From: an uncultured archaeon
Lineage (GTDB): Archaea > Asgardarchaeota > Thorarchaeia > Thorarchaeales > Thorarchaeaceae
Assembly: GCA_964458565.1 (NCBI GenBank)
Contig: CAYWJO010000002.1
Span: 1 to 64,000 of the forward strand
Direction: 5' to 3'
Length of the DNA stretch: 64,000 nt
Shown here: piece after piece, positions 1 through 64,000 of the stretch
Position numbering within the stretch: position 1 is the stretch's first letter
Layout of the letters: each line of letters begins with the position of its first letter
Translations under genes and position numbers: made by a program
Notes under the pieces: generated by a model
What the model was told of the DNA's origin: nothing
Database searches by the model: none
Seen by the model: the letters and a program-made list of their open reading frames with translations, nothing else

Positions 1-184
1 GACTATTGGTATTGGTATTTGGATACTAATTTCTTGCAATGATTGTTAATGTTTGATTTCCTTTCTGGGACTTCTTGTGGGGTTGGATCTAGAATTGATT
101 ATTCGTGATTCTCGTTAATATCGAGGTTTTAGAAATTATGTCGTATTATTTGCCATCTCTAAGAAATTGGCAATAACATGGATG

Positions 185-907
185 TCAGGTTTGTTCCTTT
201 CTAATGCTGACCCATGTCAGAATCAAGAGTACACCAATGAATCCAGCTATTCCAAGCCCAGTGACAATAATAAACAGGTCATCCGTCGAGTCTTTAGGAG
301 TGGTTGTTGTTAGAAGAGTTGAAGTTGTAGTTTCACTAACTGAGGTTGTTGGCGGAATTGTGGGGGTGGTTGAAACAGATGAAAGTATGGTGATCAGTGC
401 ATAATGAATATCAGGTCCTATAACAACTAACTTCCACAACCCAGCTTCTGGGTTTCTAAAATAATGACTGGTTGTATCTCTAGTCATTAAGTAATTCTCT
501 TCATTTATCACTAGGATCAACCACTCATCGCATCCAAACGAATTATTTTCTGAAATCAGAGTTAGTCCAACTGCTTCAATCTCTGAGTGAACGTCTAGAT
601 ACCATCTATCGGGTTGATATGTAGTGGCAACTCCATAAACCAAAGTATCGTTTGACAAGTATCCCCTTTCATTAAAAGTTGCATTACCAAAGTATGTTAA
701 ATAGGGAAAATAAGGCACATATGGTGGATGAGATGAACATGTTGTAGGAATAGTATATTCCAGTAATGAGCTGCCAAATAGAATAACATCTTTGGAACTT
801 GTTTCTTCTGGTTGAGCTTGTGCTGAAACTTGGAAATAATTGTTGTGTAAATAGAATGATGTAATAATAATGCAAATAACAAACATCAAACTTACTATCC
901 TTTTCAT
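185..907 (-). CDS. Secreted/surface protein with Thr-rich linker and C-terminal membrane anchor
   Basis: N-terminal signal-like MKRIVSLMFVICIII; TTPTIPPTTSVSETTTST linker; C-terminal hydrophobic helix followed by RK. Confidence 0.75.
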   Translation of the reverse strand: MKRIVSLMFVICIIITSFYLHNNYFQVSAQAQPEETSSKDVILFGSSLLEYTIPTTCSSHPPYVPYFPYLTYFGNATFNERGYLSNDTLVYGVATTYQPDRWYLDVHSEIEAVGLTLISENNSFGCDEWLILVINEENYLMTRDTTSHYFRNPEAGLWKLVVIGPDIHYALITILSSVSTTPTIPPTTSVSETTTSTLLTTTTPKDSTDDLFIIVTGLGIAGFIGVLLILTWVSIRKEQT

Positions 908-1051
908 TTTTCTCTACCCTCATATTCCAATATTCTTGTATTTAATAGGTCTATCTACAGAACAGGCATTGAATAAAGGTGTGGTCAGAGCACGCAGGAC
1001 ATAATGTGGTAGGAGGGGGGGAGTTTGTGTAATGAGGGCATGTTACGAAAA

Positions 1052-1132
1052 CTAGGCAATCACCATGTTTCTTCTACTACCGCCGCCTGGTCTAACTGGT
1101 ATTGTATCTCCAGTCATTGGTATCTCAGCCAT
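1052..1132 (-). CDS. Candidate 26-aa small protein MAEIPMTGDTIPVRPGGGSRRNMVIA
   Basis: ATG to TAG ORF in a 380-bp gap; GAGGA SD-like motif about 9 nt upstream; TATA-like ACCTTTATAC near 1241-1250 on the minus strand. Confidence 0.35.
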   Translation of the reverse strand: MAEIPMTGDTIPVRPGGGSRRNMVIA

Positions 1133-1287
1133 CTTTCCGCATCCTCATTATCTGCACAGAACATTACTGCCTTATCGATACTATGTAACTCAATCGTTTA
1201 ATTGAATAAATAAAGATACGTTATAGAAGAACAGAGAGGAGTATAAAGGTTGCCGCATCATTTTGATTAGCAAATTCCATTGTTTCA

Positions 1288-2355
1288 TCATTTTGTCCAA
1301 TAGAACCAAACATTAGATTCCTTCTTACCTTCTAATTTTCCACTCTTGACTCTTCGCTGCAGAGTTGTATAGATCATCTCTTCTCGTCCTCCTGCCCTTG
1401 AGTCGGTGTGAACTAACACCTTCATCACATCTTCTCTTGTTCTCTTATGAGGAAGTTTGAAGTAATTAGCTTCGATTAATTCATTAACTGATTTAGATGC
1501 AGACCATGGTTCTGGAACTTTTTTTTCCTCAATCTTAGCTTGTCTTATAGCAGCTTTTACACGGTCTCGAGCAAAATTAAAATCAGCTCCGAGAATTTCA
1601 ATGGAATCAAGATTTCCCTCTCCCAATCCCTTCTCAACAAAGGCTTGTATCGTCTCAATCTTATTTGATTTGTGACCCGATAACGCATATCCTACAGTTT
1701 CAACAGCTACTGCATCACGTCCGACGATCAGGAGGTCTGTAGGTATGTGGACTCCTGAGAATTTGTGATGATATGAGCTCCCATCAAGAACTGCTAAATC
1801 TATCCCACCTATGGCCTCATACAATGTAGTCAAAAGATTATAGAAAATTTCATTCTTATGATACTGAGCTTTTTTCACCTCTGGGGGCAGACCAAAGAGA
1901 TTCTTCAATACGCTACCTTTTGTATAGCTTCTGAGTACATGAGTACTCACAAAGACATTCGGTTTGAAGAGAATGTGGGACAAATCAATGACGACTTCTC
2001 GAATCGGATTGTCAATTGTCACCGGTCGTGTGTTCACATCTGTTGAGAGATTAAAAGGCATAACACGCGTATCGAACACATCTTTCCAAAGTTGCAAGCG
2101 CTCATCACCGGTTCCCCTGTAGTTATCAGATTCTACAAGATATACCTTTGATGTTCTATCGAAAATATCAACAATCTGCTTTGTGACATCAACGGATGTA
2201 TATTGTGGGAATCCGTGGTGAAATACTCCCATCTTAATTACAGCTTGTCGTTTAGCTTTGTTGAGGTCCTTTAGTCCGCCAAGCAGTTTCACTGCTTCAT
2301 TCATAGAGTCCTGACCGTGTTTCTTCATATCGATCAGTGCGACAGTTGCAGGCAT
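1288..2355 (-). CDS. DUF362 domain protein with C-terminal winged-helix-like domain
   Basis: LKNLFG, LAVLDG and GRDAVAVE...GLGEGNLDSIEILG motifs typical of DUF362; C-terminal TLQRRVKSGKLEGKKESNVWFYW resembles a wHTH wing. Confidence 0.7.
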   Translation of the reverse strand: MPATVALIDMKKHGQDSMNEAVKLLGGLKDLNKAKRQAVIKMGVFHHGFPQYTSVDVTKQIVDIFDRTSKVYLVESDNYRGTGDERLQLWKDVFDTRVMPFNLSTDVNTRPVTIDNPIREVVIDLSHILFKPNVFVSTHVLRSYTKGSVLKNLFGLPPEVKKAQYHKNEIFYNLLTTLYEAIGGIDLAVLDGSSYHHKFSGVHIPTDLLIVGRDAVAVETVGYALSGHKSNKIETIQAFVEKGLGEGNLDSIEILGADFNFARDRVKAAIRQAKIEEKKVPEPWSASKSVNELIEANYFKLPHKRTREDVMKVLVHTDSRAGGREEMIYTTLQRRVKSGKLEGKKESNVWFYWTK

Positions 2356-2504
2356 GTTGATTCAATCCTAATTCTGTAACACGAATGGATGGTCTTCTGG
2401 TCTATATTCTTGTCACTCGGTTATTGCGAGTGAATCCTTGGAGAAGGATACCTTCATTATTGCGTTAATATTAGCACCTTTTTCAGAGAAATATATCCGA
2501 GGAG

Positions 2505-3245
2505 ATGGGTTATGGAATGAAAAAACCGGTATATCGAAGTCCAGTTTACACCTACTTGCAATTCATTAACCAGTATGAAAGATACTCTAAGACGGATGCA
2601 AACCTAGGAAGGAAGATACTGGATTGTGGGGCAGGAGGTCAGACTCCCCCTTTGGGTCTGTTTTGTGAACATGGATATGATACATGGGGGATTGATATCT
2701 CAGATGAACAACTAAACGCAGCTAGTAAATTCTTCACTGAACATAACATGAAGGTAAATCTCTCAAAGGGCGATATGCGTGAAATTCCATTTGATGATGA
2801 AACATTTGACTTTGTCTATGAATTCTACGCGATGGTTCATCTTTCAAAAAGTGACCATCAGAAATCCATTGAAGAAATGAGAAGAGTGGCAAAACCAGGA
2901 GCTCTATTGTTCCTTGGATTTGCATTGCATGATACCTGGCCTATTGAGGGTGAGGAGCGAGAAACGAACGAGTTCTGGTTATTTGAACATGGGGACGAAG
3001 AGGTTGTTCATTCTTTCTTTGAAGAAGACGAAGCAGAAGGATATCTAACAGACTTTGAAATTCTCTATAAAGATAAACGGACAATGTACCATCGTTTCTG
3101 GTATGCTCAGACATCCCTTAAGGAGTGGATGGAACAGTATGCAGATAACTGGACAAACTACACCAAAGTAGAGTGGGAACGGATGTATGATGAACGCCTC
3201 TCCAAACAAAGATACACCCATGTCTTTTACGTATTGAAGAAATGA
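2505..3245 (+). CDS. Class I SAM-dependent methyltransferase
   Basis: ILDCGAG, GIDIS, GDMREIPFDDETFD and RVAKPGA motifs. Confidence 0.9.
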   Translation: MGYGMKKPVYRSPVYTYLQFINQYERYSKTDANLGRKILDCGAGGQTPPLGLFCEHGYDTWGIDISDEQLNAASKFFTEHNMKVNLSKGDMREIPFDDETFDFVYEFYAMVHLSKSDHQKSIEEMRRVAKPGALLFLGFALHDTWPIEGEERETNEFWLFEHGDEEVVHSFFEEDEAEGYLTDFEILYKDKRTMYHRFWYAQTSLKEWMEQYADNWTNYTKVEWERMYDERLSKQRYTHVFYVLKK

Positions 3246-3404
3246 TTCTTGAGTAGCAGTGATCAACACCGATGTCAAAGTATTCAATCAGTTTTAAGTC
3301 TGGACCTCACTTTCTACTCTCGACAGTTTCTTAATATGCCTGAATCCAGATTGTCTTCTAACTAGTCATACCTCTCCCTTTTCGTGATGTTAGATAATTG
3401 ATGG

Positions 3405-4232
3405 CTATATAGAAATATGACGAGACCACGACTTCTTCTTTCCCCTCTGCGCGTCCATTTCCGCAAGTATCTTGACTGCCTCATTTCCACAGTCAATTGC
3501 ATCCTGTTCCCCGCGAACTGCAAACTCATCTCTGACTCTGTTTGCATATACCGCACATACTGCACCAGATCGGAATCCGTAGATGTTCGCAAGTGTGAAT
3601 ACCGTAGCTGCTTCCATCTCAAAATTAGCTACATTCGCACGCTGCAGCTCTGTGATCAGACTCTTACTCCCTTCCGTTTCATACCCTCCAAATCCAGGTC
3701 TCGATTGACCAAGATAGAAGCTATCAGTCGATGCTGAGATTCCAAGATGGTAATTCGCTCCTAAAGATTCTGCAGCCTCTATTAAGGCAAGTATCACTTC
3801 ATGTGACGCAAGAGCAGGATATTCAATCCGAACATACTGCTTACTCGTTCCCTCAAGACGAACTGCACCTGTTGATATTATTAAATCACCAATCTCGATT
3901 TCTTCTTTCAAAGCCGCACAAGATCCCACACGAATGAAATTCTCTGCTCCTACATTAGCTAGCTCCTCGATTGCAATAGCTGTACCTGGTCCTCCAATCC
4001 CTGTGGAACAGGCTGAAATGGGTACTCCCTTGTAGGTCCCTGTGTGTGTCACGTACTGTCTGTGTGAACCGACTTCTTCAAATGAATCCCATTTCGAACT
4101 TATCTTTTCAACGCGACCGGGGTCTCCAGGTATAATAACTGTAGATGCGACCTTTCCTCTCTCAACCTCAATATGATACTGCTTCCTGTCAGGTGTTTCT
4201 GGTCTTGCAGCAGAAACAATGTCTTTAGTCAT
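3405..4232 (-). CDS. udp: Uridine/nucleoside phosphorylase
   Basis: PGDPGRV, STGIGGP, IRVGSC, DSFYLGQ and NFEMEAA motifs. Confidence 0.9.
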   Translation of the reverse strand: MTKDIVSAARPETPDRKQYHIEVERGKVASTVIIPGDPGRVEKISSKWDSFEEVGSHRQYVTHTGTYKGVPISACSTGIGGPGTAIAIEELANVGAENFIRVGSCAALKEEIEIGDLIISTGAVRLEGTSKQYVRIEYPALASHEVILALIEAAESLGANYHLGISASTDSFYLGQSRPGFGGYETEGSKSLITELQRANVANFEMEAATVFTLANIYGFRSGAVCAVYANRVRDEFAVRGEQDAIDCGNEAVKILAEMDAQRGKKKSWSRHISI

Positions 4233-4445
4233 AGGCTATCACCTCTTATTCTATTACACACCCTCCCTTTTTCACTTTCGTACGAGGACAATTATGTTTG
4301 GATAATCTTCTTATAACACAACTATTATATGATGGTAAAATAGTTGCAAGGCCGAAACCTCGTTAGATTTTCACTTCCACAAAAATCAAAAGGGGTTTGT
4401 TAGAGTGCTGCAGCGCTCAATGATCCTATAGAGGAGCGAGTTAGA

Positions 4446-5594
4446 ATGGTTGAAACTACCATCAGCGTAATCAAGGCCGATATCGGTTCACTTGCAGGTC
4501 ACGTAATAGTGCCTGATTTTATTATGGAATTTGCCCGTAAGAAGATGAAAGAGGGTGTTGAGAAGAAGATCATAAACGACTTTTATGTCACACATGCAGG
4601 AGATGATCTTGAACTCATCATGACTCACTTTAAGGGCGAGAATAACGAGGAAGTTCACAAATTAGCATTTGACACCTTCATGGAAGGTACAAAGATTGCC
4701 CGTGAGAAGAAAATCTATGCCGCGGGGCAGGACATTTTATCCGACACCTTCAGTGGAAATGTGAAAGGAATGGGTCCTGGTTCTGCAGAAATGACTTTTG
4801 AAGAACGTAAATCTGAGCCTATTGTAGTCTTTATGGCGGACAAGACTGAGCCTGGAGCTTACAATCTACCAATGTTTAGAATATACGCAGATCCGTTTTG
4901 CACCGCAGGTCTTGTAATCGATCCCAATCTTCATGATGGATTTATCTTTGTCATTCAGGACATCCTAAAAGAGATACCTTGCTATCTAGAGATGAGTTGT
5001 CCTGAAGAGATGTATGACCTTCTTGCCTTAATTGGAAGCACAGGTCGTTATGTGATAAAGAAAGTCTACCGAAAGGATGGTATGATTACAGGAGTGGTCA
5101 GTACAGACAAGCTACATAAAATCGCAGGGAAATACATTGGAAAAGATGACCCTGTAGCGATTGTCAGGGCACACTCTGGTCTTCCTGCAATGGGAGAAGT
5201 TCTTGAAGCTTTCACAATACCTCATATGGTTTCTGGATGGATGCGTGGTTCTCATGCAGGTCCTCTGTTACCTGTTGCCCTAAAGGACTCTAAATGCACT
5301 AGATTTGATGGCCCTCCAAGAGTAATTGCTCTTGGATTCCAGGTTTCCAACGGAATGCTCGTTGGTCCAGTTGACTTGTTTGATGATGTGGCATTTGACA
5401 TTACCAGACAGAAGGGTCTAGAGGCTATGGAGTACATGCGTCGTCATGGACCTTTCATGCCACACCGACTTCATACAGAGGACATGGAATACACAACTTT
5501 GCCTTTGGTCTTGGAAAAATGTGCAAATCGATTTATTGAAGGCGAAATCGATATCGCGAAGAAAATTAAAGACACCTCAGAGTCTGCTGAGTAG
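4446..5594 (+). CDS. fbp: Bifunctional fructose-1,6-bisphosphate aldolase/phosphatase (class V FBPase)
   Basis: SVIKADIGS, GDDLELIMTH, YIGKDDPV, GWMRGSH and RFDGPPRV signatures. Confidence 0.97.
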   Translation: MVETTISVIKADIGSLAGHVIVPDFIMEFARKKMKEGVEKKIINDFYVTHAGDDLELIMTHFKGENNEEVHKLAFDTFMEGTKIAREKKIYAAGQDILSDTFSGNVKGMGPGSAEMTFEERKSEPIVVFMADKTEPGAYNLPMFRIYADPFCTAGLVIDPNLHDGFIFVIQDILKEIPCYLEMSCPEEMYDLLALIGSTGRYVIKKVYRKDGMITGVVSTDKLHKIAGKYIGKDDPVAIVRAHSGLPAMGEVLEAFTIPHMVSGWMRGSHAGPLLPVALKDSKCTRFDGPPRVIALGFQVSNGMLVGPVDLFDDVAFDITRQKGLEAMEYMRRHGPFMPHRLHTEDMEYTTLPLVLEKCANRFIEGEIDIAKKIKDTSESAE

Positions 5595-5600
5595 TATTGA

Positions 5601-5623
5601 TGGTGGGGTAAAACTCCCCACCA
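5601..5623. terminator. Hairpin between convergent fbp and parvulin genes
   Basis: TGGTGGGG-TAAAACT-CCCCACCA perfect 8-bp stem starting 7 nt after the fbp stop. Confidence 0.55.
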
Positions 5624-5665
5624 CTAATTTCTTTATGATATGTAAAGAGATGGCTTCTAACCATC

Positions 5666-5974
5666 CTATCCGGTTCTCTGTATGATGTGATAACCAAATT
5701 GGGTTTTAACGGGTTCACGAGTGATTTGACCGACACTTAGTCCCATTACGGCTCTCTCAAATTCAGGGACCATTGCACCTCTGGTAAACCAACCGAGGTC
5801 TCCACCTTTTTTCTTTGAAGGGCAGGTGCTGTAAGATTGAGCAATTTTCTTGAAATCTTCCCCATCTACCGTGATTTTTCTGATTAGCTCGACAGCTTGA
5901 CTGTGTTTATCAACTAAAATATGACTTGCACGCATTTTTCCGCCTTTTCCTTTTTTGGACAATTTCATCACCAA
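5666..5974 (-). CDS. ppiC: Parvulin-type peptidyl-prolyl cis-trans isomerase
   Basis: RASHILV, CPSKKKGGDLGWF, MVPEFE and TQFGYHII motifs. Confidence 0.93.
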   Translation of the reverse strand: MVMKLSKKGKGGKMRASHILVDKHSQAVELIRKITVDGEDFKKIAQSYSTCPSKKKGGDLGWFTRGAMVPEFERAVMGLSVGQITREPVKTQFGYHIIQRTG

Positions 5975-6090
5975 GAATTGTTTGGTATCAATCCTTAAAG
6001 TGTCTTAAACCTAACCAAATAGGAACATAAATCAATATCATAAGCCTAATAAACATTCAACTTTCTTTAGAACCATATTGAAGGAGTAAG

Positions 6091-6531
6091 ATGAATATCA
6101 CTAGAAGACGAAAGGTTGGTTTCTTGCTAATTCTCACCATTATTGGTTTCATGATTGTTGATTCTCGATTTCTATTCTGTGGTCTTTCACCAACTACAGG
6201 TGGTGTCTGGTTTACGAGTTGGATATATAATGCGAAAGAAGGAAATGAAACATATACCATTCAATTTCTTGGAGTGAATTTTACTTTCTTGTATCTGACA
6301 TACCCTAGCGATGAAATAGCAGATGCGCCTTTCACTATCTATGTGAATGTGAGCTTCCAAGATGGGATTTCAGAAATATTGAATATTCCCGTTGGTGGCT
6401 ATACACCTGTCTATCTGATTTCAATTCCATATGGGGCACGAACAGCTCACTCCTTTCCAGCAGCAGCGGTATTGACTTCAGACGCTCTAGGTTATTGGGG
6501 CTGGCAATATGCAGTTTCATTCATCAGTTAG
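6091..6531 (+). CDS. Hypothetical protein with N-terminal signal/anchor
   Basis: RRRK followed by a hydrophobic helix; AAGGAG SD motif. Confidence 0.6.
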   Translation: MNITRRRKVGFLLILTIIGFMIVDSRFLFCGLSPTTGGVWFTSWIYNAKEGNETYTIQFLGVNFTFLYLTYPSDEIADAPFTIYVNVSFQDGISEILNIPVGGYTPVYLISIPYGARTAHSFPAAAVLTSDALGYWGWQYAVSFIS

Positions 6532-6535
6532 TACT

Positions 6536-6580
6536 TCTGATATCTGATGTAGTAATATCCTGATACACATCAGAATCAGA
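6536..6580. repeat. Imperfect inverted repeat upstream of the RHH gene
   Basis: TCTGATATCTGATGT-N16-ACATCAGAATCAGA. Confidence 0.5.
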
Positions 6581-6624
6581 CACCCTTTCTTTACCCAATT
6601 TGTACTCACAATTGTTGGTTGAAA

Positions 6625-6849
6625 ATGAAGGTTGTAACAATTTGCATGCCTGAATCTTATGTTGATGGAGTAGATGAGCTAATTCAGCAAGGCATGTATC
6701 CAAATAGATCCGAAGTCATTAGAATCGCAATTCGCGATCTATTAGTTGAGGAACTCTGGGGCCAAAATAAACACTCTGAAGGGATTCCTCTTATTGCTCA
6801 ACTTGAAAAGGCGCAGGCTCTAGCACGCATTGTTCCCAAGACCGAATAG
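6625..6849 (+). CDS. Ribbon-helix-helix (CopG/MetJ) regulator, CdrS/aCcr1-like
   Basis: MKVVTICMPESYVDGVDELIQQGMYPNRSEVIRIAIRDLL pattern; alternative TTG start at 6619. Confidence 0.85.
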   Translation: MKVVTICMPESYVDGVDELIQQGMYPNRSEVIRIAIRDLLVEELWGQNKHSEGIPLIAQLEKAQALARIVPKTE

Positions 6850-6956
6850 ACAAACAAGCTATCTTTTTCTATCAATAATAGCACATCTTAACAATATGCA
6901 CAAGTCTGTCTAAGCAAAGCGTGATATTTCAATACCGACATTGAGGTGTTAAAACA

Positions 6957-7565
6957 ATGGTACTACGAAGATTATTAGGAAAAAAGAAAGATGACGAAGA
7001 AGACAAAGATGACTCTACAGAAGTAGCTAAAGAAACTGAGGTTGTTTCAGAAGCGGAAGAAACTGAAGATATAGCTGAAGTTGAAACCGAAATTGCTGGA
7101 GAACCAGCTGAGGTGATTGAGGAACCTGTAGAAGTGATTGAAGAACCTGACACAATTGTTAGTGGAACAATTCCTTATCATGATACACTGCAAGATCGAT
7201 TGATGTATCTACTCAAGGAAACTGCAATTTCTAGTACCATTGAGGGGCCAGATTCATTCTGCTTGGAATTCATGGCTATGGGTGAACGGTTTGTAATAGA
7301 GAAACCATCAATGGGTAATATTGAGATGAAGTCCGGCTCCGCAAAGGGCAACGACGCTCATATTCGTATATCTAATGATACTGTGTCCGATCTATTATCC
7401 GCATCAACCTATAATGAATTCAAGTCAATTTTCATGAATTTCTATAAGAATCCCGAAGCGGGTAAATTTGTTAAGATTGAGATGTATGAAGATGTGAGCA
7501 ACCTTAATAGGCGCGGCTATGCGCGAGTTCCCCTGCTGAAGCTGCTTATTGGCGCAGCTCGGTAG
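6957..7565 (+). CDS. Hypothetical protein: acidic disordered N-terminus and possible SCP2-like domain
   Basis: Glu-rich residues about 12-65; C-terminal GNIEMKSGSAKGNDAHIRISNDTVSDLLS resembles the SCP2 pattern; GAGGTG SD. Confidence 0.6.
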   Translation: MVLRRLLGKKKDDEEDKDDSTEVAKETEVVSEAEETEDIAEVETEIAGEPAEVIEEPVEVIEEPDTIVSGTIPYHDTLQDRLMYLLKETAISSTIEGPDSFCLEFMAMGERFVIEKPSMGNIEMKSGSAKGNDAHIRISNDTVSDLLSASTYNEFKSIFMNFYKNPEAGKFVKIEMYEDVSNLNRRGYARVPLLKLLIGAAR

Positions 7566-7577
7566 GATTGTATATGT

Positions 7578-8258
7578 ATGGTCAAGATTGAGCTACCAAT
7601 CATCGCTATCAATTTCAAGACTTACACTCAGGCGACTGGGGAAAGAGCTGTCACGCTTGCTAAGAAATGCGAACAGGTTGCTATCGAAAATGGTGTGACC
7701 ATTATAGTTGCGCCTCAAATAGCAGATATATATCGTGTTAGCAGTTCCGTTGACATTCCTGTATTTTCACAGCACCTTGATGCAGGTGAGCCTGGTAGAT
7801 TTACTGGGCACTCACTAGGTGAAACTCTGCTGGAAGCAGGATGTTCAGGTTCATTGCTAAATCATTCTGAGAACAGGATGCAACTTGCTGACATTGAGGC
7901 ATCGGTTAGAAAAGCCGAGCATCTTGGTCTTTACACAATTGTCTGTACAAATAACCCACTTGTGAGTGTAGCTGCTGCTGCAGTCAATCCCTCAGCTGTC
8001 GCTGTAGAGCCTCCAGAACTTATTGGTTCGGGAATCTCAGTTTCACAGGCTCAACCTGAAATTATCTCAGGAACTGTAGAACAGATACGTGCAGTGAATA
8101 AAGACGTCGTAATTCTATGTGGGGCAGGCATCAGTAACGGTGATGATGTGAAGTCTGCTTTGAAACTTGGTTCGCAGGGAGTACTTCTTGCATCTGCTGT
8201 AGCAAAGAGCGACAAACCAGAAGATGTCTTGAATGACTTGATTGCACCTATCAAGTAA
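7578..8258 (+). CDS. tpiA: Triosephosphate isomerase, archaeal type
   Basis: INFKTY, LLNHSE, AVEPPELIG, LCGAGI and GVLLAS motifs. Confidence 0.97.
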   Translation: MVKIELPIIAINFKTYTQATGERAVTLAKKCEQVAIENGVTIIVAPQIADIYRVSSSVDIPVFSQHLDAGEPGRFTGHSLGETLLEAGCSGSLLNHSENRMQLADIEASVRKAEHLGLYTIVCTNNPLVSVAAAAVNPSAVAVEPPELIGSGISVSQAQPEIISGTVEQIRAVNKDVVILCGAGISNGDDVKSALKLGSQGVLLASAVAKSDKPEDVLNDLIAPIK

Positions 8259-8291
8259 TTGATAATTCAGTTATCTACGTTCAAGAAGTGA

Positions 8292-9188
8292 GTGAAAAAC
8301 TTGAAAGTGGACTTGCTATGTGCCCATTGCTTGCTTGAACGAGCCATCAAGCAGGTGCAGCTTGCTACTGATGACCCTACTCTTCAATTCGATGTCATCA
8401 CTGAAATGCTCACTATGCTAGCAGAGAATCTAGATGAGAACTCAGTACCAAGTCATATTGGCACTCAGAGAGACCTCCTTGTTCAGAAGATGACTGGAAA
8501 GGATCCGTATGAATCACTGAAACGAGACTCCAATGTTATGGCATTAAAGATTTTCCCGGAACTAAAACAATTAGTGAGTGAAGCTAATACGCCGGAGCTA
8601 CGATTCCGCCAAGCTAGTCTTATTGCTGCAGCAGCAAATGCGATAGAGTTTGATGTATCTGGTCGCGATTTTAGTCTTGATGAGCTGAGAGAAATACTTG
8701 ACTCTGTCGAGGCGGACCTTGCTATTGACGAGGTTGATGAATTTAGAACATTGTGTCAAGATGTCGATGAAGTGCTCTATCTTATGGATAATGCTGGAGA
8801 GGTTGTTTTGGATATGATTCTCATTTCTGAGATAAAGCGATTAGGACCCAAAGTAATCGCAGTTGTTAAGGGTGGTCCCGTTCTCAATGATGCAACAATG
8901 ATAGACGCTCATGAAGTGGGTTTAGATGAATGCGCAGATGTAGTGATTGAGACGGGCGCGGCAGCTATAGGTGTGAACATAGAACGCGCCTCTGAAGAGT
9001 TCAAGACCCTTCTGTACAATGCTCCACTAATCGTCGCAAAAGGGATGGGAAATTACGAATCCATGACGGAGTTTAAACTGCCTAATCCTGTTGTACACAT
9101 TCTGAGAACAAAATGTCTTCCAGTATCCAGACATATTGGAGTTCCTAGGGACAAGAATGTAGTAATAATAAGACGAGGTACAAAATAA
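8292..9188 (+). CDS. DUF89/ARMT1-like metal-dependent phosphatase
   Basis: CAHC, DPYESLK, DNAGE, LNDAT, AKGMGNYE and KC motifs. Confidence 0.92.
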   Translation: MKNLKVDLLCAHCLLERAIKQVQLATDDPTLQFDVITEMLTMLAENLDENSVPSHIGTQRDLLVQKMTGKDPYESLKRDSNVMALKIFPELKQLVSEANTPELRFRQASLIAAAANAIEFDVSGRDFSLDELREILDSVEADLAIDEVDEFRTLCQDVDEVLYLMDNAGEVVLDMILISEIKRLGPKVIAVVKGGPVLNDATMIDAHEVGLDECADVVIETGAAAIGVNIERASEEFKTLLYNAPLIVAKGMGNYESMTEFKLPNPVVHILRTKCLPVSRHIGVPRDKNVVIIRRGTK

Positions 9189-9191
9189 ATC

Positions 9192-10019
9192 TCATTTATG
9201 GGTTATATTCTTGCTGAATGGTTTGCATTCAACAAACTCCACTCGAATGTCTGGAAATTCAAGACTCATCTGATGCTTAAGTCGTTTCATTCCCGGATTT
9301 TCTGTAACGAATGCACCAAGTTCCAGAAGATTTATTGAATTTTGATTAGCAATCATTCGGATATCTGGAGTAACTTCTCCAGTAACTATGGTTTCGACAT
9401 CCTGCTTCTTTACAGCCATTAGGTCCTCCTCGATTAGGAAACTACCAGGTATAATCAACACATTTCGAACATCATCATCTAACTCCCCTGTGAAAAGCAC
9501 ATCAGGGATGTCCATCTTCTCAGCAATATGGTTGATAAATCGAGAATGATTCATTCTTTGTGGGAGCTGGCAAATACGACCAATGGGAACACGGTCTTTT
9601 AGTTCACCAGTTATCATAAGATCTCCTGTTCGCTTCAAGTCAAGAGATTCTACCAACGCATCAGCCAAGCCATCTCTTGCAGCTACCCACGAACTGCGTA
9701 GAATGTATACAGAGATGTAATTCTTCACAAGAAGGCGTAGCTTGATTAAATTCATGCCTGAAATTTGAGTTATCCCCTTCCCAAAGAGTGGCCAATGTGA
9801 TATGAGTAAATTTGCTTTATCTTGAGTTGCAGTTGTAATAGCTTTGGATGTTGGGTACGTGCAAATTATTATCCTGCTGACAGCAGAATTGATTTGTTCA
9901 AACTCTGTTTGCCCTCCAATTTCAACATAGTTATCCAAACCACGTATAGAGAAGTGTCTTGGTGCTATTTTATCAAGGTATTTGATGATTGCATGAAGAT
10001 TTATTGTCATCTTGCCCAC
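9192..10019 (-). CDS. Nif3-like (YbgI) family protein, divergent metal ligands
   Basis: LDNYVEIG, LLISHWPLF, IVTGEV and LGAFVTENPG correspond to the Nif3 motifs, with several His residues substituted. Confidence 0.75.
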   Translation of the reverse strand: MGKMTINLHAIIKYLDKIAPRHFSIRGLDNYVEIGGQTEFEQINSAVSRIIICTYPTSKAITTATQDKANLLISHWPLFGKGITQISGMNLIKLRLLVKNYISVYILRSSWVAARDGLADALVESLDLKRTGDLMITGELKDRVPIGRICQLPQRMNHSRFINHIAEKMDIPDVLFTGELDDDVRNVLIIPGSFLIEEDLMAVKKQDVETIVTGEVTPDIRMIANQNSINLLELGAFVTENPGMKRLKHQMSLEFPDIRVEFVECKPFSKNITHK

Positions 10020-10128
10020 TCTTTGTAGTGTTGACAGTCAAACGCTCAAGAGGTTTACCTGAAGTGTACATTATCAGGGCATGGCTGGACTTATTCTTTG
10101 TCGTTGTAAATTCAAACAGAGAATAGCA

Positions 10129-10464
10129 TCATTCCTCATCTTCTTCTACGTCATCTTCATCAAAGAAATCATCATCATAGAGGTCTTCAAGATCGATGTC
10201 ATCCTCATCATCGATTTCCTCAATATCGTCAACCTTTGGCTCTTCCTTTTTCGGTTCTTTCTTAGGCTCCTTTTTGGGCTTTGATTCCTTCTTGTCCTTT
10301 GGCTTCGTTTCAGATATTTGAACTGAACTCTTTGTTCTAATCTTCCATAACTCCGTCCGAGTCTTTCGTATCTTTCTCATTCTACGGAAATCTACTTGTT
10401 GAGGGTTTTGATTCCTTCTAAGTCGAATCAGTTCTCGTTCCAGAGCCTTCTCCTTGTTCACCAT
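10129..10464 (-). CDS. Small protein with basic N-terminus, KKEP repeats and acidic tail
   Basis: Intact ORF with GGTGA SD; strongly segregated charge. Confidence 0.65.
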   Translation of the reverse strand: MVNKEKALERELIRLRRNQNPQQVDFRRMRKIRKTRTELWKIRTKSSVQISETKPKDKKESKPKKEPKKEPKKEEPKVDDIEEIDDEDDIDLEDLYDDDFFDEDDVEEDEE

Positions 10465-10583
10465 TTTCAGGTCACCAAGCTGCTGCTTCTGGGTTCAGAC
10501 TTTGGGTTACGTTATAACTGTAACGCTGGATTAATCAGGTTGGAAAAGGAACGTTCATTTTCAACCATAACAATTCTTGATTC

Positions 10584-10601
10584 AGCGAATACTCTATAAG
10601 T
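10584..10601 (+). promoter_or_regulatory. BRE-TATA promoter of tRNA-Arg(CCG)
   Basis: AGCGAATACTCTATAAGT about 20 nt upstream of the tRNA; 16/18 identical to the motif before the second tRNA. Confidence 0.7.
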
Positions 10602-10621
10602 GCTAGTCAAAATCTGCCTTT

Positions 10622-10730
10622 GGGGCCGTAGTCTAGCATGGACTTGGGTCATTGTTAATGACCGGGATGCACATAAGGCACCAGCCTCCGGAGTTGGTTT
10701 TCCCCGGTTCGAATCCGGGCGGTCCCGCCA
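10622..10730 (+). tRNA. tRNA-Arg(CCG) with 31-nt D-loop intron (10642-10672) and encoded CCA
   Basis: Acceptor GGGGCCG/CGGTCCC-G-CCA; anticodon arm CCAGC-CT-CCG-GA-GTTGG; TTCGAAT T-loop; BHB with GCAT/ATGC helix and GGA/ACA bulges. Confidence 0.95.
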
Positions 10731-10803
10731 TCCCCTCATTATGAGAATTATCGGTCTTTATATTGCTCTAAATACACAACTCTTTGAAGTGAGGCTATCA
10801 CTT

Positions 10804-11040
10804 ATGTCAACTCTTAATGGTCAACACAGTACCACTCAACGGGTGGTTGCAAGATTTACTAAATACCTCAATGGCCCTCTTGGGAAGACGGTTCTAGAAA
10901 ATTTAGATGAAGGTGAGAGCTTTCTACTACAGACATCTGAGCACACTCTACGTGTTACTAAAGTTAGGGGCCGTGCAGTTGTTGAATTAGCACAACCTGA
11001 CATCCCCAAAGAGAATTGGCTGATCAATGTACAATCCTAG
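10804..11040 (+). CDS. Hypothetical 78-aa protein between the two tRNA-Arg genes
   Basis: ATG at 10804 with GTGAGG SD; the 5' extension in the ORF track overlaps the tRNA and is spurious. Confidence 0.65.
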   Translation: MSTLNGQHSTTQRVVARFTKYLNGPLGKTVLENLDEGESFLLQTSEHTLRVTKVRGRAVVELAQPDIPKENWLINVQS

Positions 11041-11060
11041 CTTATTAATAATAATCTTTT

Positions 11061-11078
11061 AGCGAAGAATCTATAAGT
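11061..11078 (+). promoter_or_regulatory. BRE-TATA promoter of tRNA-Arg(GCG)
   Basis: AGCGAAGAATCTATAAGT about 21 nt upstream of the tRNA. Confidence 0.7.
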
Positions 11079-11099
11079 CGTAAAGAAATTCTGATGGAT

Positions 11100-11207
11100 G
11101 GGGCCGTAGTCTAGCCTGGACATGTAATGGTATCCATTATATGAGACAAATAAGGCGCCAGCCTGCGGAGTTGGTTTTCCCAGGTTCGAATCCTGGCGGT
11201 CCCGCCA
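11100..11207 (+). tRNA. tRNA-Arg(GCG) with 30-nt D-loop intron (11120-11149) and encoded CCA
   Basis: Same cloverleaf as the first copy, anticodon GCG; relaxed BHB GCCT/AGAC with GGA/AAA bulges; intron hairpin CATGTAATGG-TAT-CCATTATATG. Confidence 0.95.
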
Positions 11208-11220
11208 CTTAATTTTGAGT

Positions 11221-11745
11221 CTATGTTATTTGTTGCCATCTTTTCAGCTTTTGAAACACCTGTGCAATTGTTTCTGCTCGATTAACCTGATTCTCAACCT
11301 CTTCGCGGGTTAATTCTCGTATCTGTGAAGCAGGTGCACCTGAATTTAGGCTCCTTGGAGATATGACAACATTCGACGGGATAATACTCCCTGGAGCTAA
11401 CATCACCCCCTCTCCAAGAGTTGCTCCATCATAGATAACACATCCCTCACCGATATTCACACTATCCCCTATGTATACTCCATGTAAGACTGATGCAGTC
11501 CCAATTACGGCTAGACTTCCAATTATAGCAGGGTTATTCTCGGAATGTGCGTGTATCACAACACTATCTTGAACACACGTACCCTCCCCTATTCGGACGC
11601 TTGCTTGATCTCCTCGAATAACTGCTCCTGGCCATATGCTCACTTTTGCTGATATTTCAACATCTCCAACAATAGTGGCTTGTGGGCTGACATACGCTTT
11701 AAGATCTATTTTTGGATTCTTATCTCCGAAACTTAGAATTGGCAA
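11221..11745 (-). CDS. Gamma-carbonic anhydrase family (YrdA/CaiE-like) hexapeptide-repeat protein
   Basis: IVGDVEI, IWPGAVIRGD, VQDSVVIH and VLHG motifs. Confidence 0.9.
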   Translation of the reverse strand: MPILSFGDKNPKIDLKAYVSPQATIVGDVEISAKVSIWPGAVIRGDQASVRIGEGTCVQDSVVIHAHSENNPAIIGSLAVIGTASVLHGVYIGDSVNIGEGCVIYDGATLGEGVMLAPGSIIPSNVVISPRSLNSGAPASQIRELTREEVENQVNRAETIAQVFQKLKRWQQIT

Positions 11746-11828
11746 TAGGACTACCTCTTTGGCTTCTACCTATTAACCAGTGTCACAGTCTAATAAAACA
11801 TCAGGTGATTTAATCAGTCACTCTAGCT

Positions 11829-12197
11829 CTATTTCAGAAGTTGTTTGATGACCTCTTCATAGTGCTCGGGAGGTCTTAAGCCAATAATCCTGTCCGTTTT
11901 AGATGGTTCACCAGTACGGAAATCAACAAAATCAAAATCAGCCAATTTCCCATTATGATATACTAGAACACATGGTATCGCACGAATGTCATTATCTGAA
12001 GCGAATTGCTTGTGGTCTTGAGTATTAACCTTCAGAAATTTGACATCTTCATTATCAGCATATTTCTGTTCAAGTTCCTCAAGGATTGGACTTAGCGTAA
12101 GACAAGGACCACACCATGGTGCCCAACAATCAACTAGGAGTAACTTAGTTTCAGCGACGGCCTTCATCACGTCATCAGGTGAAACATCATTGACCAT
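11829..12197 (-). CDS. trxA: Thioredoxin
   Basis: WAPWCGPC active site; IRAIP cis-Pro motif. Confidence 0.92.
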   Translation of the reverse strand: MVNDVSPDDVMKAVAETKLLLVDCWAPWCGPCLTLSPILEELEQKYADNEDVKFLKVNTQDHKQFASDNDIRAIPCVLVYHNGKLADFDFVDFRTGEPSKTDRIIGLRPPEHYEEVIKQLLK

Positions 12198-12244
12198 ATA
12201 AATTCACACTCTATTTCTTCGGAATCAAAAACGCCTAAGTACTT

Positions 12245-12280
12245 TGCTGGTGATGATAGTATTACCCACCATCACCTGCA
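12245..12280 (-). terminator. Hairpin between the tandem thioredoxin genes
   Basis: TGCTGGTGATG...CATCACCTGCA inverted repeat just 3' of the upstream trx. Confidence 0.4.
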
Positions 12281-12293
12281 TGTTCTTTCAAAA

Positions 12294-12665
12294 TTATGCT
12301 TCTACTTCAGTGAGTAGGCCTTCAACAATCTGTGTGTAAATCTCAGGAGGCATTACACCCACAAGTCGATCAAGTTTCTTTCCTGAACCGTCATCAAACA
12401 CAACCTGTTGTCCGCCTGCAAAGACAAAGACACAGGGTACTCCGGAGATTTGCTTCTCCATACTGAAATCACGATTCTGATCAACGTCAAGCTTGACAGC
12501 CTTAAACCCGCGATCTTTATACTCTTCATCTAATTCTTGAATAATCGGACTTAATGTCTTACACGGACCACACCAGACGGCATGACAATCGAGAAACACT
12601 ACTTTATTTTCAGACACAATTGAATCAAGTTGTTCTGCGGTTATTTCTTCTACCATTATTATCAC
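12294..12665 (-). CDS. trxA: Thioredoxin (tandem paralog)
   Basis: HAVWCGPC; ISGVP. Confidence 0.92.
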   Translation of the reverse strand: MIIMVEEITAEQLDSIVSENKVVFLDCHAVWCGPCKTLSPIIQELDEEYKDRGFKAVKLDVDQNRDFSMEKQISGVPCVFVFAGGQQVVFDDGSGKKLDRLVGVMPPEIYTQIVEGLLTEVEA

Positions 12666-12835
12666 TCAGCTCTCTACAAGAGGTCGGTTATGCAAGAATT
12701 TACACAACCGCATTTAACGATTGTGATTCGACTATTATTATAGGCGGCTCTAAATCTGAACAACCATATTAGTAGTCAGTGCCAAAGTTTGATAAACATG
12801 ATTTCCGGTTGGAAACAAGTTACAAGTGATTAATC

Positions 12836-15472
12836 ATGCCTGTTCTTCATTGTGCCAAGTGTGGCTCTACCCTTGATATTAAAAAACGGGGTGGAATTTG
12901 GTCTGTACAATGTCATCGGTGTAATGCAGAGATAACCCTCGAGGGTCGCGGAACAGATTTGTTTGATGCATATGAGGCCTACACACGAGCTGTGCAGGAG
13001 GGCACAGTAGAAGTAACAATGCCCCAGAAACGACGAACGGCTAAAAGTAAAGGTATCTCCGACTCGAGTTTGACTAAACCCCGATCAGCCTCTGGTAAAG
13101 TTCAATCGCTCGACGCGATTAGGGAAATAATCGAAATAGGGGGAAATTCTTTGCTAGATTTACCCGATGATGTGAAAAATGTTGCAGAGAGCGGACGTGA
13201 TTATCTTGTTTCATACAGATATCTACCTGAAACCGATACTGAGTATGGCTCTGTAATTGAAGATCTGAAAATTCCAAATCGCCTTGTAGAGATACTAAAT
13301 TCCAAAGGGATTGAACGATTATATTCTTACCAAGAAGAGGTGTTTGAGAAAATTTTCAATGGTGATAATGTTGTCATTGCTGCACCAACAGCACAAGGTA
13401 AAACCGAAGCATTTGTGCTTCCAATTATCAAATCGCTACTAGTCAATATTCAAGATTCTTTCATGAACCCTGGTATTCGGGCGCTAATAATCTATCCAAC
13501 AAAAGCTCTAGCACGTGATCAATATGAGAAAATTGCAGAGATGTGTCATGCCTCAGGTCTCACAGTTTCTATCTTTGATGGTGATGTATCACAAACGCAA
13601 CGCGCTAAAATATACAATCGCCCTCCTGACCTTTTACTAACGAATCCTGATGTCTTACATTATCATCTGGGTTGGAGTCAATCAAGACTAGTGTCATTAC
13701 TAAGTAATGTGAAATATGTTGTACTTGATGAAATCCATCTATATACAGGTTCGATGGGTTCCAATGTTTACTATATTCTAAAACGACTTCGAGCTGAGTG
13801 CGGGGCGTTTCAAATGATTGGTGCATCAGCAACCATTGCAAATCCTAAGGAATTTGCAGAGATGCTTTTCGACTCTCCAGTTGACCTGGTGCTCTCAGAG
13901 AGTGCGAAGAGGGGTCCTATTCATTTCATGATGTATTACCCTGGTAATCGCAGCAAATATAGTATGATTGTTGACCTTGTTGCACAATTACGTAGGGGTG
14001 GATTCAAAACCCTGGTTTTTGGAAATACACATTCAGAGGCTGAGTTACTCAACATCATGTTGAATGATATCGGTGTGAAATCCAAAATACATAGAGCCGG
14101 TCTGTCCAAGAAACATCGTAGTGAAGTTGAAGCGCAGTTTAAGTCGGGACAATTATCTGTTCTCGTTTCAACACCAACTCTAGAACTTGGTATAGATATT
14201 GGTGACTTAGATAGCGTTGTCAGTATGATTGTTTCAATAACTCGTCTTACGCAAAGAATCGGTAGGGCTGGTCGAAAAGGTCAAGAAAGTGTCGCTGTAC
14301 TTGCATTAAGGGAAAAAGATCCGATCTCTTCGTTTTATCGACACAAACCAGAGAAATACTTCACAGATGTTGATGCAGCATATATGGAACCTGATAATGA
14401 AGTCGTTGGATATTATCAACTGATTGCAGCTGCGATGAGTGGTAAACTGAATCTCTCTATGTTTCCGCGACAGAGAAAAATCATCTCGCGTCTTGAAGAA
14501 GACGGGTTAGTTGAAGTCCAAGAGAACGGAGCTGTTCGTGTTGTAGATTTTGACAGGGCACAAAAAGCATGGAGGGGATACAGCATTCGCGGCATTGGCG
14601 ATACCGTACAGATCAAGCTTGGTAAGAAATCATTAGGCGAACGTTCAATGCCGATGGCCGCACAGGAACTACATCCCGGAGCCATTTATCTACATGGGGG
14701 TGCGAATTATCTGTCTGTAGATTTTCAATATACAGTTGGTTTTGGTAGAGCCACAGTTGTTTCCTTGAATGACCGTAGTGCTCATACTCGTCCATTATAT
14801 TTCACCATGCCAAAGATAATAGAAATACATGAGGAAAGGAAAATCCTTGGAATGAATGTTATTTATTGTACTCTGGAGATGGCCCAAACGGTCTTCGGGT
14901 TCGTTAAGAAGGAAACTCGCACGGGACGAATTCTCGGAAGACAGGATATACCGCGGCCTCTTGAATATAGATACGAAACAAGGGGGATCGCATTTATGGC
15001 ACCTGAACCTATTAACTCAATAAATGACTATATCGATGGTAAAATGAACCATCTGAAAGGTCCGCTACTCGGACCTGCAGATTTGTATGGTGGTGCATAT
15101 CACGCACTTGAACATGTCATAATTGAATCCAGTGATATGCTAACTGGGGGCGGAACTCGCGAGATAGGAGGTGTATCCATGGGTGATTCAGGAATCATTT
15201 TTGTGTATGATGGAAGTCCTGGTGGAAATGGGGCGTCTCGTTTGCTATTCTCACGATTTCCTGAGGCGTTTGAGCGTGCTGAAATCATACTCGATAAGTG
15301 TGAATGCAATACCTCCGATGGATGTCCTCTTTGTACATATTCTTATCAATGTGGAAATAACAATAGTCCATTGTACAAGATTGGTGCATTAGAAAGCATC
15401 CGTCTCATCCTGAAAAACGCAGAAACCAGTGTTGATACTAAGAGTTATTCAGGATTTGAACCAGTTGTATAA
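12836..15472 (+). CDS. DEAD/DEAH-box SF2 helicase with C-terminal DUF1998 Zn domain (Hrq1/MrfA/SftH-like) and N-terminal Zn ribbon
   Basis: APTAQGKT, YPTKALARDQ, DEIH, SAT, LELGIDIG, QRIGRAGR; HALEH...C-x-C-x3-GCPLC...CGNNN. Confidence 0.92.
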   Translation: MPVLHCAKCGSTLDIKKRGGIWSVQCHRCNAEITLEGRGTDLFDAYEAYTRAVQEGTVEVTMPQKRRTAKSKGISDSSLTKPRSASGKVQSLDAIREIIEIGGNSLLDLPDDVKNVAESGRDYLVSYRYLPETDTEYGSVIEDLKIPNRLVEILNSKGIERLYSYQEEVFEKIFNGDNVVIAAPTAQGKTEAFVLPIIKSLLVNIQDSFMNPGIRALIIYPTKALARDQYEKIAEMCHASGLTVSIFDGDVSQTQRAKIYNRPPDLLLTNPDVLHYHLGWSQSRLVSLLSNVKYVVLDEIHLYTGSMGSNVYYILKRLRAECGAFQMIGASATIANPKEFAEMLFDSPVDLVLSESAKRGPIHFMMYYPGNRSKYSMIVDLVAQLRRGGFKTLVFGNTHSEAELLNIMLNDIGVKSKIHRAGLSKKHRSEVEAQFKSGQLSVLVSTPTLELGIDIGDLDSVVSMIVSITRLTQRIGRAGRKGQESVAVLALREKDPISSFYRHKPEKYFTDVDAAYMEPDNEVVGYYQLIAAAMSGKLNLSMFPRQRKIISRLEEDGLVEVQENGAVRVVDFDRAQKAWRGYSIRGIGDTVQIKLGKKSLGERSMPMAAQELHPGAIYLHGGANYLSVDFQYTVGFGRATVVSLNDRSAHTRPLYFTMPKIIEIHEERKILGMNVIYCTLEMAQTVFGFVKKETRTGRILGRQDIPRPLEYRYETRGIAFMAPEPINSINDYIDGKMNHLKGPLLGPADLYGGAYHALEHVIIESSDMLTGGGTREIGGVSMGDSGIIFVYDGSPGGNGASRLLFSRFPEAFERAEIILDKCECNTSDGCPLCTYSYQCGNNNSPLYKIGALESIRLILKNAETSVDTKSYSGFEPVV

Positions 15473-15491
15473 TTTGGGAGCTGAAAGACAT

Positions 15492-17435
15492 TTGGTATTG
15501 TTTTCGATTGGACGCGGACATGATGGGCCTGCTCGAGTAGGACTACTTAAACTAAATGAACATGATGTGCCGACTCCCGCGCTTATCAGTCCGATGGATG
15601 GTGGTCTCGCTCATTTCTATGCGACCTACAATCATGAGAGCTTTGCCCCAGAAAAACCGATTCTGCTTTCATTGGGTTCTGCGTTCATGTGGGATTTTGA
15701 ATCATCTCTAGATAATACGGAAGACATGATGGTCCTATTGCCAAGTTTTCCAGGATTATCCGATATCAGCGATAGTTCTAAGGATGCTGTGTTACAATTT
15801 CAATTAGAGATTATTGAGAGATTGTCTGATACTCTTGATCCTTCCCAACTGGTAGCCCGTATTCCAGCTACCTCAAATCCAAATGCGTTAAGTGATGTCG
15901 TTAGTAAGATATCTGAGAAGGGAGTGACTAGCGCAGCAATTACGTTCGATAGTACATCTGGAATGAATGATTATAACTCGATTTTTATGAGAGCACATTT
16001 GCCTCGAAGCTGGAGTGCTTTTGCTTTTGGTAGGATTACTCCAAGTGTTATCCCCCTCTTGTATTATGTTGGATTCGATTTCTTTGATATTGGCTATGGA
16101 TGGGCTAGCGCATCTCAGAATATTCGTCTGTGGTCTTATGAACAAGAGCGGATTACCAATGATGCAACGTCACGGTTCTGTGGATGTACAGCATGCAATC
16201 AGTCCATCCAACTGAATGAATTGGATAATACAAAGGCAAATGCTACCATCTTACAACATAACATTCTAGTCTACAGGACTGTAATGTCGGAGTGTCTTCA
16301 TCATTCGAAAAGGGGGTCTCTTAGACAGCTCGTTGAATCTTTTACTCACGCAAGCCCATCACTTAATGCATTACTTCGGACCATTGATCAGGGTCTCTAT
16401 GATTATTTGGAAGAGTTCACGCCAACATCTGGGTCAGGAACTCAGTCTTTAATCGGACCCGAATCATATCATGCACCGTCTATAAGGCGATTCCGGGAAT
16501 ATCTCAAAGATCGTTATATTCCACCTAGTCATAAATCGATCATTCTCCTATTGCCCTGTTCTGCGAGAAAACCCTATTCGGATTCAAAATCTCATCGTCG
16601 ATTCATATCGACTATTGAGTCTGCATTAGGTTCACTTCGTTCAAGAGTTGCTGAAACTATTCTGACTTCACCTCTAGGCGTAATTCCGAGGGAATTGGAA
16701 CGAATATACCCTGCAGCAAATTATGACATACCTGTAACCGGAGATTGGGATGATGAGGAGGTTTCAATTGGAGCTGATGCCCTAGTCGCACACCTAAACA
16801 AGTTTGATGAGGCCTGTGTCGTGGTTGCCCATGTACAGGGTGGATACAAAGAAATTGTTGCTTCAGCTCAAGAGAGAATTCGTCAATCTGTGATATACAC
16901 ACTCGATGAACAATCTCCTGGAAGTAGAGATGGTCTTCAATCTCTTCGGGATACTCTGACTGATTTAAAGGAGATACTTCAACTTGAAAATATAGATTCA
17001 CGATTATTTGCTGACACTCTACGGGCGACAGCGGACTTTCAATTTGGTCCAGATGCAGGAATGAATCTGATTCCAGATAGTGCAAAACTATCAGGAAAAT
17101 TGTACAGAATGGTAGTAGTTCGTGATGGTGGAGTTCAAACATGTGCTTTCATAGCATCAAACGGCCTGCTTTCTCTTACAATTGATGGTGGGAGGAAAAT
17201 CGATTCACTAGAAAGATATTGGGTTCGATTTGCTGGTGAAGATATTCAGGGTGGGTCTCTTTTTGCAATAGGGGTGAAGGAGGCTGACGAACGAATAAGA
17301 CCAGGAGATGAAGTTGTTATCTTGAATAATTCAGGCAAACTTCTTGCAGTTGGTAGAAGTGAAATGTCTGGCTTGGAAATGTGTGAACACACGAGAGGGC
17401 GCGCTGTAACTATAAGACATAAGGTTGGTGAGTAG
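15492..17435 (+). CDS. arcS: Archaeosine synthase subunit ArcS (TgtA2) with PUA domain
   Basis: HDGPARVG N-terminus; LLPCSARKPYSDSKSH; TSPLGVIPRELE; YDIPVTGDW; C-terminal PUA IRPGDEV. Probable TTG start at 15492 (ORF open from 15429). Confidence 0.92.
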   Translation: MVLFSIGRGHDGPARVGLLKLNEHDVPTPALISPMDGGLAHFYATYNHESFAPEKPILLSLGSAFMWDFESSLDNTEDMMVLLPSFPGLSDISDSSKDAVLQFQLEIIERLSDTLDPSQLVARIPATSNPNALSDVVSKISEKGVTSAAITFDSTSGMNDYNSIFMRAHLPRSWSAFAFGRITPSVIPLLYYVGFDFFDIGYGWASASQNIRLWSYEQERITNDATSRFCGCTACNQSIQLNELDNTKANATILQHNILVYRTVMSECLHHSKRGSLRQLVESFTHASPSLNALLRTIDQGLYDYLEEFTPTSGSGTQSLIGPESYHAPSIRRFREYLKDRYIPPSHKSIILLLPCSARKPYSDSKSHRRFISTIESALGSLRSRVAETILTSPLGVIPRELERIYPAANYDIPVTGDWDDEEVSIGADALVAHLNKFDEACVVVAHVQGGYKEIVASAQERIRQSVIYTLDEQSPGSRDGLQSLRDTLTDLKEILQLENIDSRLFADTLRATADFQFGPDAGMNLIPDSAKLSGKLYRMVVVRDGGVQTCAFIASNGLLSLTIDGGRKIDSLERYWVRFAGEDIQGGSLFAIGVKEADERIRPGDEVVILNNSGKLLAVGRSEMSGLEMCEHTRGRAVTIRHKVGE

Positions 17436-18537
17436 TCTGGACGAAATATTCAATCCCCTCTTGTCACTAATTCAAAAGGCATCATTTGACGCAAGAGGCA
17501 AATCAATAGCAAAACGAAAGACCCGGAATCCTAATCTTCCTTCTTCTAAATGGGTGAGTGACTCACGTATTGGTTCAGATATGGGTAAATCACTGGCAAT
17601 AGTATTGAATACTATTGGATGTTCTCACGCTCGCTCTGATATTGGTGGATGCACGATGTGTAGCTACCTCCTCGATGGGTCAAATGTGATTATTAGTTCA
17701 GACCAATTACAGAATCAATTCGACGAAGCTTTTAGATCCCTATCCGATAAGGACGGTCCTCTCGCAGTAAAATTATACACTAGTGGTAGTTTTCTTGACT
17801 CTGAAGAAGTACCAGATGAAGCAAGACAACATATTCTAACTCGGATTGCTGATGATGATCGAATTCGTGAGGTAATAATTGAATCTCGTCCTGAATATGT
17901 TACTGAATCTAGAATGAATGAGCTACGCTCCATGCTAGCTGACCGTCACATAGAGTTGGGAATTGGAATTGAAAGCATGAATGATAAAATCCGTACCATT
18001 TGTATCAATAAGGGATTCAGCACCGATGACTTCATTCATGCCGTTGATGTGGCAAAAGCAGAACGGATTGGGGTGAGAGCCTATGTCCTTCTTAAACCCC
18101 CTTTTCTAACAGAACGTGATGCATTGACTGATGCGAAACGTACGATCAATGAAGTCGTCGAAATAGGTGCAACCACCGTTTCTATAAACCCAATAAATAT
18201 TCAAAAGGATACTCTTGTTGAGTTCCTATGGAACCGTGGAGTCTATCGACCTCCTTGGTTGTGGTCCATAGTTGATCTTCTTCTAGAAACACGTGTATCG
18301 GTTAGTGATGACATCAATATCATCTGTGATCCTGTGGCAGCGGGGAAAAGTCGTGGCTCTCATAATTGTGGTGTATGTGATGGTGAAATTATCCAAGGAA
18401 TTAAAAAATTCTCAATGAATCAGGACATTCGGATTTTATCTTCCTTATCTTGTCAATGCAAGGAAACCTGGAAACACGTTCTTTCTCATGAGGATGTCAC
18501 TCTTCAGACCCATCGTGATTTGATAATAGACTATTGA
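17425..18537 (+). CDS. Archaeosine biosynthesis radical SAM protein RaSEA
   Basis: GCSHARSDIGGCTMC, YTSGSFLD, ESRPEYV, LLKPPFL, YRPPWLWS and RGSHNCG motifs; overlaps arcS. Confidence 0.92.
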   Translation: MVSSLDEIFNPLLSLIQKASFDARGKSIAKRKTRNPNLPSSKWVSDSRIGSDMGKSLAIVLNTIGCSHARSDIGGCTMCSYLLDGSNVIISSDQLQNQFDEAFRSLSDKDGPLAVKLYTSGSFLDSEEVPDEARQHILTRIADDDRIREVIIESRPEYVTESRMNELRSMLADRHIELGIGIESMNDKIRTICINKGFSTDDFIHAVDVAKAERIGVRAYVLLKPPFLTERDALTDAKRTINEVVEIGATTVSINPINIQKDTLVEFLWNRGVYRPPWLWSIVDLLLETRVSVSDDINIICDPVAAGKSRGSHNCGVCDGEIIQGIKKFSMNQDIRILSSLSCQCKETWKHVLSHEDVTLQTHRDLIIDY

Positions 18538-18592
18538 GAAAAGGCTTAAAGGAAGACTCAAGGCGATATCAGCGTAAGCAGAGGTAGGAATC

Positions 18593-18928
18593 ATGTCTCC
18601 ATTTATAACACGCGTTCAAGTATGGTTCAATAGTGAAGGTGCTTCACCTTCAGAGATAATTGAGAAGCTAGTAGAACTTGGATTCACTCCTGTTCGAGGA
18701 GCTTATGATTTTGTGTATGAACATGACTCAGAAGAGATTGGAGAAGATGACTTATCCAATGCAATTCTGGACATCGCAAATGCATTACATGCAGCTCTCT
18801 CTGGTTTTAAGGTTCTTTATACACTGGACACACACGAAGGTGGAGATTTTATTCCACTCGAGGATATTGATGCAGAATTAGAGGCGACCCGAAAGGAACT
18901 TCAAGATATCGAGAACGAGAATGATTGA
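18593..18928 (+). CDS. Conserved archaeal hypothetical protein
   Basis: FNSEGASPSEI...LGF...GAYDFVY pattern; GAGGT SD. Confidence 0.7.
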   Translation: MSPFITRVQVWFNSEGASPSEIIEKLVELGFTPVRGAYDFVYEHDSEEIGEDDLSNAILDIANALHAALSGFKVLYTLDTHEGGDFIPLEDIDAELEATRKELQDIENEND

Positions 18929-18964
18929 AAGAAAGAACTGAGGGGACCTCCCCTTATTCTTCTT
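18929..18964. terminator. Hairpin between convergent genes
   Basis: AAGAAAGAACTGAGGGG-ACCT-CCCCTTATTCTTCTT. Confidence 0.5.
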
Positions 18965-18970
18965 ATTATC

Positions 18971-20734
18971 CTAATCTGTTGTTACTTCAGGTTCGCGGCG
19001 TTCGTATTCGCCTTCACCTTTGATAGTGATATTAATTCGTTTCTTATCACCAGGATTCATTCTTGTCCATTTCCAAATGAGATTCATTCCATCCTCTACG
19101 GTACTTAGAGATGGCTCTTCCTCCATTGGATCGGTGGATATATACTGAAACTTAGATGGTATCCAATCAGTGACAACCACGTTTTCAACAGTGACTTCAC
19201 CCTTATTCTCCGCTACAATCATAACGATATATTCACCTGGACTATCACCCTTGTTAATCGCTTTCTTGACTGCGATTCTACGTTTCTTATAGATAATCCC
19301 TATTTTGTGTCCATCTGGACTGCTTCCTGTTTCTGTGGGATGTCCGGGGGGATAGATGTTAGCTCTACATTTAATTGGTGATGGGTATTCCTTTTCAGGT
19401 CTACTTCTCCATGCCATGATTGCATAGTTTATTTTTATACTCTCACCTGGCTTGAGCACACCAACTGTTTCTTTCAAATCCTTCAATACTATGGTGATAT
19501 GATGTGGTTTCTCTGGATCTTGGTCCTCTGGGTCCATAGTGAATTCTTCTCCTCTAACCCAGATATTCACATGTTCTTTCTTTGGAGGCATTACATCATC
19601 TGGTAGGTTATCCTCAATTACAATTTCATTCAATGCTGCTGATCCAATATTTGTGACTTCTATGGTGACCTCAACAGGCGTCTTATCGGAACTAGATACA
19701 TTTGGTGGGTCAAATTCCTTTGAATAATTGATTCGATATACGGGGATTTGTAGTGGGGTCTTTGTAATTGTACCCAAAACTCTCTTCGTGACCTTTCTCA
19801 TTGGTGTATAGATAATTTCCTGAGTACATTTTGGTGGTGATTTGCTCTCGACATTGAATGATGCGGTCCAATCAGAGTCTGGAGCCATTTCCTTAGATGG
19901 AGCTTTATCAATCATTATCTGCTTTGATCCGCCGTCTTCTGGAGTAAAATAGACTTCAGCCTTGTCCAATCTTATCATCAAGTCACTTTCATTTGAACAC
20001 TCAAGAATACACTCCCACTGATTCGGTTGAGATTCAGCTGTTTCTATTCCAGTCAGAAATTCAGTTAAGGCAGTCATATCTGGTTTTAGTGAAGATCTCT
20101 GTTGGTCGTCGCCCCTGTAAGAAACAACTAGCTCTCCTGCATTCTTTGAATCAACATCCTCAGCATTGCCAACTGCAGTGATTTTGAGAACTGAATCTTC
20201 TTCGGGGTAGATTACAAATTCCTTCCAGACTATCTGTCTAGTTCCCTCGTCATAAGTTGCAGTTCCTGATGTAGTACTCTCAATCTCTACATTTGAAAGT
20301 TCAGGAGGTATTGTCTTGTTCAGTATAATATTATCTAGTTGGCCATTCGTTGTGTTCTTAACACGTATTGTGATTCTAACAGGATTCCTATTTCCGAAGG
20401 AATATGCCCAATGTGGCTCTTCTGAAGATTCTTCATAACAGGTATCGAAAATCTCTGTTAGTTCCATGATTGGTTCTGATATTGTGACAGAGTAACCATG
20501 ATCCCATATTCCACCTGCTTCAATCTCACCTGCTGAAAGAGTATCTTCTGGAATGTCCGTTCTTGATTGAGACCCATCTAGTAGAACACGTACGTTCCAT
20601 ATTCTACACCTTTCTGATGTATTATGCACACTCAGTACACCTGAAACGTCAACATGATCTATTCTATTGTCTTCTTTTATCACTGCTTTTTCGGTTTCTT
20701 CTAGGTCGATGATTACCATCTTATTTTCGGTCAA
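18971..20734 (-). CDS. Cytoplasmic beta-sandwich protein: mu-homology-like N-terminal region plus Ig-like/DUF11-type repeats
   Basis: No signal peptide or TM helix; repeated VTIEVTNIG...IEDNLP / VAENKG...VTDWIP units; probable TTG start at 20734 after GGTGAG (ORF open from 20797). Confidence 0.65.
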   Translation of the reverse strand: MTENKMVIIDLEETEKAVIKEDNRIDHVDVSGVLSVHNTSERCRIWNVRVLLDGSQSRTDIPEDTLSAGEIEAGGIWDHGYSVTISEPIMELTEIFDTCYEESSEEPHWAYSFGNRNPVRITIRVKNTTNGQLDNIILNKTIPPELSNVEIESTTSGTATYDEGTRQIVWKEFVIYPEEDSVLKITAVGNAEDVDSKNAGELVVSYRGDDQQRSSLKPDMTALTEFLTGIETAESQPNQWECILECSNESDLMIRLDKAEVYFTPEDGGSKQIMIDKAPSKEMAPDSDWTASFNVESKSPPKCTQEIIYTPMRKVTKRVLGTITKTPLQIPVYRINYSKEFDPPNVSSSDKTPVEVTIEVTNIGSAALNEIVIEDNLPDDVMPPKKEHVNIWVRGEEFTMDPEDQDPEKPHHITIVLKDLKETVGVLKPGESIKINYAIMAWRSRPEKEYPSPIKCRANIYPPGHPTETGSSPDGHKIGIIYKKRRIAVKKAINKGDSPGEYIVMIVAENKGEVTVENVVVTDWIPSKFQYISTDPMEEEPSLSTVEDGMNLIWKWTRMNPGDKKRINITIKGEGEYERREPEVTTD

Positions 20735-20799
20735 CTGACTCACCAACTCATATTCTATGATTGTGTATTCCCGTAGAATGGTCTTTACACGGAGCAATA

Positions 20800-21495
20800 T
20801 TAGGTAATTGTGTGTCTAAACTCATTTCCAGCTGCCCACTGAATTTCCATAACTTGGCCTTTTTCTAAGATAACTGGCAATGTACTTTGACTAAATTGGT
20901 CTATATATTTGGCAAATTTGATTCCTTGTTCTTTGTCTGTTATACGAGAGGGTATTGCAATCCTAGGTCCAGCATCGATACAGAGACTGACAGCATCTTT
21001 CACATCGAACACCTCGCCACCTGAAACAGGTGTGATTAACACATCTGATTCGATTTTTCCGAATGGTCCCCTAACAGCCGTATCTCCTAAGAATGATACC
21101 TTCATTCCTCCCATCTCAATATAGAGTCCCATGTTCTCTACCCGATCACCTGTATCTGGATTTCTACGATGGAGGGCATAAGGGGTTAATTTGAGCCCTG
21201 GAATTTCGTATACAATTTCTGAACGCAAGACATGTAACAACCATGGTTTTCCACCGTCGGCTTTCACTCTCTCAATGGTTTCTTCATTACCGAGAATCCA
21301 TGCTTTTGCATTCGCTGCAATTTCAACAGCATTTCCAACAGCGTCGTCCAGCTTATGAGTCGCAGCTATCACTCTAACACCGTAATTATCAGGCACTAGA
21401 GTTTTCCCTCTCCATTTTCCTGGATTCACTAAGAGCGATGTGTCATTAGATTCGAAGGCGAATGTCGTTTTACCAAAGTGTGTAATTTTGAGCAA
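20800..21495 (-). CDS. Metallo-beta-lactamase-fold protein (UPF0173-like), degenerate metal motif
   Basis: KITHFG...LLVNP, FLGDT and LITPVSG motifs; THKLDD in place of THxHxDH. Confidence 0.75.
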   Translation of the reverse strand: MLKITHFGKTTFAFESNDTSLLVNPGKWRGKTLVPDNYGVRVIAATHKLDDAVGNAVEIAANAKAWILGNEETIERVKADGGKPWLLHVLRSEIVYEIPGLKLTPYALHRRNPDTGDRVENMGLYIEMGGMKVSFLGDTAVRGPFGKIESDVLITPVSGGEVFDVKDAVSLCIDAGPRIAIPSRITDKEQGIKFAKYIDQFSQSTLPVILEKGQVMEIQWAAGNEFRHTIT

Positions 21496-21707
21496 TAGAC
21501 CACATCCTAATATTCCGTTTAGTCCCATATCTAGGAATACCAGCGGTATGCTATCGAGTGTTTTTGTTTCTTAAAAAGAAATTGCCCATATGCTGTTAAA
21601 ATTCACCTTTTTTGATACAAAGAAGCAATCTCCGGGTTTCCGAGTGCTATCTTTTTATGATATTCTCAAGACATAAGGATAGAGATTCTCAATAAAGCAT
21701 CAGAGGA

Positions 21708-23018
21708 ATGAAGAGGGGTCTTATGCTCGAAAAGATACTTACTGAAAAATTCCGCGAATTACTGAAATTAGTGTTCACAGATATTCAAAACCAACAGGAT
21801 CGCCGAGATGAAGAAGAATTTGCCAAAGATGAATTGAGAATCAAAGAGAAACTTCTAGATGCTGTAGATACGTATCCCTCTGATGTCGTATTGGATGAGG
21901 ATTTCGGTATTGCTGCTGTAGATGGGTCTGGAACAGATACGCTCATGTTGTTGGATGATATTAGAGTTCACCTTCTTAGTACGGCTTCGATAGTGATTGA
22001 TACAAACACAAAGGCGGAGAATCTATTCTCTCCTCTTGATCGCGAAACATTGGAGAGTTACCTAGGAAGTCAACCCCATATCGATGCACACTGGCATTCT
22101 GGTGTACGTGGGGATGCGAAAAACAAACTTGCAGACTCTCTGGCTAATATCTATCCTGAGAAGGACCTCGTGTCTATCATATTGCCCTTCTTCAGAGATG
22201 TAACCGAAGACCGGATTTCTGATTTCACTAAACTAACTGAAAGCGAATTCGCAAAGTATGCAGTCAAATTGGATGCGATGGATGAGCTCATTTCTAGGGA
22301 GCAAATCCTTACGAATCCAGTTGTTCATGATGAGTTGAGGAAGGTATCTGAATATGCAGCAGCTAGAGATATTATCACCAGTGGACTTCGTCCAAAATAT
22401 CTCTTGTTAGATGGTGCGATGTCAATCTTCATTCATTTCTCAAGGCAATATCCCTCTATGCCAAGTGGTTTCATGTTGCGTGAGCTCTGCTCTTTGGCAC
22501 GTAATGAAGAGATAATTTTGTGTGCAGTAAGTAAAACACACACAATTCCATTTGCTCATCGTATTGCAAAAATGGCTCAGGACAAATTCGGATTAGGGAC
22601 GAAATGGTTCTGTCATCTCCCTAGTAAGGATGATCCTGAGGGCGGTTTACATATCTATGAGGACCGTACGTATATTCCTCCGAGATTGGCTGTCCCATAT
22701 CTCTTCAGTTTCTCGCGAGATAATCGTCCATCAAGGATTGATTTTGACAGAGTCTGGTGGTTGGAAAATGTATTTGTTCCAGGAGACCCTGTTACAACAA
22801 GACAGAACGAAAAGGCGTTGTTTAGAGACCTCGAGTTTATGTCACGAGATGCTCGATGGTATGGATATCCTGTCGCGTTAGCTCTGGCACATGAAGCGTG
22901 TAAATTAAGCTACGAGGATCTCAGGATATCAAAAGAGATTGCAATGGATGTTAGAAGTCAGCTTGGTCTCGATCCAAGACGCGCAGACTCTGCAAGGAGT
23001 GACTATAATCTAGACTAG
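21708..23018 (+). CDS. nurA: NurA 5'-3' nuclease
   Basis: AAVDGS, LLLDGA, AVSK and GYPVALALAHEAC motifs; operon context. Confidence 0.88.
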   Translation: MKRGLMLEKILTEKFRELLKLVFTDIQNQQDRRDEEEFAKDELRIKEKLLDAVDTYPSDVVLDEDFGIAAVDGSGTDTLMLLDDIRVHLLSTASIVIDTNTKAENLFSPLDRETLESYLGSQPHIDAHWHSGVRGDAKNKLADSLANIYPEKDLVSIILPFFRDVTEDRISDFTKLTESEFAKYAVKLDAMDELISREQILTNPVVHDELRKVSEYAAARDIITSGLRPKYLLLDGAMSIFIHFSRQYPSMPSGFMLRELCSLARNEEIILCAVSKTHTIPFAHRIAKMAQDKFGLGTKWFCHLPSKDDPEGGLHIYEDRTYIPPRLAVPYLFSFSRDNRPSRIDFDRVWWLENVFVPGDPVTTRQNEKALFRDLEFMSRDARWYGYPVALALAHEACKLSYEDLRISKEIAMDVRSQLGLDPRRADSARSDYNLD

Positions 23019-23029
23019 AGTGAACAAAC

Positions 23030-24781
23030 ATGGTGTTGGATAAGGATAATCTGGGAGAATTATTTGGTAAAGTTGGGATTGGAAATCAGAACATGCTAGG
23101 CATCATGGGAAGTAACCGTGATATCAGCGTTGGGGAGATTTTCATGATTTATTCCCAAAGAGACGGTCATGAACGTGTGTTCTTTTTCCGTGTGCTAGGA
23201 CTTGAGAATTACCTACGTCAGGTAGATGACATGTCGCGCGTCGCAGGTACCTTGATGGTAGAAGGTGATGCGTATCTCTCAGGTATTGAACGGAATATGC
23301 TTCTCTCTGTCAATGGCAAGATGCTTGGTTATGCTGAAGAAATAGATGGAGAATGGAAATTCCGCTCCCCTAGGAGAATGCCTGACCATTTAGCAGACGT
23401 ATATCGGCCAAAACCCGGAGTATCAGACGAAAACGTTTGTGCGATGTTATGTACACAAACTGATGGTGAGGTCTATGTTGGTGATTTACAAATTGGTGAA
23501 GCCACACTTGATGTTCCGGTAATGATACCAGCAAAGTTCCTTCCGATGCACGTTGGCATTTTTGGATCAACTGGCGCAGGTAAAAGTAATCTTATGATGG
23601 TCCTCATTAAATCAATAATCGATACAAATCTTGACAATATTGGTAGTTCTGATACGCGAATATCGGGATTCTGTATCGATCCTCATGATGAGTTTGCTAA
23701 GGGTGTCGACAAATTTGGAATTCAGCACATAATCGAATCGATGGACTCTGATACACGGAAGGAAGTCATTGGTGATTTCTATTATCTGACAACCCATCCT
23801 ACAGCAACTCCAAGAGAGATTCAGAGATATGCTCGAGGGATTCGGATTAACTATCAAGAAATTCAGCCGAGGGACTTGTATTCAATCATGGAATTCACAA
23901 GCCAGATGGAATCGTTCATCGATGGAATTTACGCTAGCGCACAGGAGGACTGGATTTCTGAAATTCTTGATATGACTGAAGATCCCGATGGTACTCCAAA
24001 AGGCACACTAAGAGCTGTACAGAGACGATTGAGATTTCTTGAGCGATCCGTGATATTTGAAAGAAGTGGTTCTTCAGTACTTGATGACATTTTCATCGCA
24101 ATGGAAACTGGACGTATCCTTGTTGTAAATACCAGTCTCATGAGTGATATGGAGCAATTCTTACTGACTACTGTAGTCACACGCACAGTGTCAGATATGC
24201 GCAGAGCAATGAAGAGCAGTGGGACTTTAGGTGATTTTGACAGGCAAGGTCAGATGAGGTTGCCCCGCCCTTTCTTCAATAGAGTCAAGGCAAAAGCGAG
24301 AGGATTTTATGGAAAGAACGGTACAGATGACACCAGCGAGGTTCGTGATCCAAGAGATCTTCCTGTAATCCAGATAACAGTGGAAGAGGCACCCTCAATA
24401 CTCAATCCAGCTTTGATGCGCGGACAGTCAGTATTCAAGGATATTTCTCGTCAAGGCCGTAAGTTCAATATTGGTCTACTTGTTGTGAGTCAACAAGTAA
24501 GTGTCCTAGATAATGTAATCTTGAGTCAGATGAACACTGAGGTCAATCTTAGGCTCGGAAATGAGAGAGAGATTCGTGCATGTATTGAAAATGCCAGTGT
24601 CAATATAACTGGGTTCGAAAACGAGTTTCGAGTCATGTCCCGTGGAGAGGCATTATTAACAGCGTCATATAGAGAGATGCCAATACCTGTTCTTATTCCC
24701 CTCTTTGATGTCATCTTCAACCGCGATAAGGCGAAATATAAGTCTGTCAAAGGCAAGAAGAGTGAAAAGCACATCCTCTGA
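23030..24781 (+). CDS. herA: HerA bipolar helicase/ATPase
   Basis: HAS-barrel N-terminus; HVGIFGSTGAGKS; IDPHDEF; VEEAP; RQGRKF; VSQQ. Confidence 0.92.
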   Translation: MVLDKDNLGELFGKVGIGNQNMLGIMGSNRDISVGEIFMIYSQRDGHERVFFFRVLGLENYLRQVDDMSRVAGTLMVEGDAYLSGIERNMLLSVNGKMLGYAEEIDGEWKFRSPRRMPDHLADVYRPKPGVSDENVCAMLCTQTDGEVYVGDLQIGEATLDVPVMIPAKFLPMHVGIFGSTGAGKSNLMMVLIKSIIDTNLDNIGSSDTRISGFCIDPHDEFAKGVDKFGIQHIIESMDSDTRKEVIGDFYYLTTHPTATPREIQRYARGIRINYQEIQPRDLYSIMEFTSQMESFIDGIYASAQEDWISEILDMTEDPDGTPKGTLRAVQRRLRFLERSVIFERSGSSVLDDIFIAMETGRILVVNTSLMSDMEQFLLTTVVTRTVSDMRRAMKSSGTLGDFDRQGQMRLPRPFFNRVKAKARGFYGKNGTDDTSEVRDPRDLPVIQITVEEAPSILNPALMRGQSVFKDISRQGRKFNIGLLVVSQQVSVLDNVILSQMNTEVNLRLGNEREIRACIENASVNITGFENEFRVMSRGEALLTASYREMPIPVLIPLFDVIFNRDKAKYKSVKGKKSEKHIL

Positions 24782-24792
24782 GGTATCATGTA

Positions 24793-26100
24793 ATGACTGT
24801 TCGAATAGCTCACATCTCTGATACACATCTTGGGGCTAGACCTCGAGATGGTGTCAAACATAATATCTGGGGAGTAGAGATGAGAGCGCGTCTTCTTGAG
24901 AACGACTTCTACGTGCGTTTCGCTGAACTCTTTGATATGATTGCTGCTCTAGATCCTCCTGTTGACCTCGTTGTGCACAGCGGTGACCTTTACGATTCTC
25001 CCTGGGAAAACAATCCGACTCAACCTCCAGTAATGGCACAGACAACGGCATTATCGGTCATGAAGAACTTCATCGAAAAAACTGGGATACCCGTCCTCAT
25101 AATAGAAGGAAATCATGGTCTTTACCGGCTGTTAGAAGTCTCACTTCTTGAAAGCCTGATGATGGCAATTCCTGGACTTGCTGTTGCTACGCAGCAAGAT
25201 CTCAAACGTGCACTGGCAACCTTGGAACCTCTAGTAGTCGAGTTCGATAATCTGGATGTCTATTGTTTCCCATTTATAGACCACTCTGTTCTGGAATCTG
25301 CTGGATTACTAAGTGACTTCAATGATTGGATCCGTAATTCCCAGAAACCGAAATCTAAGAGACCGTCTATTGCGGTAGCACATGGCATGGATATTGACCA
25401 ATCCCTCTATACTGCAATATTTGACCTTGATTATGATTATGTCGCTCTTGGCCATGACCATCATCAGCATAAACACAACAACAAAGCGTGGTATGCTGGG
25501 TCTCCTGAGAGATGGAGATTTGATGAAATTCGTCATGAAAAGGGATATCTACTAGTCGAAATTAAAGAAGGGGAATTACCAAAGGTAACGCCTCAGATTA
25601 TTGAATTTGCTCGTCCTGTGTTCAACGAAGGGATTGTTTTAGCCGAAGATGACACTGTGGACTCTGTAAGTGAAAAAATACAATCATGGATGAACGACCA
25701 AGGTCTTGTTACTGATTTTGATCCGGAAACTGCCGCTCGTATCAGATTTGTAATCGAAGGAAACTCAAGAAGCGTTGGTCCACTTGACTTGCGACTTGCA
25801 CTTGAAGCCCTTAGGATGAAACTGCTCTCTCAAGATTCCGATTATAATATCTCTCAGCTCGTCTGGGTTATCAAGCAATCCCAACAAGAATTTGATTCAC
25901 AGGCCTATCCCGAAATTGAATCAGAATATCTAATTGAGGATCCCGAAACCGATTTCAAGGAATATTTAGAATCCGTGAGTATCGACGAACGCTACGATGT
26001 TTCTGACCTTACAAAGATTGCCGTAAAAGCTCTTAACATAGCTGTCGAAGGCGGCGAAAAAATGACTTTAGAATCTTTAACGGAGGCTGAACGTGAGTGA
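24793..26100 (+). CDS. mre11: Mre11/SbcD nuclease
   Basis: HISDTHLG, HSGDLYD, EGNH, AHG, ALGHDH and YAGSPE phosphoesterase motifs. Confidence 0.92.
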   Translation: MTVRIAHISDTHLGARPRDGVKHNIWGVEMRARLLENDFYVRFAELFDMIAALDPPVDLVVHSGDLYDSPWENNPTQPPVMAQTTALSVMKNFIEKTGIPVLIIEGNHGLYRLLEVSLLESLMMAIPGLAVATQQDLKRALATLEPLVVEFDNLDVYCFPFIDHSVLESAGLLSDFNDWIRNSQKPKSKRPSIAVAHGMDIDQSLYTAIFDLDYDYVALGHDHHQHKHNNKAWYAGSPERWRFDEIRHEKGYLLVEIKEGELPKVTPQIIEFARPVFNEGIVLAEDDTVDSVSEKIQSWMNDQGLVTDFDPETAARIRFVIEGNSRSVGPLDLRLALEALRMKLLSQDSDYNISQLVWVIKQSQQEFDSQAYPEIESEYLIEDPETDFKEYLESVSIDERYDVSDLTKIAVKALNIAVEGGEKMTLESLTEAERE

Positions 26101-28178
26101 AGATTCTAAGAGTCGAGATTAAGAACTTCAAACCATTTCGTGATATTGTAGTTCCAGAAGAGGGTGAATTACCCAATGGTTTGATTCTTATCAAAGGTGA
26201 AAACTCTACCGGGAAATCCTCTTTCTTTGAAGCCATTCTCTGGGGATTATGGGGTTCTGAGGTCGTCGAACCTACCAATGATGAGTTGGTTAGTTTCACC
26301 TCGTCATTTTGTAAAGTCACTCTCGTCTTTGAAGTCGGGGGTTCTGAATACAAGATTGAGCGTTCATATGACCAAGCTACCGGGATGGAGGTTATCCTCT
26401 TCAAGAAAAATGGGTCTGCTTGGAAACGAATAGCTGATAAAAGCAAGAGTGTTTCTTCTAAGGTTGATGAGATACTGCACCTCGATTGGAGACAGGCATT
26501 GAATACACTTCTCGTTCGTCAGGGTGAAGTGGCCCTTATCGCAAATGCTACCCCTTCAGTCCTAAGAGACCTAATCATTAAGGTCTACAACATCGAGCTG
26601 CTTGGCACGATGACAACTCATCTTGAGAACCTTGAAACTGATTTGAATAATCGAAGGAATTCTCTTGAATCTGATTATACTCGTGAGGATATCATTGCGA
26701 AACAAATGGAGCAAACTAAATCGCGGCTTGATGGATATGAAAAGGAATTAGTTGCTAAAGAGAATGATTTAGCTGAGTCAGAGAGGCAATTGAAAAATCT
26801 CCCTGATATAGAAAAACTCCGTAAAGTCCATGACATGCAAAAGGAACATGAGAAATCCAAACGTGAATATGAGAGAAGTATCAGTGATCGTGACAGCGAG
26901 CTGGACGATGCAGGCCTTGCATCAGCTGATGAGGAAGTTGTGGCTGCGAAACTCGAGTTACTGAAAAAAGAAACTGAGCGAATCGAATCGCAATCGAAAG
27001 AAATCGAGAACAAAAGAGAAACAGTTGATCAAGAGGTGGGTTATCTAATCTCACGTAGTGAAGAACTCCGTGAACACGTTACTGGCCTAGAGGAAATATC
27101 TGAGGATATCTCTAACACCATTGACTGTCCCACTTGTGGAAAACCATTAACTCCCAAAGAGCGTGAACGGCTGTTATCTGAATACACAAGCGAGCTCAAA
27201 TCAGCAAAGAAACGACTTCTCGAACTTAAGAAAACACGTGAAAATCTGTCTCAAGAGCGATCAGAAACAGACTCAAGAATCCGTTCAATATCTTCAGCAA
27301 TCGATGCAATTCAACGAATAAAGAAACATCAAACTCAGGTAGATGAAGCAAAAACCGAGCTTGATACAATCTCCGCCGAAGTCGAATCCGTTATGAAACA
27401 GTCGGGTATTAAGGATCTTGATAAACTTCTTGCAGATTTTCAAGTCCTAAATATTGTTGATCTTCAGAATAAAGCGGCAGCTATCACAAGTAAATTTGAA
27501 TCTCTCCAGACCGAATGCAAGGGAATTAGAGATCGGATTGAACAAGAGAAGGAGCAAATTGGACAATTAGATTTGGATATACTGCAAAGCCGCGAAATTG
27601 GTGCTGAGATTGATTCGTTGAAACGGCTTAGCGAACACACACGGTATGTCCGTCTTAAACTGATTAATGGGTTTGTTGCTGATTATGTTGTTCAGAAACG
27701 TCTGATAGGTATCATTCGAGGCGCAACAAATCCATATGTACGTGCTTTTACCAATGATCAATATTCATCAGTCGATTTAATCGCCACGCAAGCCAAAGGT
27801 AGATCTGGTGCTGGTCTTGTTCTCAAAATTCGTGATGAACGCGACAATGCTACAAAGAAAACAAGCCAGCTAAGCTTTGGAGACCGCACTGCAATTAGTC
27901 TTGCACTGAGACTTGGGATAAGTAGAACAATGAGTGCAATTCGTCCAACGAAAAATAGCCCTGCTATTGCGCCTCGTGTACGATGCGTGCTTCTTGATGA
28001 ACCACTTGGTGGATTAGATAAGAACCGGCGGCATTCTGTTGTGCGGAATCTAGTGAATGACGAAAGTTTCGAACAAATATTCTTGATTACTCATACAGAT
28101 ATTCAGGAATGGGATGAGGTTCCTGTTATTGAAGTAACAAAGTCCGGGTCCAGTAGTGCTATGTCTTTTCAGATGTAA
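26097..28178 (+). CDS. rad50: Rad50/SbcC SMC-like ATPase
   Basis: GENSTGKS, RQGE, coiled coils with central CPTCG zinc hook, LSFGD, LLDEP, ITH; GTGA overlap with mre11. Confidence 0.93.
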   Translation: MKILRVEIKNFKPFRDIVVPEEGELPNGLILIKGENSTGKSSFFEAILWGLWGSEVVEPTNDELVSFTSSFCKVTLVFEVGGSEYKIERSYDQATGMEVILFKKNGSAWKRIADKSKSVSSKVDEILHLDWRQALNTLLVRQGEVALIANATPSVLRDLIIKVYNIELLGTMTTHLENLETDLNNRRNSLESDYTREDIIAKQMEQTKSRLDGYEKELVAKENDLAESERQLKNLPDIEKLRKVHDMQKEHEKSKREYERSISDRDSELDDAGLASADEEVVAAKLELLKKETERIESQSKEIENKRETVDQEVGYLISRSEELREHVTGLEEISEDISNTIDCPTCGKPLTPKERERLLSEYTSELKSAKKRLLELKKTRENLSQERSETDSRIRSISSAIDAIQRIKKHQTQVDEAKTELDTISAEVESVMKQSGIKDLDKLLADFQVLNIVDLQNKAAAITSKFESLQTECKGIRDRIEQEKEQIGQLDLDILQSREIGAEIDSLKRLSEHTRYVRLKLINGFVADYVVQKRLIGIIRGATNPYVRAFTNDQYSSVDLIATQAKGRSGAGLVLKIRDERDNATKKTSQLSFGDRTAISLALRLGISRTMSAIRPTKNSPAIAPRVRCVLLDEPLGGLDKNRRHSVVRNLVNDESFEQIFLITHTDIQEWDEVPVIEVTKSGSSSAMSFQM

Positions 28179-28211
28179 AGAAGCATCCAACTTACTTGAG
28201 GACAAAGCTTA

Positions 28212-30278
28212 ATGAGGAGGCAAGCTCGAACCTTTATCATGTCCCTAAGAAGACTCCAAAAACGGATTGCCCGTTTTTTCGTCAACTATGCCCTTTTCAT
28301 TGTCATCTTAATCATGGGAGTAATTATCTATTCTACAATCTTCAATATTGCTCTCGTTGACTACCTCAACACTGACGCGTGGAATAGTAGGGCAGCCTGG
28401 ATGGGGACTACATCCTTTGAGGTGTTTAATCAGACAGTAAATATTCAACTTGAAGGATATTCAGATTATTCATTCTACTATGTTCACTGGGGACACCATT
28501 TTTTCAATGGAACAATGCCATATGCACATGGCTTCGGTCAGTTTGAGATGGACGGAATTACAAATAACAATGGGGCATATATCTTCCCACCTCTTTATGC
28601 AGTGCTATACGCATTTGGAATAATGCTCAATCCTGTTAACAATTGGGCAATTGGAGTGCTTCTGTCCATTTTTGGATATATCACCGTTTTTCCAACATAT
28701 GGGATTATGTATGAATTCACAAAGAGCAGACGTGCGGCGGAAGTAGCGGCATTGACCTATATACTAAGCCCGTTTGTTCTTTATCATACTCTTGTCGTAT
28801 GGTTGAATACTGCTCCTGTTGTCTTCTTTTTCTTCTCAGGATTCTATATGCTGATTAGAGGGCACAGACATATCGGTACACTTTTGATAGTCACTGGTGC
28901 ATTGTTCAAACAAATAGTGTGGTTCCTTGGGATTGCATTAGTAGTGTTTCTCATTCTGAAATGGCGTGAAGAACGAGCTTTACCTGAAGAAGAAGAAGGT
29001 CCACCAGATATAGAACTCGAAAAATTAGATGATGAGCAAAAACCAAAACGAAGTATTCCTGAATGGTTACTTGACACACCTGAGATGATCTGGTATATTC
29101 TTAGTATTACGGTAATGTCTGCGTTTCTTGCTTTCGTACTTCTCTTCATTCAAATGGTGATTGGTTCCTTGGCTGGTATTGCAATAGGAATGCAAATTGT
29201 AATGATTAGCCTTAGCATTATCACCCTATTTGTTTCTATTTCTGTGTGGTATGCACGGAAGGCTGAGATGTCTTTGGATAAATTCAGGTCAGTCCTTATT
29301 CTCTCAGCATTTGCTGCATCTGCCACAATGATTGGTGCCGCAATTCTATTAGGCTTAATCGATATCATGTATGTTCTTCAAGGTACAGTTGCGAATGCCT
29401 TAATCTATTATCAAATCCTCCAAATTTTGTACTACCTATGGTGGCCAATGACCACTATCCTATTTGCTGTGTTTGTTATAAAACCAGAATGGATTCCGGA
29501 TTCTCTCAAAGCCCTCAAATTAGAGATAGATACTATTCCGTTCATCAAGAGTGTTGTCATTGTACTCATATTCGCAGGTGCCATTTGTGCACCCTTTCTA
29601 CTAGCTAATCCCAATACATTTTTCAGAAACATAGCATTGGCTGCTGGAGGGTTCTACCTTGAGGATTTTGTGAATCTTCCCAAATATAGTGCACCTATGA
29701 GGTTTCAAGTCCTTCCTATCGTTTTGGGTCAGCCTGATCTTGCAGCAATCCTGAATGATATCGTCTTTCGCGGGATCCTCCTTTGGCTAGGAGTTTTCAT
29801 AATTTGCGTGGTGATTCTCTTGACACCTAAGGAGAAAGAACACCGCATGTACTATATGAGGCGCATTCTGTTTCTCTGCCTCATACTTATGCTATGGGTT
29901 CATCTCATGGGACCACGTGGTGTTTTCAAATACTACTTTGTATTATTTGCACCATTCTTCTCAATCTTTTCATCTGCAAGAATGGCGGCTTCGAAAGAAG
30001 AAGTAGTCCCATTCTCAGCATCTATGTTGTATATGCCTATCCTGCTTACTGCAATGATAATAATTCCCAATCGAACTGTATACCTATTTGGTGTCATCAT
30101 TATAATGATTGCTTACCTTATCGCACCTCAGATAGGCACATTCTGGTATTACGTCAAAAGTCCGTTTAGAGTAATCAGGAAGAAGACAAGTCCAATTTTC
30201 CAACCTATTACGCAAAGATATGGGCGAATAAAGCAAAGAATAGAGTTACTGACGCAAGAGGAAGTAATGACTTCGTGA
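28212..30278 (+). CDS. GT-C-fold polytopic membrane glycosyltransferase (GT87/PIG-M-like)
   Basis: More than 12 TM segments; first extracytoplasmic loop EGYSDYSFYY...YIFPPLY; LSPF; FKQ. Confidence 0.7.
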   Translation: MRRQARTFIMSLRRLQKRIARFFVNYALFIVILIMGVIIYSTIFNIALVDYLNTDAWNSRAAWMGTTSFEVFNQTVNIQLEGYSDYSFYYVHWGHHFFNGTMPYAHGFGQFEMDGITNNNGAYIFPPLYAVLYAFGIMLNPVNNWAIGVLLSIFGYITVFPTYGIMYEFTKSRRAAEVAALTYILSPFVLYHTLVVWLNTAPVVFFFFSGFYMLIRGHRHIGTLLIVTGALFKQIVWFLGIALVVFLILKWREERALPEEEEGPPDIELEKLDDEQKPKRSIPEWLLDTPEMIWYILSITVMSAFLAFVLLFIQMVIGSLAGIAIGMQIVMISLSIITLFVSISVWYARKAEMSLDKFRSVLILSAFAASATMIGAAILLGLIDIMYVLQGTVANALIYYQILQILYYLWWPMTTILFAVFVIKPEWIPDSLKALKLEIDTIPFIKSVVIVLIFAGAICAPFLLANPNTFFRNIALAAGGFYLEDFVNLPKYSAPMRFQVLPIVLGQPDLAAILNDIVFRGILLWLGVFIICVVILLTPKEKEHRMYYMRRILFLCLILMLWVHLMGPRGVFKYYFVLFAPFFSIFSSARMAASKEEVVPFSASMLYMPILLTAMIIIPNRTVYLFGVIIIMIAYLIAPQIGTFWYYVKSPFRVIRKKTSPIFQPITQRYGRIKQRIELLTQEEVMTS

Positions 30279-30291
30279 AATAATCTGTCTG

Positions 30292-31752
30292 GTGAGAATT
30301 ATGGGGGTGATAACTTCGAATGAATCTCGCCTTAAAGCGATATGGTCTGAGTATCGTGTATTTATACTCCTTCTCATCATAGGTGCTGTTATTTGGATTC
30401 TAGTATTCAATGCAGCAGCTCTAAATCTTATTTCTGGCCCTCGTATACAACCACACAGAGCTGTTTGGGTTGGAAGGATAAGCTTCGATTTCTTTGGTTA
30501 TGATATTCAATTTCAGTTAGAAGGGTATATTGACTATGATTTCTATTATAATTCGTGGGGTGAACAATTTCTATCGGGTTATCTTCCTTACACCCCCGAA
30601 TTTGATCATATCATTATAGATGGGACTCCATATAACACTCCATACTTCTTTCCTCCCCTCTATGTCTACATGTGTGCACTTGGTCGGGCACTACCAATTC
30701 AACCATTTGGGATAGGTGCACTCATCTGCATATTTGGGTATCTCACTGCATTTCCAATCTACGGTATTGGTAAATATCTATCCAACAATCAAAGGGTTGG
30801 TGAGGCTGCGGCTGCTGTTTATCTCCTCAATCCCCTCGTCCTATATCATACGGTATTCGAGTGGTTCAATCCCGCTCCGTTTGTGTTCTTCACATTACTC
30901 TCCTTTTACTTTCTAATGCAGAACCGAAGATATGCTGGAGTCATTTCCATTGCAATTGCTTTCATGTTTAAACAGACTGCTCTCTTTCTTGCACTACCTG
31001 TGATTGCTGTTCTAGTCAAGCGACCTCCCAGAAAGCATGAAAATAATATTGACAATGATACAACTAACGCAGATAATGATGACGATAGCGTGGATATTGT
31101 AGGATTCGTTAAGCTCGCAATAGTGGCTCTAGTCACAGTTGGTCTAATTTCAATTCCATACATTTTTGACCCTATGAATTATCTACACTATATCTTCGTA
31201 AAGCCTGGTACCATAAGCCTTACTGATTTCAGTAACACCCCTCGATTGGGCACTCCTATGGTAATGGCTGTGTTATTTATCGTAGCAGGGTCTCCAACAT
31301 GGTTGATTGAGTCTATCAATTTCCTTCAATCCACATCTATTGCTCTAATTATTGGAATTTTGCCCCTTTTTGGATTGATGTTGCTGGAACGTAAATCGGA
31401 TAAGAATCTAGTATCATATTGGAGACGAATATTCTATTTTGCTTTTCTCTTAGTTTTATGGTTGCATATCTGGAGTCCACGCGGCATCTACAAATACTAT
31501 CTTGTGTTACTCATTCCCTTCCTTTCGATTCTAGCTTCCTCCCAAATTTGTAGCCGGGGCGAGGAGAAAATAAAGCTCTCATTCAGGATGTTGATTCTAC
31601 CAACTATACTGACATTGATGGTTCTTCTTCCGCTTCGAATATACTATCTCTTCTTCTTATCTTTGATATTTGTTGGATATCTATTCCAACATTATTTTGG
31701 TGCGACCTGTTCTCTTATCGGCGACAAAATCAGAACAATTAGGTCTGGCTAA
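30292..31752 (+). CDS. GT-C-fold membrane glycosyltransferase, tandem paralog
   Basis: EGYIDYDFYY...YFFPPLY; LLNP; FKQ; PRGIYKYY matches PRGVFKYY of the upstream gene. Confidence 0.7.
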   Translation: MRIMGVITSNESRLKAIWSEYRVFILLLIIGAVIWILVFNAAALNLISGPRIQPHRAVWVGRISFDFFGYDIQFQLEGYIDYDFYYNSWGEQFLSGYLPYTPEFDHIIIDGTPYNTPYFFPPLYVYMCALGRALPIQPFGIGALICIFGYLTAFPIYGIGKYLSNNQRVGEAAAAVYLLNPLVLYHTVFEWFNPAPFVFFTLLSFYFLMQNRRYAGVISIAIAFMFKQTALFLALPVIAVLVKRPPRKHENNIDNDTTNADNDDDSVDIVGFVKLAIVALVTVGLISIPYIFDPMNYLHYIFVKPGTISLTDFSNTPRLGTPMVMAVLFIVAGSPTWLIESINFLQSTSIALIIGILPLFGLMLLERKSDKNLVSYWRRIFYFAFLLVLWLHIWSPRGIYKYYLVLLIPFLSILASSQICSRGEEKIKLSFRMLILPTILTLMVLLPLRIYYLFFLSLIFVGYLFQHYFGATCSLIGDKIRTIRSG

Positions 31753-32921
31753 AAAAGTTCCTTCAGTTCTTCTTTCTTTGTTTCTAATTTGCTTTGCAGA
31801 CTTTTAATTCTAGATTCAAGCTTCTTGCTTTGTTCATCGTAGGCTTCCTTTGGCATAGCACCTGAAGAATGTCTTTGCCCAATATGATCCCTCAATTGTT
31901 CTACGGATTTGATCTCTTTCTCTAAGGCCTTGATGTCTGCTTCAAGGTCAGCCTCTATGTTCTCTTCTTCAGTCCAGAACTGCTTAGCAGGAATCATTAC
32001 TCCTAATTGGTCTTGAGTTTTTTCAGCGAAGTCCTGAAACTGATTCCGCAAACTCTCTATGTTCTTATCTACGTTCGATAACTTCTCATTTACCTTTGAG
32101 ATATCCTTCTGAAGGTCGAATACTGCATTTGTTAGCCGTCTTAGTGTAGTTTCCATTTCCTGAGATGAAACCCCCTCAAATCCGGTATCCTCTCTTCCAC
32201 CCTCATTTGGCTTTTGTAGGGATGTTTTTCCAGCACTTCTCGTATCTCCCGAAAGCCATCTGAAGGCATTGACAACAAACTTCTGATTTTCTTTGCTTGC
32301 CAATCCCCCTCCCTTCCTAAATATCTCATAACTCCCAATACACATTACTCTGCCTTTTCCAAACTCGGAAATTGCGATAATTGGCTGAGATGCTGGTTCT
32401 GATGTGGTTGATGTTGAAGCAATCACCTTAGCTTTCTGTGTTACCTTGAGAGTACACCCCGATGGATATAGCAGTTCTTTCAGACCTGTTGTGACAGCAT
32501 GCTTTTCCAGAGATCTGATTAGCACCATTGTTGGAATCCCTGAGTTACTCCTATCGTCCTTTACAGCAGTATTTTCGAACGTGACTCCAAAAATCTCTGT
32601 CAATTTACTCATATTATTCATCAATCCCCGGTCTCCACTGGAGAGAGAAAGAAACATGAGACCTCCCCCTTGCTTGACATACTTTGTGAGAGCTTCAATC
32701 TCAGGGCCACGAAGTTTGGAGCTATTTGGGCAGCCAAATACTACCACAGACGCCTCCGCGATCTTCTTGTCAAGAATCATGAATTCAGTATATGGTTCAA
32801 CATCATAGTCATTGTCACGGAGAAGTGTTCCTAACTCAGAGTAGGTAGAATCAAGTCTTCCACGTTCGTTTTGGGTCTGATCGAAATAGATTCTCTTTCT
32901 CCGTTCACTCAATTGAAACAC
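31749..32921 (-). CDS. IFT52-like GIFT (GldG/DUF4350) domain protein with C-terminal coiled coil
   Basis: IYFDQTQNE, EIEALTKYVKQGGGLM, LTEIFGVTFEN, YPSGCTL, GKGRVMCIGS and NQKFVVNAFRWL motifs; heptad C-terminus. Confidence 0.8.
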   Translation of the reverse strand: MFQLSERRKRIYFDQTQNERGRLDSTYSELGTLLRDNDYDVEPYTEFMILDKKIAEASVVVFGCPNSSKLRGPEIEALTKYVKQGGGLMFLSLSSGDRGLMNNMSKLTEIFGVTFENTAVKDDRSNSGIPTMVLIRSLEKHAVTTGLKELLYPSGCTLKVTQKAKVIASTSTTSEPASQPIIAISEFGKGRVMCIGSYEIFRKGGGLASKENQKFVVNAFRWLSGDTRSAGKTSLQKPNEGGREDTGFEGVSSQEMETTLRRLTNAVFDLQKDISKVNEKLSNVDKNIESLRNQFQDFAEKTQDQLGVMIPAKQFWTEEENIEADLEADIKALEKEIKSVEQLRDHIGQRHSSGAMPKEAYDEQSKKLESRIKSLQSKLETKKEELKELF

Positions 32922-33027
32922 CTGATTTGTTCTACACTGTGCTAGTGAACTCTACTAAAGAGATTTGTGTAAATTGTTCTCACGCTTTTGCGAACATTTT
33001 ATCACATTGAATATCCGTCAGTTATTC

Positions 33028-33456
33028 ATGTCAAATTCAGAAGACTGCATTTTCTGCAAGATAGTCCGTGGTGAAATTCCATCCACAAAAGTGTATGAGG
33101 ATGATATGGTTTTAGCTTTCATGGACATCTTTCCTGTTTCCAAGGGGCATTGCCTTATTATTCCTAAGAAGCACTACGAGAATATGTTGGATGTCGATTT
33201 GAAAATCATCGCTCATCTTTCAAAGAAATTAGCAGAGCTTACAAGGAAAGTAAACAACGCCTTCAATCCCGATGGAATTCTGAATGTTGTAGCTAATGGT
33301 TCTGGTGCTGGACAAGAAGTCCCTCATTTACACTTCCACATAATTCCTAGGACCAAAGGTAGTCAATTTGGCTTCAGATATCCTGATAATTATCGCGATT
33401 CGATGGCACCAATAGAGGAACTCGAGGAACAAGCAAAAAGAATTGTTGAATCCTAA
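33028..33456 (+). CDS. hit: HIT family (Hint) nucleotide hydrolase
   Basis: CIFCKIV; GQEVPHLHFHIIPR. Confidence 0.95.
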   Translation: MSNSEDCIFCKIVRGEIPSTKVYEDDMVLAFMDIFPVSKGHCLIIPKKHYENMLDVDLKIIAHLSKKLAELTRKVNNAFNPDGILNVVANGSGAGQEVPHLHFHIIPRTKGSQFGFRYPDNYRDSMAPIEELEEQAKRIVES

Positions 33457-33464
33457 GATTAGTC

Positions 33465-33899
33465 CTATAGTTGCATTAGATTCAATCCTGTAGATTCATC
33501 CTTGCCACGGAAGATTTGTGCTTCAACCTCAAAAAGGTGGAGTTCGATTGTTACAGATACTATACATCCTTCCATGAGATGCCCTCCGTAACATCTGCCA
33601 TTTTCATCTGCAACGACCATGTGTGCATGAACGACAATAGAGCCATCTCTTAAAGTTGAAATATTGCCTGCACAGGAAACGACCTCCAAATCCTGTTCTA
33701 ATGAGAAATCTTTGTACTGATTCTCTTCAACGCTGAAATATCCCAATTTTATTCTTGAAACTGCACCAATCAGTGTCAACTGACCGCTCTTCACATCATG
33801 CTTCTCAACAACTCTTTCAATGGTCTTCAGAATGTCTTCTCCTCTCTTCATTCGTGCAACAATGACTCTCTTCGAATTGGTCACAATCGTATCTACCAT
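33465..33899 (-). CDS. PPC/DUF296 domain protein
   Basis: RMKRGEDI, IGAV, EVVSCAGNI, HAH and GGHL motifs. Confidence 0.9.
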   Translation of the reverse strand: MVDTIVTNSKRVIVARMKRGEDILKTIERVVEKHDVKSGQLTLIGAVSRIKLGYFSVEENQYKDFSLEQDLEVVSCAGNISTLRDGSIVVHAHMVVADENGRCYGGHLMEGCIVSVTIELHLFEVEAQIFRGKDESTGLNLMQL

Positions 33900-34004
33900 A
33901 CCATAATGAAATAACATTGCAACTAATGAAACCAGCGATATGAGATAGAATGTTTTTGGGAAGTGCTTATCAAGGATAGATATCCACAGAACTAATGAAC
34001 TATC

Positions 34005-36812
34005 TTGGTCCGAGACGAAAAGAATATTGAAAATGAACAACCAAGTCTAGAGGACTTCATCGATTCATCAGATGATGCAGTTTCAGAAATTCACGAAATG
34101 GACGGTACTAAGGAATCACTACCTGAAACTGCAGTTTCAGATAATAAATCAAATAATGAAGAGCGCCCACCATCCAGAACCACTGTAGTATTCAAAGATG
34201 AAAATGATGACGACACAGCAGACATCGAGGAAGATGAACCAATAGTTCTCAGGGTTGGTACGCAAGAAACGCCAACTAATCTCTCACCTTCTTATCTTTT
34301 GTCAGTGGACTATGATGGAGCTAAAAATAGAGCTGTTGTAAGACTCTATAATCCTGAAACCAAACGTATCTATTTCTGGTATGATAACACAGATCACAAA
34401 CCATATTGCTATACTGACTTTCCATTGCAGAAAATTCAAGGAAACCCTCGTATTAGCAAGCATCAAGGGTTTGTCAGAGCTGAAACAGTTGATTTGTATG
34501 ATCTCTTGAGGGACAAACCAATACAGATGACGAAGGTTGTTGCTACAGATCCCCTCTCCATCGGTGGACGGCCTGGAGCAATAAGAGAGTATCTACTAGA
34601 GGGTGAAGTTAGCCACGCATGGGAGGCAAATATACGCTATCGGAATTGTTATTCCTATGATATGAATATCATCTCTGGATTTCTTTATGAGATTGTAGAC
34701 GGAAATCTGCGTGCGGTTGCACCAGATATTGACAAATCCGTCATAGATAGATTCACTGAGGCAATCGGTACAGATGAAGAATTACAGGAAGTCATTGACG
34801 AATATGCTCCAATGTTCTTCTCCGAAGTGCCAGATATTCGTAGAATCGCTGTTGATATCGAAGTGTACACACCAGTGATGAATAGGATTCCTGATGCTAA
34901 TACATCTCCATATCCTATCATTGCTATTGGCCTCTCAGATAATGAGCGATTCAACAAATGCTTCGTACTTCGTAGGAAGGGTTACTCCGAAGGAACGAAG
35001 GGCCCCAATTTTCCGGCAGAGCTTGATATCGTATATTTTGATTCTGAAGCAGACATGCTTGTTGAAGCATTTCGGATTATGGATGACTATCCTATTGTGC
35101 TAACATTTGTTGGTGATGCATTTGACCTGAACTATATGTATCATCGTGCTGAGCAATTGAAAATTGATATGAATCGATATTGTCCAATCAAGATGGGGCG
35201 AGATATTGCTCTTCTTGATCGTGGCATACATGTAGATCTCTATCGCTTTTTGAAAAATCCTTCAATCCGTCTTTATGCGTTGTCAGGAGCATATGAACAA
35301 TCCAATCTCGATTCGATTGCTAAGGGTCTCCTTGGCATCGGAAAATTAGAATTGAGTACTGATATCTCGAAATTATCATATATTGAACTCGGACACTATT
35401 GCTGGCTTGATGCGAATATTACCCTCAGGATAACAAGTTATGAGAACAATCTATTGCTCCGTCTCATAATATTGTTGATGCGGATATCACGTCTTTCAAT
35501 GGAAGATGTGACTCGCCTGGGTATATCCTCTTGGATACAATCACTATTTCGTCAGGTTCATAGAACTCGTCATGCAGTGATACCTCGACAAATTGACATC
35601 GAGAGTCTAAAGTCTATTGAGGCTCAGACTGAGGCGATGATAAAAGACAAACGATTCAAAGGTGCAATTGTAATCGAACCAGTAGCTGGTGTTCACTTCA
35701 ACACAACTGTGCTGGACTTTGCCAGTCTGTATCCAACGATTATGAAACAACACAATATCAGCTATGAAACTGTAGACTGCCCTCATGAAGAATGTCGTAT
35801 TGCTAATGACAATAAGGTCCCTGAAACTGATCATTGGATTTGTAAGAAGAGAACCGGAATGATCAGTCAGACTATTGGGTTCTTCAGGGATACACGTGTC
35901 CGTTGGTTCAAGTCTAAAAGTAAGGACAAGTCCATCCCAGAAGAAACCAGAGCTTGGTATTCAGTTGTAGAGAAAGCGCTCAAGGTTTTTGTAAATGCAT
36001 CATATGGAGTTACAGGAGCCGCTCATTTTGAGCTATTCTGTATGCCTGCAGCTGAAAGTGTTACTGCGTATGGTAGAAACGCAATAATCGAAACAAAGAA
36101 CAAAGCAGAATCTATGGGGATTCGAGTCCTCTATGGTGATACAGATTCAGTATTTCTTGATAACCCATCGACGGAACAACAGGAGGAGTTAGTTCGATGG
36201 TCCCGTGAAGCTTTGAGTATTGACCTTGAGGTCGAAAAGACATACAAATACGTGGCACTTTCAGGACGAAAGAAGAACTACATAGGTGTCTATCAATCTG
36301 GCTACGTTGAGGTCAAGGGTCTAAGCGGAAAGAAGAGAAACACACCAGACTTCGTCCAAGATGCATTTCAGGAGATGCTAACTGTTTTGAGTCGAGTTGA
36401 CAATATTGAAGGCTTTGAAACTGCAAAGGGGGCGATTCGCGAAGTGGTCAACAATGTATTGGATCGCCTTGAGGGAAAATCTACGCCATATACACCTGAA
36501 GATTTAGCATTCAGGGTTCAAATGACAAAGCCTATTGACAATTATGGATCGGCAAAACCTATGCACGTTCGTGCAGCGACCATGCTTCGTGACGCTGGAT
36601 ATGAGGTACCACCTGGTACAATTGTGGAATATATTAAGGTAAAGGGTCAAGATGATATCCTTCCTACACAGCTGGCAAAAGAAACAAGCTACTGGGTTGA
36701 TAAAGACAAGTACATTGACACTTTGAGATCTGTCTTTGAACAAGTGTTAGACTCCGTTGGAATCAATTTCGAAGAGCTCTTGGGCGTCACAACTCTAGAA
36801 CAGTTCTTCTGA
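34005..36812 (+). CDS. polB1: Family B DNA polymerase, PolB1 (Dpo1-like), with acidic N-terminal extension
   Basis: LLSVDYDG...YDNTDHKPY N-terminus; VDIEV exo I; DFASLYP; KVFVNASYG; YGDTDS; KKNY. Confidence 0.95.
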   Translation: MVRDEKNIENEQPSLEDFIDSSDDAVSEIHEMDGTKESLPETAVSDNKSNNEERPPSRTTVVFKDENDDDTADIEEDEPIVLRVGTQETPTNLSPSYLLSVDYDGAKNRAVVRLYNPETKRIYFWYDNTDHKPYCYTDFPLQKIQGNPRISKHQGFVRAETVDLYDLLRDKPIQMTKVVATDPLSIGGRPGAIREYLLEGEVSHAWEANIRYRNCYSYDMNIISGFLYEIVDGNLRAVAPDIDKSVIDRFTEAIGTDEELQEVIDEYAPMFFSEVPDIRRIAVDIEVYTPVMNRIPDANTSPYPIIAIGLSDNERFNKCFVLRRKGYSEGTKGPNFPAELDIVYFDSEADMLVEAFRIMDDYPIVLTFVGDAFDLNYMYHRAEQLKIDMNRYCPIKMGRDIALLDRGIHVDLYRFLKNPSIRLYALSGAYEQSNLDSIAKGLLGIGKLELSTDISKLSYIELGHYCWLDANITLRITSYENNLLLRLIILLMRISRLSMEDVTRLGISSWIQSLFRQVHRTRHAVIPRQIDIESLKSIEAQTEAMIKDKRFKGAIVIEPVAGVHFNTTVLDFASLYPTIMKQHNISYETVDCPHEECRIANDNKVPETDHWICKKRTGMISQTIGFFRDTRVRWFKSKSKDKSIPEETRAWYSVVEKALKVFVNASYGVTGAAHFELFCMPAAESVTAYGRNAIIETKNKAESMGIRVLYGDTDSVFLDNPSTEQQEELVRWSREALSIDLEVEKTYKYVALSGRKKNYIGVYQSGYVEVKGLSGKKRNTPDFVQDAFQEMLTVLSRVDNIEGFETAKGAIREVVNNVLDRLEGKSTPYTPEDLAFRVQMTKPIDNYGSAKPMHVRAATMLRDAGYEVPPGTIVEYIKVKGQDDILPTQLAKETSYWVDKDKYIDTLRSVFEQVLDSVGINFEELLGVTTLEQFF

Positions 36813-36860
36813 AATCTCTAATCGGAAACCTTTTTACCTTATTAATAACTATAGTTAACC

Positions 36861-37256
36861 ATGACCGATATTCATGACTTGATTAAAAAAGACAGTATTA
36901 TTTTCGAGTTCAATGTGAAAAATCTTGATCGTTCGAAGAAGTTCTATCAAGAGATATTTGGATTTGAAATGCTTTGGGACGGTGGAGATGAAGTTGGTTG
37001 GTGTCAACTCAAACTTCCAGTACCTGGAGCTACGCTTGGTTTGAATCTACTGCGTGAAGGTGAAGTCAAACCTGGTGCCGCATCCCTCTATTTTGATACT
37101 CCTGACATCGAAGCATTAGAAAAAGCCCTCAACAAAAAGGGTGTTGAAACAAAACCGATACAGGATATTCCCGATATGGTATCAATCCTCACTGCTATAG
37201 ATCCTGATGGTAACGAAATCGGAATTGTGGCACAGCCTCGCGTAAAATCTGATTAA
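36861..37256 (+). CDS. VOC/glyoxalase family protein
   Basis: VKNLDRSKKFYQEIFG; DPDGNEI. Confidence 0.9.
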   Translation: MTDIHDLIKKDSIIFEFNVKNLDRSKKFYQEIFGFEMLWDGGDEVGWCQLKLPVPGATLGLNLLREGEVKPGAASLYFDTPDIEALEKALNKKGVETKPIQDIPDMVSILTAIDPDGNEIGIVAQPRVKSD

Positions 37257-37401
37257 AACTCCAGCGCAGCTCAATCATTGACGCCTTTACACTGCTTCTA
37301 ACCTCATTTTCCACAAAGTAGTATGGCAAAGAAACTCTTATAGCACAGCGGCAACTTTACGCATTAGGACATCCTATTGGTACCACGAAGGGGTAAGACG
37401 A

Positions 37402-38436
37402 ATGCAACAGAACTTCAGAGAATTCTTTATGCAAAAGCTCCTCATCCTGTTGGGACCGAATGAGTTAGACATGTCAGCTAAGGATTTCATCTCAACCTAC
37501 GCGTCTTATATGACATCAATTGGCATAGTAGGAAAGGCTCCTACTGGTCAGGCATACTATCCCAGTCGTACGGCTCCAGTAGAGGAGGAATATATCCCCT
37601 TCTTCGAAGAGCTTGTTGAATTGACACATTCATTGGATATCCACACTGCTGTCAGTATGGACTTCTACACAGATGGATGGTTTGGTAAAGACCCCAAATA
37701 CCAGACAATGACTGATGTTGGAAAGATTATGCACCATCAGATTTGTCCAAATCGTGAGGAATTCTGGCAGTATGGAGCAGAGATTGTAAAGGAGCTTGGA
37801 TCATATCCAATTGATGAAATTCTGCTACTAGGTGCTGGGTTCATTCGAGACCATTTCTGTTTTTGTAATCGATGTAGAGCAGATTTCGCTCCCCTTGTTG
37901 ACCAGGAACCCAATCGATTGTCCTACAACTACATCATTGAGAATCCTGAATATCATGCAAAATGGCATGAATGGAGAAGTGACATCATCCATAGTGGATT
38001 ACGAGTACTTCAGGACGCAGCCATTGAGATTGATGAAAGTGTTGACAGAAAGGAGTCTTTGAAACTTACAGTTGAAGTACTAATTGATCCCGAGAGTGGA
38101 TTATCTGATGGTGCTATGGGTGAATATGGATATGACTATTCCAAGCTCGGCGGCATCACTGGTAATGTGATGGTCAACCTTTATCCGTGGAGTCCCTTGC
38201 TTCCCGCCAAAGGTAGTAAGGAGTATAATGATTTAGTTGAAAGCCTGTACTTCACAAATGAATTCACACGAAGAGGTGGTAATGCCTCTCTCTTTAGATG
38301 GGGTGTAACTGATATTGAACAACTCCGCGAGTTGAAGGAACTAGGAAAGGATACAGGCATAACACGAATTATGTCTACATTTGGTTATCCCAAAGATTAC
38401 TCGGTCAGACGTGAGAGTGCAATAGGCAGTTATTAG
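37402..38436 (+). CDS. Glycoside-hydrolase-like TIM-barrel protein (GHL), function unknown
   Basis: GQAYYPS, ICPN, YPIDEILL, FCFCNRCRADF and WHEWR motifs typical of GHL10/GH42-like proteins. Confidence 0.6.
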   Translation: MQQNFREFFMQKLLILLGPNELDMSAKDFISTYASYMTSIGIVGKAPTGQAYYPSRTAPVEEEYIPFFEELVELTHSLDIHTAVSMDFYTDGWFGKDPKYQTMTDVGKIMHHQICPNREEFWQYGAEIVKELGSYPIDEILLLGAGFIRDHFCFCNRCRADFAPLVDQEPNRLSYNYIIENPEYHAKWHEWRSDIIHSGLRVLQDAAIEIDESVDRKESLKLTVEVLIDPESGLSDGAMGEYGYDYSKLGGITGNVMVNLYPWSPLLPAKGSKEYNDLVESLYFTNEFTRRGGNASLFRWGVTDIEQLRELKELGKDTGITRIMSTFGYPKDYSVRRESAIGSY

Positions 38437-38437
38437 A

Positions 38438-39301
38438 TTATTGCCGTACTCCGCAATATATACAGACATCGATACCTTTGCTTATTGTTCGTCCACATGA
38501 AAAGCAGAAGCTAGGCCTATCATTCGATTTATCATCACTAAATGGACTTAGTTCTCCCTGTTGAAAAAGGGATCCAATGCCTTCGATGTTATCATCTCTG
38601 ATCTTGCAGACTCCATGTCCAGATCCAGTTGTTTTAGGCTCAGGAATTATTCTTTCGCTCCTGTCAACATCTGTAAACGGATTACCCTTGCGGCTAGCAT
38701 CAGTAGCGCTACTTGCGCACCAGGGAATTTGTTGTGTATCTCTTCGATCTGGTTCACCTCTTGACTGAAGTGCTCGATCAAGTGTATCAAAATCACGACG
38801 ATAATCATCTGCTCCATATCCTGGGTCTCTAGCAGGTTGGTTCACCAGATTGTTGTCCCTGATATACGCAGAGCCAAATGACTCGTCCGATGGAATACCT
38901 CTCGCGAGATGTATGAATTTATGATGTGCATCACCTTTCAAGTTCTCATATTCGGAGGTAGTCAATCCCATTATTTCAAGAGCTCTATCTCTCTCAGGAC
39001 AACGTTTGGATAACGGACAGCAGTAAGCAAGGCTTCCATGACAAAGGGCTGCCATTGCTCGTTCCTGTCTGGACTTAAAAATTGGAGTTATAGTCTTTCT
39101 ACCTAGAACTAATGAATCTCCTACTGCACGCATCTCGACATATCCACTCTGTGCCAGCGCCTCAACGATCTCTTTAGCTGGATAGGTTCTGCCCTCTATG
39201 ATAATAAGACCTTCTGTCTTGTCAAGCCGAACAGGTCTCTCTGAGTTTCTGCCTTTCTCGTCGTACGAATATGTCGTGTCAAACACCTCTTGTTTCTTCA
39301 C
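38438..39301 (-). CDS. Protein with methanogenesis-marker-9-like Cys domain and C-terminal zinc ribbon
   Basis: LCHGSLAYCCPLSKRCPERDRALEIMGLTTSEYENLK; CFSCG...CIYCG. Confidence 0.65.
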   Translation of the reverse strand: MKKQEVFDTTYSYDEKGRNSERPVRLDKTEGLIIIEGRTYPAKEIVEALAQSGYVEMRAVGDSLVLGRKTITPIFKSRQERAMAALCHGSLAYCCPLSKRCPERDRALEIMGLTTSEYENLKGDAHHKFIHLARGIPSDESFGSAYIRDNNLVNQPARDPGYGADDYRRDFDTLDRALQSRGEPDRRDTQQIPWCASSATDASRKGNPFTDVDRSERIIPEPKTTGSGHGVCKIRDDNIEGIGSLFQQGELSPFSDDKSNDRPSFCFSCGRTISKGIDVCIYCGVRQ

Positions 39302-39449
39302 ATTTATCTGGTAAATATCTAGAATTGAATCCCTGTATTACCTCGGTAACTCGCTAAAAGTGAAAAGAATTGAATAGGAAGATATTTTTCACCCCAAATC
39401 CATCAATTTATGAAAGGAGTGTTGGAAACGCTCCACGAGAGGAATTGAA

Positions 39450-39812
39450 ATGGGATTGAAAGCTGAAGGTGCCGCTCAGGCTTACACGCTATTGGGTGGT
39501 TTGGTTCTTGCTATACTCGGATTCAATATGTTAGCTACAGGAATTCAGAATATTGCTGATATAAATAGTCTACTTGATGTAGTTCTTGGAATTGTATTGA
39601 TACTAATGGTTCTATTATCTCTAGATGCATGTGGATTCATCTACTGGAAAGTACAGAAAAGTGGAGTTTTGTTGGCTATCTTCGGATTTGTATCAATGGT
39701 AATCATTGCTCGTGCCCTTCCACTAGATATTCTACAATGGCTCACGAATATCGGTCTTCTAGCCGGTTTCATGATTTTAGTTGCTGGAATTCTATTAATC
39801 TTCAAGAAATAG
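39450..39812 (+). CDS. Small 4-TM membrane protein
   Basis: Four hydrophobic helices; ends ILVAGILLIFKK. Confidence 0.75.
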   Translation: MGLKAEGAAQAYTLLGGLVLAILGFNMLATGIQNIADINSLLDVVLGIVLILMVLLSLDACGFIYWKVQKSGVLLAIFGFVSMVIIARALPLDILQWLTNIGLLAGFMILVAGILLIFKK

Positions 39813-39820
39813 GATTATTT

Positions 39821-39846
39821 GGAGCAGATGAACTCAAACCTGCTCC
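39821..39846 (+). terminator. 3' hairpin
   Basis: GGAGCAG-N12-CTGCTCC followed by TTATCTTTT. Confidence 0.45.
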
Positions 39847-39919
39847 TTATCTTTTCATCCAAGCCTGTATCGCAAATTAGATATGCTGGAGAGATAGCGC
39901 ACAACCCGTCTACTTCAAG

Positions 39920-41281
39920 GTGGGTTCTGTCATGGATGAGAAACATATTCGTATTTTACATCAACTTGGATTCGAGGACATTGATACAAAATCAATGACC
40001 AATGATTATTGGAAGAAGCGTGCAGCTGAGGCATTAGCACTCACAACCCAGGATCGTGATGTTTATGGTTGTCTTGATCACACACGTGGTGATGGTGTAA
40101 AGATTTTTGATGTTGAAGGTACCGAGTATCTGGATGTTACAGGCGGCGTTGCGGTAAGAGCATTTGGACTCAGGTACAAACCCTATCTCGATTTTGAAAT
40201 CGAAATCAATGACGTTATTCATGAGTTACCAGGTATGGATTTTGACGCAATTCCGCAGACCCTTCTTGCAGAGAAACTTGCTCAAATCACACCAGGTAAA
40301 CACAAGAAACAGGTTGTATTCACAACATCTGGAGGGCGTGCAGTAGAGGGATGCATGAAGTCTGCCATGGATCTATCAGGAAAACGGCGTTTTGTAACAT
40401 TCAGACCTGCATTTCACGGACGTACTGGCTATGCACTAGCACTAACATGTTCAAATTCAAAACATAAGTCTGGATTTCCTCAAGGTGTTGATGTGATTCG
40501 TGTATTCTATCCATACTGTTATCGCTGTCCTTACGGTACGACCGAAGAGGATTGCAGTCTTGAATGTGTGGAGGCTCTGAGGTATTCCTTGCAGGTTGAA
40601 GGAAATGATATTGCTGCTACAGTCATGGAGCCTCTTTCAGGTGAAGGCGGGTTAATTGTACCCCCATCAAAAGCTGTCAAGGGTATCTATGAAATTACAA
40701 AGGAAGTCGGTGCATATTTCATGACTGATGAGGTTCAGGCTGGAATGGGTCGAACTGGAAAATGGTGTGCGATGGAACATCATGGTGTTGTTCCTGATTT
40801 CATTAGTATGGGAAAAGCATTAGGTGGTGGATATCCGATGGGTGCCTCTATTGGACCAGCTCCTATGTACACAGGACCCTCTCGACACTCTGAAACATTC
40901 TCTGCTGAACCAAAAATGTCACTTCTCTCTCTTTGGATTCTCAAACATATGGAAGATGGTGATTATCTCAAGAGTAATGCGGAGAAAGGTGCATATCTCC
41001 TAGAACGATTAATGGAACTAAAGGAAAAACATGAGGTTGTTGGCGACGCGCGTGGTCTCGGTCTCATGGTAGGTATCGAGTTTGTGAAAGATAAGAGATC
41101 AAAGGCGAAGGCTCCGAAGCTCCGAGATGCAATTGTGAAAAATGCTGTTAACACGCAGAAATTATGGGTACTTGGAGCTGGGCAGAATGTTATGCGATTG
41201 ACTCCGAGCTATATAATCACGAATGAAAACATCGATGACGCAGTTGATTGCATTGACAAGGCAATCTCTGAATCTACTTGA
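39920..41281 (+). CDS. Class III PLP aminotransferase (GABA/ornithine-type)
   Basis: FDVEGTEYLD, AFHGRT, EPLSGEGG, DEVQAGMGRTG, GKALGGG and RGLGLMVG motifs. Confidence 0.95.
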   Translation: MGSVMDEKHIRILHQLGFEDIDTKSMTNDYWKKRAAEALALTTQDRDVYGCLDHTRGDGVKIFDVEGTEYLDVTGGVAVRAFGLRYKPYLDFEIEINDVIHELPGMDFDAIPQTLLAEKLAQITPGKHKKQVVFTTSGGRAVEGCMKSAMDLSGKRRFVTFRPAFHGRTGYALALTCSNSKHKSGFPQGVDVIRVFYPYCYRCPYGTTEEDCSLECVEALRYSLQVEGNDIAATVMEPLSGEGGLIVPPSKAVKGIYEITKEVGAYFMTDEVQAGMGRTGKWCAMEHHGVVPDFISMGKALGGGYPMGASIGPAPMYTGPSRHSETFSAEPKMSLLSLWILKHMEDGDYLKSNAEKGAYLLERLMELKEKHEVVGDARGLGLMVGIEFVKDKRSKAKAPKLRDAIVKNAVNTQKLWVLGAGQNVMRLTPSYIITNENIDDAVDCIDKAISEST

Positions 41282-41304
41282 CGGTAATTATAAGAAAAAG
41301 GGAG

Positions 41305-41329
41305 ACTCATGCCCATTTTAGGCATGAGT
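41305..41329. terminator. Hairpin between convergent genes
   Basis: ACTCATGCC-CATTTTA-GGCATGAGT perfect 9-bp stem. Confidence 0.55.
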
Positions 41330-41338
41330 ATATCCATC

Positions 41339-41671
41339 CTACTTCAGCAACAATAAGATGGCACCAATGATGACGAGAATGCCACCTAAGTCACTACCAA
41401 AGATTGCCATGAGAATACCAATAATCAAGAGCATAATAAAACTATAATCCATTTTCAAGGCTCTGATTTCAACAACGCCGCTTGTAGCAAGCGCAATCAG
41501 TGATAGGATTATTGCGATTATTGCTTGAATTACTTCATATGCTGAATCTGAGAGGATACCAGAATAGAAGCTGAATCCAATATCTGGTATAAAAAACAAG
41601 ATTGCTTGAATCAAACCGATGATACCACCGATTATAACGAACCATTTGCTAATTTCTTTCATATTTGCCAT
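41339..41671 (-). CDS. Small 4-TM membrane protein
   Basis: Hydrophobic; ends GGILVIIGAILLLLK; GGAGTGA SD. Confidence 0.75.
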   Translation of the reverse strand: MANMKEISKWFVIIGGIIGLIQAILFFIPDIGFSFYSGILSDSAYEVIQAIIAIILSLIALATSGVVEIRALKMDYSFIMLLIIGILMAIFGSDLGGILVIIGAILLLLK

Positions 41672-41939
41672 TTTTAATTCACTCCATCACGTGTTTGTGC
41701 ATTTGGCAGTCTGGAGTTTGAGCTCCTCTTTGCTTCTTCTGCAATTGCATACAAGCTTTCTCGAGAAGATGTATCCACTCCAAAACTGCGCGTGATAATA
41801 TACGATATTGTAAATAGCAGTATATTTGAGTATCGGGAGTTTGAGTTTTAATCGTCAATTGCCGTAATTTTGTCTAAAGCGGCGCCCTTTAATACCACAC
41901 TCAGCTTTGTCTGGATTAGTGCATATTAGAGGTTCTTCA

Positions 41940-43256
41940 ATGGATGAAATGTCACTATCAAATACATGCGATAATGTTGAACCAATTTGGGAATTCGAAG
42001 GTGACATTGACCCCTCTACTGAGATACCTCATGGACGTCAGATTCTCATCATCAGCAAAGATCAATCATTTCTCACACACGGTATACATAAGTTCCCAGC
42101 TAAGTTTTTCCCAGAGCTACCAAGATATCTAATCCGTCGGTACTCGAACGAGAATGATGTTGTCCTCGATCCGATGTGTGGAAGTGGTACTGTTGTTCTT
42201 GAAACCCTCCTAAATAATCGTCATGCCATTGGAATCGACATCGACCCCATCGCAAAATTGGTAACAAAAGTAAAAACAACTCCGATTGATGAAGAAGTCC
42301 TTCGATCATTATCCGAGCTTCTTACAACAAGGGTTTTACAACGATACAGGACTAAATACTCTCCAAACATACCTGAGTTTAGCTATCGGGACAATTGGTT
42401 TAGACCATTTGTATTGAAAGAACTAGGGATTATACGAGACACAATTCACGAAATTTCATATCCTGTTTCCAAGGAGTTGTATGATTTTCACAGGACTATC
42501 TTCTCATCAATCATTAGGGATGTATCGAACGCGGATCCACATTGTACTCGGACAGTAATCAGGAAAAAACAAATTCGAAATATCTCCCCTGGTGATACTT
42601 TGATGCACTTCAAACAAGCATTGGTCAATCAGATAGATGCGATGGTGGAATTTACTAATCTTTTCATTGAGAAAGAAATGAAACAATGTGAGATTCCCGA
42701 TACGGATGCAATTGAAACCGGAATAGATGAAAATACAATTAATCTGATTGTAACCTCTCCCCCATATATTAACGCAGTTGACTATCCTCGCACTCATCAA
42801 CTAGAGATGTATTGGTTGGGTCTTGTGCAAGATGGGCCTCTATCGAAGATGAAACGTAAGTATATTGGAACTGAAACAGTGTACAAAGATGAATATGAGA
42901 AATTAAGACAATTAGGCTATAGCTCTCTTGATCCCATTCTTTCCCGCATTTATGCGATTGATTCTCGAAGGGCGTTTATCACATACAAATTCTTCAAAGA
43001 AATGAAAACTCAACTCAAAGAGATGTATCGTATTCTTCAGCCAGGAGGGTACTATTGTCTGGCTATTGGAAACAATGTGATTCGAGGAATAAGAATACGT
43101 TCTCATGATATTCTTACTGAAATTGCCACATCCGAGGATGTTGGATTCATCTTGGAACGGATGTTTTTTTCAGGTCTCATCCGTCATTTCATAAAGATAC
43201 CCCGTCGAGAACGAATGAGTGGAGAATGGGTATTAATTCTCAAAAAGCTAGAATAA
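41940..43256 (+). CDS. DNA N4-cytosine/N6-adenine methyltransferase (motif I before motif IV), solitary
   Basis: THGIHKFPAKF, LDPMCGSGT and VTSPPY motifs. Confidence 0.9.
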   Translation: MDEMSLSNTCDNVEPIWEFEGDIDPSTEIPHGRQILIISKDQSFLTHGIHKFPAKFFPELPRYLIRRYSNENDVVLDPMCGSGTVVLETLLNNRHAIGIDIDPIAKLVTKVKTTPIDEEVLRSLSELLTTRVLQRYRTKYSPNIPEFSYRDNWFRPFVLKELGIIRDTIHEISYPVSKELYDFHRTIFSSIIRDVSNADPHCTRTVIRKKQIRNISPGDTLMHFKQALVNQIDAMVEFTNLFIEKEMKQCEIPDTDAIETGIDENTINLIVTSPPYINAVDYPRTHQLEMYWLGLVQDGPLSKMKRKYIGTETVYKDEYEKLRQLGYSSLDPILSRIYAIDSRRAFITYKFFKEMKTQLKEMYRILQPGGYYCLAIGNNVIRGIRIRSHDILTEIATSEDVGFILERMFFSGLIRHFIKIPRRERMSGEWVLILKKLE

Positions 43257-43257
43257 C

Positions 43258-43929
43258 TTATTCCAATAATATGGATATCTCCTGGATGACCCCTTGTAAT
43301 ACTATAAGTGATTTCTGAAGTTCTCCTTCTATTTGCAATCCATGATTCGCACGTTCTATTATATAGAACTTGAGACCCACCTTTCCCTGAAGTGTCTTTA
43401 TGATTTCCAAGTCAAAGAATGGGTCTGCAGTACCAATAACTGCAAGTGACTTGGCTTGACTCTCTTTCATGATTTGGGTTAATGACGGATCTGAGAGAAT
43501 TGGTGTTAGGAGGATAGTTTTTGCCTGTTCTAATTCCTTATGAGTTTCAATGAGATGAGCAATAGAACGGGTTCCTAGTGATTTGCCAGCAAGTACTCCT
43601 ATATCACTTAATCCGTTATTTATTGCAGCAAGATATAAGGCATCAATATCTGTCCTCAAATGGTCTTCTCTCTCCTCCTGTGATTTCGAACGGAAGACAT
43701 CATCCTTTGAATAATTATGGTCCATACTAATGACATTGAAGCCCTTCTCTATTAGAGCCTCAATTGTATAGAATAGAATAGGCATAGTAACAGTATATCC
43801 ATATCCGGGGAATACAAGCGCAGTCTCTGTGGTTTCATTTTTCTGACGATATACAGTGATGTGTAGAGGTTTGTAGTATCCTTGAATCTCGATGCTATCC
43901 GTTGTGATAATCCCTCTCACTTCCTGCAT
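43258..43929 (-). CDS. Alpha/beta hydrolase
   Basis: FPGYGY; GKSLG nucleophile elbow; GTADP; ANHGL. Confidence 0.88.
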   Translation of the reverse strand: MQEVRGIITTDSIEIQGYYKPLHITVYRQKNETTETALVFPGYGYTVTMPILFYTIEALIEKGFNVISMDHNYSKDDVFRSKSQEEREDHLRTDIDALYLAAINNGLSDIGVLAGKSLGTRSIAHLIETHKELEQAKTILLTPILSDPSLTQIMKESQAKSLAVIGTADPFFDLEIIKTLQGKVGLKFYIIERANHGLQIEGELQKSLIVLQGVIQEISILLE

Positions 43930-44036
43930 AAATACAGTCTATCACATTGATGCCAATACTTATCAAGGAATCTCCTATATAATTGCAAAAATCATGGAGG
44001 TATAAAACACAATGGCAACAACTCTCAGGTGGGATC

Positions 44037-44270
44037 ATGTTTGCCCGACGTTCATTTTTAGCTCTACCTCCCTCTGCGAAGTTCCTATACGTGCTTCTTA
44101 AAGAACGACATAGGATTTCCAGGCAAGATCTGATAGACATCACATTCTTGCCACCTCGTACAGTGAATTATGGCCTAAGCAGACTAAAGGACCTTGGTCT
44201 AGTTCAAGATATGGAGCATGCAGAGGACAAGAGAGAACGAGTGTATGAACTTACTCGGAAACCAATGTGA
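44037..44270 (+). CDS. Small MarR-like winged-helix protein
   Basis: LPPSAKFLY, LPPRTVNYGLSRL and DKRERVY motifs. Confidence 0.85.
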   Translation: MFARRSFLALPPSAKFLYVLLKERHRISRQDLIDITFLPPRTVNYGLSRLKDLGLVQDMEHAEDKRERVYELTRKPM

Positions 44271-44286
44271 TTCTACAGATTCAAAG

Positions 44287-44323
44287 GCATCTCTGGTATT
44301 CCAGAGATGTCACACCCTTTTTT
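44287..44323 (+). terminator. 3' hairpin plus T-run
   Basis: CATCTCTGG-TATT-CCAGAGATG followed by CCCTTTTTT. Confidence 0.55.
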
Positions 44324-44394
44324 CTATCACCTCCAAAACCCTCTTAACTTAGCATCATTGGGACGATGATGAAAATACTCAGAGGGAATTCAAG

Positions 44395-45753
44395 ATGGAT
44401 TTTTATCAGAAAGCAGGGGTTGAGCCTATAGGCAATTTACCTAGGACTCATTTCACATTGGATATTATCCCGAAGAACAAGGATGTACATGTAATTCTCA
44501 TGGGTTGGGTTCATATTATCCGTGACAAGGGTAAAATCAAGTTCTTGATTCTAAGGGACGAACGTGGTGTAGCCCAAATAACAATTCCTCAGAAGAAAGT
44601 ACCCGTAGAAGTGTTCGAAACCTCTGAGCAACTGAAGCCAGAAATGGCTATTGCCGTGCATGGTAAAATTGTAGAAGCAAAACAAGTGGAGTCTGGTGCA
44701 GAGATAATTCCTGACAGAATTCGAATACTGAACACTGCTGAGCGTCTTCCGATTGATGTCGTTGAAGGTAAGGTCGATATTGAACTTGACACTAGGCTCA
44801 ACCATCGTATTCTTGATCTGCGAAAACCTAGTATAAATGCCATTTTTAGAATCCAGCATTCTCTTGTCCGATTTGCCCGAGAATATTTGGAGCGAAATGA
44901 TTTCATTGAAATTCACACACCAAAGATTGTCGCTGAAGCAACGGAGGGTGGCGCAAATCTCTTTGAAATAAAATATTTTGAAAAGAAGGCATATCTTGCA
45001 CAGAGCCCGCAATTCTACAAGCAGCTTATGTTACTTGCTGGATTTGGACGCGTCTTTGAGATCGCACCTGTTTTCAGAGCGGAGAAACACAATACCCGCC
45101 GCCATGTTAATGAATACACTTCATTTGATCTTGAAATGGCTTGGATTAGTGGCGTTGAGGATGTCATGCAGGTCGAGGAGCAAATGCTTCATTATTCATT
45201 TGAGCTGACTGCGAAACACTGTGTTAACGAATTTGACTTACTAAATGTGGATTTCGAGGTTCCGAAGTTGCCATTTGGTCGGATCAAGTATGTTGATGCT
45301 ATTGCCCTTCTCAATGAAAACGGAAAGGAACTAAATATCACCGATGATTTAGATCCTGAGAGCGAACGCCTTCTCGGGGACCTCTTTCCAGAGAAATTGG
45401 GTACAAATATGGTCTTCATCACTCACTATCCACTTGAACTAAGACCTGCATATACCATGCCAAGCTTGACTGATGAAGGAATGACTGAGAGCTTTGATCT
45501 CACTTACAAAGGAATGGAGATTACAACAGGAGGTCAACGTATTCATCTCTATGACCTTCTTGTTGAGCGTTTCAAAGCAAAGGGGTTCAATCCTGATGAT
45601 TTTGGATTCTATCTCGATCCTTTCATGTACGGCGCTCCTCCTCATGGTGGATTAGGACTTGGTGTCGAACGCTTGACCATGCAATTACTTGGAATTGATA
45701 ATATTCGTGAGGTAACCCTCCTCCCACGAGACCGTGACCGAATCACTCCCTGA
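44395..45753 (+). CDS. aspS: Aspartyl-tRNA synthetase, archaeal type (probably non-discriminating)
   Basis: GWVHIIRD OB fold; LAQSPQFYKQ; FRAEKHNTRRH; GAPPHGG; PRD. Confidence 0.95.
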   Translation: MDFYQKAGVEPIGNLPRTHFTLDIIPKNKDVHVILMGWVHIIRDKGKIKFLILRDERGVAQITIPQKKVPVEVFETSEQLKPEMAIAVHGKIVEAKQVESGAEIIPDRIRILNTAERLPIDVVEGKVDIELDTRLNHRILDLRKPSINAIFRIQHSLVRFAREYLERNDFIEIHTPKIVAEATEGGANLFEIKYFEKKAYLAQSPQFYKQLMLLAGFGRVFEIAPVFRAEKHNTRRHVNEYTSFDLEMAWISGVEDVMQVEEQMLHYSFELTAKHCVNEFDLLNVDFEVPKLPFGRIKYVDAIALLNENGKELNITDDLDPESERLLGDLFPEKLGTNMVFITHYPLELRPAYTMPSLTDEGMTESFDLTYKGMEITTGGQRIHLYDLLVERFKAKGFNPDDFGFYLDPFMYGAPPHGGLGLGVERLTMQLLGIDNIREVTLLPRDRDRITP

Positions 45754-45759
45754 TAATAC

Positions 45760-46578
45760 TTGGTCTTAAAGGATAAACTTGGTGAGTATGATTACCTCTT
45801 TAGAGTAATACCATATGGTGAGAACCAGATGCCTGATAGAGCTCAATCAGAACTATATGCTTCAATAGCGACCCTCGATCAACTCAAGAAACTTTATGAT
45901 GTTGGCGCAGTTGATCCCCGGTCTTACCAGCGTGAAACTGAGGGATTACTTACTGAGGTTAGATTCCATCTTGATGAACTAAGACGAGTTGGGCTTGATG
46001 TTGGAAGATTTATTGAAACTGAACGGCTCTCAGACCAGTTTCCAGACGCTCTTCATATTCTTCAGTTGAGAGATACAAATCCATCAACCTCAGTTCAGGG
46101 TATGACAAAAGAGGAATATTATGATTATATCGGACTTTCCGTTCTCGATGTTGTCACTGCTAATTCCTCTAAAGGATTAATGGGATTGGCTGAGTTGATT
46201 GTTGAGGTAGTGCGAAAACTACCTGAATTGAAGTCAGTAAGTTACAATGATGTTATTGAAGCGGTAAATATGGTCGCTCAACATGGTTTAATCCCTGGTA
46301 TTAGGACTCTCAAAGGTGGAGTAAAGGTTGTTGAGCTTCGGCCTTTGGAATTACGCCGAGATCAGGCTGATGTAATCAATATTGCTGCCTCTAAGGGATT
46401 TGTTACTGTAGAAGAAATAATGCTTGAGTTCAAATGGTCTGAGGATCATGCGCGTCAAGTATTGACTAGTCTAGTCGATGCTGGAATGGCCGTTGCTGAT
46501 ATGAGGTTTTCCACAGGTGGCAGATACTGGTTCCCCGGTTTGCGTTCGAGAGACTCAAGTAGTCAAACGCATCCATAA
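45760..46578 (+). CDS. ESCRT fusion: Vps28 N-terminal core-like domain plus Vps22/Vps36 (EAP30) tandem winged helices
   Basis: N: SELYASIATLDQLKKLYDVGAVDPRSYQRETEGLL...FPDAL; C: GLMGLAEL, RPLELRRDQ, GFVTVEEIMLEFKWSEDHARQVLTSLVDAG...RYWFPGL. Confidence 0.82.
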   Translation: MVLKDKLGEYDYLFRVIPYGENQMPDRAQSELYASIATLDQLKKLYDVGAVDPRSYQRETEGLLTEVRFHLDELRRVGLDVGRFIETERLSDQFPDALHILQLRDTNPSTSVQGMTKEEYYDYIGLSVLDVVTANSSKGLMGLAELIVEVVRKLPELKSVSYNDVIEAVNMVAQHGLIPGIRTLKGGVKVVELRPLELRRDQADVINIAASKGFVTVEEIMLEFKWSEDHARQVLTSLVDAGMAVADMRFSTGGRYWFPGLRSRDSSSQTHP

Positions 46579-46579
46579 T

Positions 46580-47296
46580 CTAAAGTACCAGACGAACTGC
46601 TCCCTTCTGCTTGTCAATCCACTCTGCTAATTCTCTTTCTACAAGAAGCTTGATCACATAATGAATTTCTTTCTCAGGAAGTTTAGCAAAATTTTGTTTA
46701 TTTTCTTGAATCACAATAGACTTCACATCTAATCGAGTTCTACCATTTTCTAAAGCCCATTGATAGATTATATCTGCCCATTCTTCCAAGAAACGCCAAT
46801 ATACTCTCAATTGACGCTTTTTCCCCTCCATCCAAATTCCTACTTCTTTCTCAACAATCTTGTCGCCAATTTTTCTATAAGCATCGGCCTTGTTCTGGAT
46901 GTCTTTGAATGGATATTCTGACACAAACTTTGAGAAGCTAAGGATATGAATTGAGTATTCTTCACACCATTCGAGAACGAAATCGGACCACTCGGATGCC
47001 CACATCTGTAAATCCTCCTCTCTTACAGGAATGTGGTACATCCACTCAGTCTGTGATATGTCTCCCCAGCTTGGTAGTAACCGAGGCTCTTCTACAATCA
47101 TTTCTATTTCTGATTTAGTTTCAACAATACTACCTTTCTCTATCTCAGCTTCTGTTTCGATGATAGGCATTTCTTCGTGAATCATTGATTCCGTTTCAAT
47201 TTGAGTTTCAGTCTCTTGTTCTTCAACTATACCTTCTTTGGCATCGCTCTTATCAACTGACTTTTGTTTTCGCCTGATTCGCTCTCTCTCTCCCAC
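46580..47296 (-). CDS. vps25: ESCRT-II Vps25 homolog with acidic N-terminal extension
   Basis: WASEWSDFVLEWC; VYWRFLEEWADIIYQWALENG; LVERELAEW. Confidence 0.88.
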   Translation of the reverse strand: MGERERIRRKQKSVDKSDAKEGIVEEQETETQIETESMIHEEMPIIETEAEIEKGSIVETKSEIEMIVEEPRLLPSWGDISQTEWMYHIPVREEDLQMWASEWSDFVLEWCEEYSIHILSFSKFVSEYPFKDIQNKADAYRKIGDKIVEKEVGIWMEGKKRQLRVYWRFLEEWADIIYQWALENGRTRLDVKSIVIQENKQNFAKLPEKEIHYVIKLLVERELAEWIDKQKGAVRLVL

Positions 47297-47299
47297 AGG

Positions 47300-48532
47300 C
47301 TAGGAACCCTCCGCCCAATCACTATACTTCTTCACGTCTTCCGGTGACGTTGCTGGTCTAATGTTATCAATGGCGTCTAGAAAATCCTTTCGTGAAACGG
47401 TTCTAAGATCCAGAATCTCGGTGTCATCATCCATTCTTCCGGTGCTTTCAAGTTCTCTAATTGGTTCCATAGCTGCTTCCCGACATACTATACTTAGATC
47501 TCGACCGCTGTATCCTTCTGTTAGCATAGCCATCTCATTAAAATCAACATCAGGCGCGATATCAACACCCTCAATATGTATCTCAAAAATCCGTCTTCTA
47601 GCAATCTTGTCAGGAAGTGGAACATGAATGCGTTTCTCAAAGCGGGAACGTAGAGCAAAATCAATCTCCCATGGTAAATTCGTCGCACCAATGAGAGTGA
47701 TTCTTTCATCTGCTTCACTAGCTAACCCTTGAAGCTCCGTCAACAGTTGTGTCTTTAATCTACGTTCTCCACCAACATCGTCTCCAGACCTCGCTACCCC
47801 AATTGAGTCCAGTTCATCAATAAATATAATCGCAGGCTGCATGCTTCGCGCTCGTTCAAATAGCATCTTGACAAGTTTCTCCGATTCTCCCAACCACTTA
47901 CTTACAATATTTGCTGCTGAAACATTGAAGAATGTTGCACTCACTTCTGCAGCAACCGCACGAGCTATCAACGTTTTCCCGCATCCTGCAGGTCCATAAA
48001 GTAGGATTCCTTTCCATGGTTGTCTTGCTTTACCTCTGAACAACTCAGGGTGTTTCATTGGGGCTACGATTGCCTCTGTGATTGCTTGTTTTGCCTTCTC
48101 AAGTCCTGCTACATCTGCCATACTTCCATGTGGTGTTTCAGTAATGATGGTGTCTGCAATCATATCTCCAAGTCTTTTTCCATCCTCATCATCAGTAGAG
48201 GGGACCGGTCTATCTGACTCAGAGGTTCTTGTATCTTCAACAATTGTTGTTGGGAGTGTGCTTATCCCATCTATTGGCCCTCTTGATTTCTTTTTAATTC
48301 CTGACAGATATCTGACTCTATCAACACATTCCTGAGCTCTATCCAAGTAGTGTTTCCGAACAGAACGTAATGTTGCTGCGTTAGAGAGCTTAATCAATAT
48401 CTTACTCGCTTGCAAGTATTGTCTTGCAGCTTCCTTTTTCATTCCCCTTCTGTCTAGATCGATGGCTTTCTCAAGGAGTTTCCTGAGTCCTTCATCGAGT
48501 CTATTACTACCTGAATCTGACATTTTCTTCAC
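47300..48532 (-). CDS. vps4: Vps4 AAA+ ATPase with MIT domain
   Basis: KAIDLD...YLDRAQE MIT domain; DVAGLEKAK; PWKGILLYGPAGCGKT; SKWLGESEKLV; IFIDELD; RFEKRIHVPLP. Confidence 0.95.
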   Translation of the reverse strand: MKKMSDSGSNRLDEGLRKLLEKAIDLDRRGMKKEAARQYLQASKILIKLSNAATLRSVRKHYLDRAQECVDRVRYLSGIKKKSRGPIDGISTLPTTIVEDTRTSESDRPVPSTDDEDGKRLGDMIADTIITETPHGSMADVAGLEKAKQAITEAIVAPMKHPELFRGKARQPWKGILLYGPAGCGKTLIARAVAAEVSATFFNVSAANIVSKWLGESEKLVKMLFERARSMQPAIIFIDELDSIGVARSGDDVGGERRLKTQLLTELQGLASEADERITLIGATNLPWEIDFALRSRFEKRIHVPLPDKIARRRIFEIHIEGVDIAPDVDFNEMAMLTEGYSGRDLSIVCREAAMEPIRELESTGRMDDDTEILDLRTVSRKDFLDAIDNIRPATSPEDVKKYSDWAEGS

Positions 48533-48662
48533 TTCTTCTTAGGATTGTTCTGTTATGAATCAATGTGTATTACTCTGCCATTACCTTTAACGTTACGAAG
48601 GTTTAAACGATGTTTTCTCATGTCTTGTTTGAGGATAAAATTTCTCTGTGCGGTGAATCCTT

Positions 48663-49271
48663 TTGGGTACATTCAAAAAAGCATGGTCTTGGGGTCGTAA
48701 AAAACCCGACATATCTGAGGTTTCTAGTCAATTACGTATTCTAATAAAACAGTTAGAACGTCAGAGAAATAAATTGGAAAAAGAGGAACGTGACACGAAA
48801 GCTCGTGCTATTCGTGCGCGACAAGCAGGTCAGAATGAAGCATATGTGACCTATGCAACTGAAATGGTTCGATTTCGTCGCTATGTTCTTTCAATCGATA
48901 AATCCCGCTTACAGATGTTGAAGATTTTGGCTCATCTAACCCGGGCACAGACAACTGCTAAAGCAGCGAAAGCTATGGAAGATGTTGCTAAAATCCTTGG
49001 AATGCTTGGGGACTCCATGGATGCCTCAAAGGTCATAGAGAATGCTGATGAAATTGCTCGTCAAGTTCAAGAGTTCGAAATCGAATCTGGTATTGCTGAT
49101 GATGCATTCGATTCTGCTATGCCTGAGATTTCTAGTGAAGACATCGCTGAGGCTATGGCTGAAATCGACGCTGAAGTTGGTGGTAAAGCAACTGTTGGAA
49201 AACGTCCGGCGACTGAAGCGGAAGCATTAGAGGATGACATTAAAGCATTGGAACGAGAGCTAGGTGTGTAA
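48663..49271 (+). CDS. ESCRT-III subunit, Vps2/24/46 (CHMP1-3-like) class
   Basis: N-terminal amphipathic MGTFKKAWSWG; basic helical hairpin KQLERQRNKLEKEE...AGQNEAYVTYATEMVR; acidic C-half; MIM1-like tail LEDDIKALEREL. Confidence 0.9.
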   Translation: MGTFKKAWSWGRKKPDISEVSSQLRILIKQLERQRNKLEKEERDTKARAIRARQAGQNEAYVTYATEMVRFRRYVLSIDKSRLQMLKILAHLTRAQTTAKAAKAMEDVAKILGMLGDSMDASKVIENADEIARQVQEFEIESGIADDAFDSAMPEISSEDIAEAMAEIDAEVGGKATVGKRPATEAEALEDDIKALERELGV

Positions 49272-49275
49272 CGCT

Positions 49276-50835
49276 CTATAGATCATATCTTCTTTCTGCA
49301 GAGTGTCTCTCAATTTCTCGACGTGCATAATATGAATCTCGCATCAGGCTACGATATCTTCTGATAAAATCTTCAGGAACGATTCTTCCAGCTCTCAACA
49401 TATGAATAGTTTCCCGAATTGCGTCATCAAGCGCTCTTGCATCTCTTCTCATATTATCAAGATTTGGTCTTGTTTGACGCTCGTAATATTGTGGCGGTGT
49501 TCTCTGGCCTATTAGTTGTTCCAAATGGTCGCTGAACCGTTGCTGACTACCATAGTTTTGTGAATATCCAACTTGACGGTCTCTTGACCATTGATCAGTC
49601 TGCGGTTGCGGATAATATCTCGAAGTATCTTGTGCATAACGAGGTCCTGTCATTTTGGAATTCAGTATTGAATATACAATTCCCTCAATTCTTAGTCGAA
49701 TATCGCTGATGTTGGTGTCGGTCTGTTCTAACTTTCTCACACGCTGCATGTCAGTCTGAACATATCGTTCAAATCTACGTGCGATTTCAATGTAGTCTGG
49801 AAGAACTCTTTTCGTTTGATCACTGCAGATAATTTTAAGATCTCCCTGTTTCAACTTCAAAACCAATCGTTTTCGAAGTCGACCATCTTCTTGTATATCT
49901 TTCAGATACAGAAGTGGAAAATCAAAAACGATGTCAGTTTTTTTCCTTACCAACCCCGTTTCAGCAACGAAAATCATTCTTTTATTTGTGATAAAGAGAC
50001 TTCCTGTAGCTTTGTCATTCTTGATAAAATCGCTTCCTGCAAGAGTTATTGGTGAGAACGCGCTCACAGGTAGTTCATTGACTGAAAGTTCAGAGTATTC
50101 GTAAAAGGGTGAGAATTTATCTCTATAATACTTCAACCCATCTAGTTGTTTCTTTACGTCATCCATAGTCAATCGTGCTTGAACCAACGTTTCTTCCACA
50201 AGAGCTCGGTAGCTTATTCCAAGTTCAGTAATTCGATTAACAACTCCTTCAATAAAGGGAAATTGAGATGGACTCCAAGAAGACTGATCAATCAATCCTT
50301 TAGTTTCTGCAACCATCTGTTTAGCTACAATCTCGGCGTGATTTCCAATTCGCTTCTTTATCGCTGGGAATTCAGCATGTATTTCTTCAATTCTCTCTTC
50401 CAACCACTTGTAATGAAGGAAATTAGCCATCCTTAGAGATACCAATAATCTCTTTCCAGCGACCATTCGATTTGTGAATTCCTTAAGTTTCGTGTGTCCA
50501 TATTGCAGGCTCATTATCGCACTACGCATATCATGAGCTAACTCTCTTTGCTTCTCTGATATGTGTACGATTCTACTTGAATGACAGTGAGGGCAAACCT
50601 CCATTGTCCTCTTACCAATCCCAAGGTTCTCAGAGTCGCACTCGGGACATTTCAAGGGATTTTCACCTGGCAATGGGACTCCAAGATTGTGCTGGCAATC
50701 TTTGCACATTCGGTATTCTCTAACTCTCTGTTCCAAACATGCTGAGCAAATTGTAGTTCCGCAGTCCTCACACATATGAGTTGCAGACTGATTCTCACAT
50801 TCCTTGCATGTTAGGTTTGAGGAATCTGCGGTCAT
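49276..50835 (-). CDS. B-box/zinc-finger, helical, PH(GRAM/GLUE-like) and Vps23 steadiness-box protein (ESCRT-I-related)
   Basis: CKEC...CEDC...ICSAC plus three more CxxC; GSLFITNKRMIF; C-terminal LDDAIRETIHMLRAGRIVPEDFIRRYRSLMRDSY. Confidence 0.78.
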   Translation of the reverse strand: MTADSSNLTCKECENQSATHMCEDCGTTICSACLEQRVREYRMCKDCQHNLGVPLPGENPLKCPECDSENLGIGKRTMEVCPHCHSSRIVHISEKQRELAHDMRSAIMSLQYGHTKLKEFTNRMVAGKRLLVSLRMANFLHYKWLEERIEEIHAEFPAIKKRIGNHAEIVAKQMVAETKGLIDQSSWSPSQFPFIEGVVNRITELGISYRALVEETLVQARLTMDDVKKQLDGLKYYRDKFSPFYEYSELSVNELPVSAFSPITLAGSDFIKNDKATGSLFITNKRMIFVAETGLVRKKTDIVFDFPLLYLKDIQEDGRLRKRLVLKLKQGDLKIICSDQTKRVLPDYIEIARRFERYVQTDMQRVRKLEQTDTNISDIRLRIEGIVYSILNSKMTGPRYAQDTSRYYPQPQTDQWSRDRQVGYSQNYGSQQRFSDHLEQLIGQRTPPQYYERQTRPNLDNMRRDARALDDAIRETIHMLRAGRIVPEDFIRRYRSLMRDSYYARREIERHSAERRYDL

Positions 50836-51148
50836 CTAGTTTCCACCTTCTATTCTATCATCAATATGTCAGCTGTAGTCAAGAATAATCCATGTATTAC
50901 GTTGGGAACATTCATGATGCATACGATTTCTGGCAATTGCTAAATTCAATGGGATTGTATCCAAACTTTCAGGAGCGATGACTCACTTTTTGTTGGGATA
51001 TATTTAGCACTCGAAATTAACAACTCAAATTGACGAGGTTGAGGCCTTTGAAGAGAGAGTAGCAGGTTGCTAATATGCAAGAAAAAGCATTTATGTTGAT
51101 ACAGATTCGAAATCTACTGTTTCATTATTGTAAGGTGGGAGAATAATA

Positions 51149-52396
51149 TTGATAAAATTGAAGAAGCGTCTTGTTCTGAGTCCTGTATTTGCCCTTGCGG
51201 TCCTGATATCCATGCTGTTTTTTTGTCCTGTTTCTTCGGTGAAAGTTGATACTTCAACTACATATATTGATAGACTTGATTACTGGCCAACAAATGGATG
51301 GTTCACCTCAACACCTGAAGCACAGAGTATGAATTCAACGCATCTCGAACAGATGAGGGACTTTGTACTTGATAGGGATTGGACCTTTGATTCAATTTTA
51401 GTGATTAGGAACGGCTACATGGTCTTTGAGTTTTATCCAAATCCCGAGTATAATGTGACAACAGTCCATGATTTAGGGTCTGCTGCCAAGAGTATTACTG
51501 GTGCCATTATAGGAGTAGCTCTTGAAAATGGGGATTTTACAAACCTGAATAATACAGTAGTAAGCTTATTCCCGGATAGAATCATTGCTAATCTTGATGT
51601 GGATAAAGAAACAATGACTGTGGAACATCTCCTAACTATGTCATCAGGACTAGATTGGATTGAAGACGGTGATGATTCCGATCTAGCAGCCCTGTTTGAG
51701 CCTATCGATTTTGTTCAATATATCTTGGACAAACCAATGGCACACCCACCCGGTACATATCATTTCTATAGTAGTGCTGATTCACATCTTTTATCCTCAA
51801 TAATTAATGAAACAACGGGCATGTCCGCACTTGAGTACGGCTTTCAAAATCTCTTTCACCCTCTTGGGATTACAGATGTTGAGTGGTGGACTGATTCACA
51901 AGGAGTTTCTATTGGTGCAGGATGGCTCAATATGACACCTCGGGATATGGCGAAGATTGGGTATCTATACCTTCACAATGGTTCTTGGGATGGACAACAA
52001 ATCATTCCATCATCATATATTGAGTCGTCTATAGAGCCACATTTTTGGGACCCCTCTCATAATCTTCACTATGGCTATCAGCTGTGGGTCGATTCCACCT
52101 TGGATGCATTTGAAGCAAGAGGTGCCTTTGCCCAAAGAATTTGGGTGCAACCCAAGAATGATTTAGTTGTAGTTTTCACCGGTCCTGGTTATAACAAATA
52201 CTTGAACTCATCTCGCACAATGACTGGTTCGCCTGAGATTTTAATTAACGGGTTTATTCTACCTGCTCTTCTCTCTGAAACAACAACTACTCCTACGCCA
52301 GAATCATTTCCGATAAGTCTAACAACAATTGGTCTTCTAGCAGGTGCAGCAGTTCTTGTTGTGATAGTCCTTGAGATTTTCAGACGCCGTAGATAA
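51149..52396 (+). CDS. Membrane-anchored serine hydrolase (beta-lactamase/AmpC-like family)
   Basis: SAAK (SxxK), HLLTMSSG, FYSS and RDMAKIG motifs; signal peptide; C-terminal TM plus RRRR. Confidence 0.9.
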   Translation: MIKLKKRLVLSPVFALAVLISMLFFCPVSSVKVDTSTTYIDRLDYWPTNGWFTSTPEAQSMNSTHLEQMRDFVLDRDWTFDSILVIRNGYMVFEFYPNPEYNVTTVHDLGSAAKSITGAIIGVALENGDFTNLNNTVVSLFPDRIIANLDVDKETMTVEHLLTMSSGLDWIEDGDDSDLAALFEPIDFVQYILDKPMAHPPGTYHFYSSADSHLLSSIINETTGMSALEYGFQNLFHPLGITDVEWWTDSQGVSIGAGWLNMTPRDMAKIGYLYLHNGSWDGQQIIPSSYIESSIEPHFWDPSHNLHYGYQLWVDSTLDAFEARGAFAQRIWVQPKNDLVVVFTGPGYNKYLNSSRTMTGSPEILINGFILPALLSETTTTPTPESFPISLTTIGLLAGAAVLVVIVLEIFRRRR

Positions 52397-52640
52397 CCGG
52401 AAAATGGCTTCAAGAAATGGTTTGTAATTTGATTCTCATATTCTTTGGATCAGAATTAGATGAAACCCTAGACCTAGAATACGAAACTCTCATTATTTCC
52501 TAGTTTGTAGACCTAGGGTATGAATATTCCGTGGGTTGCTCTGTGAATATTGGACCCTGCATTATGAATACCAAATTTCGAAAATACCTAGTCCAAAGGG
52601 ATTATATCTGAAGTGAAAACTCTTGCTTTAGGCGATATCC

Positions 52641-54026
52641 ATGGAGGATTTAGCAGAAGCTGCAATTAATGCGGGACTTGATGCGGGTGCATCATTTGTA
52701 GATATCCGGATTGAGAACACCGTCACAACCATTCTCGAAATGACTGATGGTGTTACAAAGAGATCAATGGCATCACGTTTGAAAGGTGCAGGAATTCGTG
52801 CGTTTGTTGATGGTGCTTGGGCTTTTGCGCAAAACACTGACTTAACACTTGATGGTATGCGCGAAGTAGGGACATCGGTAGCAAAGCTTGCAATAGCGAC
52901 TCGAGAAAAGGTCTCCGAAAAGTTTGAGATTGAGGGACCTGTTTTCACGGCTAAGGAAAAGATGGTTGTGAAAAAACCATTCCAAGATGTGTCAATTGAT
53001 GACAAGATAAGTTTCGTCAAACAAATTGACAAACAAGCACGCGAATACGATGAGCGTGTAGTAAACACTCGGACTGTATACGGAGATCTTTGGACTGAGC
53101 TCTTTGTTGTTAATTCATTAGGTACGAGCATTTACCATGAGAATTATCTCCCCCGGATAATTTCAGTTGTGACTGCTAGAGAGGGCAACAATCGCCAGAG
53201 AGGATTTCTATCCATCGGGGCACAAGGTGGTTTCGAAGAGATGGAGAAAGAAAGACCTCAGAATCTTGGAACCGAAGCGTCAAAACTAGCTATAGATCTA
53301 CTATCATCAAAGGCAGCTGAAGGTGGAGTTTACGATGTTGTAATGGATCCCATCTTAAATGGTGTTATGGTGCATGAGGCTTTTGGTCATGCAGCTGAAG
53401 CTGATAACTGGCCAGCACACGCTACAGTTCTCGAGGACAAGGTAGGCGAATGTGTCGGTCCTGACAATCTGAATCTCAGCGATGATCCAACGATGCCTAG
53501 GGAACGTGGGTCGTTTAGCTATGATTGGGAAGGCACAAAGACAAGGAAGCGTCATTTGGTTAAGGGTGGAATTTTAACAGAACTCCTCCATAGTCTTGAA
53601 ACAGCATCTCGTCTTGATATGGAACCCAATGGTGCTGCAAGAGCCCAGAGTTTCATGTATCCACCTCTACCCAGAATGAGTAACACCTTCATGGAACCAG
53701 GTGATTGGGACAAAGACGAGCTCATCGTTGACACAAAGAATGGGATACTTCTGTGTGGTTTCAATTATGGTTACACAGAACCAGCAAAGGGGCAATTCAT
53801 GTTCCAAGCCAATTATGGGTACATGATTCAAAATGGGGAGATTGGGCAAATGGTTCGGGATGTTTCACTCGCAGGACAAATTCTTGAGGTTCTACCCAAA
53901 ATTGATGCAATTGCTAATGACTTTGAGCTCGATAGCGGAACGTGTGGTAAAGGTGGCCAAGGAGTACCTGACATGACCGGAGGTCCACACGCTCGAATTA
54001 TTCAAGTTCCTGTAGGAGGAATGTAG
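52641..54026 (+). CDS. tldD: TldD metalloprotease subunit
   Basis: HEAFGHAAEAD; YDWEG; PRMSNT; CGKGGQ. Confidence 0.95.
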   Translation: MEDLAEAAINAGLDAGASFVDIRIENTVTTILEMTDGVTKRSMASRLKGAGIRAFVDGAWAFAQNTDLTLDGMREVGTSVAKLAIATREKVSEKFEIEGPVFTAKEKMVVKKPFQDVSIDDKISFVKQIDKQAREYDERVVNTRTVYGDLWTELFVVNSLGTSIYHENYLPRIISVVTAREGNNRQRGFLSIGAQGGFEEMEKERPQNLGTEASKLAIDLLSSKAAEGGVYDVVMDPILNGVMVHEAFGHAAEADNWPAHATVLEDKVGECVGPDNLNLSDDPTMPRERGSFSYDWEGTKTRKRHLVKGGILTELLHSLETASRLDMEPNGAARAQSFMYPPLPRMSNTFMEPGDWDKDELIVDTKNGILLCGFNYGYTEPAKGQFMFQANYGYMIQNGEIGQMVRDVSLAGQILEVLPKIDAIANDFELDSGTCGKGGQGVPDMTGGPHARIIQVPVGGM

Positions 54027-55376
54027 ATGAAGGAACAAATACTAGACATTGCGGATAATGCGGTTAAATTAGCTACCAAATTTGGTGCTGATCAAGCAGA
54101 AGCATACACATCATTCACTAGATCTTTTTCAATAGAGGTTGAGAACAATGCAATAAAATCCGCAACTGAGAAACGAGATGGAGGATGCGGCATTCGTGCC
54201 GTTGTTGGGAAGAAGATTGGTTTTGCATATGTGACTACATTGGAAGAGAATGATATCAAGGAGGCAGTCGAACAAGCTGTAGCTCTAGCGAACGCATCTG
54301 TAGCCGATCCTGATTTTGTTTCTCTGCCTTCCTATGAAGGATCGTATCCATCGGTTGAGGGGCTCTTTGACAAAGATGTCAAGGATTTAACATCAGAAGA
54401 AGCTGCTGATATTGTTGTTCGAGGAGTAGATTCTACTCTTGAGAACATAAAGAACATCAAAGTTGCTACAGAAGCTTTATTGACCTCTAATTCTGGAGTT
54501 CGCGCTATAGCTAACTCACTAGGGATTTCCCAGGCATCTGAGAGCACTTTGATTTTCATGTATAGCGCTCCCGCAATAAAAACTGATGATGACCAAACAA
54601 CTAGCTATGAATTTCAGATTTCACGTAGACTAGATGAGATTGATCCTGAATACATCGGATATAAAGCAGCACAGAATGTCCTTGGAAATCTTGGCGGCAA
54701 GTCCATTGAAGGAGGGGAATTACCTGTTATTTTCGCGCCTCTTGCTGCAAGTGGCATAATTGGTTTTGGTTTTGGTGGTGCTGTCAATGCTGAAGAAGTG
54801 CAGTATGGCCGATCTTACATTTCAGATGCCTTCGGAGACCAGATTGCAGGTGAAGTTCTTGAAATTACAGACGAAGGACTACTGACTGCTGGAATCTCGT
54901 CACGTCCATTTGACGCAGAAGGCTATCCTTCTCAAAGAACCGAGATTATCGGCTCAGGTGTGCTCAAGAATCTATTACATAACTCCTATACTGCAAATAA
55001 GGACAAAGTTGACAATACCGGAAATGCAAGCCGTCCTGGTTATTCAGGTCTTCCTTCAATTTCACCAAGCAATTTCGTAGTTACTCCCGGAAACGGCTCT
55101 TTGGATGACTTGGTTGATGAGGTCGGTCGTGGAATCGTGTGTCTCAACACTGGAGATCGACCAAACATGACGACAGGTGACTTGAGCGCGATGGTTATGG
55201 AGGGACATTACTTCGAGAATGGAGAAATCAAACATCCTGTGAAAAGCACACTTATCGGAATCAATATGCGTGATGTTCTCAAGAGAGTCACTCTTGTTGG
55301 ATCTGATGTAAAAGCAACATTCTCAATTATTAGTCCATCAATTGCTATAGATTCTGCTAAAATCACTTCTGGATAA
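54027..55376 (+). CDS. pmbA: PmbA/TldE subunit
   Basis: GADQAE, GIRA, FDAEG, NTGNA and TGDLS motifs; no HExxH; abuts tldD. Confidence 0.93.
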   Translation: MKEQILDIADNAVKLATKFGADQAEAYTSFTRSFSIEVENNAIKSATEKRDGGCGIRAVVGKKIGFAYVTTLEENDIKEAVEQAVALANASVADPDFVSLPSYEGSYPSVEGLFDKDVKDLTSEEAADIVVRGVDSTLENIKNIKVATEALLTSNSGVRAIANSLGISQASESTLIFMYSAPAIKTDDDQTTSYEFQISRRLDEIDPEYIGYKAAQNVLGNLGGKSIEGGELPVIFAPLAASGIIGFGFGGAVNAEEVQYGRSYISDAFGDQIAGEVLEITDEGLLTAGISSRPFDAEGYPSQRTEIIGSGVLKNLLHNSYTANKDKVDNTGNASRPGYSGLPSISPSNFVVTPGNGSLDDLVDEVGRGIVCLNTGDRPNMTTGDLSAMVMEGHYFENGEIKHPVKSTLIGINMRDVLKRVTLVGSDVKATFSIISPSIAIDSAKITSG

Positions 55377-55378
55377 GC

Positions 55379-57316
55379 TTACATTCGCTCAATTGCTGGA
55401 ATTCCTAGTAATTTGAGACAATTGCCTAGGGTCGTCTTGAAGCTCTCTACAAGTGCTAATCTAGCATTCATGAGTCCTTCCTCTGCCTTCAGTACTGGAT
55501 TCGAGTCATAGAACTTGCTATACAATGTTGATAGATTATAACAGTATGCGGCAATGTGATTCGATGCAAAGCTAGTTCCCCATGCATTCTTGGTGAGTCC
55601 TCTAACCACATCCAGAATCTCGTCAGGAAATCTTGACATTGCTTTTAATAGTTCAAATTCGGTGTCTGTAGTGAGAAGTTTCGAATCGGATTCATTTACG
55701 TCGATATGCGCTTTTTCTAGAATCCGTGAAGCTCTTGCATAGGCATATTGAAGATACGGCGCAGCATCGCCGTTGAAATCCAGGGCTTCTTCCCATCTAA
55801 ATGTGATTTTTCTATCGGGGGATGCTTTGAGAAGCATATATCTGACTGCACCCATGCCTACTTGTTCTGCAACTATTTCCTTGAATTCTTCACTCTCTTC
55901 CGGATTCCTTTTCGCTACCTCTTCTTTTGCTAGTTTCTTCGCTTTGTCTAAAACCTCATCACACGAATACTCAATCCATGTGCCTTTTCTGCCAGAGAAA
56001 TCTGCATCATCAAGTCCTACAAACTCATAGGCTATATGATGTGAATTCATACTCTCTTTCTGATGTCCTAACAATTCCAAGATGGTGTAGATTAATTTTT
56101 GAGGATGTGCTTGTCGTGATGCTATGACATTGAATACGACATCCATTTTTCCTAAATCCATGTCATCTCCATGAAGTGTTGACCTATAGATGTCCTTGCC
56201 ATTGGGTTGAGTTTCAAACAGCTCATACTTGAAAGGATCATCAATTAATCCAAATTTCCACATTTGGAAAGCTACATCTGCTCCTGTGTAAGTTCGTGTA
56301 CCATCCGACCTGAAGAGAACTTTGTTAGGTTCTTTCATATCTTTGAATTCTTCAAGTGTATCGAGTTTAGCTACAATGCACCCTGCTTTTTCACCTTCTT
56401 CCACTCTAATGATGTTTTCAGCTTGAAGCATTCTCTCTTTGGCAATCCCAAGTAATCCACTATGCGCAATGACACTTTCCCAAATATGATAGTCATGATA
56501 AATTCCTAATCGGTACGCTGTTTGATTTTGAGCCTTAACACATTGAGATACCATCTCGCTGCTGAATTTGGCTTCGTCCGAATTCAGGTCTTCTAATCTC
56601 CTTGTGACTTCTCTGATTTCAGCTTCAACAATCTTGTCCTTCTCAAATGCATCTTGAACTCCAACATACTCATGACCTAGATAATGGTCGTATTTTATCT
56701 CTCCTTTCTCATCTGCCCTTTTCATCAATTTCCATGCAAGCTGAGCAATTTGAAGTCCAAGATCATTGATGTAATCGATTCTTGTTACATCATAGCCTAC
56801 ACATTCTAAAATGGTTGATAGGGTGTCACCAATTACTGCATTTCTTGTATGCCCGATATGCCATGGTTTCGAGGGATTTACAGCTGGATATTCAATCATG
56901 GCTTTCTTCCCATGATAGTTGTTTGTTTTTCCATAATCTACTCCAAGTTCTGTAATGGTATTGATGACAAGCTCAGCGAATGCTGATCTGTCAAGAAAGA
57001 TATTCACATAAGGTCCCTTATTATCAACTCTATCGAGTATTGATTCATTCTCGATAACAGATTGCAGTTTCTCAACCAATTCGGAAGCAATGATGGTGGG
57101 ATTTTTCTTCAGAATTTTAGCCTGATGAAACGCCACAGTAGTAGCAAGGTCTCCAAGTGCTGAATCCGGAGGAACCTCAACAAGGCCCTCAATAGTCTCA
57201 CTATCAATTGCTGTAGTGTCTGATAAAATACTGATTATCCTCTCATATACGAATTTCCAAGGATTCGTGATGATGGGCTTGTCTTTCAATGCTACATTCC
57301 TCTGTAATACATGCAT
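55379..57316 (-). CDS. argS: Arginyl-tRNA synthetase
   Basis: NPSKPWHIGH, YINDLG, RSDGTRTY, FSGRKG, PYLQYAYARA and ARLAL motifs. Confidence 0.97.
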   Translation of the reverse strand: MHVLQRNVALKDKPIITNPWKFVYERIISILSDTTAIDSETIEGLVEVPPDSALGDLATTVAFHQAKILKKNPTIIASELVEKLQSVIENESILDRVDNKGPYVNIFLDRSAFAELVINTITELGVDYGKTNNYHGKKAMIEYPAVNPSKPWHIGHTRNAVIGDTLSTILECVGYDVTRIDYINDLGLQIAQLAWKLMKRADEKGEIKYDHYLGHEYVGVQDAFEKDKIVEAEIREVTRRLEDLNSDEAKFSSEMVSQCVKAQNQTAYRLGIYHDYHIWESVIAHSGLLGIAKERMLQAENIIRVEEGEKAGCIVAKLDTLEEFKDMKEPNKVLFRSDGTRTYTGADVAFQMWKFGLIDDPFKYELFETQPNGKDIYRSTLHGDDMDLGKMDVVFNVIASRQAHPQKLIYTILELLGHQKESMNSHHIAYEFVGLDDADFSGRKGTWIEYSCDEVLDKAKKLAKEEVAKRNPEESEEFKEIVAEQVGMGAVRYMLLKASPDRKITFRWEEALDFNGDAAPYLQYAYARASRILEKAHIDVNESDSKLLTTDTEFELLKAMSRFPDEILDVVRGLTKNAWGTSFASNHIAAYCYNLSTLYSKFYDSNPVLKAEEGLMNARLALVESFKTTLGNCLKLLGIPAIERM

Positions 57317-57512
57317 ACCTCATAGCGACTGTTCATAAATCCCTCGCTGTGTGGTTATAGACGGTGATGTTTCACCTCTTATTCTATTAGAAAATATATT
57401 TTATATGGAAAAAACATGTTATCTAACAAAAGAATATCAAAAGAAATATTTCTTCAATTAATAATCGAATTAATTGCAATTCTGTGCAAACCCTTATTTA
57501 TGTTTATTGTCT

Positions 57513-57655
57513 GCGCAATAGAGAAGCCCGACCAATATGGCAAGGTTTCGTCTCTTGCGCCCCAAGACCCCCCGTTCTCTCTTCACGCCGAAAGAGAGAG
57601 TCAGCAAAGGTACTAAGATAGCTCGAACCGCTTTCACGACTGACGGGTTCGTGAT
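57513..57655 (+). ncRNA. Candidate structured 5' leader or ncRNA upstream of tfb
   Basis: GC-rich island in an AT-rich spacer; stems GCGCAA/TTGCGC, GAGA/TCTC, CTCTCTT/AAGAGAG, GTCAG/CTGAC and TCACGA/TCGTGA; strand uncertain. Confidence 0.4.
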
Positions 57656-57664
57656 TGCAGGGAG

Positions 57665-58630
57665 ATGATTGGACTGGCCACTAAACAAACGAAAGCAAAG
57701 AACTCGAGGGAGCGTAACCTTAGTGAGGCCAGTTATCTCTGCTCCGCCTGTAGTTCTACCGAAGTATATATTGACTACACCCGTGGTGAAGTCATCTGCT
57801 CTAATTGCGGACTTGTTCTTTCTGACAGATCTATTGATATGGGCCCCGAGTGGCGTGCTTTTACTGCTGATGAGCAGAATTCACGTCAGCGTGTAGGAGG
57901 TCCAGTTGATTGGAGTAAATTCGATCAAGGCTTGACGACCATTATTGGTCGTCAGAATGTCGATGCATCTGGAAGAAAACTAACTTCCACGCGTAGGGCA
58001 CAGATACACAGGCTACGAAAATGGCAGATACGCACTAAGGTCCACTCTTCCGACAAAAGAAATCTCGCTGTAGCTATGACTGAACTCCATCGGATTAGTT
58101 CTCAAATGAGTATCCCCTACTCAATTCGAGAAACCTCTGCTGTCATCTATAGGAAAGCATTACGCAAACGACTCACTCGTGGTCGCACAATTCTTGGTAT
58201 GATTGCGGCATCACTCTATCTAGCGTGTAGAGTACATCAGGTTCCGCGGCCATTGGAAGAAATTGTCGATCAGATACATATCACGCGGAAGGAACTGAGT
58301 CTATGCGTACGTCTTATTCTGAGATATCTCCAGTTGAAGATACCACACTCATCACCAAAGGACTTTGTCCACAGATTTGGTACTGAATTGGGTCTAACTG
58401 GCGAAGCAAAGAAGAAGGCGATTGACATCCTAGAGTTGGCACGTGAAGCTCGGCTCACGATAGGTAAAGATCCGAAAGGTATGGCTGCTGCGGCAATATA
58501 CGTAGCAAGTATTCTCACAGGCTGTCGTAAGACACAGTTAGAGATTGCTCGAACTGCTAGGGTCACTGAAGTGACTGTGCGAAATCGCTACAAAGAGATG
58601 GTAGACCGCTTAGGCATTTCTACCACCTAA
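57665..58630 (+). CDS. tfb: Transcription initiation factor IIB (TFB)
   Basis: CSAC...GEVICSNCG Zn ribbon; GPEWRAF; two cyclin repeats; GKDP; VTEVTVRNRYKE. Confidence 0.97.
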   Translation: MIGLATKQTKAKNSRERNLSEASYLCSACSSTEVYIDYTRGEVICSNCGLVLSDRSIDMGPEWRAFTADEQNSRQRVGGPVDWSKFDQGLTTIIGRQNVDASGRKLTSTRRAQIHRLRKWQIRTKVHSSDKRNLAVAMTELHRISSQMSIPYSIRETSAVIYRKALRKRLTRGRTILGMIAASLYLACRVHQVPRPLEEIVDQIHITRKELSLCVRLILRYLQLKIPHSSPKDFVHRFGTELGLTGEAKKKAIDILELAREARLTIGKDPKGMAAAAIYVASILTGCRKTQLEIARTARVTEVTVRNRYKEMVDRLGISTT

Positions 58631-58637
58631 CACAACA

Positions 58638-58692
58638 TGCAGTGGGAGTTACTGCAAACACCAGATGGACAGGGAAAACCCCTTCCTTGTCC
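58638..58692 (+). terminator. Tandem hairpins 3' of tfb
   Basis: TGCAGT-N7-ACTGCA and GGACAGGGAA-AACCCC-TTCCTTGTCC. Confidence 0.5.
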
Positions 58693-58846
58693 CTTCACTT
58701 ATATTTGAGTAGTTTGTTTTTACTCTCCGAATGTTTTTCTACAGGGACTGCCAATCAAACAATCCACCAATTTTGACTAATCTTTGCATAAAATAGATAA
58801 GAAAGTTAATGATTCATTATATCAAAACATTAAGCGTGGATGTGAA

Positions 58847-59233
58847 ATGTCAGGGGAATTATCGAAGATATCGAAGTACATCTTTCTTCTCCACTTCATA
58901 GTGGCGTTGATTTTTGGACTCATCTGGTTTGTCGTACCAGAATATTGGAATACACTAACCGGTTGGCCTGAAGAGATAGCCTCAGGACGGATAGTTGGAA
59001 TGGCAACAATAATGGTTGCTATTGGTTGTCTTCTTGGATACAGAGCCACCACATGGAAACAGGTTGAGATTCTTGTTGTAATGGAACTGGTCTACAACAT
59101 TCTCGGAGCTATTGGAATGATCTGGAATGCTATAGCAATACCCACACTCCCGGTAGTTGTTTGGCTTCTAATAGGGCTCCTCGGTTTGTTCGCTGTTCTG
59201 TTTCTCTATGTATTCTTTACTGAGAAAAGATAA
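58847..59233 (+). CDS. Hypothetical 4-TM membrane protein
   Basis: Four hydrophobic helices; probable ATG at 58847. Confidence 0.7.
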   Translation: MSGELSKISKYIFLLHFIVALIFGLIWFVVPEYWNTLTGWPEEIASGRIVGMATIMVAIGCLLGYRATTWKQVEILVVMELVYNILGAIGMIWNAIAIPTLPVVVWLLIGLLGLFAVLFLYVFFTEKR

Positions 59234-59560
59234 CTAGTCACGAATCTATTGGTCTAGACCCATCCTGGTTTCGCTGAGCAATCACCATTGAGATTGATCC
59301 CTTCGGATCTGGTTGAAGTGGTTAGAAGTATAAGATGATATTAGGCATCACCATCGATATTTGTACTGCTTCAAATTCTCACAATCCTAATAAGACCGCT
59401 AACACACACATATTTCGACAACATCTGACTGTTACGTTTCCTAGGTATTGACTCTAAAATCGAATTCGATTTGCATTAGACAAAAACAGCGCGTGGATCT
59501 AATACTGTCTAGGGGAAACCATCATGGATACCGAGATATTCTATAAATAGAGGAGGATGA

Positions 59561-60700
59561 ATGAGAATGGTGCATTCAGAAATTGATCGCACAAATATTA
59601 TCGATAATGATCGCATTGCAGTTCTAGGTGCAGGGAATACAGGGCTGGGACTTGCTGGTTACTTATCCCTTGAAGGGTTCAATGTATCTCTTTACAATCG
59701 CACGTTTTCAAAAATCAGGGATATAGACAAAGCAGGCGGATTTGAAGTCAAGGGATTATTTGAGGGATTTGCACGTCTTCATAGCGTAACCGATGACCCT
59801 CGTATAGCAATAGCAAAGCGGGGTGTAATTATTATCGCCACCTCCGCTACAGGACATGCTTCTATTGCAGAATCCATTGTTGATAAGCTGTCACCAGGTC
59901 AACTGATTCTATTAATGCCCGGAAGAACTGGTGGTGCACTTGAGTTTTACAATGTTCTCAAGAAGAAAGGTCGAGAAAATGAAATACTTATTGGGGAGGC
60001 GCAATCGAACCTCTTCATCTCTACCTCTGAAAATAGTACCTCTGTACAGATCTCTGGAGAGAAGGAATTTGTTAAAGTCAGCGCAATGCCAGCGATTACA
60101 AATAGGGACTATATTGAGCGTCTGGAACAGTTTCCTCTAAGGCTTAAACCAACAGCTGATGTAATGGAGACTAGTATGAATAATTTTGGAGCATTACTTC
60201 GCCCCGTACCCGTGCTCTTTTCTGCTGGAATTATCGAATCAAAGGGTGGTGGATTCAACCACTTCTATGATGGTATCTCTGAATCTGTCGGGCAATATAT
60301 TGAAAAGATGGATCAAGAGCGATTACGAGTCGCTAATTATTACACAGATTCACCCATTGATATCATCTCTTGGATGAAGGAATCTTATAACGTTGAAGGG
60401 AACAATCTGTGTGAATGCGTTCGAAATACTGCTGCTTACAAAGATAGCATGGCGCCAACGTCCTTGAATCATATTTACCTCAAAGAAGGGCTCTCAGCTG
60501 GTTTGGTACCTATGTCGCATTTAGGGCAATTAGCTGGTGTCATGACACCAATAATTGATAGCACGATTCAGATTGCTTCCAATCTTACTCAGCAACAATA
60601 TCTTGATACGGGACGGACTGTTAAGAAAATGGGTCTTGAAGGCATGGACATCCAACAGGTCAAAGATTATGTCAAACTTGGTGTTCATAGATCCAGCTAA
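59561..60700 (+). CDS. NAD/NADP octopine/nopaline (opine) dehydrogenase family protein
   Basis: IAVLGAGNTG, PGRTGGALEF, MDQERL, GLVP and TGRTVKKMGL motifs. Confidence 0.9.
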   Translation: MRMVHSEIDRTNIIDNDRIAVLGAGNTGLGLAGYLSLEGFNVSLYNRTFSKIRDIDKAGGFEVKGLFEGFARLHSVTDDPRIAIAKRGVIIIATSATGHASIAESIVDKLSPGQLILLMPGRTGGALEFYNVLKKKGRENEILIGEAQSNLFISTSENSTSVQISGEKEFVKVSAMPAITNRDYIERLEQFPLRLKPTADVMETSMNNFGALLRPVPVLFSAGIIESKGGGFNHFYDGISESVGQYIEKMDQERLRVANYYTDSPIDIISWMKESYNVEGNNLCECVRNTAAYKDSMAPTSLNHIYLKEGLSAGLVPMSHLGQLAGVMTPIIDSTIQIASNLTQQQYLDTGRTVKKMGLEGMDIQQVKDYVKLGVHRSS

Positions 60701-60709
60701 TGATGATTA

Positions 60710-61888
60710 TTAGGATACTGTATCCAGTGCAGTTCTAATGTCTCTAAGAAGGTCAATTGGATTCTCTATACCAACAGATAGTCGTACAGTCGATTCAGAA
60801 ATCTGCATTTCCTGTAGTATTGATGCTTCAATCCCATAATGAGTTGTCAATGCTGGAATACTTGCTAGACTCTCGACACCACCTAGAGATACGGCATTGA
60901 GGAATAACTCCAAAGAATCTACAAAGGTTTCAGTCTGTTTCAGTGTGCCATTAATATCAATGGTCAGCATTCCACCAAACCCATTCATTTGTGATCGAGC
61001 AATGTGATAACTTGGATGATTTGTGAGTCCTGGATAGTGAATTCTTGAGATTCGAGTATCCTTGGATAGTTCAGTAGCGAGAAACATCGCGTTTTTATTA
61101 TGTTTTTCAACACGGACTCCCAATGTTTTAAGTCCTCTATCTAGTAGGAATGAAGCAAAGGGGTCTATGGTAGCACCTAATAGCTTTGCAGCCTTGATTA
61201 TATTGTCAATGTAGGGGCTATCTCCTGACACAGTCCCAGCAATAATATCACTGTGCCCTCCAAGATATTTGGTAGCACTGTGAATTATGATATCAACACC
61301 TAATTCATGCGGTCTTTGATTGATGGGTGTTGCAAAAGTATTATCGATGACGCTGATCATCCCATTTGCCCTTGCAGCATCCGCGGCTTTTCTGATGTCG
61401 ATAATACGAAGTGATGGATTTGTTGGAGTTTCAAAATAACAAATCTTTACCCCTCCTTTTGAATCCTCCACCTCATCAACAAAATCATTCAAATCAACAA
61501 ATTCTACGTTGATGCCTTGTTGAGGAAGGACATCTTCAAATAGATGCAATGTACCACCATAAATGGAATCTGAGGTAATCAGAGTATCTCCTTTCTTCAA
61601 GAGACCCGTGATAACTGCTGAAATTGCTCCCATACCTGAAGCGAATGCAAATGACTTCTCAGTACATTCAAGCGCACTAATTTTCTGTTCCACCGCCCGA
61701 GTTGTTGGATTACTCCATCTAGTGTAAACATCCTTGGTTGATTTTCCTTGTACAGATGCAAGCATTTCTTGCTGGTCCTCAAAAACAAATGTCGAAGACT
61801 GATATATTGGTTTTACAGCTGGACCCGATTCCTGTTTTTCATTACCATGTACACATATCGTTGTAGGTGCGCGTTTCAATGGTGTCAT
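60710..61888 (-). CDS. PLP trans-sulfuration enzyme (methionine gamma-lyase / cystathionine gamma-synthase family)
   Basis: PIYQSSTF, YTRWSNPT, SGMGAI, ETPTNP, DNTFATP, HSATKYLGGHSD and SLGGVES motifs. Confidence 0.95.
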   Translation of the reverse strand: MTPLKRAPTTICVHGNEKQESGPAVKPIYQSSTFVFEDQQEMLASVQGKSTKDVYTRWSNPTTRAVEQKISALECTEKSFAFASGMGAISAVITGLLKKGDTLITSDSIYGGTLHLFEDVLPQQGINVEFVDLNDFVDEVEDSKGGVKICYFETPTNPSLRIIDIRKAADAARANGMISVIDNTFATPINQRPHELGVDIIIHSATKYLGGHSDIIAGTVSGDSPYIDNIIKAAKLLGATIDPFASFLLDRGLKTLGVRVEKHNKNAMFLATELSKDTRISRIHYPGLTNHPSYHIARSQMNGFGGMLTIDINGTLKQTETFVDSLELFLNAVSLGGVESLASIPALTTHYGIEASILQEMQISESTVRLSVGIENPIDLLRDIRTALDTVS

Positions 61889-62001
61889 CTTAAGGCCTCC
61901 CTTCTCTTCAAATACTATGAATCTGAAATTGATATGTTCATTGGTAGGGGCTTATCTACAAAAGTTCATAGCCTTCCACTCAGAGGTGGTTACGAAGTAG
62001 A

Positions 62002-62565
62002 ATGACTGCACAAATTCCTGATGAATTTCGATATAATGGAGATATCTATTCACTGGTAGGGATTGATGGTGAGGGCCTATTCACACCTTTAGATTTTGGA
62101 ATGAATCCATACTCTACATGCACAGCATGTTGGCGGGGTTATGTGATGAAATACGACTGTGTCGATAATCAACTGCTTCTAGTTGGTATGGATGTCAACT
62201 CAAATGAGTCGCCTGATATTAATGGTGTACCACCTATCAAAGGAGCGAATTACTTCGCATATGGATACGTGGATTTGGGTCTGAAAACTCATTTCTCTGG
62301 GAGTCTATTACTTGCGAGAGACTTTATTCAGGAAATGTATGTACACATGGGTTTCCAAAGGCCTATGGCATACAAAGAAGTGTTAGAAATCACAATCAAG
62401 AGTGGTGATATAGTCGAAGTAAGAGATCTTTCAGAGGAGATGGAACAACGTCGTAAAATGGATTCATCAAAAGGCGCACAACCTAAATCACGCTCTGAAC
62501 CTGATGTTAAACAATGGATTGAGGACACATTTTCACTTGACTACAAATCAAATAATGAGGAATAA
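62002..62565 (+). CDS. Conserved hypothetical protein
   Basis: MTAQIPD...STCTACWRGY; GAGGTG SD. Confidence 0.75.
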   Translation: MTAQIPDEFRYNGDIYSLVGIDGEGLFTPLDFGMNPYSTCTACWRGYVMKYDCVDNQLLLVGMDVNSNESPDINGVPPIKGANYFAYGYVDLGLKTHFSGSLLLARDFIQEMYVHMGFQRPMAYKEVLEITIKSGDIVEVRDLSEEMEQRRKMDSSKGAQPKSRSEPDVKQWIEDTFSLDYKSNNEE

Positions 62566-62816
62566 TGAAAATATGCGGGACGTATTCTCCTAGCGAAAGG
62601 AACTACATTTTCGAATAGTCGGCTCTTCATCTCTCATATAGCCAAATGAGATCACATAACAACCCCCCAAGAGAGTAACTATTTAGCTGGTGTAGCCATG
62701 GTGGCACTTGTATCAATATTCACTTATGGATTTATTTCATAAACTGAGGTTATACATGCTTTCAAATCATCGCGAATATGCTTATTTTCTTAGACACTGA
62801 TTCATATCTGAGGAGA

Positions 62817-63671
62817 ATGTGTGCCTTGACTAATCGACAGTCCATTCATGGTGTATGGCTCATAGAACGTGGATCAGGTCGTAATCTAGTTGCAAGAGCC
62901 TATACCAATATTGATATCGATATGGACCTAATTGCTCCCTTCCTTTCGGCCACACACACATTTATTGATCAAGCCTCCAACGAGTCGCTAAAAACAATCG
63001 ATACTGAATATTCCCGATATGTCTGGGAAGCAAATGACGAGCTCATCTTTGTTATCGCTGTAACAAAAAGTGCAAGGATTGGTCATATGCGCTTCATGCT
63101 GAAATATGCTCTAGATGAATTCATGAGACGAGAAGTGCCCTCAAACTCCGACCTCACATCTCTACTAAGTGGGTGGCATGGCGCTCCGAACACATTCAAA
63201 CATTTTGGAAACTTCATTGATGAGTTAGTAACGCAGTATGAAGAAACGGATGAGAGTTTGTTAGCAGGTAAAACGATGGACTGCCTTGAAGTCTATAGTC
63301 ATCTATATAGAGCTATCCTGAAAGTAGATGTAGATAAGAAACTGCGAAAGAAAATGATGAAGGAGATAAAGAAGAAAGCAGATCGTCTGTCTGAAGAACA
63401 TCCATTGCTAAAGAACGTACCAATTGATGAACATGGCGTGGATGTGCTTACAATCGATGTGTACAAGCTGATGGATGGCACAGATTATAAAAACTTCAGA
63501 ATAGCTCTTGAAGAGTTATTACGTATAATTGCAGAGGTATCACGTGATATTGTTGATCGCGAAACCTACAGAGAGATGCTTTTCGAATTTGCAATGCCTT
63601 ATGTTAAACGCGATCTCGATCGTCTGCAGACTTACGCAATTCTCGATGATGTTGTACGGCATCTCTTCTAA
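62817..63671 (+). CDS. Longin-like domain protein with helical C-terminal region
   Basis: IHGVWLIERGSGRNLVARAY...DLIAPFLSATHTF...LKTI...LIFVIAV matches the Asgard longin pattern. Confidence 0.75.
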   Translation: MCALTNRQSIHGVWLIERGSGRNLVARAYTNIDIDMDLIAPFLSATHTFIDQASNESLKTIDTEYSRYVWEANDELIFVIAVTKSARIGHMRFMLKYALDEFMRREVPSNSDLTSLLSGWHGAPNTFKHFGNFIDELVTQYEETDESLLAGKTMDCLEVYSHLYRAILKVDVDKKLRKKMMKEIKKKADRLSEEHPLLKNVPIDEHGVDVLTIDVYKLMDGTDYKNFRIALEELLRIIAEVSRDIVDRETYREMLFEFAMPYVKRDLDRLQTYAILDDVVRHLF

Positions 63672-64000
63672 TACTTTGAAAGTGCGATGATTGATCGCTG
63701 GACGATTTGTCCTATTTTACGTTCTGGGAGTACCTTCCTATTCGGATTAAGAACCAATTTGGAATCTTTTGTTGTTGAGTGACTAATGTGATCTTTAGAT
63801 AGAAGTGGAAGAACTTCGAGATTCGTTTTCTTTAGTATCCTATCTATCTGAATTCCAAGCCGCCCCTCGTCTGATTTTATCTCAGGGAGTGTAAATGCAA
63901 CCCTTCCATTTTCTCTCAAAACTGAAGACACGCTTCGAAGTGTTTCATTGTAGAGCTTAGTGAGCTCTTTCAATGCACGGTCAACCTCAGCAACTGAAGG
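63668..64000 (-). CDS. Partial (C-terminal) Trm11-like SAM methyltransferase; start lies beyond the window
   Basis: Frame open to the window edge; ELTKLYNETL...VLRENGRVAFTLP...QIVQRSI. Confidence 0.55.
   Translation of the reverse strand, partial: PSVAEVDRALKELTKLYNETLRSVSSVLRENGRVAFTLPEIKSDEGRLGIQIDRILKKTNLEVLPLLSKDHISHSTTKDSKLVLNPNRKVLPERKIGQIVQRSIIALSKY

Follow-up and report, generated by a model that had tools for sequence, protein, structure and literature searches.

The gene at positions 18971..20719 (-) of the window, by which we mean the whole 64,000-nucleotide stretch of DNA that was analysed, is best explained as the Thorarchaeial orthologue within a protein family that spans the Asgard archaea and whose members are acidic, soluble and cytoplasmic, their N-terminal ~322 residues being predicted to adopt the fold of eukaryotic mu-homology domains (MHDs). 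To this reading, which comprises the fold, the family identity and the relatedness to eukaryotic MHDs jointly, we assign a probability of roughly 60%. The family is already known as a catalogued Adap_comp_sub candidate, and what the present analysis adds is a test of the fold, the recognition of subdomain B as DUF11-like, a wider count of the family across genomes and the adjacent MBL-fold gene.

The reading frame, taken from the ORF list and its translation, extends from stop to stop over 18971-20797 on the minus strand, with the stop codon at 18971-18973. Judged from the sequence, the likely start codon is the ATG at 20719, which yields a protein of 582 aa and is also where an identical database protein begins (P0003, 100% identity). 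A start at the TTG at 20734, which would add five residues, is also possible and gains plausibility because the orthologues are of 593-596 aa and an upstream 'ExKxV' is conserved. More than 200 close homologues with 61-77% identity, all annotated as Thorarchaeota, and 139 clusters at the 50% identity level, obtained with residues 1-300 against 1.84 billion representative proteins, place the reality of the ORF far beyond chance. Thorarchaeota proteins of equal length and synteny are 58-77% identical, and the genome carries one copy of the gene. The initial annotation described a soluble protein devoid of a signal peptide, and this description holds: neither a signal peptide nor a TM segment was found in the hydrophilic 582-aa protein, the maximum Kyte-Doolittle 19-residue mean being 1.03, and the pI computed from the sequence is 4.74 for the whole protein and 4.48 for residues 1-322.

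An AlphaFold2 model of the full-length protein, built from an alignment of 31 close homologues, reached a pLDDT of 88.1, and a template-free model of residues 1-335 from 78 diverse sequences reached a pLDDT of 97.3 with a pTM of 0.87, the latter value indicating that these residues form one rigid unit. Foldseek returned TM-scores of 0.57-0.66 to the MHDs of mu3A, mu2 and delta-COP, and after re-alignment of the Foldseek candidate chains with VIA the top 50 entries were MHDs without exception. The best VIA match was mu2 (5wrk_A; Z 19.0, rmsd 2.7 Å, 220 of 245 residues), in which model residues 1..322 correspond to mu2 residues 172..435. Independently of Foldseek, an unbiased structure search of 48,161 PDB representative chains placed MHDs at ranks 1-10, with Z-scores of 14.8-17.5 over 208-225 aligned residues, and the next fold, i.e. 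the first non-MHD entry, followed at Z 11.8 with 136 aligned residues. In this search mu4 scored highest (Z 17.5), followed by mu2 (17.4), mu3A (17.3), delta-COP and SGIP1 (16.4 each), mu1 (16.0), Syp1 (14.9) and yeast delta-COP (14.8). Thus, mu2, delta-COP and the muniscin MHDs, the comparison suggested in the initial annotation, were all matched (Z 14.8-19.0).

Besides the overall superposition, the discontinuous two-subdomain topology characteristic of MHDs is present in the predicted structure, with residues 105-207 inserted and with Z-scores of 17.5-19.0 to mu2 and mu4 over 209-225 residues. Unrelated single-sandwich targets (8gsy_B, 1ayo_B, 9ifr_A) aligned over ~115-122 residues to model positions ~82..329 while skipping 111-205, and these alignments imply that strands 82-108 together with 208-329 form one sandwich into which 111-205 is inserted. 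The model does not show only beads on a string of DUF11 domains, the arrangement that the initial annotation had set against an MHD, because residues 1-330 form a compact single unit (pTM 0.87). The MHD fold of residues 1-322, as modelled, is very probably real. The predicted banana-shaped, two-subdomain all-beta topology is the same as that of the MHDs of AP-1 to AP-4 mu, COPI delta and the muniscins (SGIP1/FCHo, Syp1), with rmsd values of 2.6-3.4 Å over 208-225 residues, whereas sequence identity to the eukaryotic MHDs is only 11-16%.

The initial annotation had confined the MHD to the N-terminal ~220 aa, and the predicted MHD-like fold proved to be longer by about a hundred residues, spanning ~322. 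Its three sequence landmarks were located at residues 2-29, 128-165 and 196-211. The N-terminal part of subdomain A (aa 1-104; 20408..20719 (-)) was delimited by the models, the VIA alignment and conservation; model residue 1 is also the start of the VIA alignment, opposite mu2 residue 172, and residues 2-33 form a hairpin in the AlphaFold2 models, so that the first landmark was correctly recognized as the first hairpin. Near-invariant positions of this part in the family alignment are E8, G27, N33, W41, E89 and D92, and its first strand carries an 'hhDhxE' motif (D5, E8) which may resemble the 'LDVxE' of mu subunits. The inserted subdomain B (aa 105-207; 20099..20407 (-)) is a DUF11-type sandwich according to PF00928/PF01345 scores, the family profile and hhalign. 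'LDNIILNKTIP...' (residues 128-165) lies within it, as had been proposed, and aligns with AP-3 mu, while 'ELVVSY...SSL', taken earlier for late strands of the domain, is actually the end of subdomain B. The C-terminal part of subdomain A (aa 208-330; 19730..20098 (-)), defined by the VIA ranges, the single-sandwich alignments and conservation, exceeds its mu2 counterpart by about 70 residues, packs back onto strands 82-108 in the predicted model and contains the invariant residues E229, W235, N243, W284 and P296. A metal site at the CxxxC of this part (C237/C241) was considered and dropped, as the second cysteine is unconserved beyond Thorarchaeia. Subdomain A is ~70-100 residues larger in the predicted model than in mu2, and about 100 of the 322 module residues are left without a mu2 counterpart.

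Two further domains complete the protein. The first (aa 331-470; 19310..19729 (-)) is a DUF11-type Ig-like domain by Pfam, hhalign and the model, scoring as DUF11 on its own with E 0.0066 and showing lower pLDDT in the loops at 380-410. The second (aa 471-582; 18974..19309 (-)) is a DUF11 domain according to both PF01345 (E 9.5e-8 on its own) and TIGR01451. For the whole protein both family cut-offs are passed: PF01345 gives E 6e-16 and 59.2 bits against a cut-off of 24.6, with two C-terminal stretches, and TIGR01451 gives E 1.5e-11 and 44.1 bits against a cut-off of 24, with its best stretch at aa 501-529. Of the earlier description of these domains as Ig-like and reminiscent of adaptin appendages or DUF11 sandwiches, the DUF11 part was thus upheld by the PF01345 score. 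The appendage part gained no significant support from sequence profiles: aa 508-579 yielded a weak match to the gamma1-adaptin ear, at E 0.026. AP3B1_C is matched by three of 36 diverse family members (best E 4e-4).

The sequence signal for an MHD is much narrower than the structural one. Against PF00928 (Adap_comp_sub) the Thorarchaeial protein scores 23.4 bits, below the gathering cut-off of 31.6, and the match of aa 109-180 covers profile positions 122-194 of 259, i.e. far less than most of the profile. Among 36 diverse family members, 18 match PF00928 (best E 4.8e-10); some relatives exceed the cut-off (e.g. P0167, 34.4 bits), and two paralogues give weak alignments over profile positions 6-234 that start at 6-12. 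A search of PDB sequences with the single protein (phmmer) returned no matches, whereas the profile of the 36-member family retrieved mu-adaptins alone as its top matches, with E 1.9e-4 for AP-3 mu and 0.006-0.02 for AP-1 and AP-2 mu, always at query positions 109-217, i.e. in subdomain B. When aa 1-104 and aa 208-330 were each used as a profile against PDB sequences, no MHD was retrieved at E <= 10, and aa 1-104 alone had no Pfam match.

Subdomain B itself is hardly distinguishable from a DUF11 domain at the profile level. Taken alone, it scores 24.0 bits with PF00928 versus 23.4 bits with PF01345, and in paralogues the corresponding residues exceed the DUF11 cut-off. By hhalign it matches the two C-terminal DUF11 domains of its own protein with probabilities of 97.4% (E 1.4e-11) and 95.1%, and these two match each other with 97.0%. 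In addition, a DUF11 protein of 3026 aa that carries 24 of the repeats matches PF00928 with E 2e-86, always at profile positions ~128-208. The PF00928 match is therefore nonspecific, because DUF11 arrays score against this profile too. As far as profile comparison can tell, it is only by the DUF11-like sandwich that the protein is connected in sequence with eukaryotic MHDs, and since this similarity is confined to subdomain B, homology of subdomain A has to be argued from the predicted structure.

These results bear directly on the possibility that the gene encodes an ordinary cytoplasmic DUF11-array protein with a structural or unrelated role, whose MHD likeness reflects generic beta-sandwich packing or an ancient Ig-like ancestry. 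The DUF11 type of subdomain B, the cross-matching of PF00928 by DUF11 arrays and the failure of the profiles of both parts of subdomain A to find MHDs are all consistent with it, as are the lack of trafficking genes nearby and the ESM Atlas language-model features, by which residues 1-330 group with archaeal DUF11 proteins only. However, the 322-residue module superposes in sequence order on ten MHD families, which score well ahead of the next fold, and the pTM of 0.87 describes a rigid unit. Moreover, with the family profile subdomain B alone matches mu-adaptins, and does so at the correct topological position, whereas the two C-terminal DUF11 domains yield no mu-adaptin match, which disfavours a pure cross-hit. 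We consider this possibility unlikely, though it is the strongest of the alternatives. In our preferred reading, the protein shares with DUF11/TIGR01451 proteins (PF01345) its two C-terminal domains and, likewise of DUF11 type, subdomain B. DUF11 proteins are typically secreted tandem arrays, whereas here one DUF11-type unit is inserted within another sandwich, giving a rigid, predicted MHD-like module in a cytoplasmic protein.

It could also be supposed that AlphaFold packed three sandwiches, one of which resembles mu subdomain B, into an MHD shape familiar from its training. The fold is indeed a predicted one, many MHD entries were part of that training, and only one subdomain shows the sequence similarity. 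Nevertheless, the independent alignments of 31 close and 78 diverse sequences agree on the secondary structure and on the matches, the pLDDT is 97 throughout a template-free model, and strand 85-92 is repeatedly assigned to the 208-329 sandwich by unrelated single-domain targets. Such an artefact is therefore very unlikely in our estimation. Finally, an exported or envelope DUF11 protein leaving the cell by non-classical secretion, like most DUF11 proteins, is the least credible explanation, for although repeats of the DUF11/TIGR01451 type usually belong to surface proteins and the giant relatives P0148 and P0231 resemble surface arrays (P0231 with a PEP-CTERM motif), the present protein lacks a signal peptide, a TM segment and any anchor, an acidic N-terminus is kept in 29 of 29 aligned family members from several classes, and the gene is single-copy, housekeeping-like and conserved in synteny.

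The N-terminal module was detected in 326 of 400 Asgard genomes, the weakest of these matches (E 1e-5 to 1e-17) being possibly DUF11-only; of the high-quality genomes 75 of 90 contain it, and of the genera 74 of 85. The family, as counted by sequence matches, is therefore near-universal in the phylum rather than sparse. Its named members are exclusively Asgard (Thor, Jord, Loki, Ran and Borr), and some Asgard families hold two to five paralogues of the module, which is N-terminal in proteins of 580-720 aa or internal in longer ones. Neither a longin domain (PF01217) nor any other known domain was found in ten N-terminally extended paralogues, and in the Thorarchaeial protein, where the MHD begins at residue 1, the N-terminal longin fusion that an AP/COPI medium subunit would have is absent.

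Upstream of the MHD gene, on the same strand and 80 nt from its start, lies a gene for an MBL-fold protein of 242 aa (20800..21528 (-); Lactamase_B_3, Pfam E 2.4e-16). The 80-nt gap contains an A/T-rich 'ATAGAATAT' ~30 nt 5' of the ATG. The two genes adjoin in 64 of 75 Thorarchaeota loci, but the whole block of helicase, ArcS, RaSEA, orf111, MHD, MBL, orf436, HerA and Mre11 genes is conserved throughout Thorarchaeia, and synteny inside this class is uninformative for that reason. Among 20 distant loci, adjacency was observed in five, belonging to two Jordarchaeia families and a sister family of the same order, with gaps of 72-147 nt and MHD proteins only 32-46% identical. The remaining Thorarchaeial neighbours were undetected in the Jordarchaeia loci, and the same-order locus (L119) retains orf436, HerA and Mre11. 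The HxHxDH motif of the MBL-fold proteins is intact in Jordarchaeia (e.g. SHEHKDH) and degenerate in Thorarchaeia (THKLDDA in the window). Hence, the operon partner mentioned in the initial annotation is real as an MBL-fold neighbour whose adjacency is kept in a second class, and the operon is putative. No trafficking genes adjoin the MHD gene, its neighbours being the ArcS/RaSEA, HerA/Mre11 and MBL-fold genes; those for the archaeosine synthase ArcS/RaSEA, among others, mark the source organism as an archaeon. As a separate observation, actin genes lie 3-5 kb from the module in Hermodarchaeia-like loci and in one other family, which may be due to chance.

That related domains may already be reported in Asgard archaea, as was anticipated at the outset, turned out to be correct. 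Adap_comp_sub domains, never fused to Clat_adaptor_s, were described in most Asgard phyla with a sparse distribution (Eme et al., 2023, Nature 618:992, PMC10307638; Supplementary section 4.3.1). Table S3 of that study includes Thorarchaeia orthologues of the present protein (Thorarchaeota_B59_G1, Thor_24 and GBS33), the orthology being recognized by the shared diagnostic motifs IDLEETEK and TALTEFLTGIETAE, together with relatives from Jord-, Hermod-, Hel- and Lokiarchaeia. Because Asgard PF00928 candidates have been published, the gene is a confirmed example rather than a discovery. In contrast to the Pfam matches of Eme et al. (2023), our analysis adds a fold test by structure prediction, and the count of 326/400 genomes differs from the sparse distribution given there. 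In the main texts of the literature searched, no Asgard MHD or Adap_comp_sub domain was found, and the MHD is undiscussed in two structure-based ESP surveys as well as in work on Asgard Arf GTPases. The literature searched mentions neither a DUF11 origin for subdomain B nor how widespread the family really is.

With respect to function, the domain architecture narrows the choice. The mu and delta subunits carry an N-terminal longin domain, by which they are anchored, and the muniscins carry an F-BAR domain, whereas the Thorarchaeial protein has neither and its MHD is followed by two DUF11 domains, unlike in eukaryotic MHD proteins. Lacking a longin domain, it is no mu or delta subunit and presumably takes no part in an AP/COPI-like tetramer. 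Furthermore, the MHD module is acidic, whereas its eukaryotic counterpart has a basic lipid-binding patch, and direct binding of acidic lipids in the manner of mu2 is for this reason unlikely. The most likely role, we tentatively suggest, is that of a scaffold in the cytoplasm which, like the MHDs that stand alone in muniscins or stonins, would mediate protein-protein interactions. Its ligands would be partner proteins or short peptide motifs, bound along the sheet edges, the DUF11 pair might serve as a spacer or as an additional binding surface, and the MBL-fold neighbour is a candidate partner. The function of a motif-binding adaptor is conceivable to about the same, rather limited degree, and the cargo-adaptor or coat-like role proposed in the initial annotation is likewise hypothetical.

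MHDs are the cargo- or partner-recognition modules of clathrin adaptors, of COPI and of endocytic pioneer proteins, and an archaeal forerunner therefore bears on the origin of vesicle coats. While common descent with the eukaryotic MHDs appears probable, it is a more speculative and, in our view, somewhat doubtful proposition that the eukaryotic MHD may go back to a multi-Ig protein of the Asgard cytoplasm, formed when another beta-sandwich received a DUF11-type sandwich as an insertion, and that the present family is a surviving pre-adaptor form. Such a form would need no longin anchor, and in Thor- and Jordarchaeia the MBL-fold protein would be its partner. The cross-reactivity of DUF11 sequences is a warning against calling ESPs from Pfam matches alone, and the same DUF11-like character of subdomain B suggests a concrete origin for the MHD.

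The MHD gene is preceded on the same strand by the MBL-fold (Lactamase_B_3) gene (window 20800-21528, minus strand), and 80 nt (window 20720-20799) separate the stop codon of the latter from the ATG of the former. Within this gap, an A/T-rich 'ATAGAATAT' is located ~30 nt upstream of the MHD ATG, which, judged from the sequence, might be a candidate archaeal TATA box giving rise to a leaderless MHD transcript. If so, the MBL and MHD genes need not form one operon. Motif comparison of the window with the homologous Asgard loci L106, L107, L108 and L125 revealed that the HxHxDH metal motif has been lost from the Thorarchaeia MBL-fold neighbour: the window protein reads 'THKLDDA' and a family of the same order carries 'TVDQEES' at this position, while the motif is retained in the Jordarchaeia orthologues (SHEHKDH, THSHPDH, THAHLDH and SHEHRDH). 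The Thorarchaeia MBL-fold protein may be a pseudoenzyme.

A 111-aa ORF (window 18593-18928, plus strand), convergent with the MHD gene, is kept in 66 of 75 Thorarchaeota loci with 55-73% identity and matched no family. Searches of Pfam and NCBIfam likewise gave no match for a 436-aa ORF (window 21708-23018, plus strand), which lies directly upstream of HerA (window 23030-24781), is clustered with it and Mre11 (window 24793-26100), and is conserved together with both throughout Thorarchaeia. Its position suggests that it might be a NurA-like partner in a HerA-Mre11 repair cluster. Genes of the actin family (E 1e-132 for PF00022) are found 3-5 kb away from the MHD gene at loci of the Hermodarchaeia-like type and in one further family (L110:12012-13148, L112:3423-4454, L118:1175-2191 and L118:3669-4688, L123:12255-14412), and a PolB-PCC pair is repeatedly close to it in Hermod- and Jordarchaeia; such proximity may reflect residual synteny and not a functional connection.

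The MHD-like module also occurs in other architectures. Many Loki-/Helarchaeales paralogues (database proteins P0157-P0200; Table S3 entries of Eme et al., 2023) carry a 100-170-aa N-terminal extension before it, and those of Table S3 combine the extension with a highly acidic or low-complexity linker (PMC10307638). No Pfam family matched this extension, which in particular is no longin domain. The protein P0205/P0262 (1322 aa, Candidatus Borrarchaeum) joins DUF11 and MHD-like, PF00928-matching regions to a NACHT/NPHP3_N NTPase, an architecture different from that of the window protein. Furthermore, two metagenome proteins that are giant DUF11-repeat arrays, P0148 (3026 aa, E 2e-86) and P0214 (1482 aa, E 3e-18), match PF00928 far over the Pfam cut-off, always on profile positions about 120-208. 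Prokaryotic 'mu-adaptin domain' assignments made from Pfam alone can therefore be DUF11 cross-hits.

Follow-up and report, generated by a model that had tools for sequence, protein, structure and literature searches.

A Thorarchaeota ESCRT cluster without eukaryote-type ubiquitin: a Vps28N–Vps22 fusion and its predicted pairing with a zinc-ribbon/PH/steadiness-box protein

The five-gene locus described here, at positions 45760–50835 of an analysed DNA stretch of 64,000 nucleotides (in the following, the window), is the standard ESCRT cluster of Thorarchaeota, an Asgard lineage without ubiquitin. The source is a Thorarchaeota metagenome-assembled genome of 3.73 Mb (93% complete), and homologues of the locus proteins are nearly all labelled Candidatus Thorarchaeota. 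All five contiguous open reading frames (ORFs) were confirmed at the coordinates given in a preliminary description of the window, and Pfam, PDB profiles, AF2 models, and Foldseek agree on the domains claimed there; only the start of the fusion gene had to be moved, to 45829. The permutation of ESCRT-I and ESCRT-II parts is likewise real. The features are as follows:

45829–46578, + strand: Vps28N–Vps22 fusion (P0001); the ORF begins with a TTG at 45760, but translation probably starts at the ATG at 45829 (M24)
45829–46074, + strand: Vps28 N-terminal-type helical hairpin plus short helices (ORF residues 24–105; sequence, Foldseek, AF2)
46108–46545, + strand: Vps22/EAP30 core, one helix plus tandem winged helices (residues 117–262; Pfam EAP30, SNF8, Asgard Vps22)
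46580–47296, − strand: Vps25, tandem winged helices (Pfam, PDB profile match)
47300–48532, − strand: Vps4 AAA ATPase (MIT, AAA, lid, Vps4_C); likely start ATG at 48523
48663–49271, + strand: ESCRT-IIIA (Vps2/24/46 class), TTG start (Pfam Snf7, PDB profile match)
49276–50835, − strand: Znr_CC_PH_SB protein (P0005), an ESCRT-I-like adaptor, orthologue of the ThorAB25_08990 'SB' protein
50563–50835, − strand: Cys-rich Zn ribbons of Znr_CC_PH_SB (residues 1–91)
50113–50562, − strand: three-helix coiled-coil bundle of Znr_CC_PH_SB (residues 92–241; AF2)
49777–50070, − strand: PH domain of GRAM/GLUE type of Znr_CC_PH_SB (residues 256–353; AF2, Foldseek)
49282–49461, − strand: Vps23-type steadiness-box (SB) hairpin of Znr_CC_PH_SB (residues 459–518; profile, AF2, complex model)

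The gene orientations along the locus (+ − − + −) imply at least four transcription units, so that co-regulation of the five genes is an assumption; escrt-IIIA is divergent from vps4, with a 130-bp spacer between them.

The preliminary description considered this wiring perhaps undescribed. In fact, the cluster and both fusion architectures were published between 2022 and 2024, and the window holds another orthologous copy. Hatano et al. 2022 (Nat Commun, PMC9192718) cloned the Thorarchaeota AB_25 block ThorAB25_08990–09030 and tested it by yeast two-hybrid (Y2H), with 08990 labelled SB, 09000 ESCRT3A, 09010 Vps4, 09020 Vps25, and 09030 Vps22. The AB_25 cluster comprises the same five genes, with ESCRT3B elsewhere (07240) and neither Vps28 nor ubiquitin; it comes from another genome and presents no functional difference, and its 'SB' and 'Vps22' sequences share their first and last motifs with P0005 and P0001, respectively. 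Makarova et al. 2024 (mBio, PMC10936438) described Vps22 fused to SB (Vps22#, cog.002769) and Znr_CC_PH_SB (cog.011556), with domain architectures identical to those of the locus proteins, and suggested that Znr_PH_CC_SB belongs to ESCRT-I and that its PH domain is associated with the membrane. The contrast offered by a ubiquitin-free Thorarchaeota ESCRT is also already in these two papers. The residual value of the present analysis is modest and, judging from the available text of Makarova et al. 2024, in which we did not find them stated, comprises three points: the identity of the SB of Vps22 as a Vps28-N orthologue, the restriction of the fusion to one order in our sample, and a complex model that predicts the SB–Vps28N (SB–SB) contact, well separated from the controls. 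Interest in Asgard ESCRT stems from its place at the prokaryotic root of membrane trafficking in eukaryotes, and Thorarchaeota, as the one case known of ESCRT-I-like and ESCRT-II-like parts without ubiquitin, bear on the question whether coupling to ubiquitin is indispensable or an addition.

For the fusion protein, 26 orthologues point to M24 (45829) rather than 45760 as the start. Its Vps22 part is clearly recognized by Pfam EAP30 (E=2.8e-15, 57.1 bits vs a cut-off of 26.8, residues 115–247), with coverage of profile positions 83–218 of 219 only, while the VPS28 N-part gives a weak match below the cut-off (E=0.003, residues 30–110). Searched against the PDB, the fusion profile retrieved human Vps22/SNF8 at 9e-20 and then four Vps28-N chains (E ~0.2). 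The AF2 model places a helical hairpin (helices 23–47 and 53–77, pLDDT ~90) before two winged helices, and Foldseek matched it to Vps22 (3cuq_A) at 1e-9 as well as to the Vps28 chains of ESCRT-I headpieces (6vme_U/X, 2f6m_D; TM 0.65–0.73). The closest comparison comes from another Asgard genome (G029), in which residues 11–84 of a full-length Vps28 align with residues 29–102 of the fusion (41% identity, E=5e-17), and residues 97–242 of the Vps22 encoded directly downstream align with residues 117–261 (39% identity). The G029 Vps22 matches EAP30 positions 2–218; the N-terminal helical domain (positions 1–80) is absent from the fusion, as is the ESCRT-II-binding C-terminal four-helix bundle of Vps28 according to both the AF2 model and the alignment to full-length Vps28. 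By sequence comparison, the head of the fusion is an orthologue of the Vps28 N-domain, joined to a Vps22 without its N-terminal helical domain.

The AF2 model of the Znr_CC_PH_SB protein (overall pLDDT 83) shows Zn ribbons, coiled coil, PH domain, and, beyond a disordered linker (residues 395–455), the SB hairpin (459–518, pLDDT 92–97), which is the order that defines the Asgard-specific asCOG cog.011556; the assignment was made on this architecture and on the ThorAB25_08990 orthologue. The ribbons comprise five CxxC pairs that are 90–100% conserved in the family alignment, and their profile resembles RING/PHD/FYVE/B-box fingers only (E 4e-5 or weaker). The N-terminus consists of these ribbons and has no UEV domain according to Pfam and AF2, and the protein lacks winged helices, so that a Vps36-type combination of GLUE and winged helices in one chain was not found. 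The PH domain carries an invariant G278-L280-T283-R286-F289 motif; Foldseek matched the model to PH/GRAM/GLUE domains including the Vps36 GLUE domain (2cay, TM 0.58), and the orthologue in G029 exceeds the cut-off of Pfam bPH_3. By analogy, the PH domain may bind membrane or cargo, although we know of no phosphoinositide 3-phosphate among archaeal lipids. The family profile retrieved the yeast Vps23 core (2p22_A at 8e-6, 2f66_A at 2.6e-5) and TSG101 (0.002) from the PDB, whereas the Pfam Vps23_core match of the single protein is below the cut-off. The nearest database relatives are 78% identical, most Thorarchaeota copies being 50–58% identical.

The preliminary description proposed that the SB pairs with the Vps28N hairpin, and complex modelling supports this: the predicted complex reached an ipSAE of 0.81 as compared to 0.01 for the best of three controls, although the pass may only reflect the likeness of the model to solved Vps23-C:Vps28-N structures (2F6M, 2P22, 6VME). 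Among solved complexes, 58 of 80 reach the score mark applied, as do 2 of 110 mismatched pairs. Three runs shared 100% of contacts, with partner pLDDT values of at least 81, and the contacts involve the best-conserved motifs of the two hairpins, namely A37, T38, L42, S55, E59, and L63 of P0001 (invariant across Thorarchaeota) and the conserved F490-I491-x-x-Y494-R495-x-x-M498-R499 motif of P0005.

Thorarchaeota Vps22 self-interacts in Y2H (Hatano et al. 2022, PMC9192718), and the hairpin could therefore also, or instead, mediate homodimerization. The hairpin would then drive Vps22 homodimerization, replacing the Vps22/Vps36 helical contact that is missing along with the Vps22 N-terminal helical domain, the SB would self-associate or bind another partner, and the Zn-PH-SB protein would act in parallel rather than upstream. 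Furthermore, eukaryotic headpieces are three-hairpin bundles, so that a 1:1 pairing is perhaps not the native stoichiometry. This scenario nevertheless appears unlikely given the margin of the heteromeric model over its controls, the placement of its contacts, and the orthology of the fusion head to Vps28, whose natural partner is a Vps23-type SB. The two genes also stay about 3 kb apart: in 34 of the 43 other genomes of the window's family they lie on one contig, on opposite strands and 2.7–3.2 kb from each other, and in two more family genomes the corresponding position holds a fragmented copy of the fusion gene.

The remaining locus proteins are readily assigned. Vps25 matches Pfam ESCRT-II/Vps25 (5e-14, 53.1 bits vs a cut-off of 27) and the Odinarchaeota Vps25 structure 7pb9 (2.7e-30), and has an acidic, probably disordered N-terminal extension of ~75 aa. 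Vps4 shows AAA (1e-39) and Vps4_C (24.8 bits vs 21.3) domains, with a weak MIT domain (19.9 bits, under the cut-off of 30). The ESCRT-III protein of the locus (Pfam Snf7 at 4.9e-14, 52.8 bits) has CHMP2A (1.5e-7), then CHMP3 and CHMP1B, as best PDB matches, which places it in class ESCRT-IIIA (Vps2/24). An unlinked paralogue (C4:103948–104430) matches Heimdallarchaeota ESCRT-IIIB and Snf7 in PDB profile searches and is thus Vps20/Snf7-like. In eukaryotes it is this class (IIIB) that Vps25 nucleates, and the locus copy is of the other class, IIIA.

Taken together, it is probable that the locus represents the canonical ESCRT machinery of Thorarchaeota, a lineage free of ubiquitin, E2, and UEV-Vps23 in which the fusion arose by deletion between vps28 and vps22, and that the machinery most likely acts in five successive steps. 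Znr_CC_PH_SB would be the upstream adaptor, a Vps23 analogue that has Zn ribbons and a PH domain of GRAM/GLUE type in place of the UEV. Its SB hairpin is predicted to pack on the Vps28N-type hairpin of the fusion, which, if true, would join ESCRT-I-like and ESCRT-II-like parts without a Vps28 CTD or Vps36 GLUE bridge. The Vps22 winged helices would bind Vps25, as homology and published Y2H data from other Asgard lineages suggest; Vps25 would recruit ESCRT-IIIB, which would then recruit the ESCRT-IIIA of the locus, and Vps4 would recycle the polymer via its MIT domain. Compared with eukaryotic ESCRT-I (headpiece Vps23–Vps28–Vps37; 2F6M, 2P22, 6VME) and ESCRT-II (Vps22–Vps36–Vps25x2; 3CUQ, 1U5T), the locus likewise has Vps23- and Vps28-type hairpins, a GLUE-like PH domain, and the tandem winged helices of Vps22 and Vps25, but lacks UEV, Vps37, Mvb12, the Vps28 CTD, and Vps36; the PH domain belongs to the Vps23-like subunit (in eukaryotes, to Vps36), and the Vps28 head forms one chain with Vps22.

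A bolder version, in which a single SB–SB contact short-circuits ESCRT-I/II by linking a PH/Zn-ribbon sensor of membrane or cargo straight to Vps25 and ESCRT-III, thereby dispensing with ubiquitin, UEV, Vps28 CTD, and Vps36, can be put forward only tentatively. If true, the resulting set of four to six proteins would be the smallest complete upstream-to-scission ESCRT pathway known and would lend itself to in vitro reconstitution and to finding out what was sorted by ESCRT in the time before ubiquitin. The 'three-protein ESCRT-I/II' originally envisaged is, however, incomplete: a second EAP30 paralogue of 778 aa, conserved in Thorarchaeota, is encoded outside the locus and may be an unrecognized ESCRT-II subunit.

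The absence of ubiquitin, E2, UEV, and Vps28 CTD, first noted for the window, extends to the whole 93% complete genome when searched with Pfam models and Asgard-derived queries. The sole weak match to a Vps28 CTD was an ABC transporter and was rejected. Of the 44 genomes in the window's family (its own and 43 others), none yielded ubiquitin, and eukaryote-type ubiquitin, E2, and UEV were not found in any of the 43 others, while the same search detected ubiquitin in 139 of 157 other Asgard genomes as a positive control. The claim that the system needs no ubiquitin does not extend to tags in general, as four ThiS-family (ThiS/MoaD) genes above the Pfam cut-off and E1-like ThiF proteins are encoded in the genome and SAMP/Urm1-type tags may still serve Thorarchaeota ESCRT. 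The three Zn ribbons could then read a SAMP/Urm1-type beta-grasp modifier on cargo in place of the ubiquitin–UEV pair, much as the zinc fingers of yeast Vps36 bind ubiquitin (PMC10936438). We regard this as rather improbable: ThiS/MoaD and ThiF are near-universal sulfur-transfer genes, none lies within the locus, the ribbon profile resembles only the fingers named above, and the same ribbons are retained in lineages with true ubiquitin and UEV-Vps23. Indeed, the Zn-PH-SB family is present in 176 of 201 sampled Asgard genomes and occurs across families that also have ubiquitin, UEV-Vps23, and Vps28, which argues against its being a substitute devised for a ubiquitin-free system.

In G029, for example, the Zn-PH-SB gene lies ~12 kb from E1, E2, ubiquitin, RING, UEV-Vps23, and full-length Vps28 within an Asgard ubiquitin–ESCRT supercluster (G029:C17:151–172 kb). 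This has the same core, in which Vps25 and Vps4 share a strand, ESCRT-III lies on the opposite one, and Znr_CC_PH_SB is convergent, and additionally holds a second ESCRT-III in the block, followed by E1, E2, ubiquitin, RING, UEV-Vps23, full-length Vps28, a 95-aa ORF, and full-length Vps22; these extra genes have no detectable counterpart in the window's genome. UEV-Vps23, Vps28, and Vps22 are co-directional and in this order in both G029 and G038, the 95-aa ORF of G029 lying between Vps28 and Vps22. One-frame Vps28N–Vps22 matches over the whole profile were confined to two families (f1 and f2) of the window's own order, all other sampled families having vps28 and vps22 as separate genes. Most likely, the fusion goes back to a deletion, within the Thorarchaeota order, between neighbouring vps28 and vps22 genes, which would have taken out the CTD of Vps28 together with the N-terminal helical domain of Vps22. 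Znr_PH_CC_SB is regarded as probably ancestral in Asgardarchaeota (Makarova et al., PMC10936438), yet it is improbable, on grounds of parsimony, that the whole arrangement is an ancestral pre-ubiquitin state rather than a derived reduction, given the split genes elsewhere and the prevalence of ubiquitin outside the family. In our sample, the order with the fusion is also the ubiquitin-free order. Published Asgard phylogenies suggest that this order is nested among lineages with split genes and ubiquitin.

The five adjacent open reading frames at 45760-50835 are present as previously described, carry the ESCRT domains claimed for them, and were translated as P0001-P0005:

45760-46578 (+; likely start at 45829), P0001, Vps28N-Vps22 fusion
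46580-47296 (-), P0002, Vps25 (Pfam ESCRT-II/Vps25, 5e-14)
47300-48532 (-), P0003, Vps4 (Pfam AAA, AAA-lid and Vps4_C, plus a weak MIT match)
48663-49271 (+), P0004, ESCRT-IIIA (Pfam Snf7, 4.9e-14)
49276-50835 (-), P0005, Zn-ribbon/coiled-coil/PH/steadiness-box (PH-SB) protein

Given the mixed orientations (+ - - + -), the block is a cluster rather than one operon. Vps25 matched the Odinarchaeota Vps25 structure at 2.7e-30, and P0004 was assigned to ESCRT-IIIA because its closest structures are CHMP2A, CHMP3, and CHMP1B. An NCBIfam search of the cluster returned nothing beyond CdvC and CdvB matches, which lay below the cut-off. The first 75 residues of Vps25 form an acidic, Glu/Ile/Thr-rich low-complexity extension, and a similar acidic head is seen in the orthologue ThorAB25_09020 as printed in the supplement of Hatano et al. 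(PMC9192718). The cluster has unremarkable neighbours, namely a class II Asp/Asn-type tRNA synthetase, a beta-lactamase-fold protein, and a TldD/PmbA pair. The tRNA synthetase is itself closely preceded by an N6/N4 DNA methylase-like gene (41907-43256, +) and a small MarR-type winged-helix gene (43983-44270, +).

The likely start of P0001 is M24, that is, position 45829, as judged from a 27-sequence alignment. Pfam places an EAP30/Vps22-36 match above cut-off at residues 115-247 (E=2.8e-15) and a weak match to the N-terminal part of VPS28 at residues 30-110 (E=0.003). The protein's profile recovered human Vps22/SNF8 at 9e-20, followed by four Vps28-N chains of ESCRT-I core structures, and in the AlphaFold2 (AF2) model (pLDDT 75) a confidently predicted helical hairpin (residues 23-47 and 53-77) is followed by a flexible linker, a single helix, and a pair of winged helices. 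Foldseek ranked Vps22 and Vps36 at the top; Vps28 from the ESCRT-I headpieces of human and yeast was also matched (TM 0.65-0.73). Residues 29-102 align with residues 11-84 of a full-length Asgard Vps28 (41% identity, E=5e-17) and residues 117-261 with residues 97-242 of the Vps22 encoded downstream of it (39% identity, E=2e-38), while the junction (residues 103-116) coincides with the low-confidence linker of the model. On these sequence comparisons, the Thorarchaeota Vps22 is a fusion of a Vps28 head with a Vps22 that has lost its N-terminal helical domain.

Among 201 sampled Asgard genomes, fusion matches spanning the whole profile in one frame are confined to two sister families of one order, the window's own family being one of them; in most other genomes the Vps22 match begins at about profile position 65-113, and in a few at 19-57. 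In 34 of 43 genomes of the family, a single contig carries both the fusion gene and the PH-SB gene, on opposite strands and separated by 2.7-3.2 kb. In one family genome (G155:C13:104460-105193) the Vps28N-Vps22 gene gives three separate matches, each in another frame (to profile positions 1-76, 67-150, and 148-244), so that either the assembly contains frameshifts or the copy is decaying. In the Asgard genomes G029 and G038, which lie outside these families, the genes for UEV-Vps23, full-length Vps28, and full-length Vps22 follow one another in this order, co-directional and tightly packed; a deletion between neighbouring vps28 and vps22 genes would yield exactly the architecture of P0001.

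For P0005, the Pfam matches (zinc ribbon/B-box, bacterial PH, and Vps23_core) were all sub-threshold, and an AF2 model with an overall pLDDT of 83 delimits its parts:

Residues 1-91, Zn ribbons
Residues 92-241, three-helix bundle
Residues 256-353, seven-strand PH fold with its C-terminal helix
Residues 459-518, terminal hairpin, after a disordered linker

Foldseek retrieved PH, GRAM, and GLUE domains, the GLUE domain of Vps36 among them, and the GRAM/GLUE signature G-x-L-x-x-T-x-x-R-x-x-F is invariant across the family. The family profile matched the yeast Vps23 core (8e-6), TSG101 (0.002), and Vps37B (0.02). Profiles, models, and fold searches thus bear out the domain calls on P0001 and P0005 that Pfam returned only weakly.

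The preliminary description had proposed that the steadiness box (SB) of P0005 pairs with the Vps28-type hairpin of P0001. When P0001 residues 24-115 were modelled with P0005 residues 452-519, the pairing score was 0.81, as compared to 0.01 for the best of three controls; of the reference pairs, 58 of 80 solved complexes attain that mark, but just 2 of 110 mismatched ones do. Contacts agreed at 100% between runs, both partners had a pLDDT of at least 81, and the contacts join P0001 residues invariant across Thorarchaeota to a conserved FIRRYR-type motif of P0005. The model thus supports binding between the two hairpins, although likeness alone may explain the pass, since Vps23-C:Vps28-N complexes have already been solved. 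If true, this single SB-SB contact would make the Thorarchaeota set the simplest complete ESCRT pathway.

The same description proposed that the system needs no ubiquitin. Pfam searches of the window's genome for ubiquitin, UQ_con, VPS28, and Vps23_core gave no match, nor did they in control genomes, and so carried no information by themselves; a phylum-wide PF00240 search served as positive control, and Asgard-derived queries were added. Within the family of the window, PF00240 was matched in 0 of 44 genomes, as compared to 139 of 157 in the remaining sample. Asgard ubiquitin, E2, RING, and UEV-Vps23 queries found nothing in the genome at E up to 10, and the head of P0001 was the sole match to Asgard Vps28; a weak Vps28-CTD match (C65:9740-11860, E=0.003) was rejected as an ABC transporter. 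Hatano et al. 2022 (PMC9192718) likewise describe Thorarchaeota as seemingly without ubiquitin. While the eukaryote-type system was thus not found, a SAMP-type tag is conceivable, if unlikely, since the genome encodes four ThiS/MoaD-type proteins as well as E1-like enzymes, although nothing ties these to the ESCRT locus.

Nor is the locus a self-contained three-protein set, with ESCRT-IIIB and a second EAP30 protein encoded elsewhere. The former, a second Snf7-family gene (C4:103948-104430, +; L002:1450-2106), is of the Vps20/32/60 class, nearest to Heimdallarchaeota ESCRT-IIIB and Snf7, and flanked by an inositol-monophosphatase-family gene and a HAD hydrolase. The latter (778 aa; C3:136052-138391, -; L001:6050-8386) combines a coiled coil (Spc19-like match), an Ig-like CarboxypepD_reg domain, and C-terminal winged helices, and its gene immediately follows one for an SPFH/flotillin protein (L001:8487-9821). 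Other genomes of the family have frames of 690-820 aa that match in the same C-terminal part, and a protein-atlas look-up placed the protein in a Thorarchaeota cluster of its own and returned nothing else. It is possibly a Vps36-position subunit or a flotillin-linked adaptor.

The five-gene cluster and both unusual architectures are already known. Almost every named homologue of P0001 or P0005 comes from Candidatus Thorarchaeota, and Hatano et al. (PMC9192718) list, as synthesised for yeast two-hybrid, ThorAB25_08990 'SB', 09000 'ESCRT3A', 09010 'Vps4', 09020 'Vps25', and 09030 'Vps22', together with the unlinked 07240 'ESCRT3B'. At both the start and the end, the printed 'SB' and 'Vps22' share motifs with P0005 and P0001, respectively. 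The paper also reports self-interaction of the Thorarchaeota Vps22 and mentions 'Vps28' in prose, though the protein set given there had no Thorarchaeota Vps28. Both architectures appear in Makarova et al. 2024 (PMC10936438): one as 'Vps22 family proteins (cog.002769) fused to an SB', the other as the Asgard-specific Znr_CC_PH_SB family (cog.011556, the P0005 type). The authors propose that the latter belongs to ESCRT-I, that its PH domain is membrane-associated, and that it was probably present in the ancestor of Asgardarchaeota. The original observation is confirmed and its interpretation supported in part, but the feature is not new; added here are the nature of the fusion, its distribution, the ubiquitin survey, and the predicted pairing. 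The residual interest of the locus lies in the clean prediction of a single SB-SB contact, open to experiment.

The PH-SB protein is no Thorarchaeota substitute for a missing ubiquitin system, as full-length members are present in most Asgard families that have ubiquitin. In G029, a genome of another Asgard family, the genes for Vps25, Vps4, two ESCRT-III proteins, and the PH-SB protein form the same core, with E1, E2, ubiquitin, RING, UEV-Vps23, and Vps28 encoded about 12 kb away; given this common core, the Thorarchaeota locus looks like an Asgard core that has lost its ubiquitin branch and undergone one gene fusion. The G029 genes form a ubiquitin-ESCRT supercluster of about 20 kb (G029:C17:151000-173373; L019, L021), in the order Vps25/Vps4/two ESCRT-III/Znr_CC_PH_SB, an insert, then E1, E2, ubiquitin, RING, UEV-Vps23, Vps28, and Vps22. 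Vps22 had been sought upstream of Vps25, where there is none; it sits downstream of Vps28. The insert (about 9.5 kb) holds an unassigned DUF4350-like open reading frame, a cobW-like gene, a sugar-isomerase-fold gene, a DEAD helicase, a class I tRNA synthetase, and a Yip1-domain gene with a zinc ribbon. Two small frames without a Pfam match occupy the gaps between RING and UEV-Vps23 (130 aa) and between Vps28 and Vps22 (95 aa), the second of which may encode a free-standing steadiness-box protein.

Follow-up and report, generated by a model that had tools for sequence, protein, structure and literature searches.

The window analysed here, 64,000 nucleotides of contig CAYWJO010000002.1 from a member of the Thorarchaeales, carries a gene (45829..46578, + strand) whose product joins the N-terminal domain of the ESCRT-I subunit Vps28 to the tandem winged helices of the ESCRT-II subunit Vps22/EAP30. 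The Vps28-N domain replaces the canonical Vps22 N-terminus and is not a divergent form of it, and the fusion is restricted to one order among the 400 Asgard genomes scanned. We consider it likely that the protein is a Vps22-type ESCRT-II subunit in which Vps28-N was swapped for the N-terminal helices by deletion, and that it binds a steadiness-box protein encoded nearby as well as Vps25, replacing the contact between the Vps28 C-terminal domain (CTD) and ESCRT-II.

In the list of open reading frames the gene appears as a + strand ORF running from a TTG at 45760 to a stop at 46578 and encoding 272 aa, and the database copy of the protein (P0001) is annotated from the same TTG, again with 272 aa. 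The real fusion protein probably has 249 aa (plus stop) and starts at ATG 45829, because the homologues begin at the residue aligned with M24 of the longer form and a Shine-Dalgarno-like GGTGA lies about 8 nt 5′ of this ATG. The M24-aligned residue is the start in more than 100 homologue clusters; more than 120 clusters were found, nearly all of them labelled Thorarchaeota, with lengths of 245-260 aa. The 23-residue extension (45760-45828) is probably an annotation artefact. Residue numbers of domains, linker and models are those of the 249-aa form, and the ranges of Pfam and PDB matches are those of the 272-aa ORF. The two halves meet in a variable, low-confidence linker (residues 81-94; 46069..46110, + strand) made up of poorly conserved columns, inside which the pLDDT of the AlphaFold model falls below 50 at residues 84-88. 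Upstream, a + strand ORF of 452 aa (44395-45753) ends 6 nt before TTG 45760 and 75 nt before ATG 45829. From reading it by eye we take this ORF to be an aspartyl-tRNA synthetase and, if that is right, a housekeeping gene borders the ESCRT cluster here.

The N half (residues 1-80; 45829..46068, + strand) is a true Vps28 N-terminal domain of the steadiness-box type, as identified by phmmer, BLASTP, hhalign, Foldseek and VIA-align, and it corresponds to the core domain through which Vps28 takes part in the ESCRT-I headpiece. It is composed of a helical hairpin (helices at residues 2-24 and 30-54) and three short helices (58-78). A phmmer search over 1.8 billion representative proteins returned two proteins that match the N half only (E 3.6e-8 and 2e-6); both are full-length Asgard Vps28 by Pfam (profile positions 2-176 and 2-186 of 188, E 1e-14 and 2e-11), and one carries an Odinarchaeia label. 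In BLASTP, one Asgard Vps28 was 41% identical over 80 aa (E 8e-19) and another was 40% identical over 75 aa (E 6e-17). When 16 Thor N-domains were combined into a profile, its top five PDB matches were yeast and human Vps28 chains, and its comparison by hhalign with a profile of seven Asgard Vps28 N-domains yielded a probability of 99.6% (E 2e-24, 81 columns). The domain was folded and searched alone because winged-helix matches dominate the Foldseek search with the whole model, where Vps28 is found from rank 38 downward. The isolated domain folded with a pLDDT of 83 and a pTM of 0.71, and its top 12 Foldseek matches were all Vps28-N, the top ten superimposing with TM 0.62-0.72 and rmsd 2.0-2.5 Å over 81-84 columns. 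VIA-align, which is independent of Foldseek and was run against 48,161 chains, matched human VPS28 (6vme_E) with a Z of 11.7 (1.9 Å, 78 residues) and yeast Vps28 with a Z of 9.2, all other chains remaining at or below 7.8.

The C half is a tandem winged-helix ESCRT-II core of the Vps22/EAP30 type (46111..46530, + strand), supported by Pfam, the PDB, the AlphaFold (AF2) model and Foldseek. Pfam EAP30 (PF04157) matches residues 115-247 with E 2.8e-15 and 57 bits against a curated cut-off of 26.8, and human SNF8/Vps22 (3cuq_A) matches residues 119-262, a stretch of 144 residues, with E 3e-16; 2zme_A does likewise. The model, with a mean pLDDT of 85, contains two winged helices (WH1, about 95-170; WH2, about 177-234), and its best Foldseek matches were Vps22 structures (4.9e-9 for 2zme_A, then 1.2e-8 and 9.9e-7) followed by Vps36. 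The Thor core is 36-42% identical to that of other Asgard Vps22 proteins. Of the features that define the EAP30 family, the two tandem winged helices homologous to SNF8/Vps22 are thus present in the protein, and the N-terminal helical domain (profile positions of about 1-60) is absent from it.

Several results indicate replacement at the N-terminus. The EAP30 match in the Thor protein begins only at profile position 64-83, whereas canonical Vps22 proteins labelled Baldr-, Sif- and Hod/Heimdall-archaeia are matched over the whole profile (positions 1-218). A profile of the Thor N-domains compared with the canonical Asgard Vps22 N-terminal helices gave an hhalign probability of 0.3%. Among 16 Thor N-domains, 14 matched VPS28 and none matched EAP30; the reverse held for the N-terminal pieces of canonical Asgard Vps22, where EAP30 was matched by 5 of 11 and VPS28 by none. 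The Vps28 CTD, a C-terminal four-helix bundle, is likewise absent from the protein, in which Pfam aligns only positions 2-80 of the 188-position VPS28 profile and the winged helices follow after the linker. A Vps28 CTD query found no real match in the source genome, which is 93% complete. One weak match to this query (residues 108-163 of Vps28 P0210, E 0.27, contig C65) was rejected as spurious, since it falls inside an ABC transporter. No separate Vps28 was found in this genome, where the N half of the fusion is the sole Vps28-like sequence. Across the 85 genomes of the family, the VPS28 model gave only weak matches (E 1e-3 to 1e-5) in 26, counted without a list of their places; in the source genome the only such match, also with an Asgard Vps28 as the query, is the N half of the fusion. 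The earlier note had read the two halves as Vps28 and Vps22/EAP30, with the Vps28 CTD and the Vps22 N-terminal helices both missing, and every part of that reading is borne out by these searches.

The genes downstream suggest candidate partners. A Vps25-like ESCRT-II subunit (46580..47296, - strand; PF05871, E 5e-14, residues 100-187) is encoded convergently with the fusion, 1 nt past its stop. Ahead of its ESCRT-II domain the protein has about 95 additional N-terminal residues, an acidic, low-complexity stretch rich in E, T and I; N-terminal subdomains of Asgard Vps25 are mentioned by Makarova et al. (PMC10936438). Next come a Vps4 AAA ATPase with MIT, AAA and Vps4_C domains (47300..48532, - strand), an ESCRT-III subunit of the Snf7 family (48663..49271, + strand; PF03357, E 5e-14), and a 519-aa protein (49276..50835, - strand) of the Zn-ribbon/PH-like/coiled-coil/steadiness-box type, with weak matches to DZR, B-box, bPH_3 and Vps23_core. 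The 519-aa protein corresponds to what Makarova et al. (PMC10936438) call the Znr_PH_CC_SB family and has a syntenic counterpart in 58 of 60 family genomes. Its C-terminal steadiness-box hairpin spans residues of about 455-512 (49300..49473, - strand). We propose that this neighbour is the Vps23-like partner of the fusion.

Structure prediction supports docking of the N-domain on the steadiness box of the 519-aa neighbour. The complex was modelled from residues 1-82 of the fusion and the last 66 residues of the neighbour with separate alignments, the orthologues of the neighbour being taken from family genomes; a word-index search with its C-terminal 120 residues gave 6 proteins. The model reached a score of 0.84, against 0.01 for the best of three controls. 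Of 80 solved complexes, 58 attained the mark, as did 2 of 110 mismatched pairs, and likeness to the solved structures 2F6M, 2CAZ and 6VME may explain the pass. The runs shared at least 97% of contacts, and the pLDDT of the partner was at least 83. On the side of the fusion, the predicted contacts involve helix 1 of the N-domain (residues 6-22), which bears the invariant motif ASIATLDQLKK; on the side of the partner they involve residues 477-506, with the invariant helix EDFIRRY..LMRDSY. These are the most conserved residues in both alignments.

Based on this model, helix 1 of Vps28-N would dock on the steadiness-box hairpin at the C-terminus of the 519-aa protein, and the two together would make up a headpiece like that of ESCRT-I. 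The winged-helix pair would bind Vps25, as homology and gene adjacency suggest; yeast two-hybrid data exist for other Asgard lineages (Hatano et al. 2022, PMC9192718). Vps25 would in turn recruit ESCRT-III and Vps4, all encoded next door, and the polypeptide chain itself would stand in for the non-covalent contact between the Vps28 CTD and ESCRT-II. A bolder version, which we put forward tentatively and hold to be somewhat less probable than its negation, is that the Thorarchaeales have a "hard-wired" early ESCRT module, in which a single Vps28N-Vps22 chain directly couples a Zn-ribbon/PH/steadiness-box adaptor, which would bind membrane and cargo, to Vps25 and ESCRT-III without a Vps28 CTD, a canonical Vps22 dimerisation domain or ubiquitin. 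That ubiquitin would not be needed is taken from Hatano et al. 2022 (PMC9192718). If true, it would be a natural minimal ESCRT-I/II hybrid produced by one deletion, and its reconstitution could define the minimum that coupling of ESCRT-I to ESCRT-II needs.

One could also envisage that the Vps28-N-like hairpin serves mainly for homodimerisation, taking over from the lost Vps22 helical domain, and is not a binder of the steadiness box. Hatano et al. 2022 (PMC9192718) report that Thor Vps22 interacts with itself in the yeast two-hybrid assay and that the N-terminal region of Heimdall Vps22, where a crosslink maps to residues 41-47, contributes to its dimerisation. Steadiness-box hairpins are, moreover, generic oligomerisation units, and the structural neighbours of the N-domain include the Vps23 steadiness box and CdvA (Z of about 7.4-7.5). 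Against this, the heteromeric model with the neighbour far outscored its controls, and the heteromer interface lies on invariant residues of both proteins. We regard homodimerisation as the main role of the hairpin as unlikely, and the two activities are not mutually exclusive.

The earlier note proposed that the fusion is a covalent replacement of the ESCRT-I/II bridge and is informative for how the eukaryotic complexes separated. The covalent bridge is a reasonable idea, and the predicted complex of N-domain and steadiness box lends it support. The evolutionary part is not supported, as the fusion is derived and confined to one order. Because it is lineage-specific and secondary, it says little about how ESCRT-I and ESCRT-II first separated in eukaryotes, and it should not be taken as a relic of an ESCRT-I/II ancestor that preceded the split.

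The restriction to one order emerged from the scan of 400 Asgard genomes representing about 33 families, which also answers the call of the earlier note for a survey of the fusion across Asgard lineages. Residues 1 to about 245 were matched in 84 of the 85 genomes of the source family (f1). In a sister family of the same order, represented by one genome (G311), a full-length match at 43% identity was found, with both halves in one ORF of 265 aa. In the other families of the scan, matches began only at about residue 70-95, and none was full length. Nearly all other Asgard families have a full-length Vps28 (profile positions 2-186 of 188). Its ORFs measure about 205-235 aa, except in one family, where they are about 470-490 aa long. 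In five genomes from five other families, a canonical vps22 is directly preceded on its own strand by a complete vps28 that encodes both N-domain and CTD, the two genes being separated by -4, 0, 6, 18 and 330 nt. That the vps22 genes are canonical and unfused was verified in these five loci and in the representatives labelled Baldr-, Sif- and Hod/Heimdall-archaeia.

Given that the fusion is confined to one order and that separate vps28 and vps22 genes are adjacent and co-directional elsewhere, it is best explained as a derived product of an in-frame deletion, not as an ancestral gene. The deletion would have occurred between an upstream vps28 and a downstream vps22, removing the Vps28 CTD, the intergenic gap and the Vps22 N-terminal helices; this scenario is drawn from present-day gene order in other lineages and not from a reconstructed ancestor. 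The poorly conserved linker (residues 81-94) sits where the scar of such a deletion would be expected. The opposite course, in which the fused gene is ancestral and Vps28 and Vps22 arose elsewhere by fission, could draw on the same gene order, since fission would also leave the two genes adjacent and co-directional in several Asgard families. However, an ancestral gene fits poorly with the presence of the fusion in one order among about 33 families, and fission could not have created the Vps28 CTD and the EAP30 N-terminal helices; later fission of an ancestral fusion is unlikely because other Asgards and eukaryotes alike have conserved these two domains, which the Thor protein has lost. The Thor halves are also 36-42% identical to the separate genes, which is about the divergence of orthologues. 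We therefore judge an ancestral fusion to be highly improbable, and retain the in-frame deletion.

Still less credible is the view that the N-terminal hairpin is a generic coiled coil, a steadiness-box-like element or a divergent set of Vps22 helices, and resembles Vps28 by chance or convergence. The single-sequence match to Pfam VPS28 (PF03997) is below threshold (residues 30-110 against profile positions 2-80 of 188, E 0.003), with 17.8-19.4 bits under a curated cut-off of 24.5. The Foldseek E-values of the isolated domain are only 0.03-0.15, and its many middling structural matches are typical of helical hairpins, those at or below the VIA-align Z of 7.8 being generic hairpins that include the Vps23 steadiness box and CdvA already mentioned. 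However, chance or convergence does not account for 40-41% identity over 75-80 residues to bona fide full-length Asgard Vps28 or for the hhalign E-value to Vps28-N, and the structural match reaches beyond the hairpin into the three short helices, covering 78 of 80 residues at 1.9 Å. The canonical Vps22 N-helices are dissimilar to the domain, as described above, and this reading is already refuted.

The source genome is a metagenome bin of 3.7 Mb in 93 contigs, with 5% contamination, and near-identical DNA occurs in salt-marsh metagenomes. A contig from run X3 stops within the linker at 46093 and is uninformative. The possibility that misassembly or a frameshift error in this bin created the fusion finds nothing in its favour beyond the fragmentation and contamination of the bin and can be dismissed as already refuted; the earlier note had asked for a check on misassembly. 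The architecture is shared by 84 of the 85 genomes of the family and recurs in over 120 protein clusters of independent origin, and a contig from an independent run on a different sample (X4) crosses the junction without any difference.

The protein family, and the match of its N-terminus to Vps28-N, are already published. Makarova et al. 2024 in mBio (PMC10936438) state that Asgard Vps22 proteins of cog.002769 ("Vps22#") "are fused to an SB", and Table S3 of that paper lists residues 1-70 of KXH75178.1, a Thorarchaeota Vps22, with PF03997.15, VPS28 N-terminal domain - SB, and an HHpred probability of 99; we liken KXH75178.1 to the orthologue group of the fusion by description, not by sequence. 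The fusion has the SB-wH-wH architecture of cog.002769, which is specific to Asgards, and we place it in that cluster by architecture rather than by look-up. In Hatano et al. 2022 (PMC9192718), the orthologue ThorAB25_09030, with the same N-terminal motif, was used as "Vps22", and no Thor Vps28 was among the proteins tested. The locus described here shares its order with that of ThorAB25 (Vps22, Vps25, Vps4, ESCRT-IIIA, "SB"), in which the 519-aa protein corresponds to "SB" (ThorAB25_08990); the Vps25 orthologue is ThorAB25_09020 in supplement file 4 of that paper. The Thor Vps22 of these two papers and the fusion represent the same protein family, with nothing essential different between them.

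What is added here is, first, that among Asgard Vps22 proteins the Vps28-derived N-domain is confined to the Thor order, and second, that it replaces the canonical N-terminal helices rather than supplementing them. To this come the finding of no other Vps28 or Vps28 CTD in these genomes, the case for a deletion that gene order provides, and the predicted interface with the neighbour. These results are of modest value to those who reconstitute Asgard ESCRT: the Thor "Vps22" is order-specific and derived, it takes the place of both the Vps28 CTD and the Vps22 helical domain, and it probably pairs with the steadiness-box neighbour. For interaction studies with this protein, they predict that the N-domain would be the surface facing ESCRT-I.

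Compared with canonical Vps22/SNF8/EAP30 (PF04157; 3CUQ_A, 2ZME_A, 1U5T_A), the Thor protein shares the tandem winged-helix core and the Vps25, Vps4 and ESCRT-III neighbours, but is without the N-terminal helices of EAP30, through which Vps22 associates with Vps36 or, in Asgards, with a second copy of itself. With Vps28 (PF03997; 2F6M_B, 2CAZ_B, 2P22_B, 6VME_E) it has in common the fold of the N-domain, sequence homology and the helix that contacts the Vps23 steadiness box; unlike a full Vps28, it has no C-terminal four-helix bundle, the part that contacts ESCRT-II in eukaryotes.

Two other proteins of the source genome were noted in the course of the analysis. A second EAP30-like protein, of 778 aa, is encoded on another contig (G000 contig C3:136049-138385; locus L029:553-2886, - strand). 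It is composed of a coiled coil, an Ig-like (CarboxypepD_reg-like) segment and a C-terminal winged-helix pair whose EAP30 match (E 8e-6) falls just below the cut-off. Proteins of 730-805 aa with a like C-terminal match were common among the phmmer matches, and most genomes of the Thor family have two matches. This paralogue may be a Vps36-like second stalk subunit, and it could enter the complex and alter its stoichiometry. The other, a 390-aa protein encoded in the window (31749-32921, - strand), combines an IFT52 GIFT domain (PF23355, E 3.6e-19) with a long coiled coil C-terminal to it. It was considered as a second carrier of a steadiness box, and hhalign against the steadiness-box alignment of the neighbour gave a probability of 0.2%, which leaves this candidate unsupported with that query.

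Covalent joining of Vps28 to other ESCRT components has a parallel in the UEV-Vps23-Vps28 protein of Heimdallarchaeota (HeimAB125_14070), described by Hatano et al. 2022 (PMC9192718). Both are lineage-specific covalent ESCRT fusions that involve Vps28. [quoted passage not shown] One of the families that we scanned (f8; for example G011:C38:221032-221598) has ORFs of about 465-494 aa that end in a full Vps28 match, which fits the fusion published for Heimdallarchaeota. Vps28 has therefore been rewired covalently at least twice in Asgards.

Follow-up and report, generated by a model that had tools for sequence, protein, structure and literature searches.

The locus raises the question of what a steadiness box (SB) of the TSG101/Vps23 type does in a protein that carries a zinc module, a helical region and a PH domain where a UEV domain would be expected. 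The window, the whole 64,000-nucleotide stretch of DNA that was analyzed, comes from a thorarchaeial genome that is 93% complete. A single open reading frame of 519 amino acids fills positions 49276 to 50835 on the minus strand, a strand that the original prediction had left unstated. This gene and the ESCRT genes next to it are as follows.

45760-46578, plus strand: Vps28N-Vps22 fusion (Pfam EAP30 and a weak VPS28 N-terminal match)
46580-47296, minus strand: Vps25 (Pfam ESCRT-II)
47300-48532, minus strand: Vps4 (Pfam AAA/Vps4_C/MIT)
48663..49271, plus strand: Snf7/ESCRT-III gene (Pfam Snf7, E 4.9e-14)
49276..50835, minus strand: whole SB gene, 519 amino acids, assigned to Znr_CC_PH_SB as its thorarchaeial member (open reading frame with translation, homologues)

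A homologue search returned 163 proteins, nearly all from Thorarchaeota, with 50 to 78% identity over the full length, and the wider family amounted to 120 representatives after clustering at 50%. The family profile matched Loki-like proteins of 620 to 750 residues at E about 1e-170, and a tighter family alignment also retrieved loci in a Promethearchaeota MAG and in Ca. Sigynarchaeum springense. One homologue, P0051, shares 57% identity with the query across 96% of its length and contains three motifs that are diagnostic for the ThorAB25_08990 "SB" protein as published. Through these motifs and the Loki-like profile matches, full-length homology to a published family was found, and the 519-residue protein is, as judged by sequence, a member of Asgard Znr_CC_PH_SB, asCOG cog.011556. 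The gene occurred in exactly one copy in 31/31 thorarchaeial genomes, and its features were conserved in a family that spans hundreds of Asgard genomes; the features described below lie far beyond chance. A count of 374 of 400 genomes with matches at E<=1e-5 had suggested that the family is near-universal in Asgard archaea. This was rejected as an over-count, because the matches in five groups (f13, f22, f3, f17 and f20) span the SB part only, in open reading frames of 260 to 306 amino acids; about 317 of the 400 genomes had strong matches. At least one SB-only match fell in the same open reading frame as a canonical UEV-Vps23 match.

Six segments were distinguished in the protein, all encoded on the minus strand.

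50563..50835, minus strand: zinc module, residues 1-91, six CxxC pairs (invariant Cys, AF2 model)
50095..50562, minus strand: helical region, residues 92-247, three helices of ~45 residues (AF2 model)
49777..50070, minus strand: PH domain of GRAM/GLUE type, residues 256-353, strongly basic (VIA-align, Foldseek, Pfam)
49651..49776, minus strand: conserved post-PH helices, residues 354-395 (AF2 model, thorarchaeial alignment)
49471..49650, minus strand: disordered linker rich in Q, Y, P and R, residues 396-455 (low pLDDT, gapped alignment)
49279..49470, minus strand: SB, a hairpin of Vps23-core type, residues 456-519 (model, Pfam, HHalign)

Conservation was followed in 25 thorarchaeial orthologues and in 42 divergent relatives at 18 to 32% identity. 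All six of the N-terminal CxxC pairs noted beforehand were found (C10/13, C22/25, C30/33, C44/47, C63/66 and C81/84), and the twelve Cys were invariant in both sets and in 23 genome-derived N-termini; the six pairs were present in 22/22 genome-derived homologues. Three Cys4 zinc sites are therefore predicted. The long helical region was also borne out, as three high-pLDDT helices (residues 92-135, 142-178 and 189-240, pLDDT about 85-95 in the AF2 monomer model) between the zinc module and the PH domain. They model as one intramolecular bundle rather than as a classical coiled coil. At the turn between helices 1 and 2, R135 and H141 were conserved in 100% and 95% of the divergent members, respectively, and the motif LVSLRMANFLHY.W was invariant within the thorarchaeial orthologues. 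Homology to the DH-PH unit of RhoGEF proteins was rejected: it topped the Foldseek list at E ~1e-5, yet with rmsd values of 5 to 26 Å, and the two share no more than the succession of a helical bundle and a PH domain.

The anticipated GRAM/GLUE-like PH core, with GSLFITNKRMIFV at residues 278-290 and FPLLYLKDIQ at 306-315, was confirmed by its fold. Residues 256-353 were modeled as a beta-sandwich with a C-terminal helix, for which VIA-align gave Z 12.6 to the GRAM-PH domain of MTMR2 (1lw3_A, rmsd 3.0, 108 aligned), Z 12.5 to Lam6 (5yqr_A) and Z 10.0 to the GLUE domain of EAP45 (2dx5_A, rmsd 3.6, 97 aligned). Foldseek matched the domain to Vps36 GLUE (2cay_B) at E 4e-4 and also to 5yqr. The Pfam matches of the query were all under gathering scores; among the 42 relatives, bPH_3 was matched in 22, GRAM in 7 and Vps36_ESCRT-II in 4. 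The domain had a net charge of +6.9 +/- 3.7 (42 members), with conserved K/R positions at 286, 297, 298, 322 and 323. Two helices follow it in the AF2 model (363-371 and 377-391), where Q360, D362, R367, Q371 and R380 were invariant in the thorarchaeial set and E384 was conserved in >90%. The low-complexity linker was present as described and is disordered, with pLDDT <50 over residues 395-430 and 443-454; it varies in length and sequence, appears as gapped, unconserved columns in the thorarchaeial alignment and is far longer in the Loki-like 620-750-aa forms.

A match of the C-terminal ~50 residues to the SB had been set beforehand as a test, and such a match was obtained. The C terminus, which carries LDDAI...LRAGRIVPEDFIRRYRSLMRDSY, was modeled as a hairpin of two helices (459-481 and 487-512, pLDDT >90). 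Pfam Vps23_core matched the query weakly (residues 467-508, E 0.0055) and matched 13/42 divergent relatives, the best at 7e-6, while full-length homologues from another Asgard family reached its gathering score, at 26.8 and 27.5 bits; for a homologue at that score, the alignment to the query ran on through the hairpin (24% identity, E 2e-38). Yeast Vps23 core (2p22_A) aligned to profile positions 457-515 at E 0.08. When the C termini of the 42 divergent relatives were compared by HHalign with the SBs of 21 canonical Asgard UEV-Vps23 proteins, a probability of 98.2% was obtained (E 3.9e-14, 64 columns), with a score of 80 against a maximum of 14 over 60 column shuffles; other helices of the same protein, used as a control, gave E 0.008-0.3. 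Thorarchaeial C termini taken alone gave E 2.7e-4 over 49 columns, at a modest probability of 41%. In the reverse direction, the family profile detected canonical UEV-Vps23 SBs in genomes without the family. On these profile comparisons, the hairpin qualifies as a genuine SB. A second Vps23_core match in the same genome, to a 528-aa open reading frame on contig C42 (E 0.12), was a generic coiled-coil protein and was set aside as noise.

Synteny with ESCRT genes in relatives had been set as the second test, and the original prediction withstood it: the synteny was conserved in 12/12 thorarchaeial genomes and in most other Asgard lineages. The SB gene and Snf7 lie tail-to-tail, with stop codons 4 nt apart in the window, and therefore cannot be cotranscribed. 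Snf7 adjoined the SB gene in all 12 thorarchaeial genomes (10 genera), tail-to-tail in 11 of them. The order of the Vps22-Vps25-Vps4-Snf7 block was identical in 11/12; in the twelfth genome, the block was kept, and Snf7 and the SB gene had moved about 3 kb and were inverted. Snf7 lay within 1.5 kb of the SB gene in 23/30 Loki-like loci and was directly adjacent in Asgard groups f12, f19 and f9/g39. Vps4, Vps25 and Vps22 were not found near the SB gene in the Loki-like (f9, f24) and f19 loci, and outside Thorarchaeia the gene is often beside one Snf7 paralogue only. One genome encodes a complete UEV-Vps23/Vps28/Vps22/Vps25/Vps4 cluster, and there the SB gene holds the same position after Snf7.

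That genome bears on the claim that the SB is carried here instead of a UEV. For the present genome the claim held: no Pfam match to UEV or UQ_con was found in the 519-aa protein or in the genome (93% complete), where ubiquitin and E2 were likewise not found. Elsewhere it failed, as the family coexists with canonical UEV-Vps23 and Vps28. The query belongs to a paralogous lineage of its own, found alongside UEV-Vps23 in other Asgard genomes, and so is not a Vps23 orthologue. With Vps23/TSG101 and Asgard UEV-Vps23 (PF09454) it shares the homologous SB, including the motif A-[IL]-[DE]-D ... G-x-I-x-P-x-D-[FY]-x-[RK]-x-Y-[RK], and probably a role in assembling the ESCRT-I headpiece; unlike Vps23, it has zinc, bundle and PH modules in place of a UEV and of a Vps23-type stalk leading directly into the SB. 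With Vps36/EAP45 it has in common a basic PH fold in an ESCRT protein with zinc fingers. The PH domain of the query is without NZF inserts, no Pfam match to EAP30 or a winged helix was found in the query, whose C-terminal part is modeled as linker and hairpin, and GLUE is equaled or outscored by GRAM-type (MTMR2, Lam6) and generic PH/PTB domains. The query resembles Vps36 by function and fold only.

The reading that we favor as probable is that the thorarchaeial Znr_CC_PH_SB protein is an ESCRT-I-like membrane adaptor. The proposal of an adaptor with Vps23-like and Vps36-like features agrees with the domains, the synteny and the published view of the family (Makarova et al. 2024), and its function would follow these steps. 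The basic PH domain of GRAM/GLUE type would sit on acidic membrane lipids, held by a rigid three-helix bundle whose far end carries the three-zinc module. The flexible linker would let the SB hairpin pack against another SB hairpin. In this genome, the neighboring Vps22 offers the obvious candidate partner: a Vps28-N-like hairpin is fused to its N terminus, and nothing else in the genome matched VPS28. Where UEV-Vps23 and Vps28 occur, their SBs may be the partners. The genome also encodes other SB-like proteins that could be the real SB partners, e.g., one of 255 aa (CdvA-like/BAR-SB) at positions 25991-26761 of contig C1. ESCRT-II (Vps22/Vps25) and then ESCRT-III (Snf7) with Vps4 would be brought to the membrane site. 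Since ubiquitin, E2 and UEV were not found in this genome, targeting would be ubiquitin independent.

The zinc module admits two other readings. The original prediction had noted that the B-box plus coiled-coil layout recalls TRIM proteins, and a TRIM-like or RING-like protein, whether an E3 ligase or a scaffold linked to ubiquitin, would suit the spacing C-x2-C-x8-C-x2-C-x4-C-x2-C, which fits the first six B-box ligands, as well as sub-threshold Pfam matches (about 15 members for zf-B_box, 5-8 for ANCHR-like_BBOX), weak PDB profile matches to the RNF4 RING and ZFYVE19, VIA-align scores of Z 4.2-4.4 to the KAP1 and COL2 B-boxes, and the appearance of "RING" among the abbreviations in the legend of Supplementary Figure 8 of Hatano et al. 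2022 (PMC9192718). The module was folded alone (pLDDT 83.6) and searched twice against the PDB, and no match discriminated between classes: all VIA-align scores were below Z 5, and zinc ribbon, B-box, RING and ZZ scored alike, the sub-threshold Pfam matches of the module were to DZR as well as zf-B_box, and the best Foldseek match (E 0.056) was to zinc ribbons, RING alignments having rmsd ~18 Å. The beta-hairpins modeled between Cys pairs 30/33-44/47 and 63/66-81/84 resemble sequential zinc ribbons, no RING family was found at threshold by Pfam in the query or the 42 relatives, and the intramolecular three-helix bundle of the monomer model is unlike the long dimeric coiled coil of TRIM proteins. 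Together with the apparent lack of ubiquitin, E2 and UEV in this genome, these results leave the B-box/TRIM reading unsupported, and we regard it as very improbable. Zinc ribbons are common among archaeal DNA- and RNA-binding proteins, and the ribbons at the top of the Foldseek list for the module were of MCM and TFIIE type, so that a nucleic-acid binder or regulator placed in the ESCRT block by chance can be envisaged. Such a protein would be expected neither to keep ESCRT synteny across the phylum nor to carry a zinc module with a mean charge of -0.6 rather than a net positive one, and its PH and SB domains would be left without a role; this reading is the most improbable of those considered.

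A different alternative, compatible with an ESCRT-I-like adaptor, is a functional analogue of crenarchaeal CdvA, a membrane-binding recruiter whose hairpin is reportedly homologous to the SB and which is encoded beside ESCRT-III. Here, the PH domain would anchor the membrane and the SB/CdvA-like hairpin, or another conserved surface, would recruit Snf7 directly, bypassing ESCRT-II, in a setting such as cell division or vesicle budding. The phylum-wide pairing with Snf7 points this way, as does the absence of Vps4, Vps25 and Vps22 from the Loki-like and f19 loci; the Snf7-only neighborhood outside Thorarchaeia could reflect a direct tie to ESCRT-III as readily as a part in ESCRT-I. Homology between the SB and the hairpin of CdvA has been reported (PMC10936438; bioRxiv 10.1101/2023.07.25.550441), and the Pfam CdvA coiled-coil model matched 3/42 relatives. 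However, the hairpin is nearer to Vps23_core, no Pfam match to PRC or CdvA was found in the query, in which a PH domain takes the place of the PRC barrel and no tail that binds ESCRT-III in the manner of CdvA is known, the whole ESCRT-II block stays beside the gene in Thorarchaeia, and convergent genes are weaker evidence of physical pairing than an operon. We consider the CdvA analogy unlikely, though well short of negligible.

The ESCRT-I-like adaptor allows a more tentative extension. The third hairpin of the eukaryotic ESCRT-I headpiece is supplied by Vps37, which is reportedly absent from Asgard archaea. The family might provide this "missing" hairpin and also act as the main subunit that targets Asgard ESCRT to membranes; in Thorarchaeia, the SB might pair directly with the Vps28-like hairpin of Vps22 in a ubiquitin-free ESCRT-I/II supercomplex coupled to one ESCRT-III paralogue, a coupling suggested by the tail-to-tail pairing with Snf7 across the phylum. 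A hard-wired supercomplex of this architecture was neither stated nor tested in the literature found on the family, and we put it forward as a doubtful but conceivable arrangement. The protein probably stands at the upstream, membrane-facing end of ESCRT in the closest archaeal relatives of eukaryotes and, as Thorarchaeia apparently are without ubiquitin or UEV, may be their only ESCRT-I-like targeting factor. The ligands of its PH and zinc modules would reveal how ESCRT found membranes before ubiquitin-dependent sorting.

This type of protein was already published in 2022 and 2024. Znr_CC_PH_SB, also written Znr_PH_CC_SB (cog.011556), was described as an Asgard-specific family located in ESCRT neighborhoods, and a part in ESCRT-I, with the PH domain on the membrane, was proposed for it (Makarova et al. 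2024, mBio 15:e00335-24, PMC10936438), and the same asCOG appears as "Steadiness/Vps23 box" in bioRxiv 10.1101/2023.07.25.550441. The published domain order of three zinc modules, helical/coiled-coil region, PH and SB is identical to that of the query, and nothing essential differs. The thorarchaeial form is short (519 aa, compared with ~650 aa for the Lokiarchaeum GC14_75 member at contig coordinates 11247..13199; PMC10936438) because its linker is shorter. Table S3 of Makarova et al. 2024 holds no row of per-domain evidence for the family, and the present SB, PH and synteny tests therefore add support, not novelty. No later experimental papers on Znr_CC_PH_SB were found in a literature search. 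With the family and its proposed role in print and a thorarchaeial orthologue cloned, the window offers a confirmed example with supporting statistics and no discovery.

That orthologue, ThorAB25_08990, was used as "SB" in a yeast two-hybrid screen and called a "freestanding steadiness box protein" (Hatano et al. 2022, Nat Commun 13:3398, PMC9192718). The legend of Supplementary Figure 8 of that paper lists RING, CC, PH and 23-SB domains, and its two-hybrid data hint at contacts of the Loki and Thor SB proteins with Vps28 and of the Loki SB protein with Vps22. ThorAB25_08990, given in Supplementary Data 1, is a direct orthologue of the query in a locus of the same order: 08990 SB, 09000 ESCRT-IIIA, 09010 Vps4, 09020 Vps25 and 09030 Vps22. 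In print, its sequence opens with an internal Met (MCEDCG...) and is missing the first CxxC pair, which was conserved in all 22 genome-derived homologues.

A single minus-strand ORF of 519 aa was found at window 49276-50835, and the elements described in the original prediction could all be placed in its translation: six N-terminal CxxC pairs within residues 10-84, the strings GSLFITNKRMIFV (278-290) and FPLLYLKDIQ (306-315), a Q/Y/P/R-rich linker at about 395-455, and a C-terminal motif closing the protein as LDDAI...LRAGRIVPEDFIRRYRSLMRDSY. The long helical region was modelled as three packed helices in an AF2 model of the query built on the Thorarchaeota (Thor) alignment (mean pLDDT 77.8).

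Parts of the query protein in the AF2 model (residues; gene at window 49276-50835, minus strand)
1-91, Zn module
92-247, one bundle of three ~45-residue helices, pLDDT about 85-95
256-353, beta-sandwich plus C-terminal helix
363-391, pair of short helices
between the short helices and the hairpin, disordered linker
459-481 and 487-512, C-terminal helical hairpin, pLDDT over 90

The Pfam matches of the query (DZR, E 1e-3; zf-B_box, 1.8e-3; Vps23_core, 5.5e-3; bPH_3, 0.012) were all below gathering scores, and family-level tests were therefore needed. A word-indexed search returned 163 full-length homologues at 50-78% identity, nearly all annotated "hypothetical" and the nearest carrying Thorarchaeota annotation, while exhaustive profile searching yielded 120 representatives after clustering at 50%, many of them 600-800 aa long. 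The gene was present in exactly one copy in 31/31 sampled Thor genomes (16 genera). The family profile matched 374/400 Asgard genomes at E<=1e-5, and by count from the profile search about 317 of the 400 contained a strong, probably full-length member. In the Asgard families f13, f22, f3, f17, and f20, the match was limited to the steadiness box (SB) part, in ORFs of 260-306 aa, at least one of which had itself been matched as a canonical UEV-Vps23. Across 25 Thor orthologues and 42 divergent relatives at 18-32% identity to the query, twelve Cys, R135, and G278 were invariant in both sets, and H141 and K322 were >=90% conserved.

The proposed C-terminal match to the TSG101/Vps23 steadiness box was upheld by five agreeing lines of evidence. 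Vps23_core was found at the C-terminus of 13/42 divergent relatives (best E 7e-6), and PF09454, run against 201 Asgard genomes, matched two kinds of ORF, proteins of ~260 aa and of ~470-720 aa. In G118, a genome of another Asgard family, a 498-aa ORF aligned end to end with the query, including the hairpin (24% identity, E 2e-38), and its SB attained the Pfam gathering score at 26.8 bits (orthologue, 27.5 bits). A canonical set was assembled from the SB regions of 21 Asgard Vps23-core proteins of ~244-298 aa, of which the G118 member, scanned for domains, contained UQ_con/UEV and Vps23_core. Against this set, the Thor C-termini aligned over 49 columns at E 2.7e-4, compared with E 0.008-0.3 over 1-12 columns for the query's other helices, and the C-termini of the 42 divergent members aligned over 64 columns with 98.2% probability, E 3.9e-14, and a score of 80.3, against 8.8 +/- 1.9 (maximum, 13.8) for shuffled columns. 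In the reverse direction, the family profile detected canonical Vps23 SBs in genomes without the family. Both groups have in common the motif A-[IL]-[DE]-D ... G-x-I-x-P-x-D-[FY]-x-[RK]-x-Y-[RK].

The GRAM/GLUE-like PH core was likewise recovered. When residues ~240-360 were compared with 48,161 PDB representatives by VIA-align, the closest structures were GRAM-type PH domains, namely, MTMR2 (1lw3_A; Z 12.6, rmsd 3.0, 108 aligned) and Lam6 (5yqr_A; Z 12.5), with the ubiquitin-bound EAP45 GLUE domain (2dx5_A) at Z 10.0; the yeast Vps36 GLUE domain (2cay_B, E 4e-4) was also among the Foldseek matches. DH-PH tandems scored well but at rmsd 5-26 A, and therefore have only the arrangement in common. 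Among the 42 divergent members, the PH domain was the only consistently basic part (net charge +6.9 +/- 3.7; other parts, about 0), with conserved K/R at positions 286, 297, 298, 322, and 323, which would fit acidic-lipid binding. At residues 135-141 (window ~50413-50433, minus strand), R135 was invariant and H141 95% conserved over 42 relatives at about 20% identity; both were modelled by AF2 in the turn between helices 1 and 2, on the bundle end bearing the PH domain, and a bundle-PH interface and a ligand site are possible reasons for this strict conservation.

The suggested TRIM/B-box resemblance was neither borne out nor contradicted by the isolated Zn module. Modelled alone from 23 sequences (pLDDT 83.6), it gave no discriminating structural match with Foldseek (best E 0.056, to MCM and other zinc ribbons) or VIA-align, where a ribosomal zinc ribbon, the KAP1/COL2 B-boxes, RING, and ZZ were tied with Z below 5 throughout. 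In the model, Cys pairs 3 and 4 are separated by a beta-hairpin, as are pairs 5 and 6. Sequential zinc ribbons have this arrangement, and zinc ribbons are what Makarova et al. 2024 (PMC10936438) described. The published ThorAB25_08990 and many database entries of ~500-505 aa begin at an internal Met (MCEDCG...), without the first CxxC pair. This pair (window 50776-50835, minus strand, residues 1-20) was conserved upstream and in frame in 22/22 genome-derived homologues, several with a TTG or GTG start codon. The published start and those of the ~500-505-aa entries look mis-called, and the Y2H construct would have carried an incomplete first zinc site.

The query locus is an Asgard-type ESCRT cluster, with neighbours encoding Asx-tRNA synthetase, an EAP30/Vps22-like protein whose sequence weakly matches the VPS28 N-terminal model, Vps25, Vps4, and Snf7. 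Synteny with ESCRT genes extended to relatives: the block AsxRS, Vps28N-Vps22, Vps25, Vps4, Snf7, and family gene was kept in 12/12 Thor genomes (10 genera), with the family gene always adjoining Snf7 and tail-to-tail in 11/12 (gaps, 7-40 nt). In G118, the order was UEV-Vps23, Vps28, Vps22, Vps25, Vps4, Snf7a, Snf7b; the family homologue came next, convergent and in the place it has in Thor. Among 30 loci of Loki-like families, 23 had a Snf7b-type gene <1.5 kb from the family gene, always tail-to-tail; Vps4, Vps25, and Vps22 were not near it in these loci. The cluster Snf7 belonged to type "a" (E 4e-23 and 28% identity to G118 Snf7a, versus E 0.06 to Snf7b), whereas "b" was the best-matching type for the family's neighbour in Loki-like genomes. 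The query's own genome has a further ESCRT-III gene, Snf7b-like, outside the cluster (C4:103876-104550, plus strand). The stop codons of Snf7 (plus strand) and the query gene (minus strand) are 4 nt apart (window 49272-49275). The transcripts of the two genes must terminate inside or overlap each other, which makes antisense interplay possible.

The family is already known. Makarova et al. 2024 (PMC10936438) described Znr_PH_CC_SB/Znr_CC_PH_SB (cog.011556) as three Zn ribbons, PH, coiled coil, and SB, not in eukaryotes, likely ancestral in Asgard, and likely an ESCRT-I component with a PH domain expected to be membrane-associated; a 2023 preprint (bioRxiv 10.1101/2023.07.25.550441) had placed it among the steadiness/Vps23-box asCOGs. 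In Hatano et al. 2022 (PMC9192718), Supplementary Data 1 lists ThorAB25_08990 as "SB," beside 09000 (ESCRT-IIIA), 09010 (Vps4), 09020 (Vps25), and 09030 (Vps22), and the legend of Supplementary Figure 8 names RING, CC, PH, and 23-SB domains. Three motifs of ThorAB25_08990 were present in P0051, a database homologue 57% identical to the query. Our literature search found no experimental work on the family after these papers.

Apart from the TRIM remark, the original interpretation is supported, and the query protein is most likely an ESCRT-I-like adaptor. The basic PH domain would bind membrane, and the helical bundle would be a spacer, with the Zn module on the end away from the PH domain. The flexible linker would allow the SB to dock onto a second hairpin of the SB type, which in the query's genome would be the Vps28-like one of Vps22 and in other genomes those of UEV-Vps23 and Vps28. 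Such docking may nucleate ESCRT-II, ESCRT-III, and Vps4. Y2H hints in the text of Hatano et al. 2022 (PMC9192718) have the Loki and Thor SB proteins contacting Vps28 and the Loki SB protein contacting Vps22. They also suggest that direct ESCRT-I/II contact with ESCRT-III is possible in Loki and Thor. The main rival explanation, a CdvA-like protein recruiting the neighbouring Snf7 directly, is compatible with the adaptor role.

The adaptor was also proposed to carry the SB instead of a UEV. No UEV, ubiquitin, or E2 family members were found in the query's own genome (93% complete), where the sole VPS28-like match was the N-terminus of the adjacent Vps22. However, G118 has both a family member and UEV-Vps23; since the family coexists there with canonical ESCRT-I, it is not simply a UEV replacement. 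Candidate alternative SB/headpiece partners in the own genome were a 255-aa protein (C1:25991-26761, minus strand; L091:3989-4756) and two small helical ORFs (C1:144539-144973 and C12:29767-30057), the latter matching the family SB profile at about 1e-4. In the 255-aa protein, also matched by that profile, residues 157-232 form a CdvA-like/SB hairpin (Pfam CdvA, E 1.4e-5), and the protein fits the "BAR-SB" layout given for Thor in Table S3 of Makarova et al. 2024 (PMC10936438). A 390-aa protein at window 31749-32921 (minus strand) gave a weak and probably spurious SB-profile match; it has an IFT52 GIFT domain (PF23355, E 3.6e-19) and, after it, a long coiled coil. Among Asgard archaea, multidomain SB proteins are patchy; one example is a 579-aa protein of G029, a genome of another family (L038:1983-3722, plus strand), in which a NosD/beta-helix domain is combined with a Vps23_core-like hairpin (E 4e-4) and, at the C-terminus, a prokaryotic RING finger.
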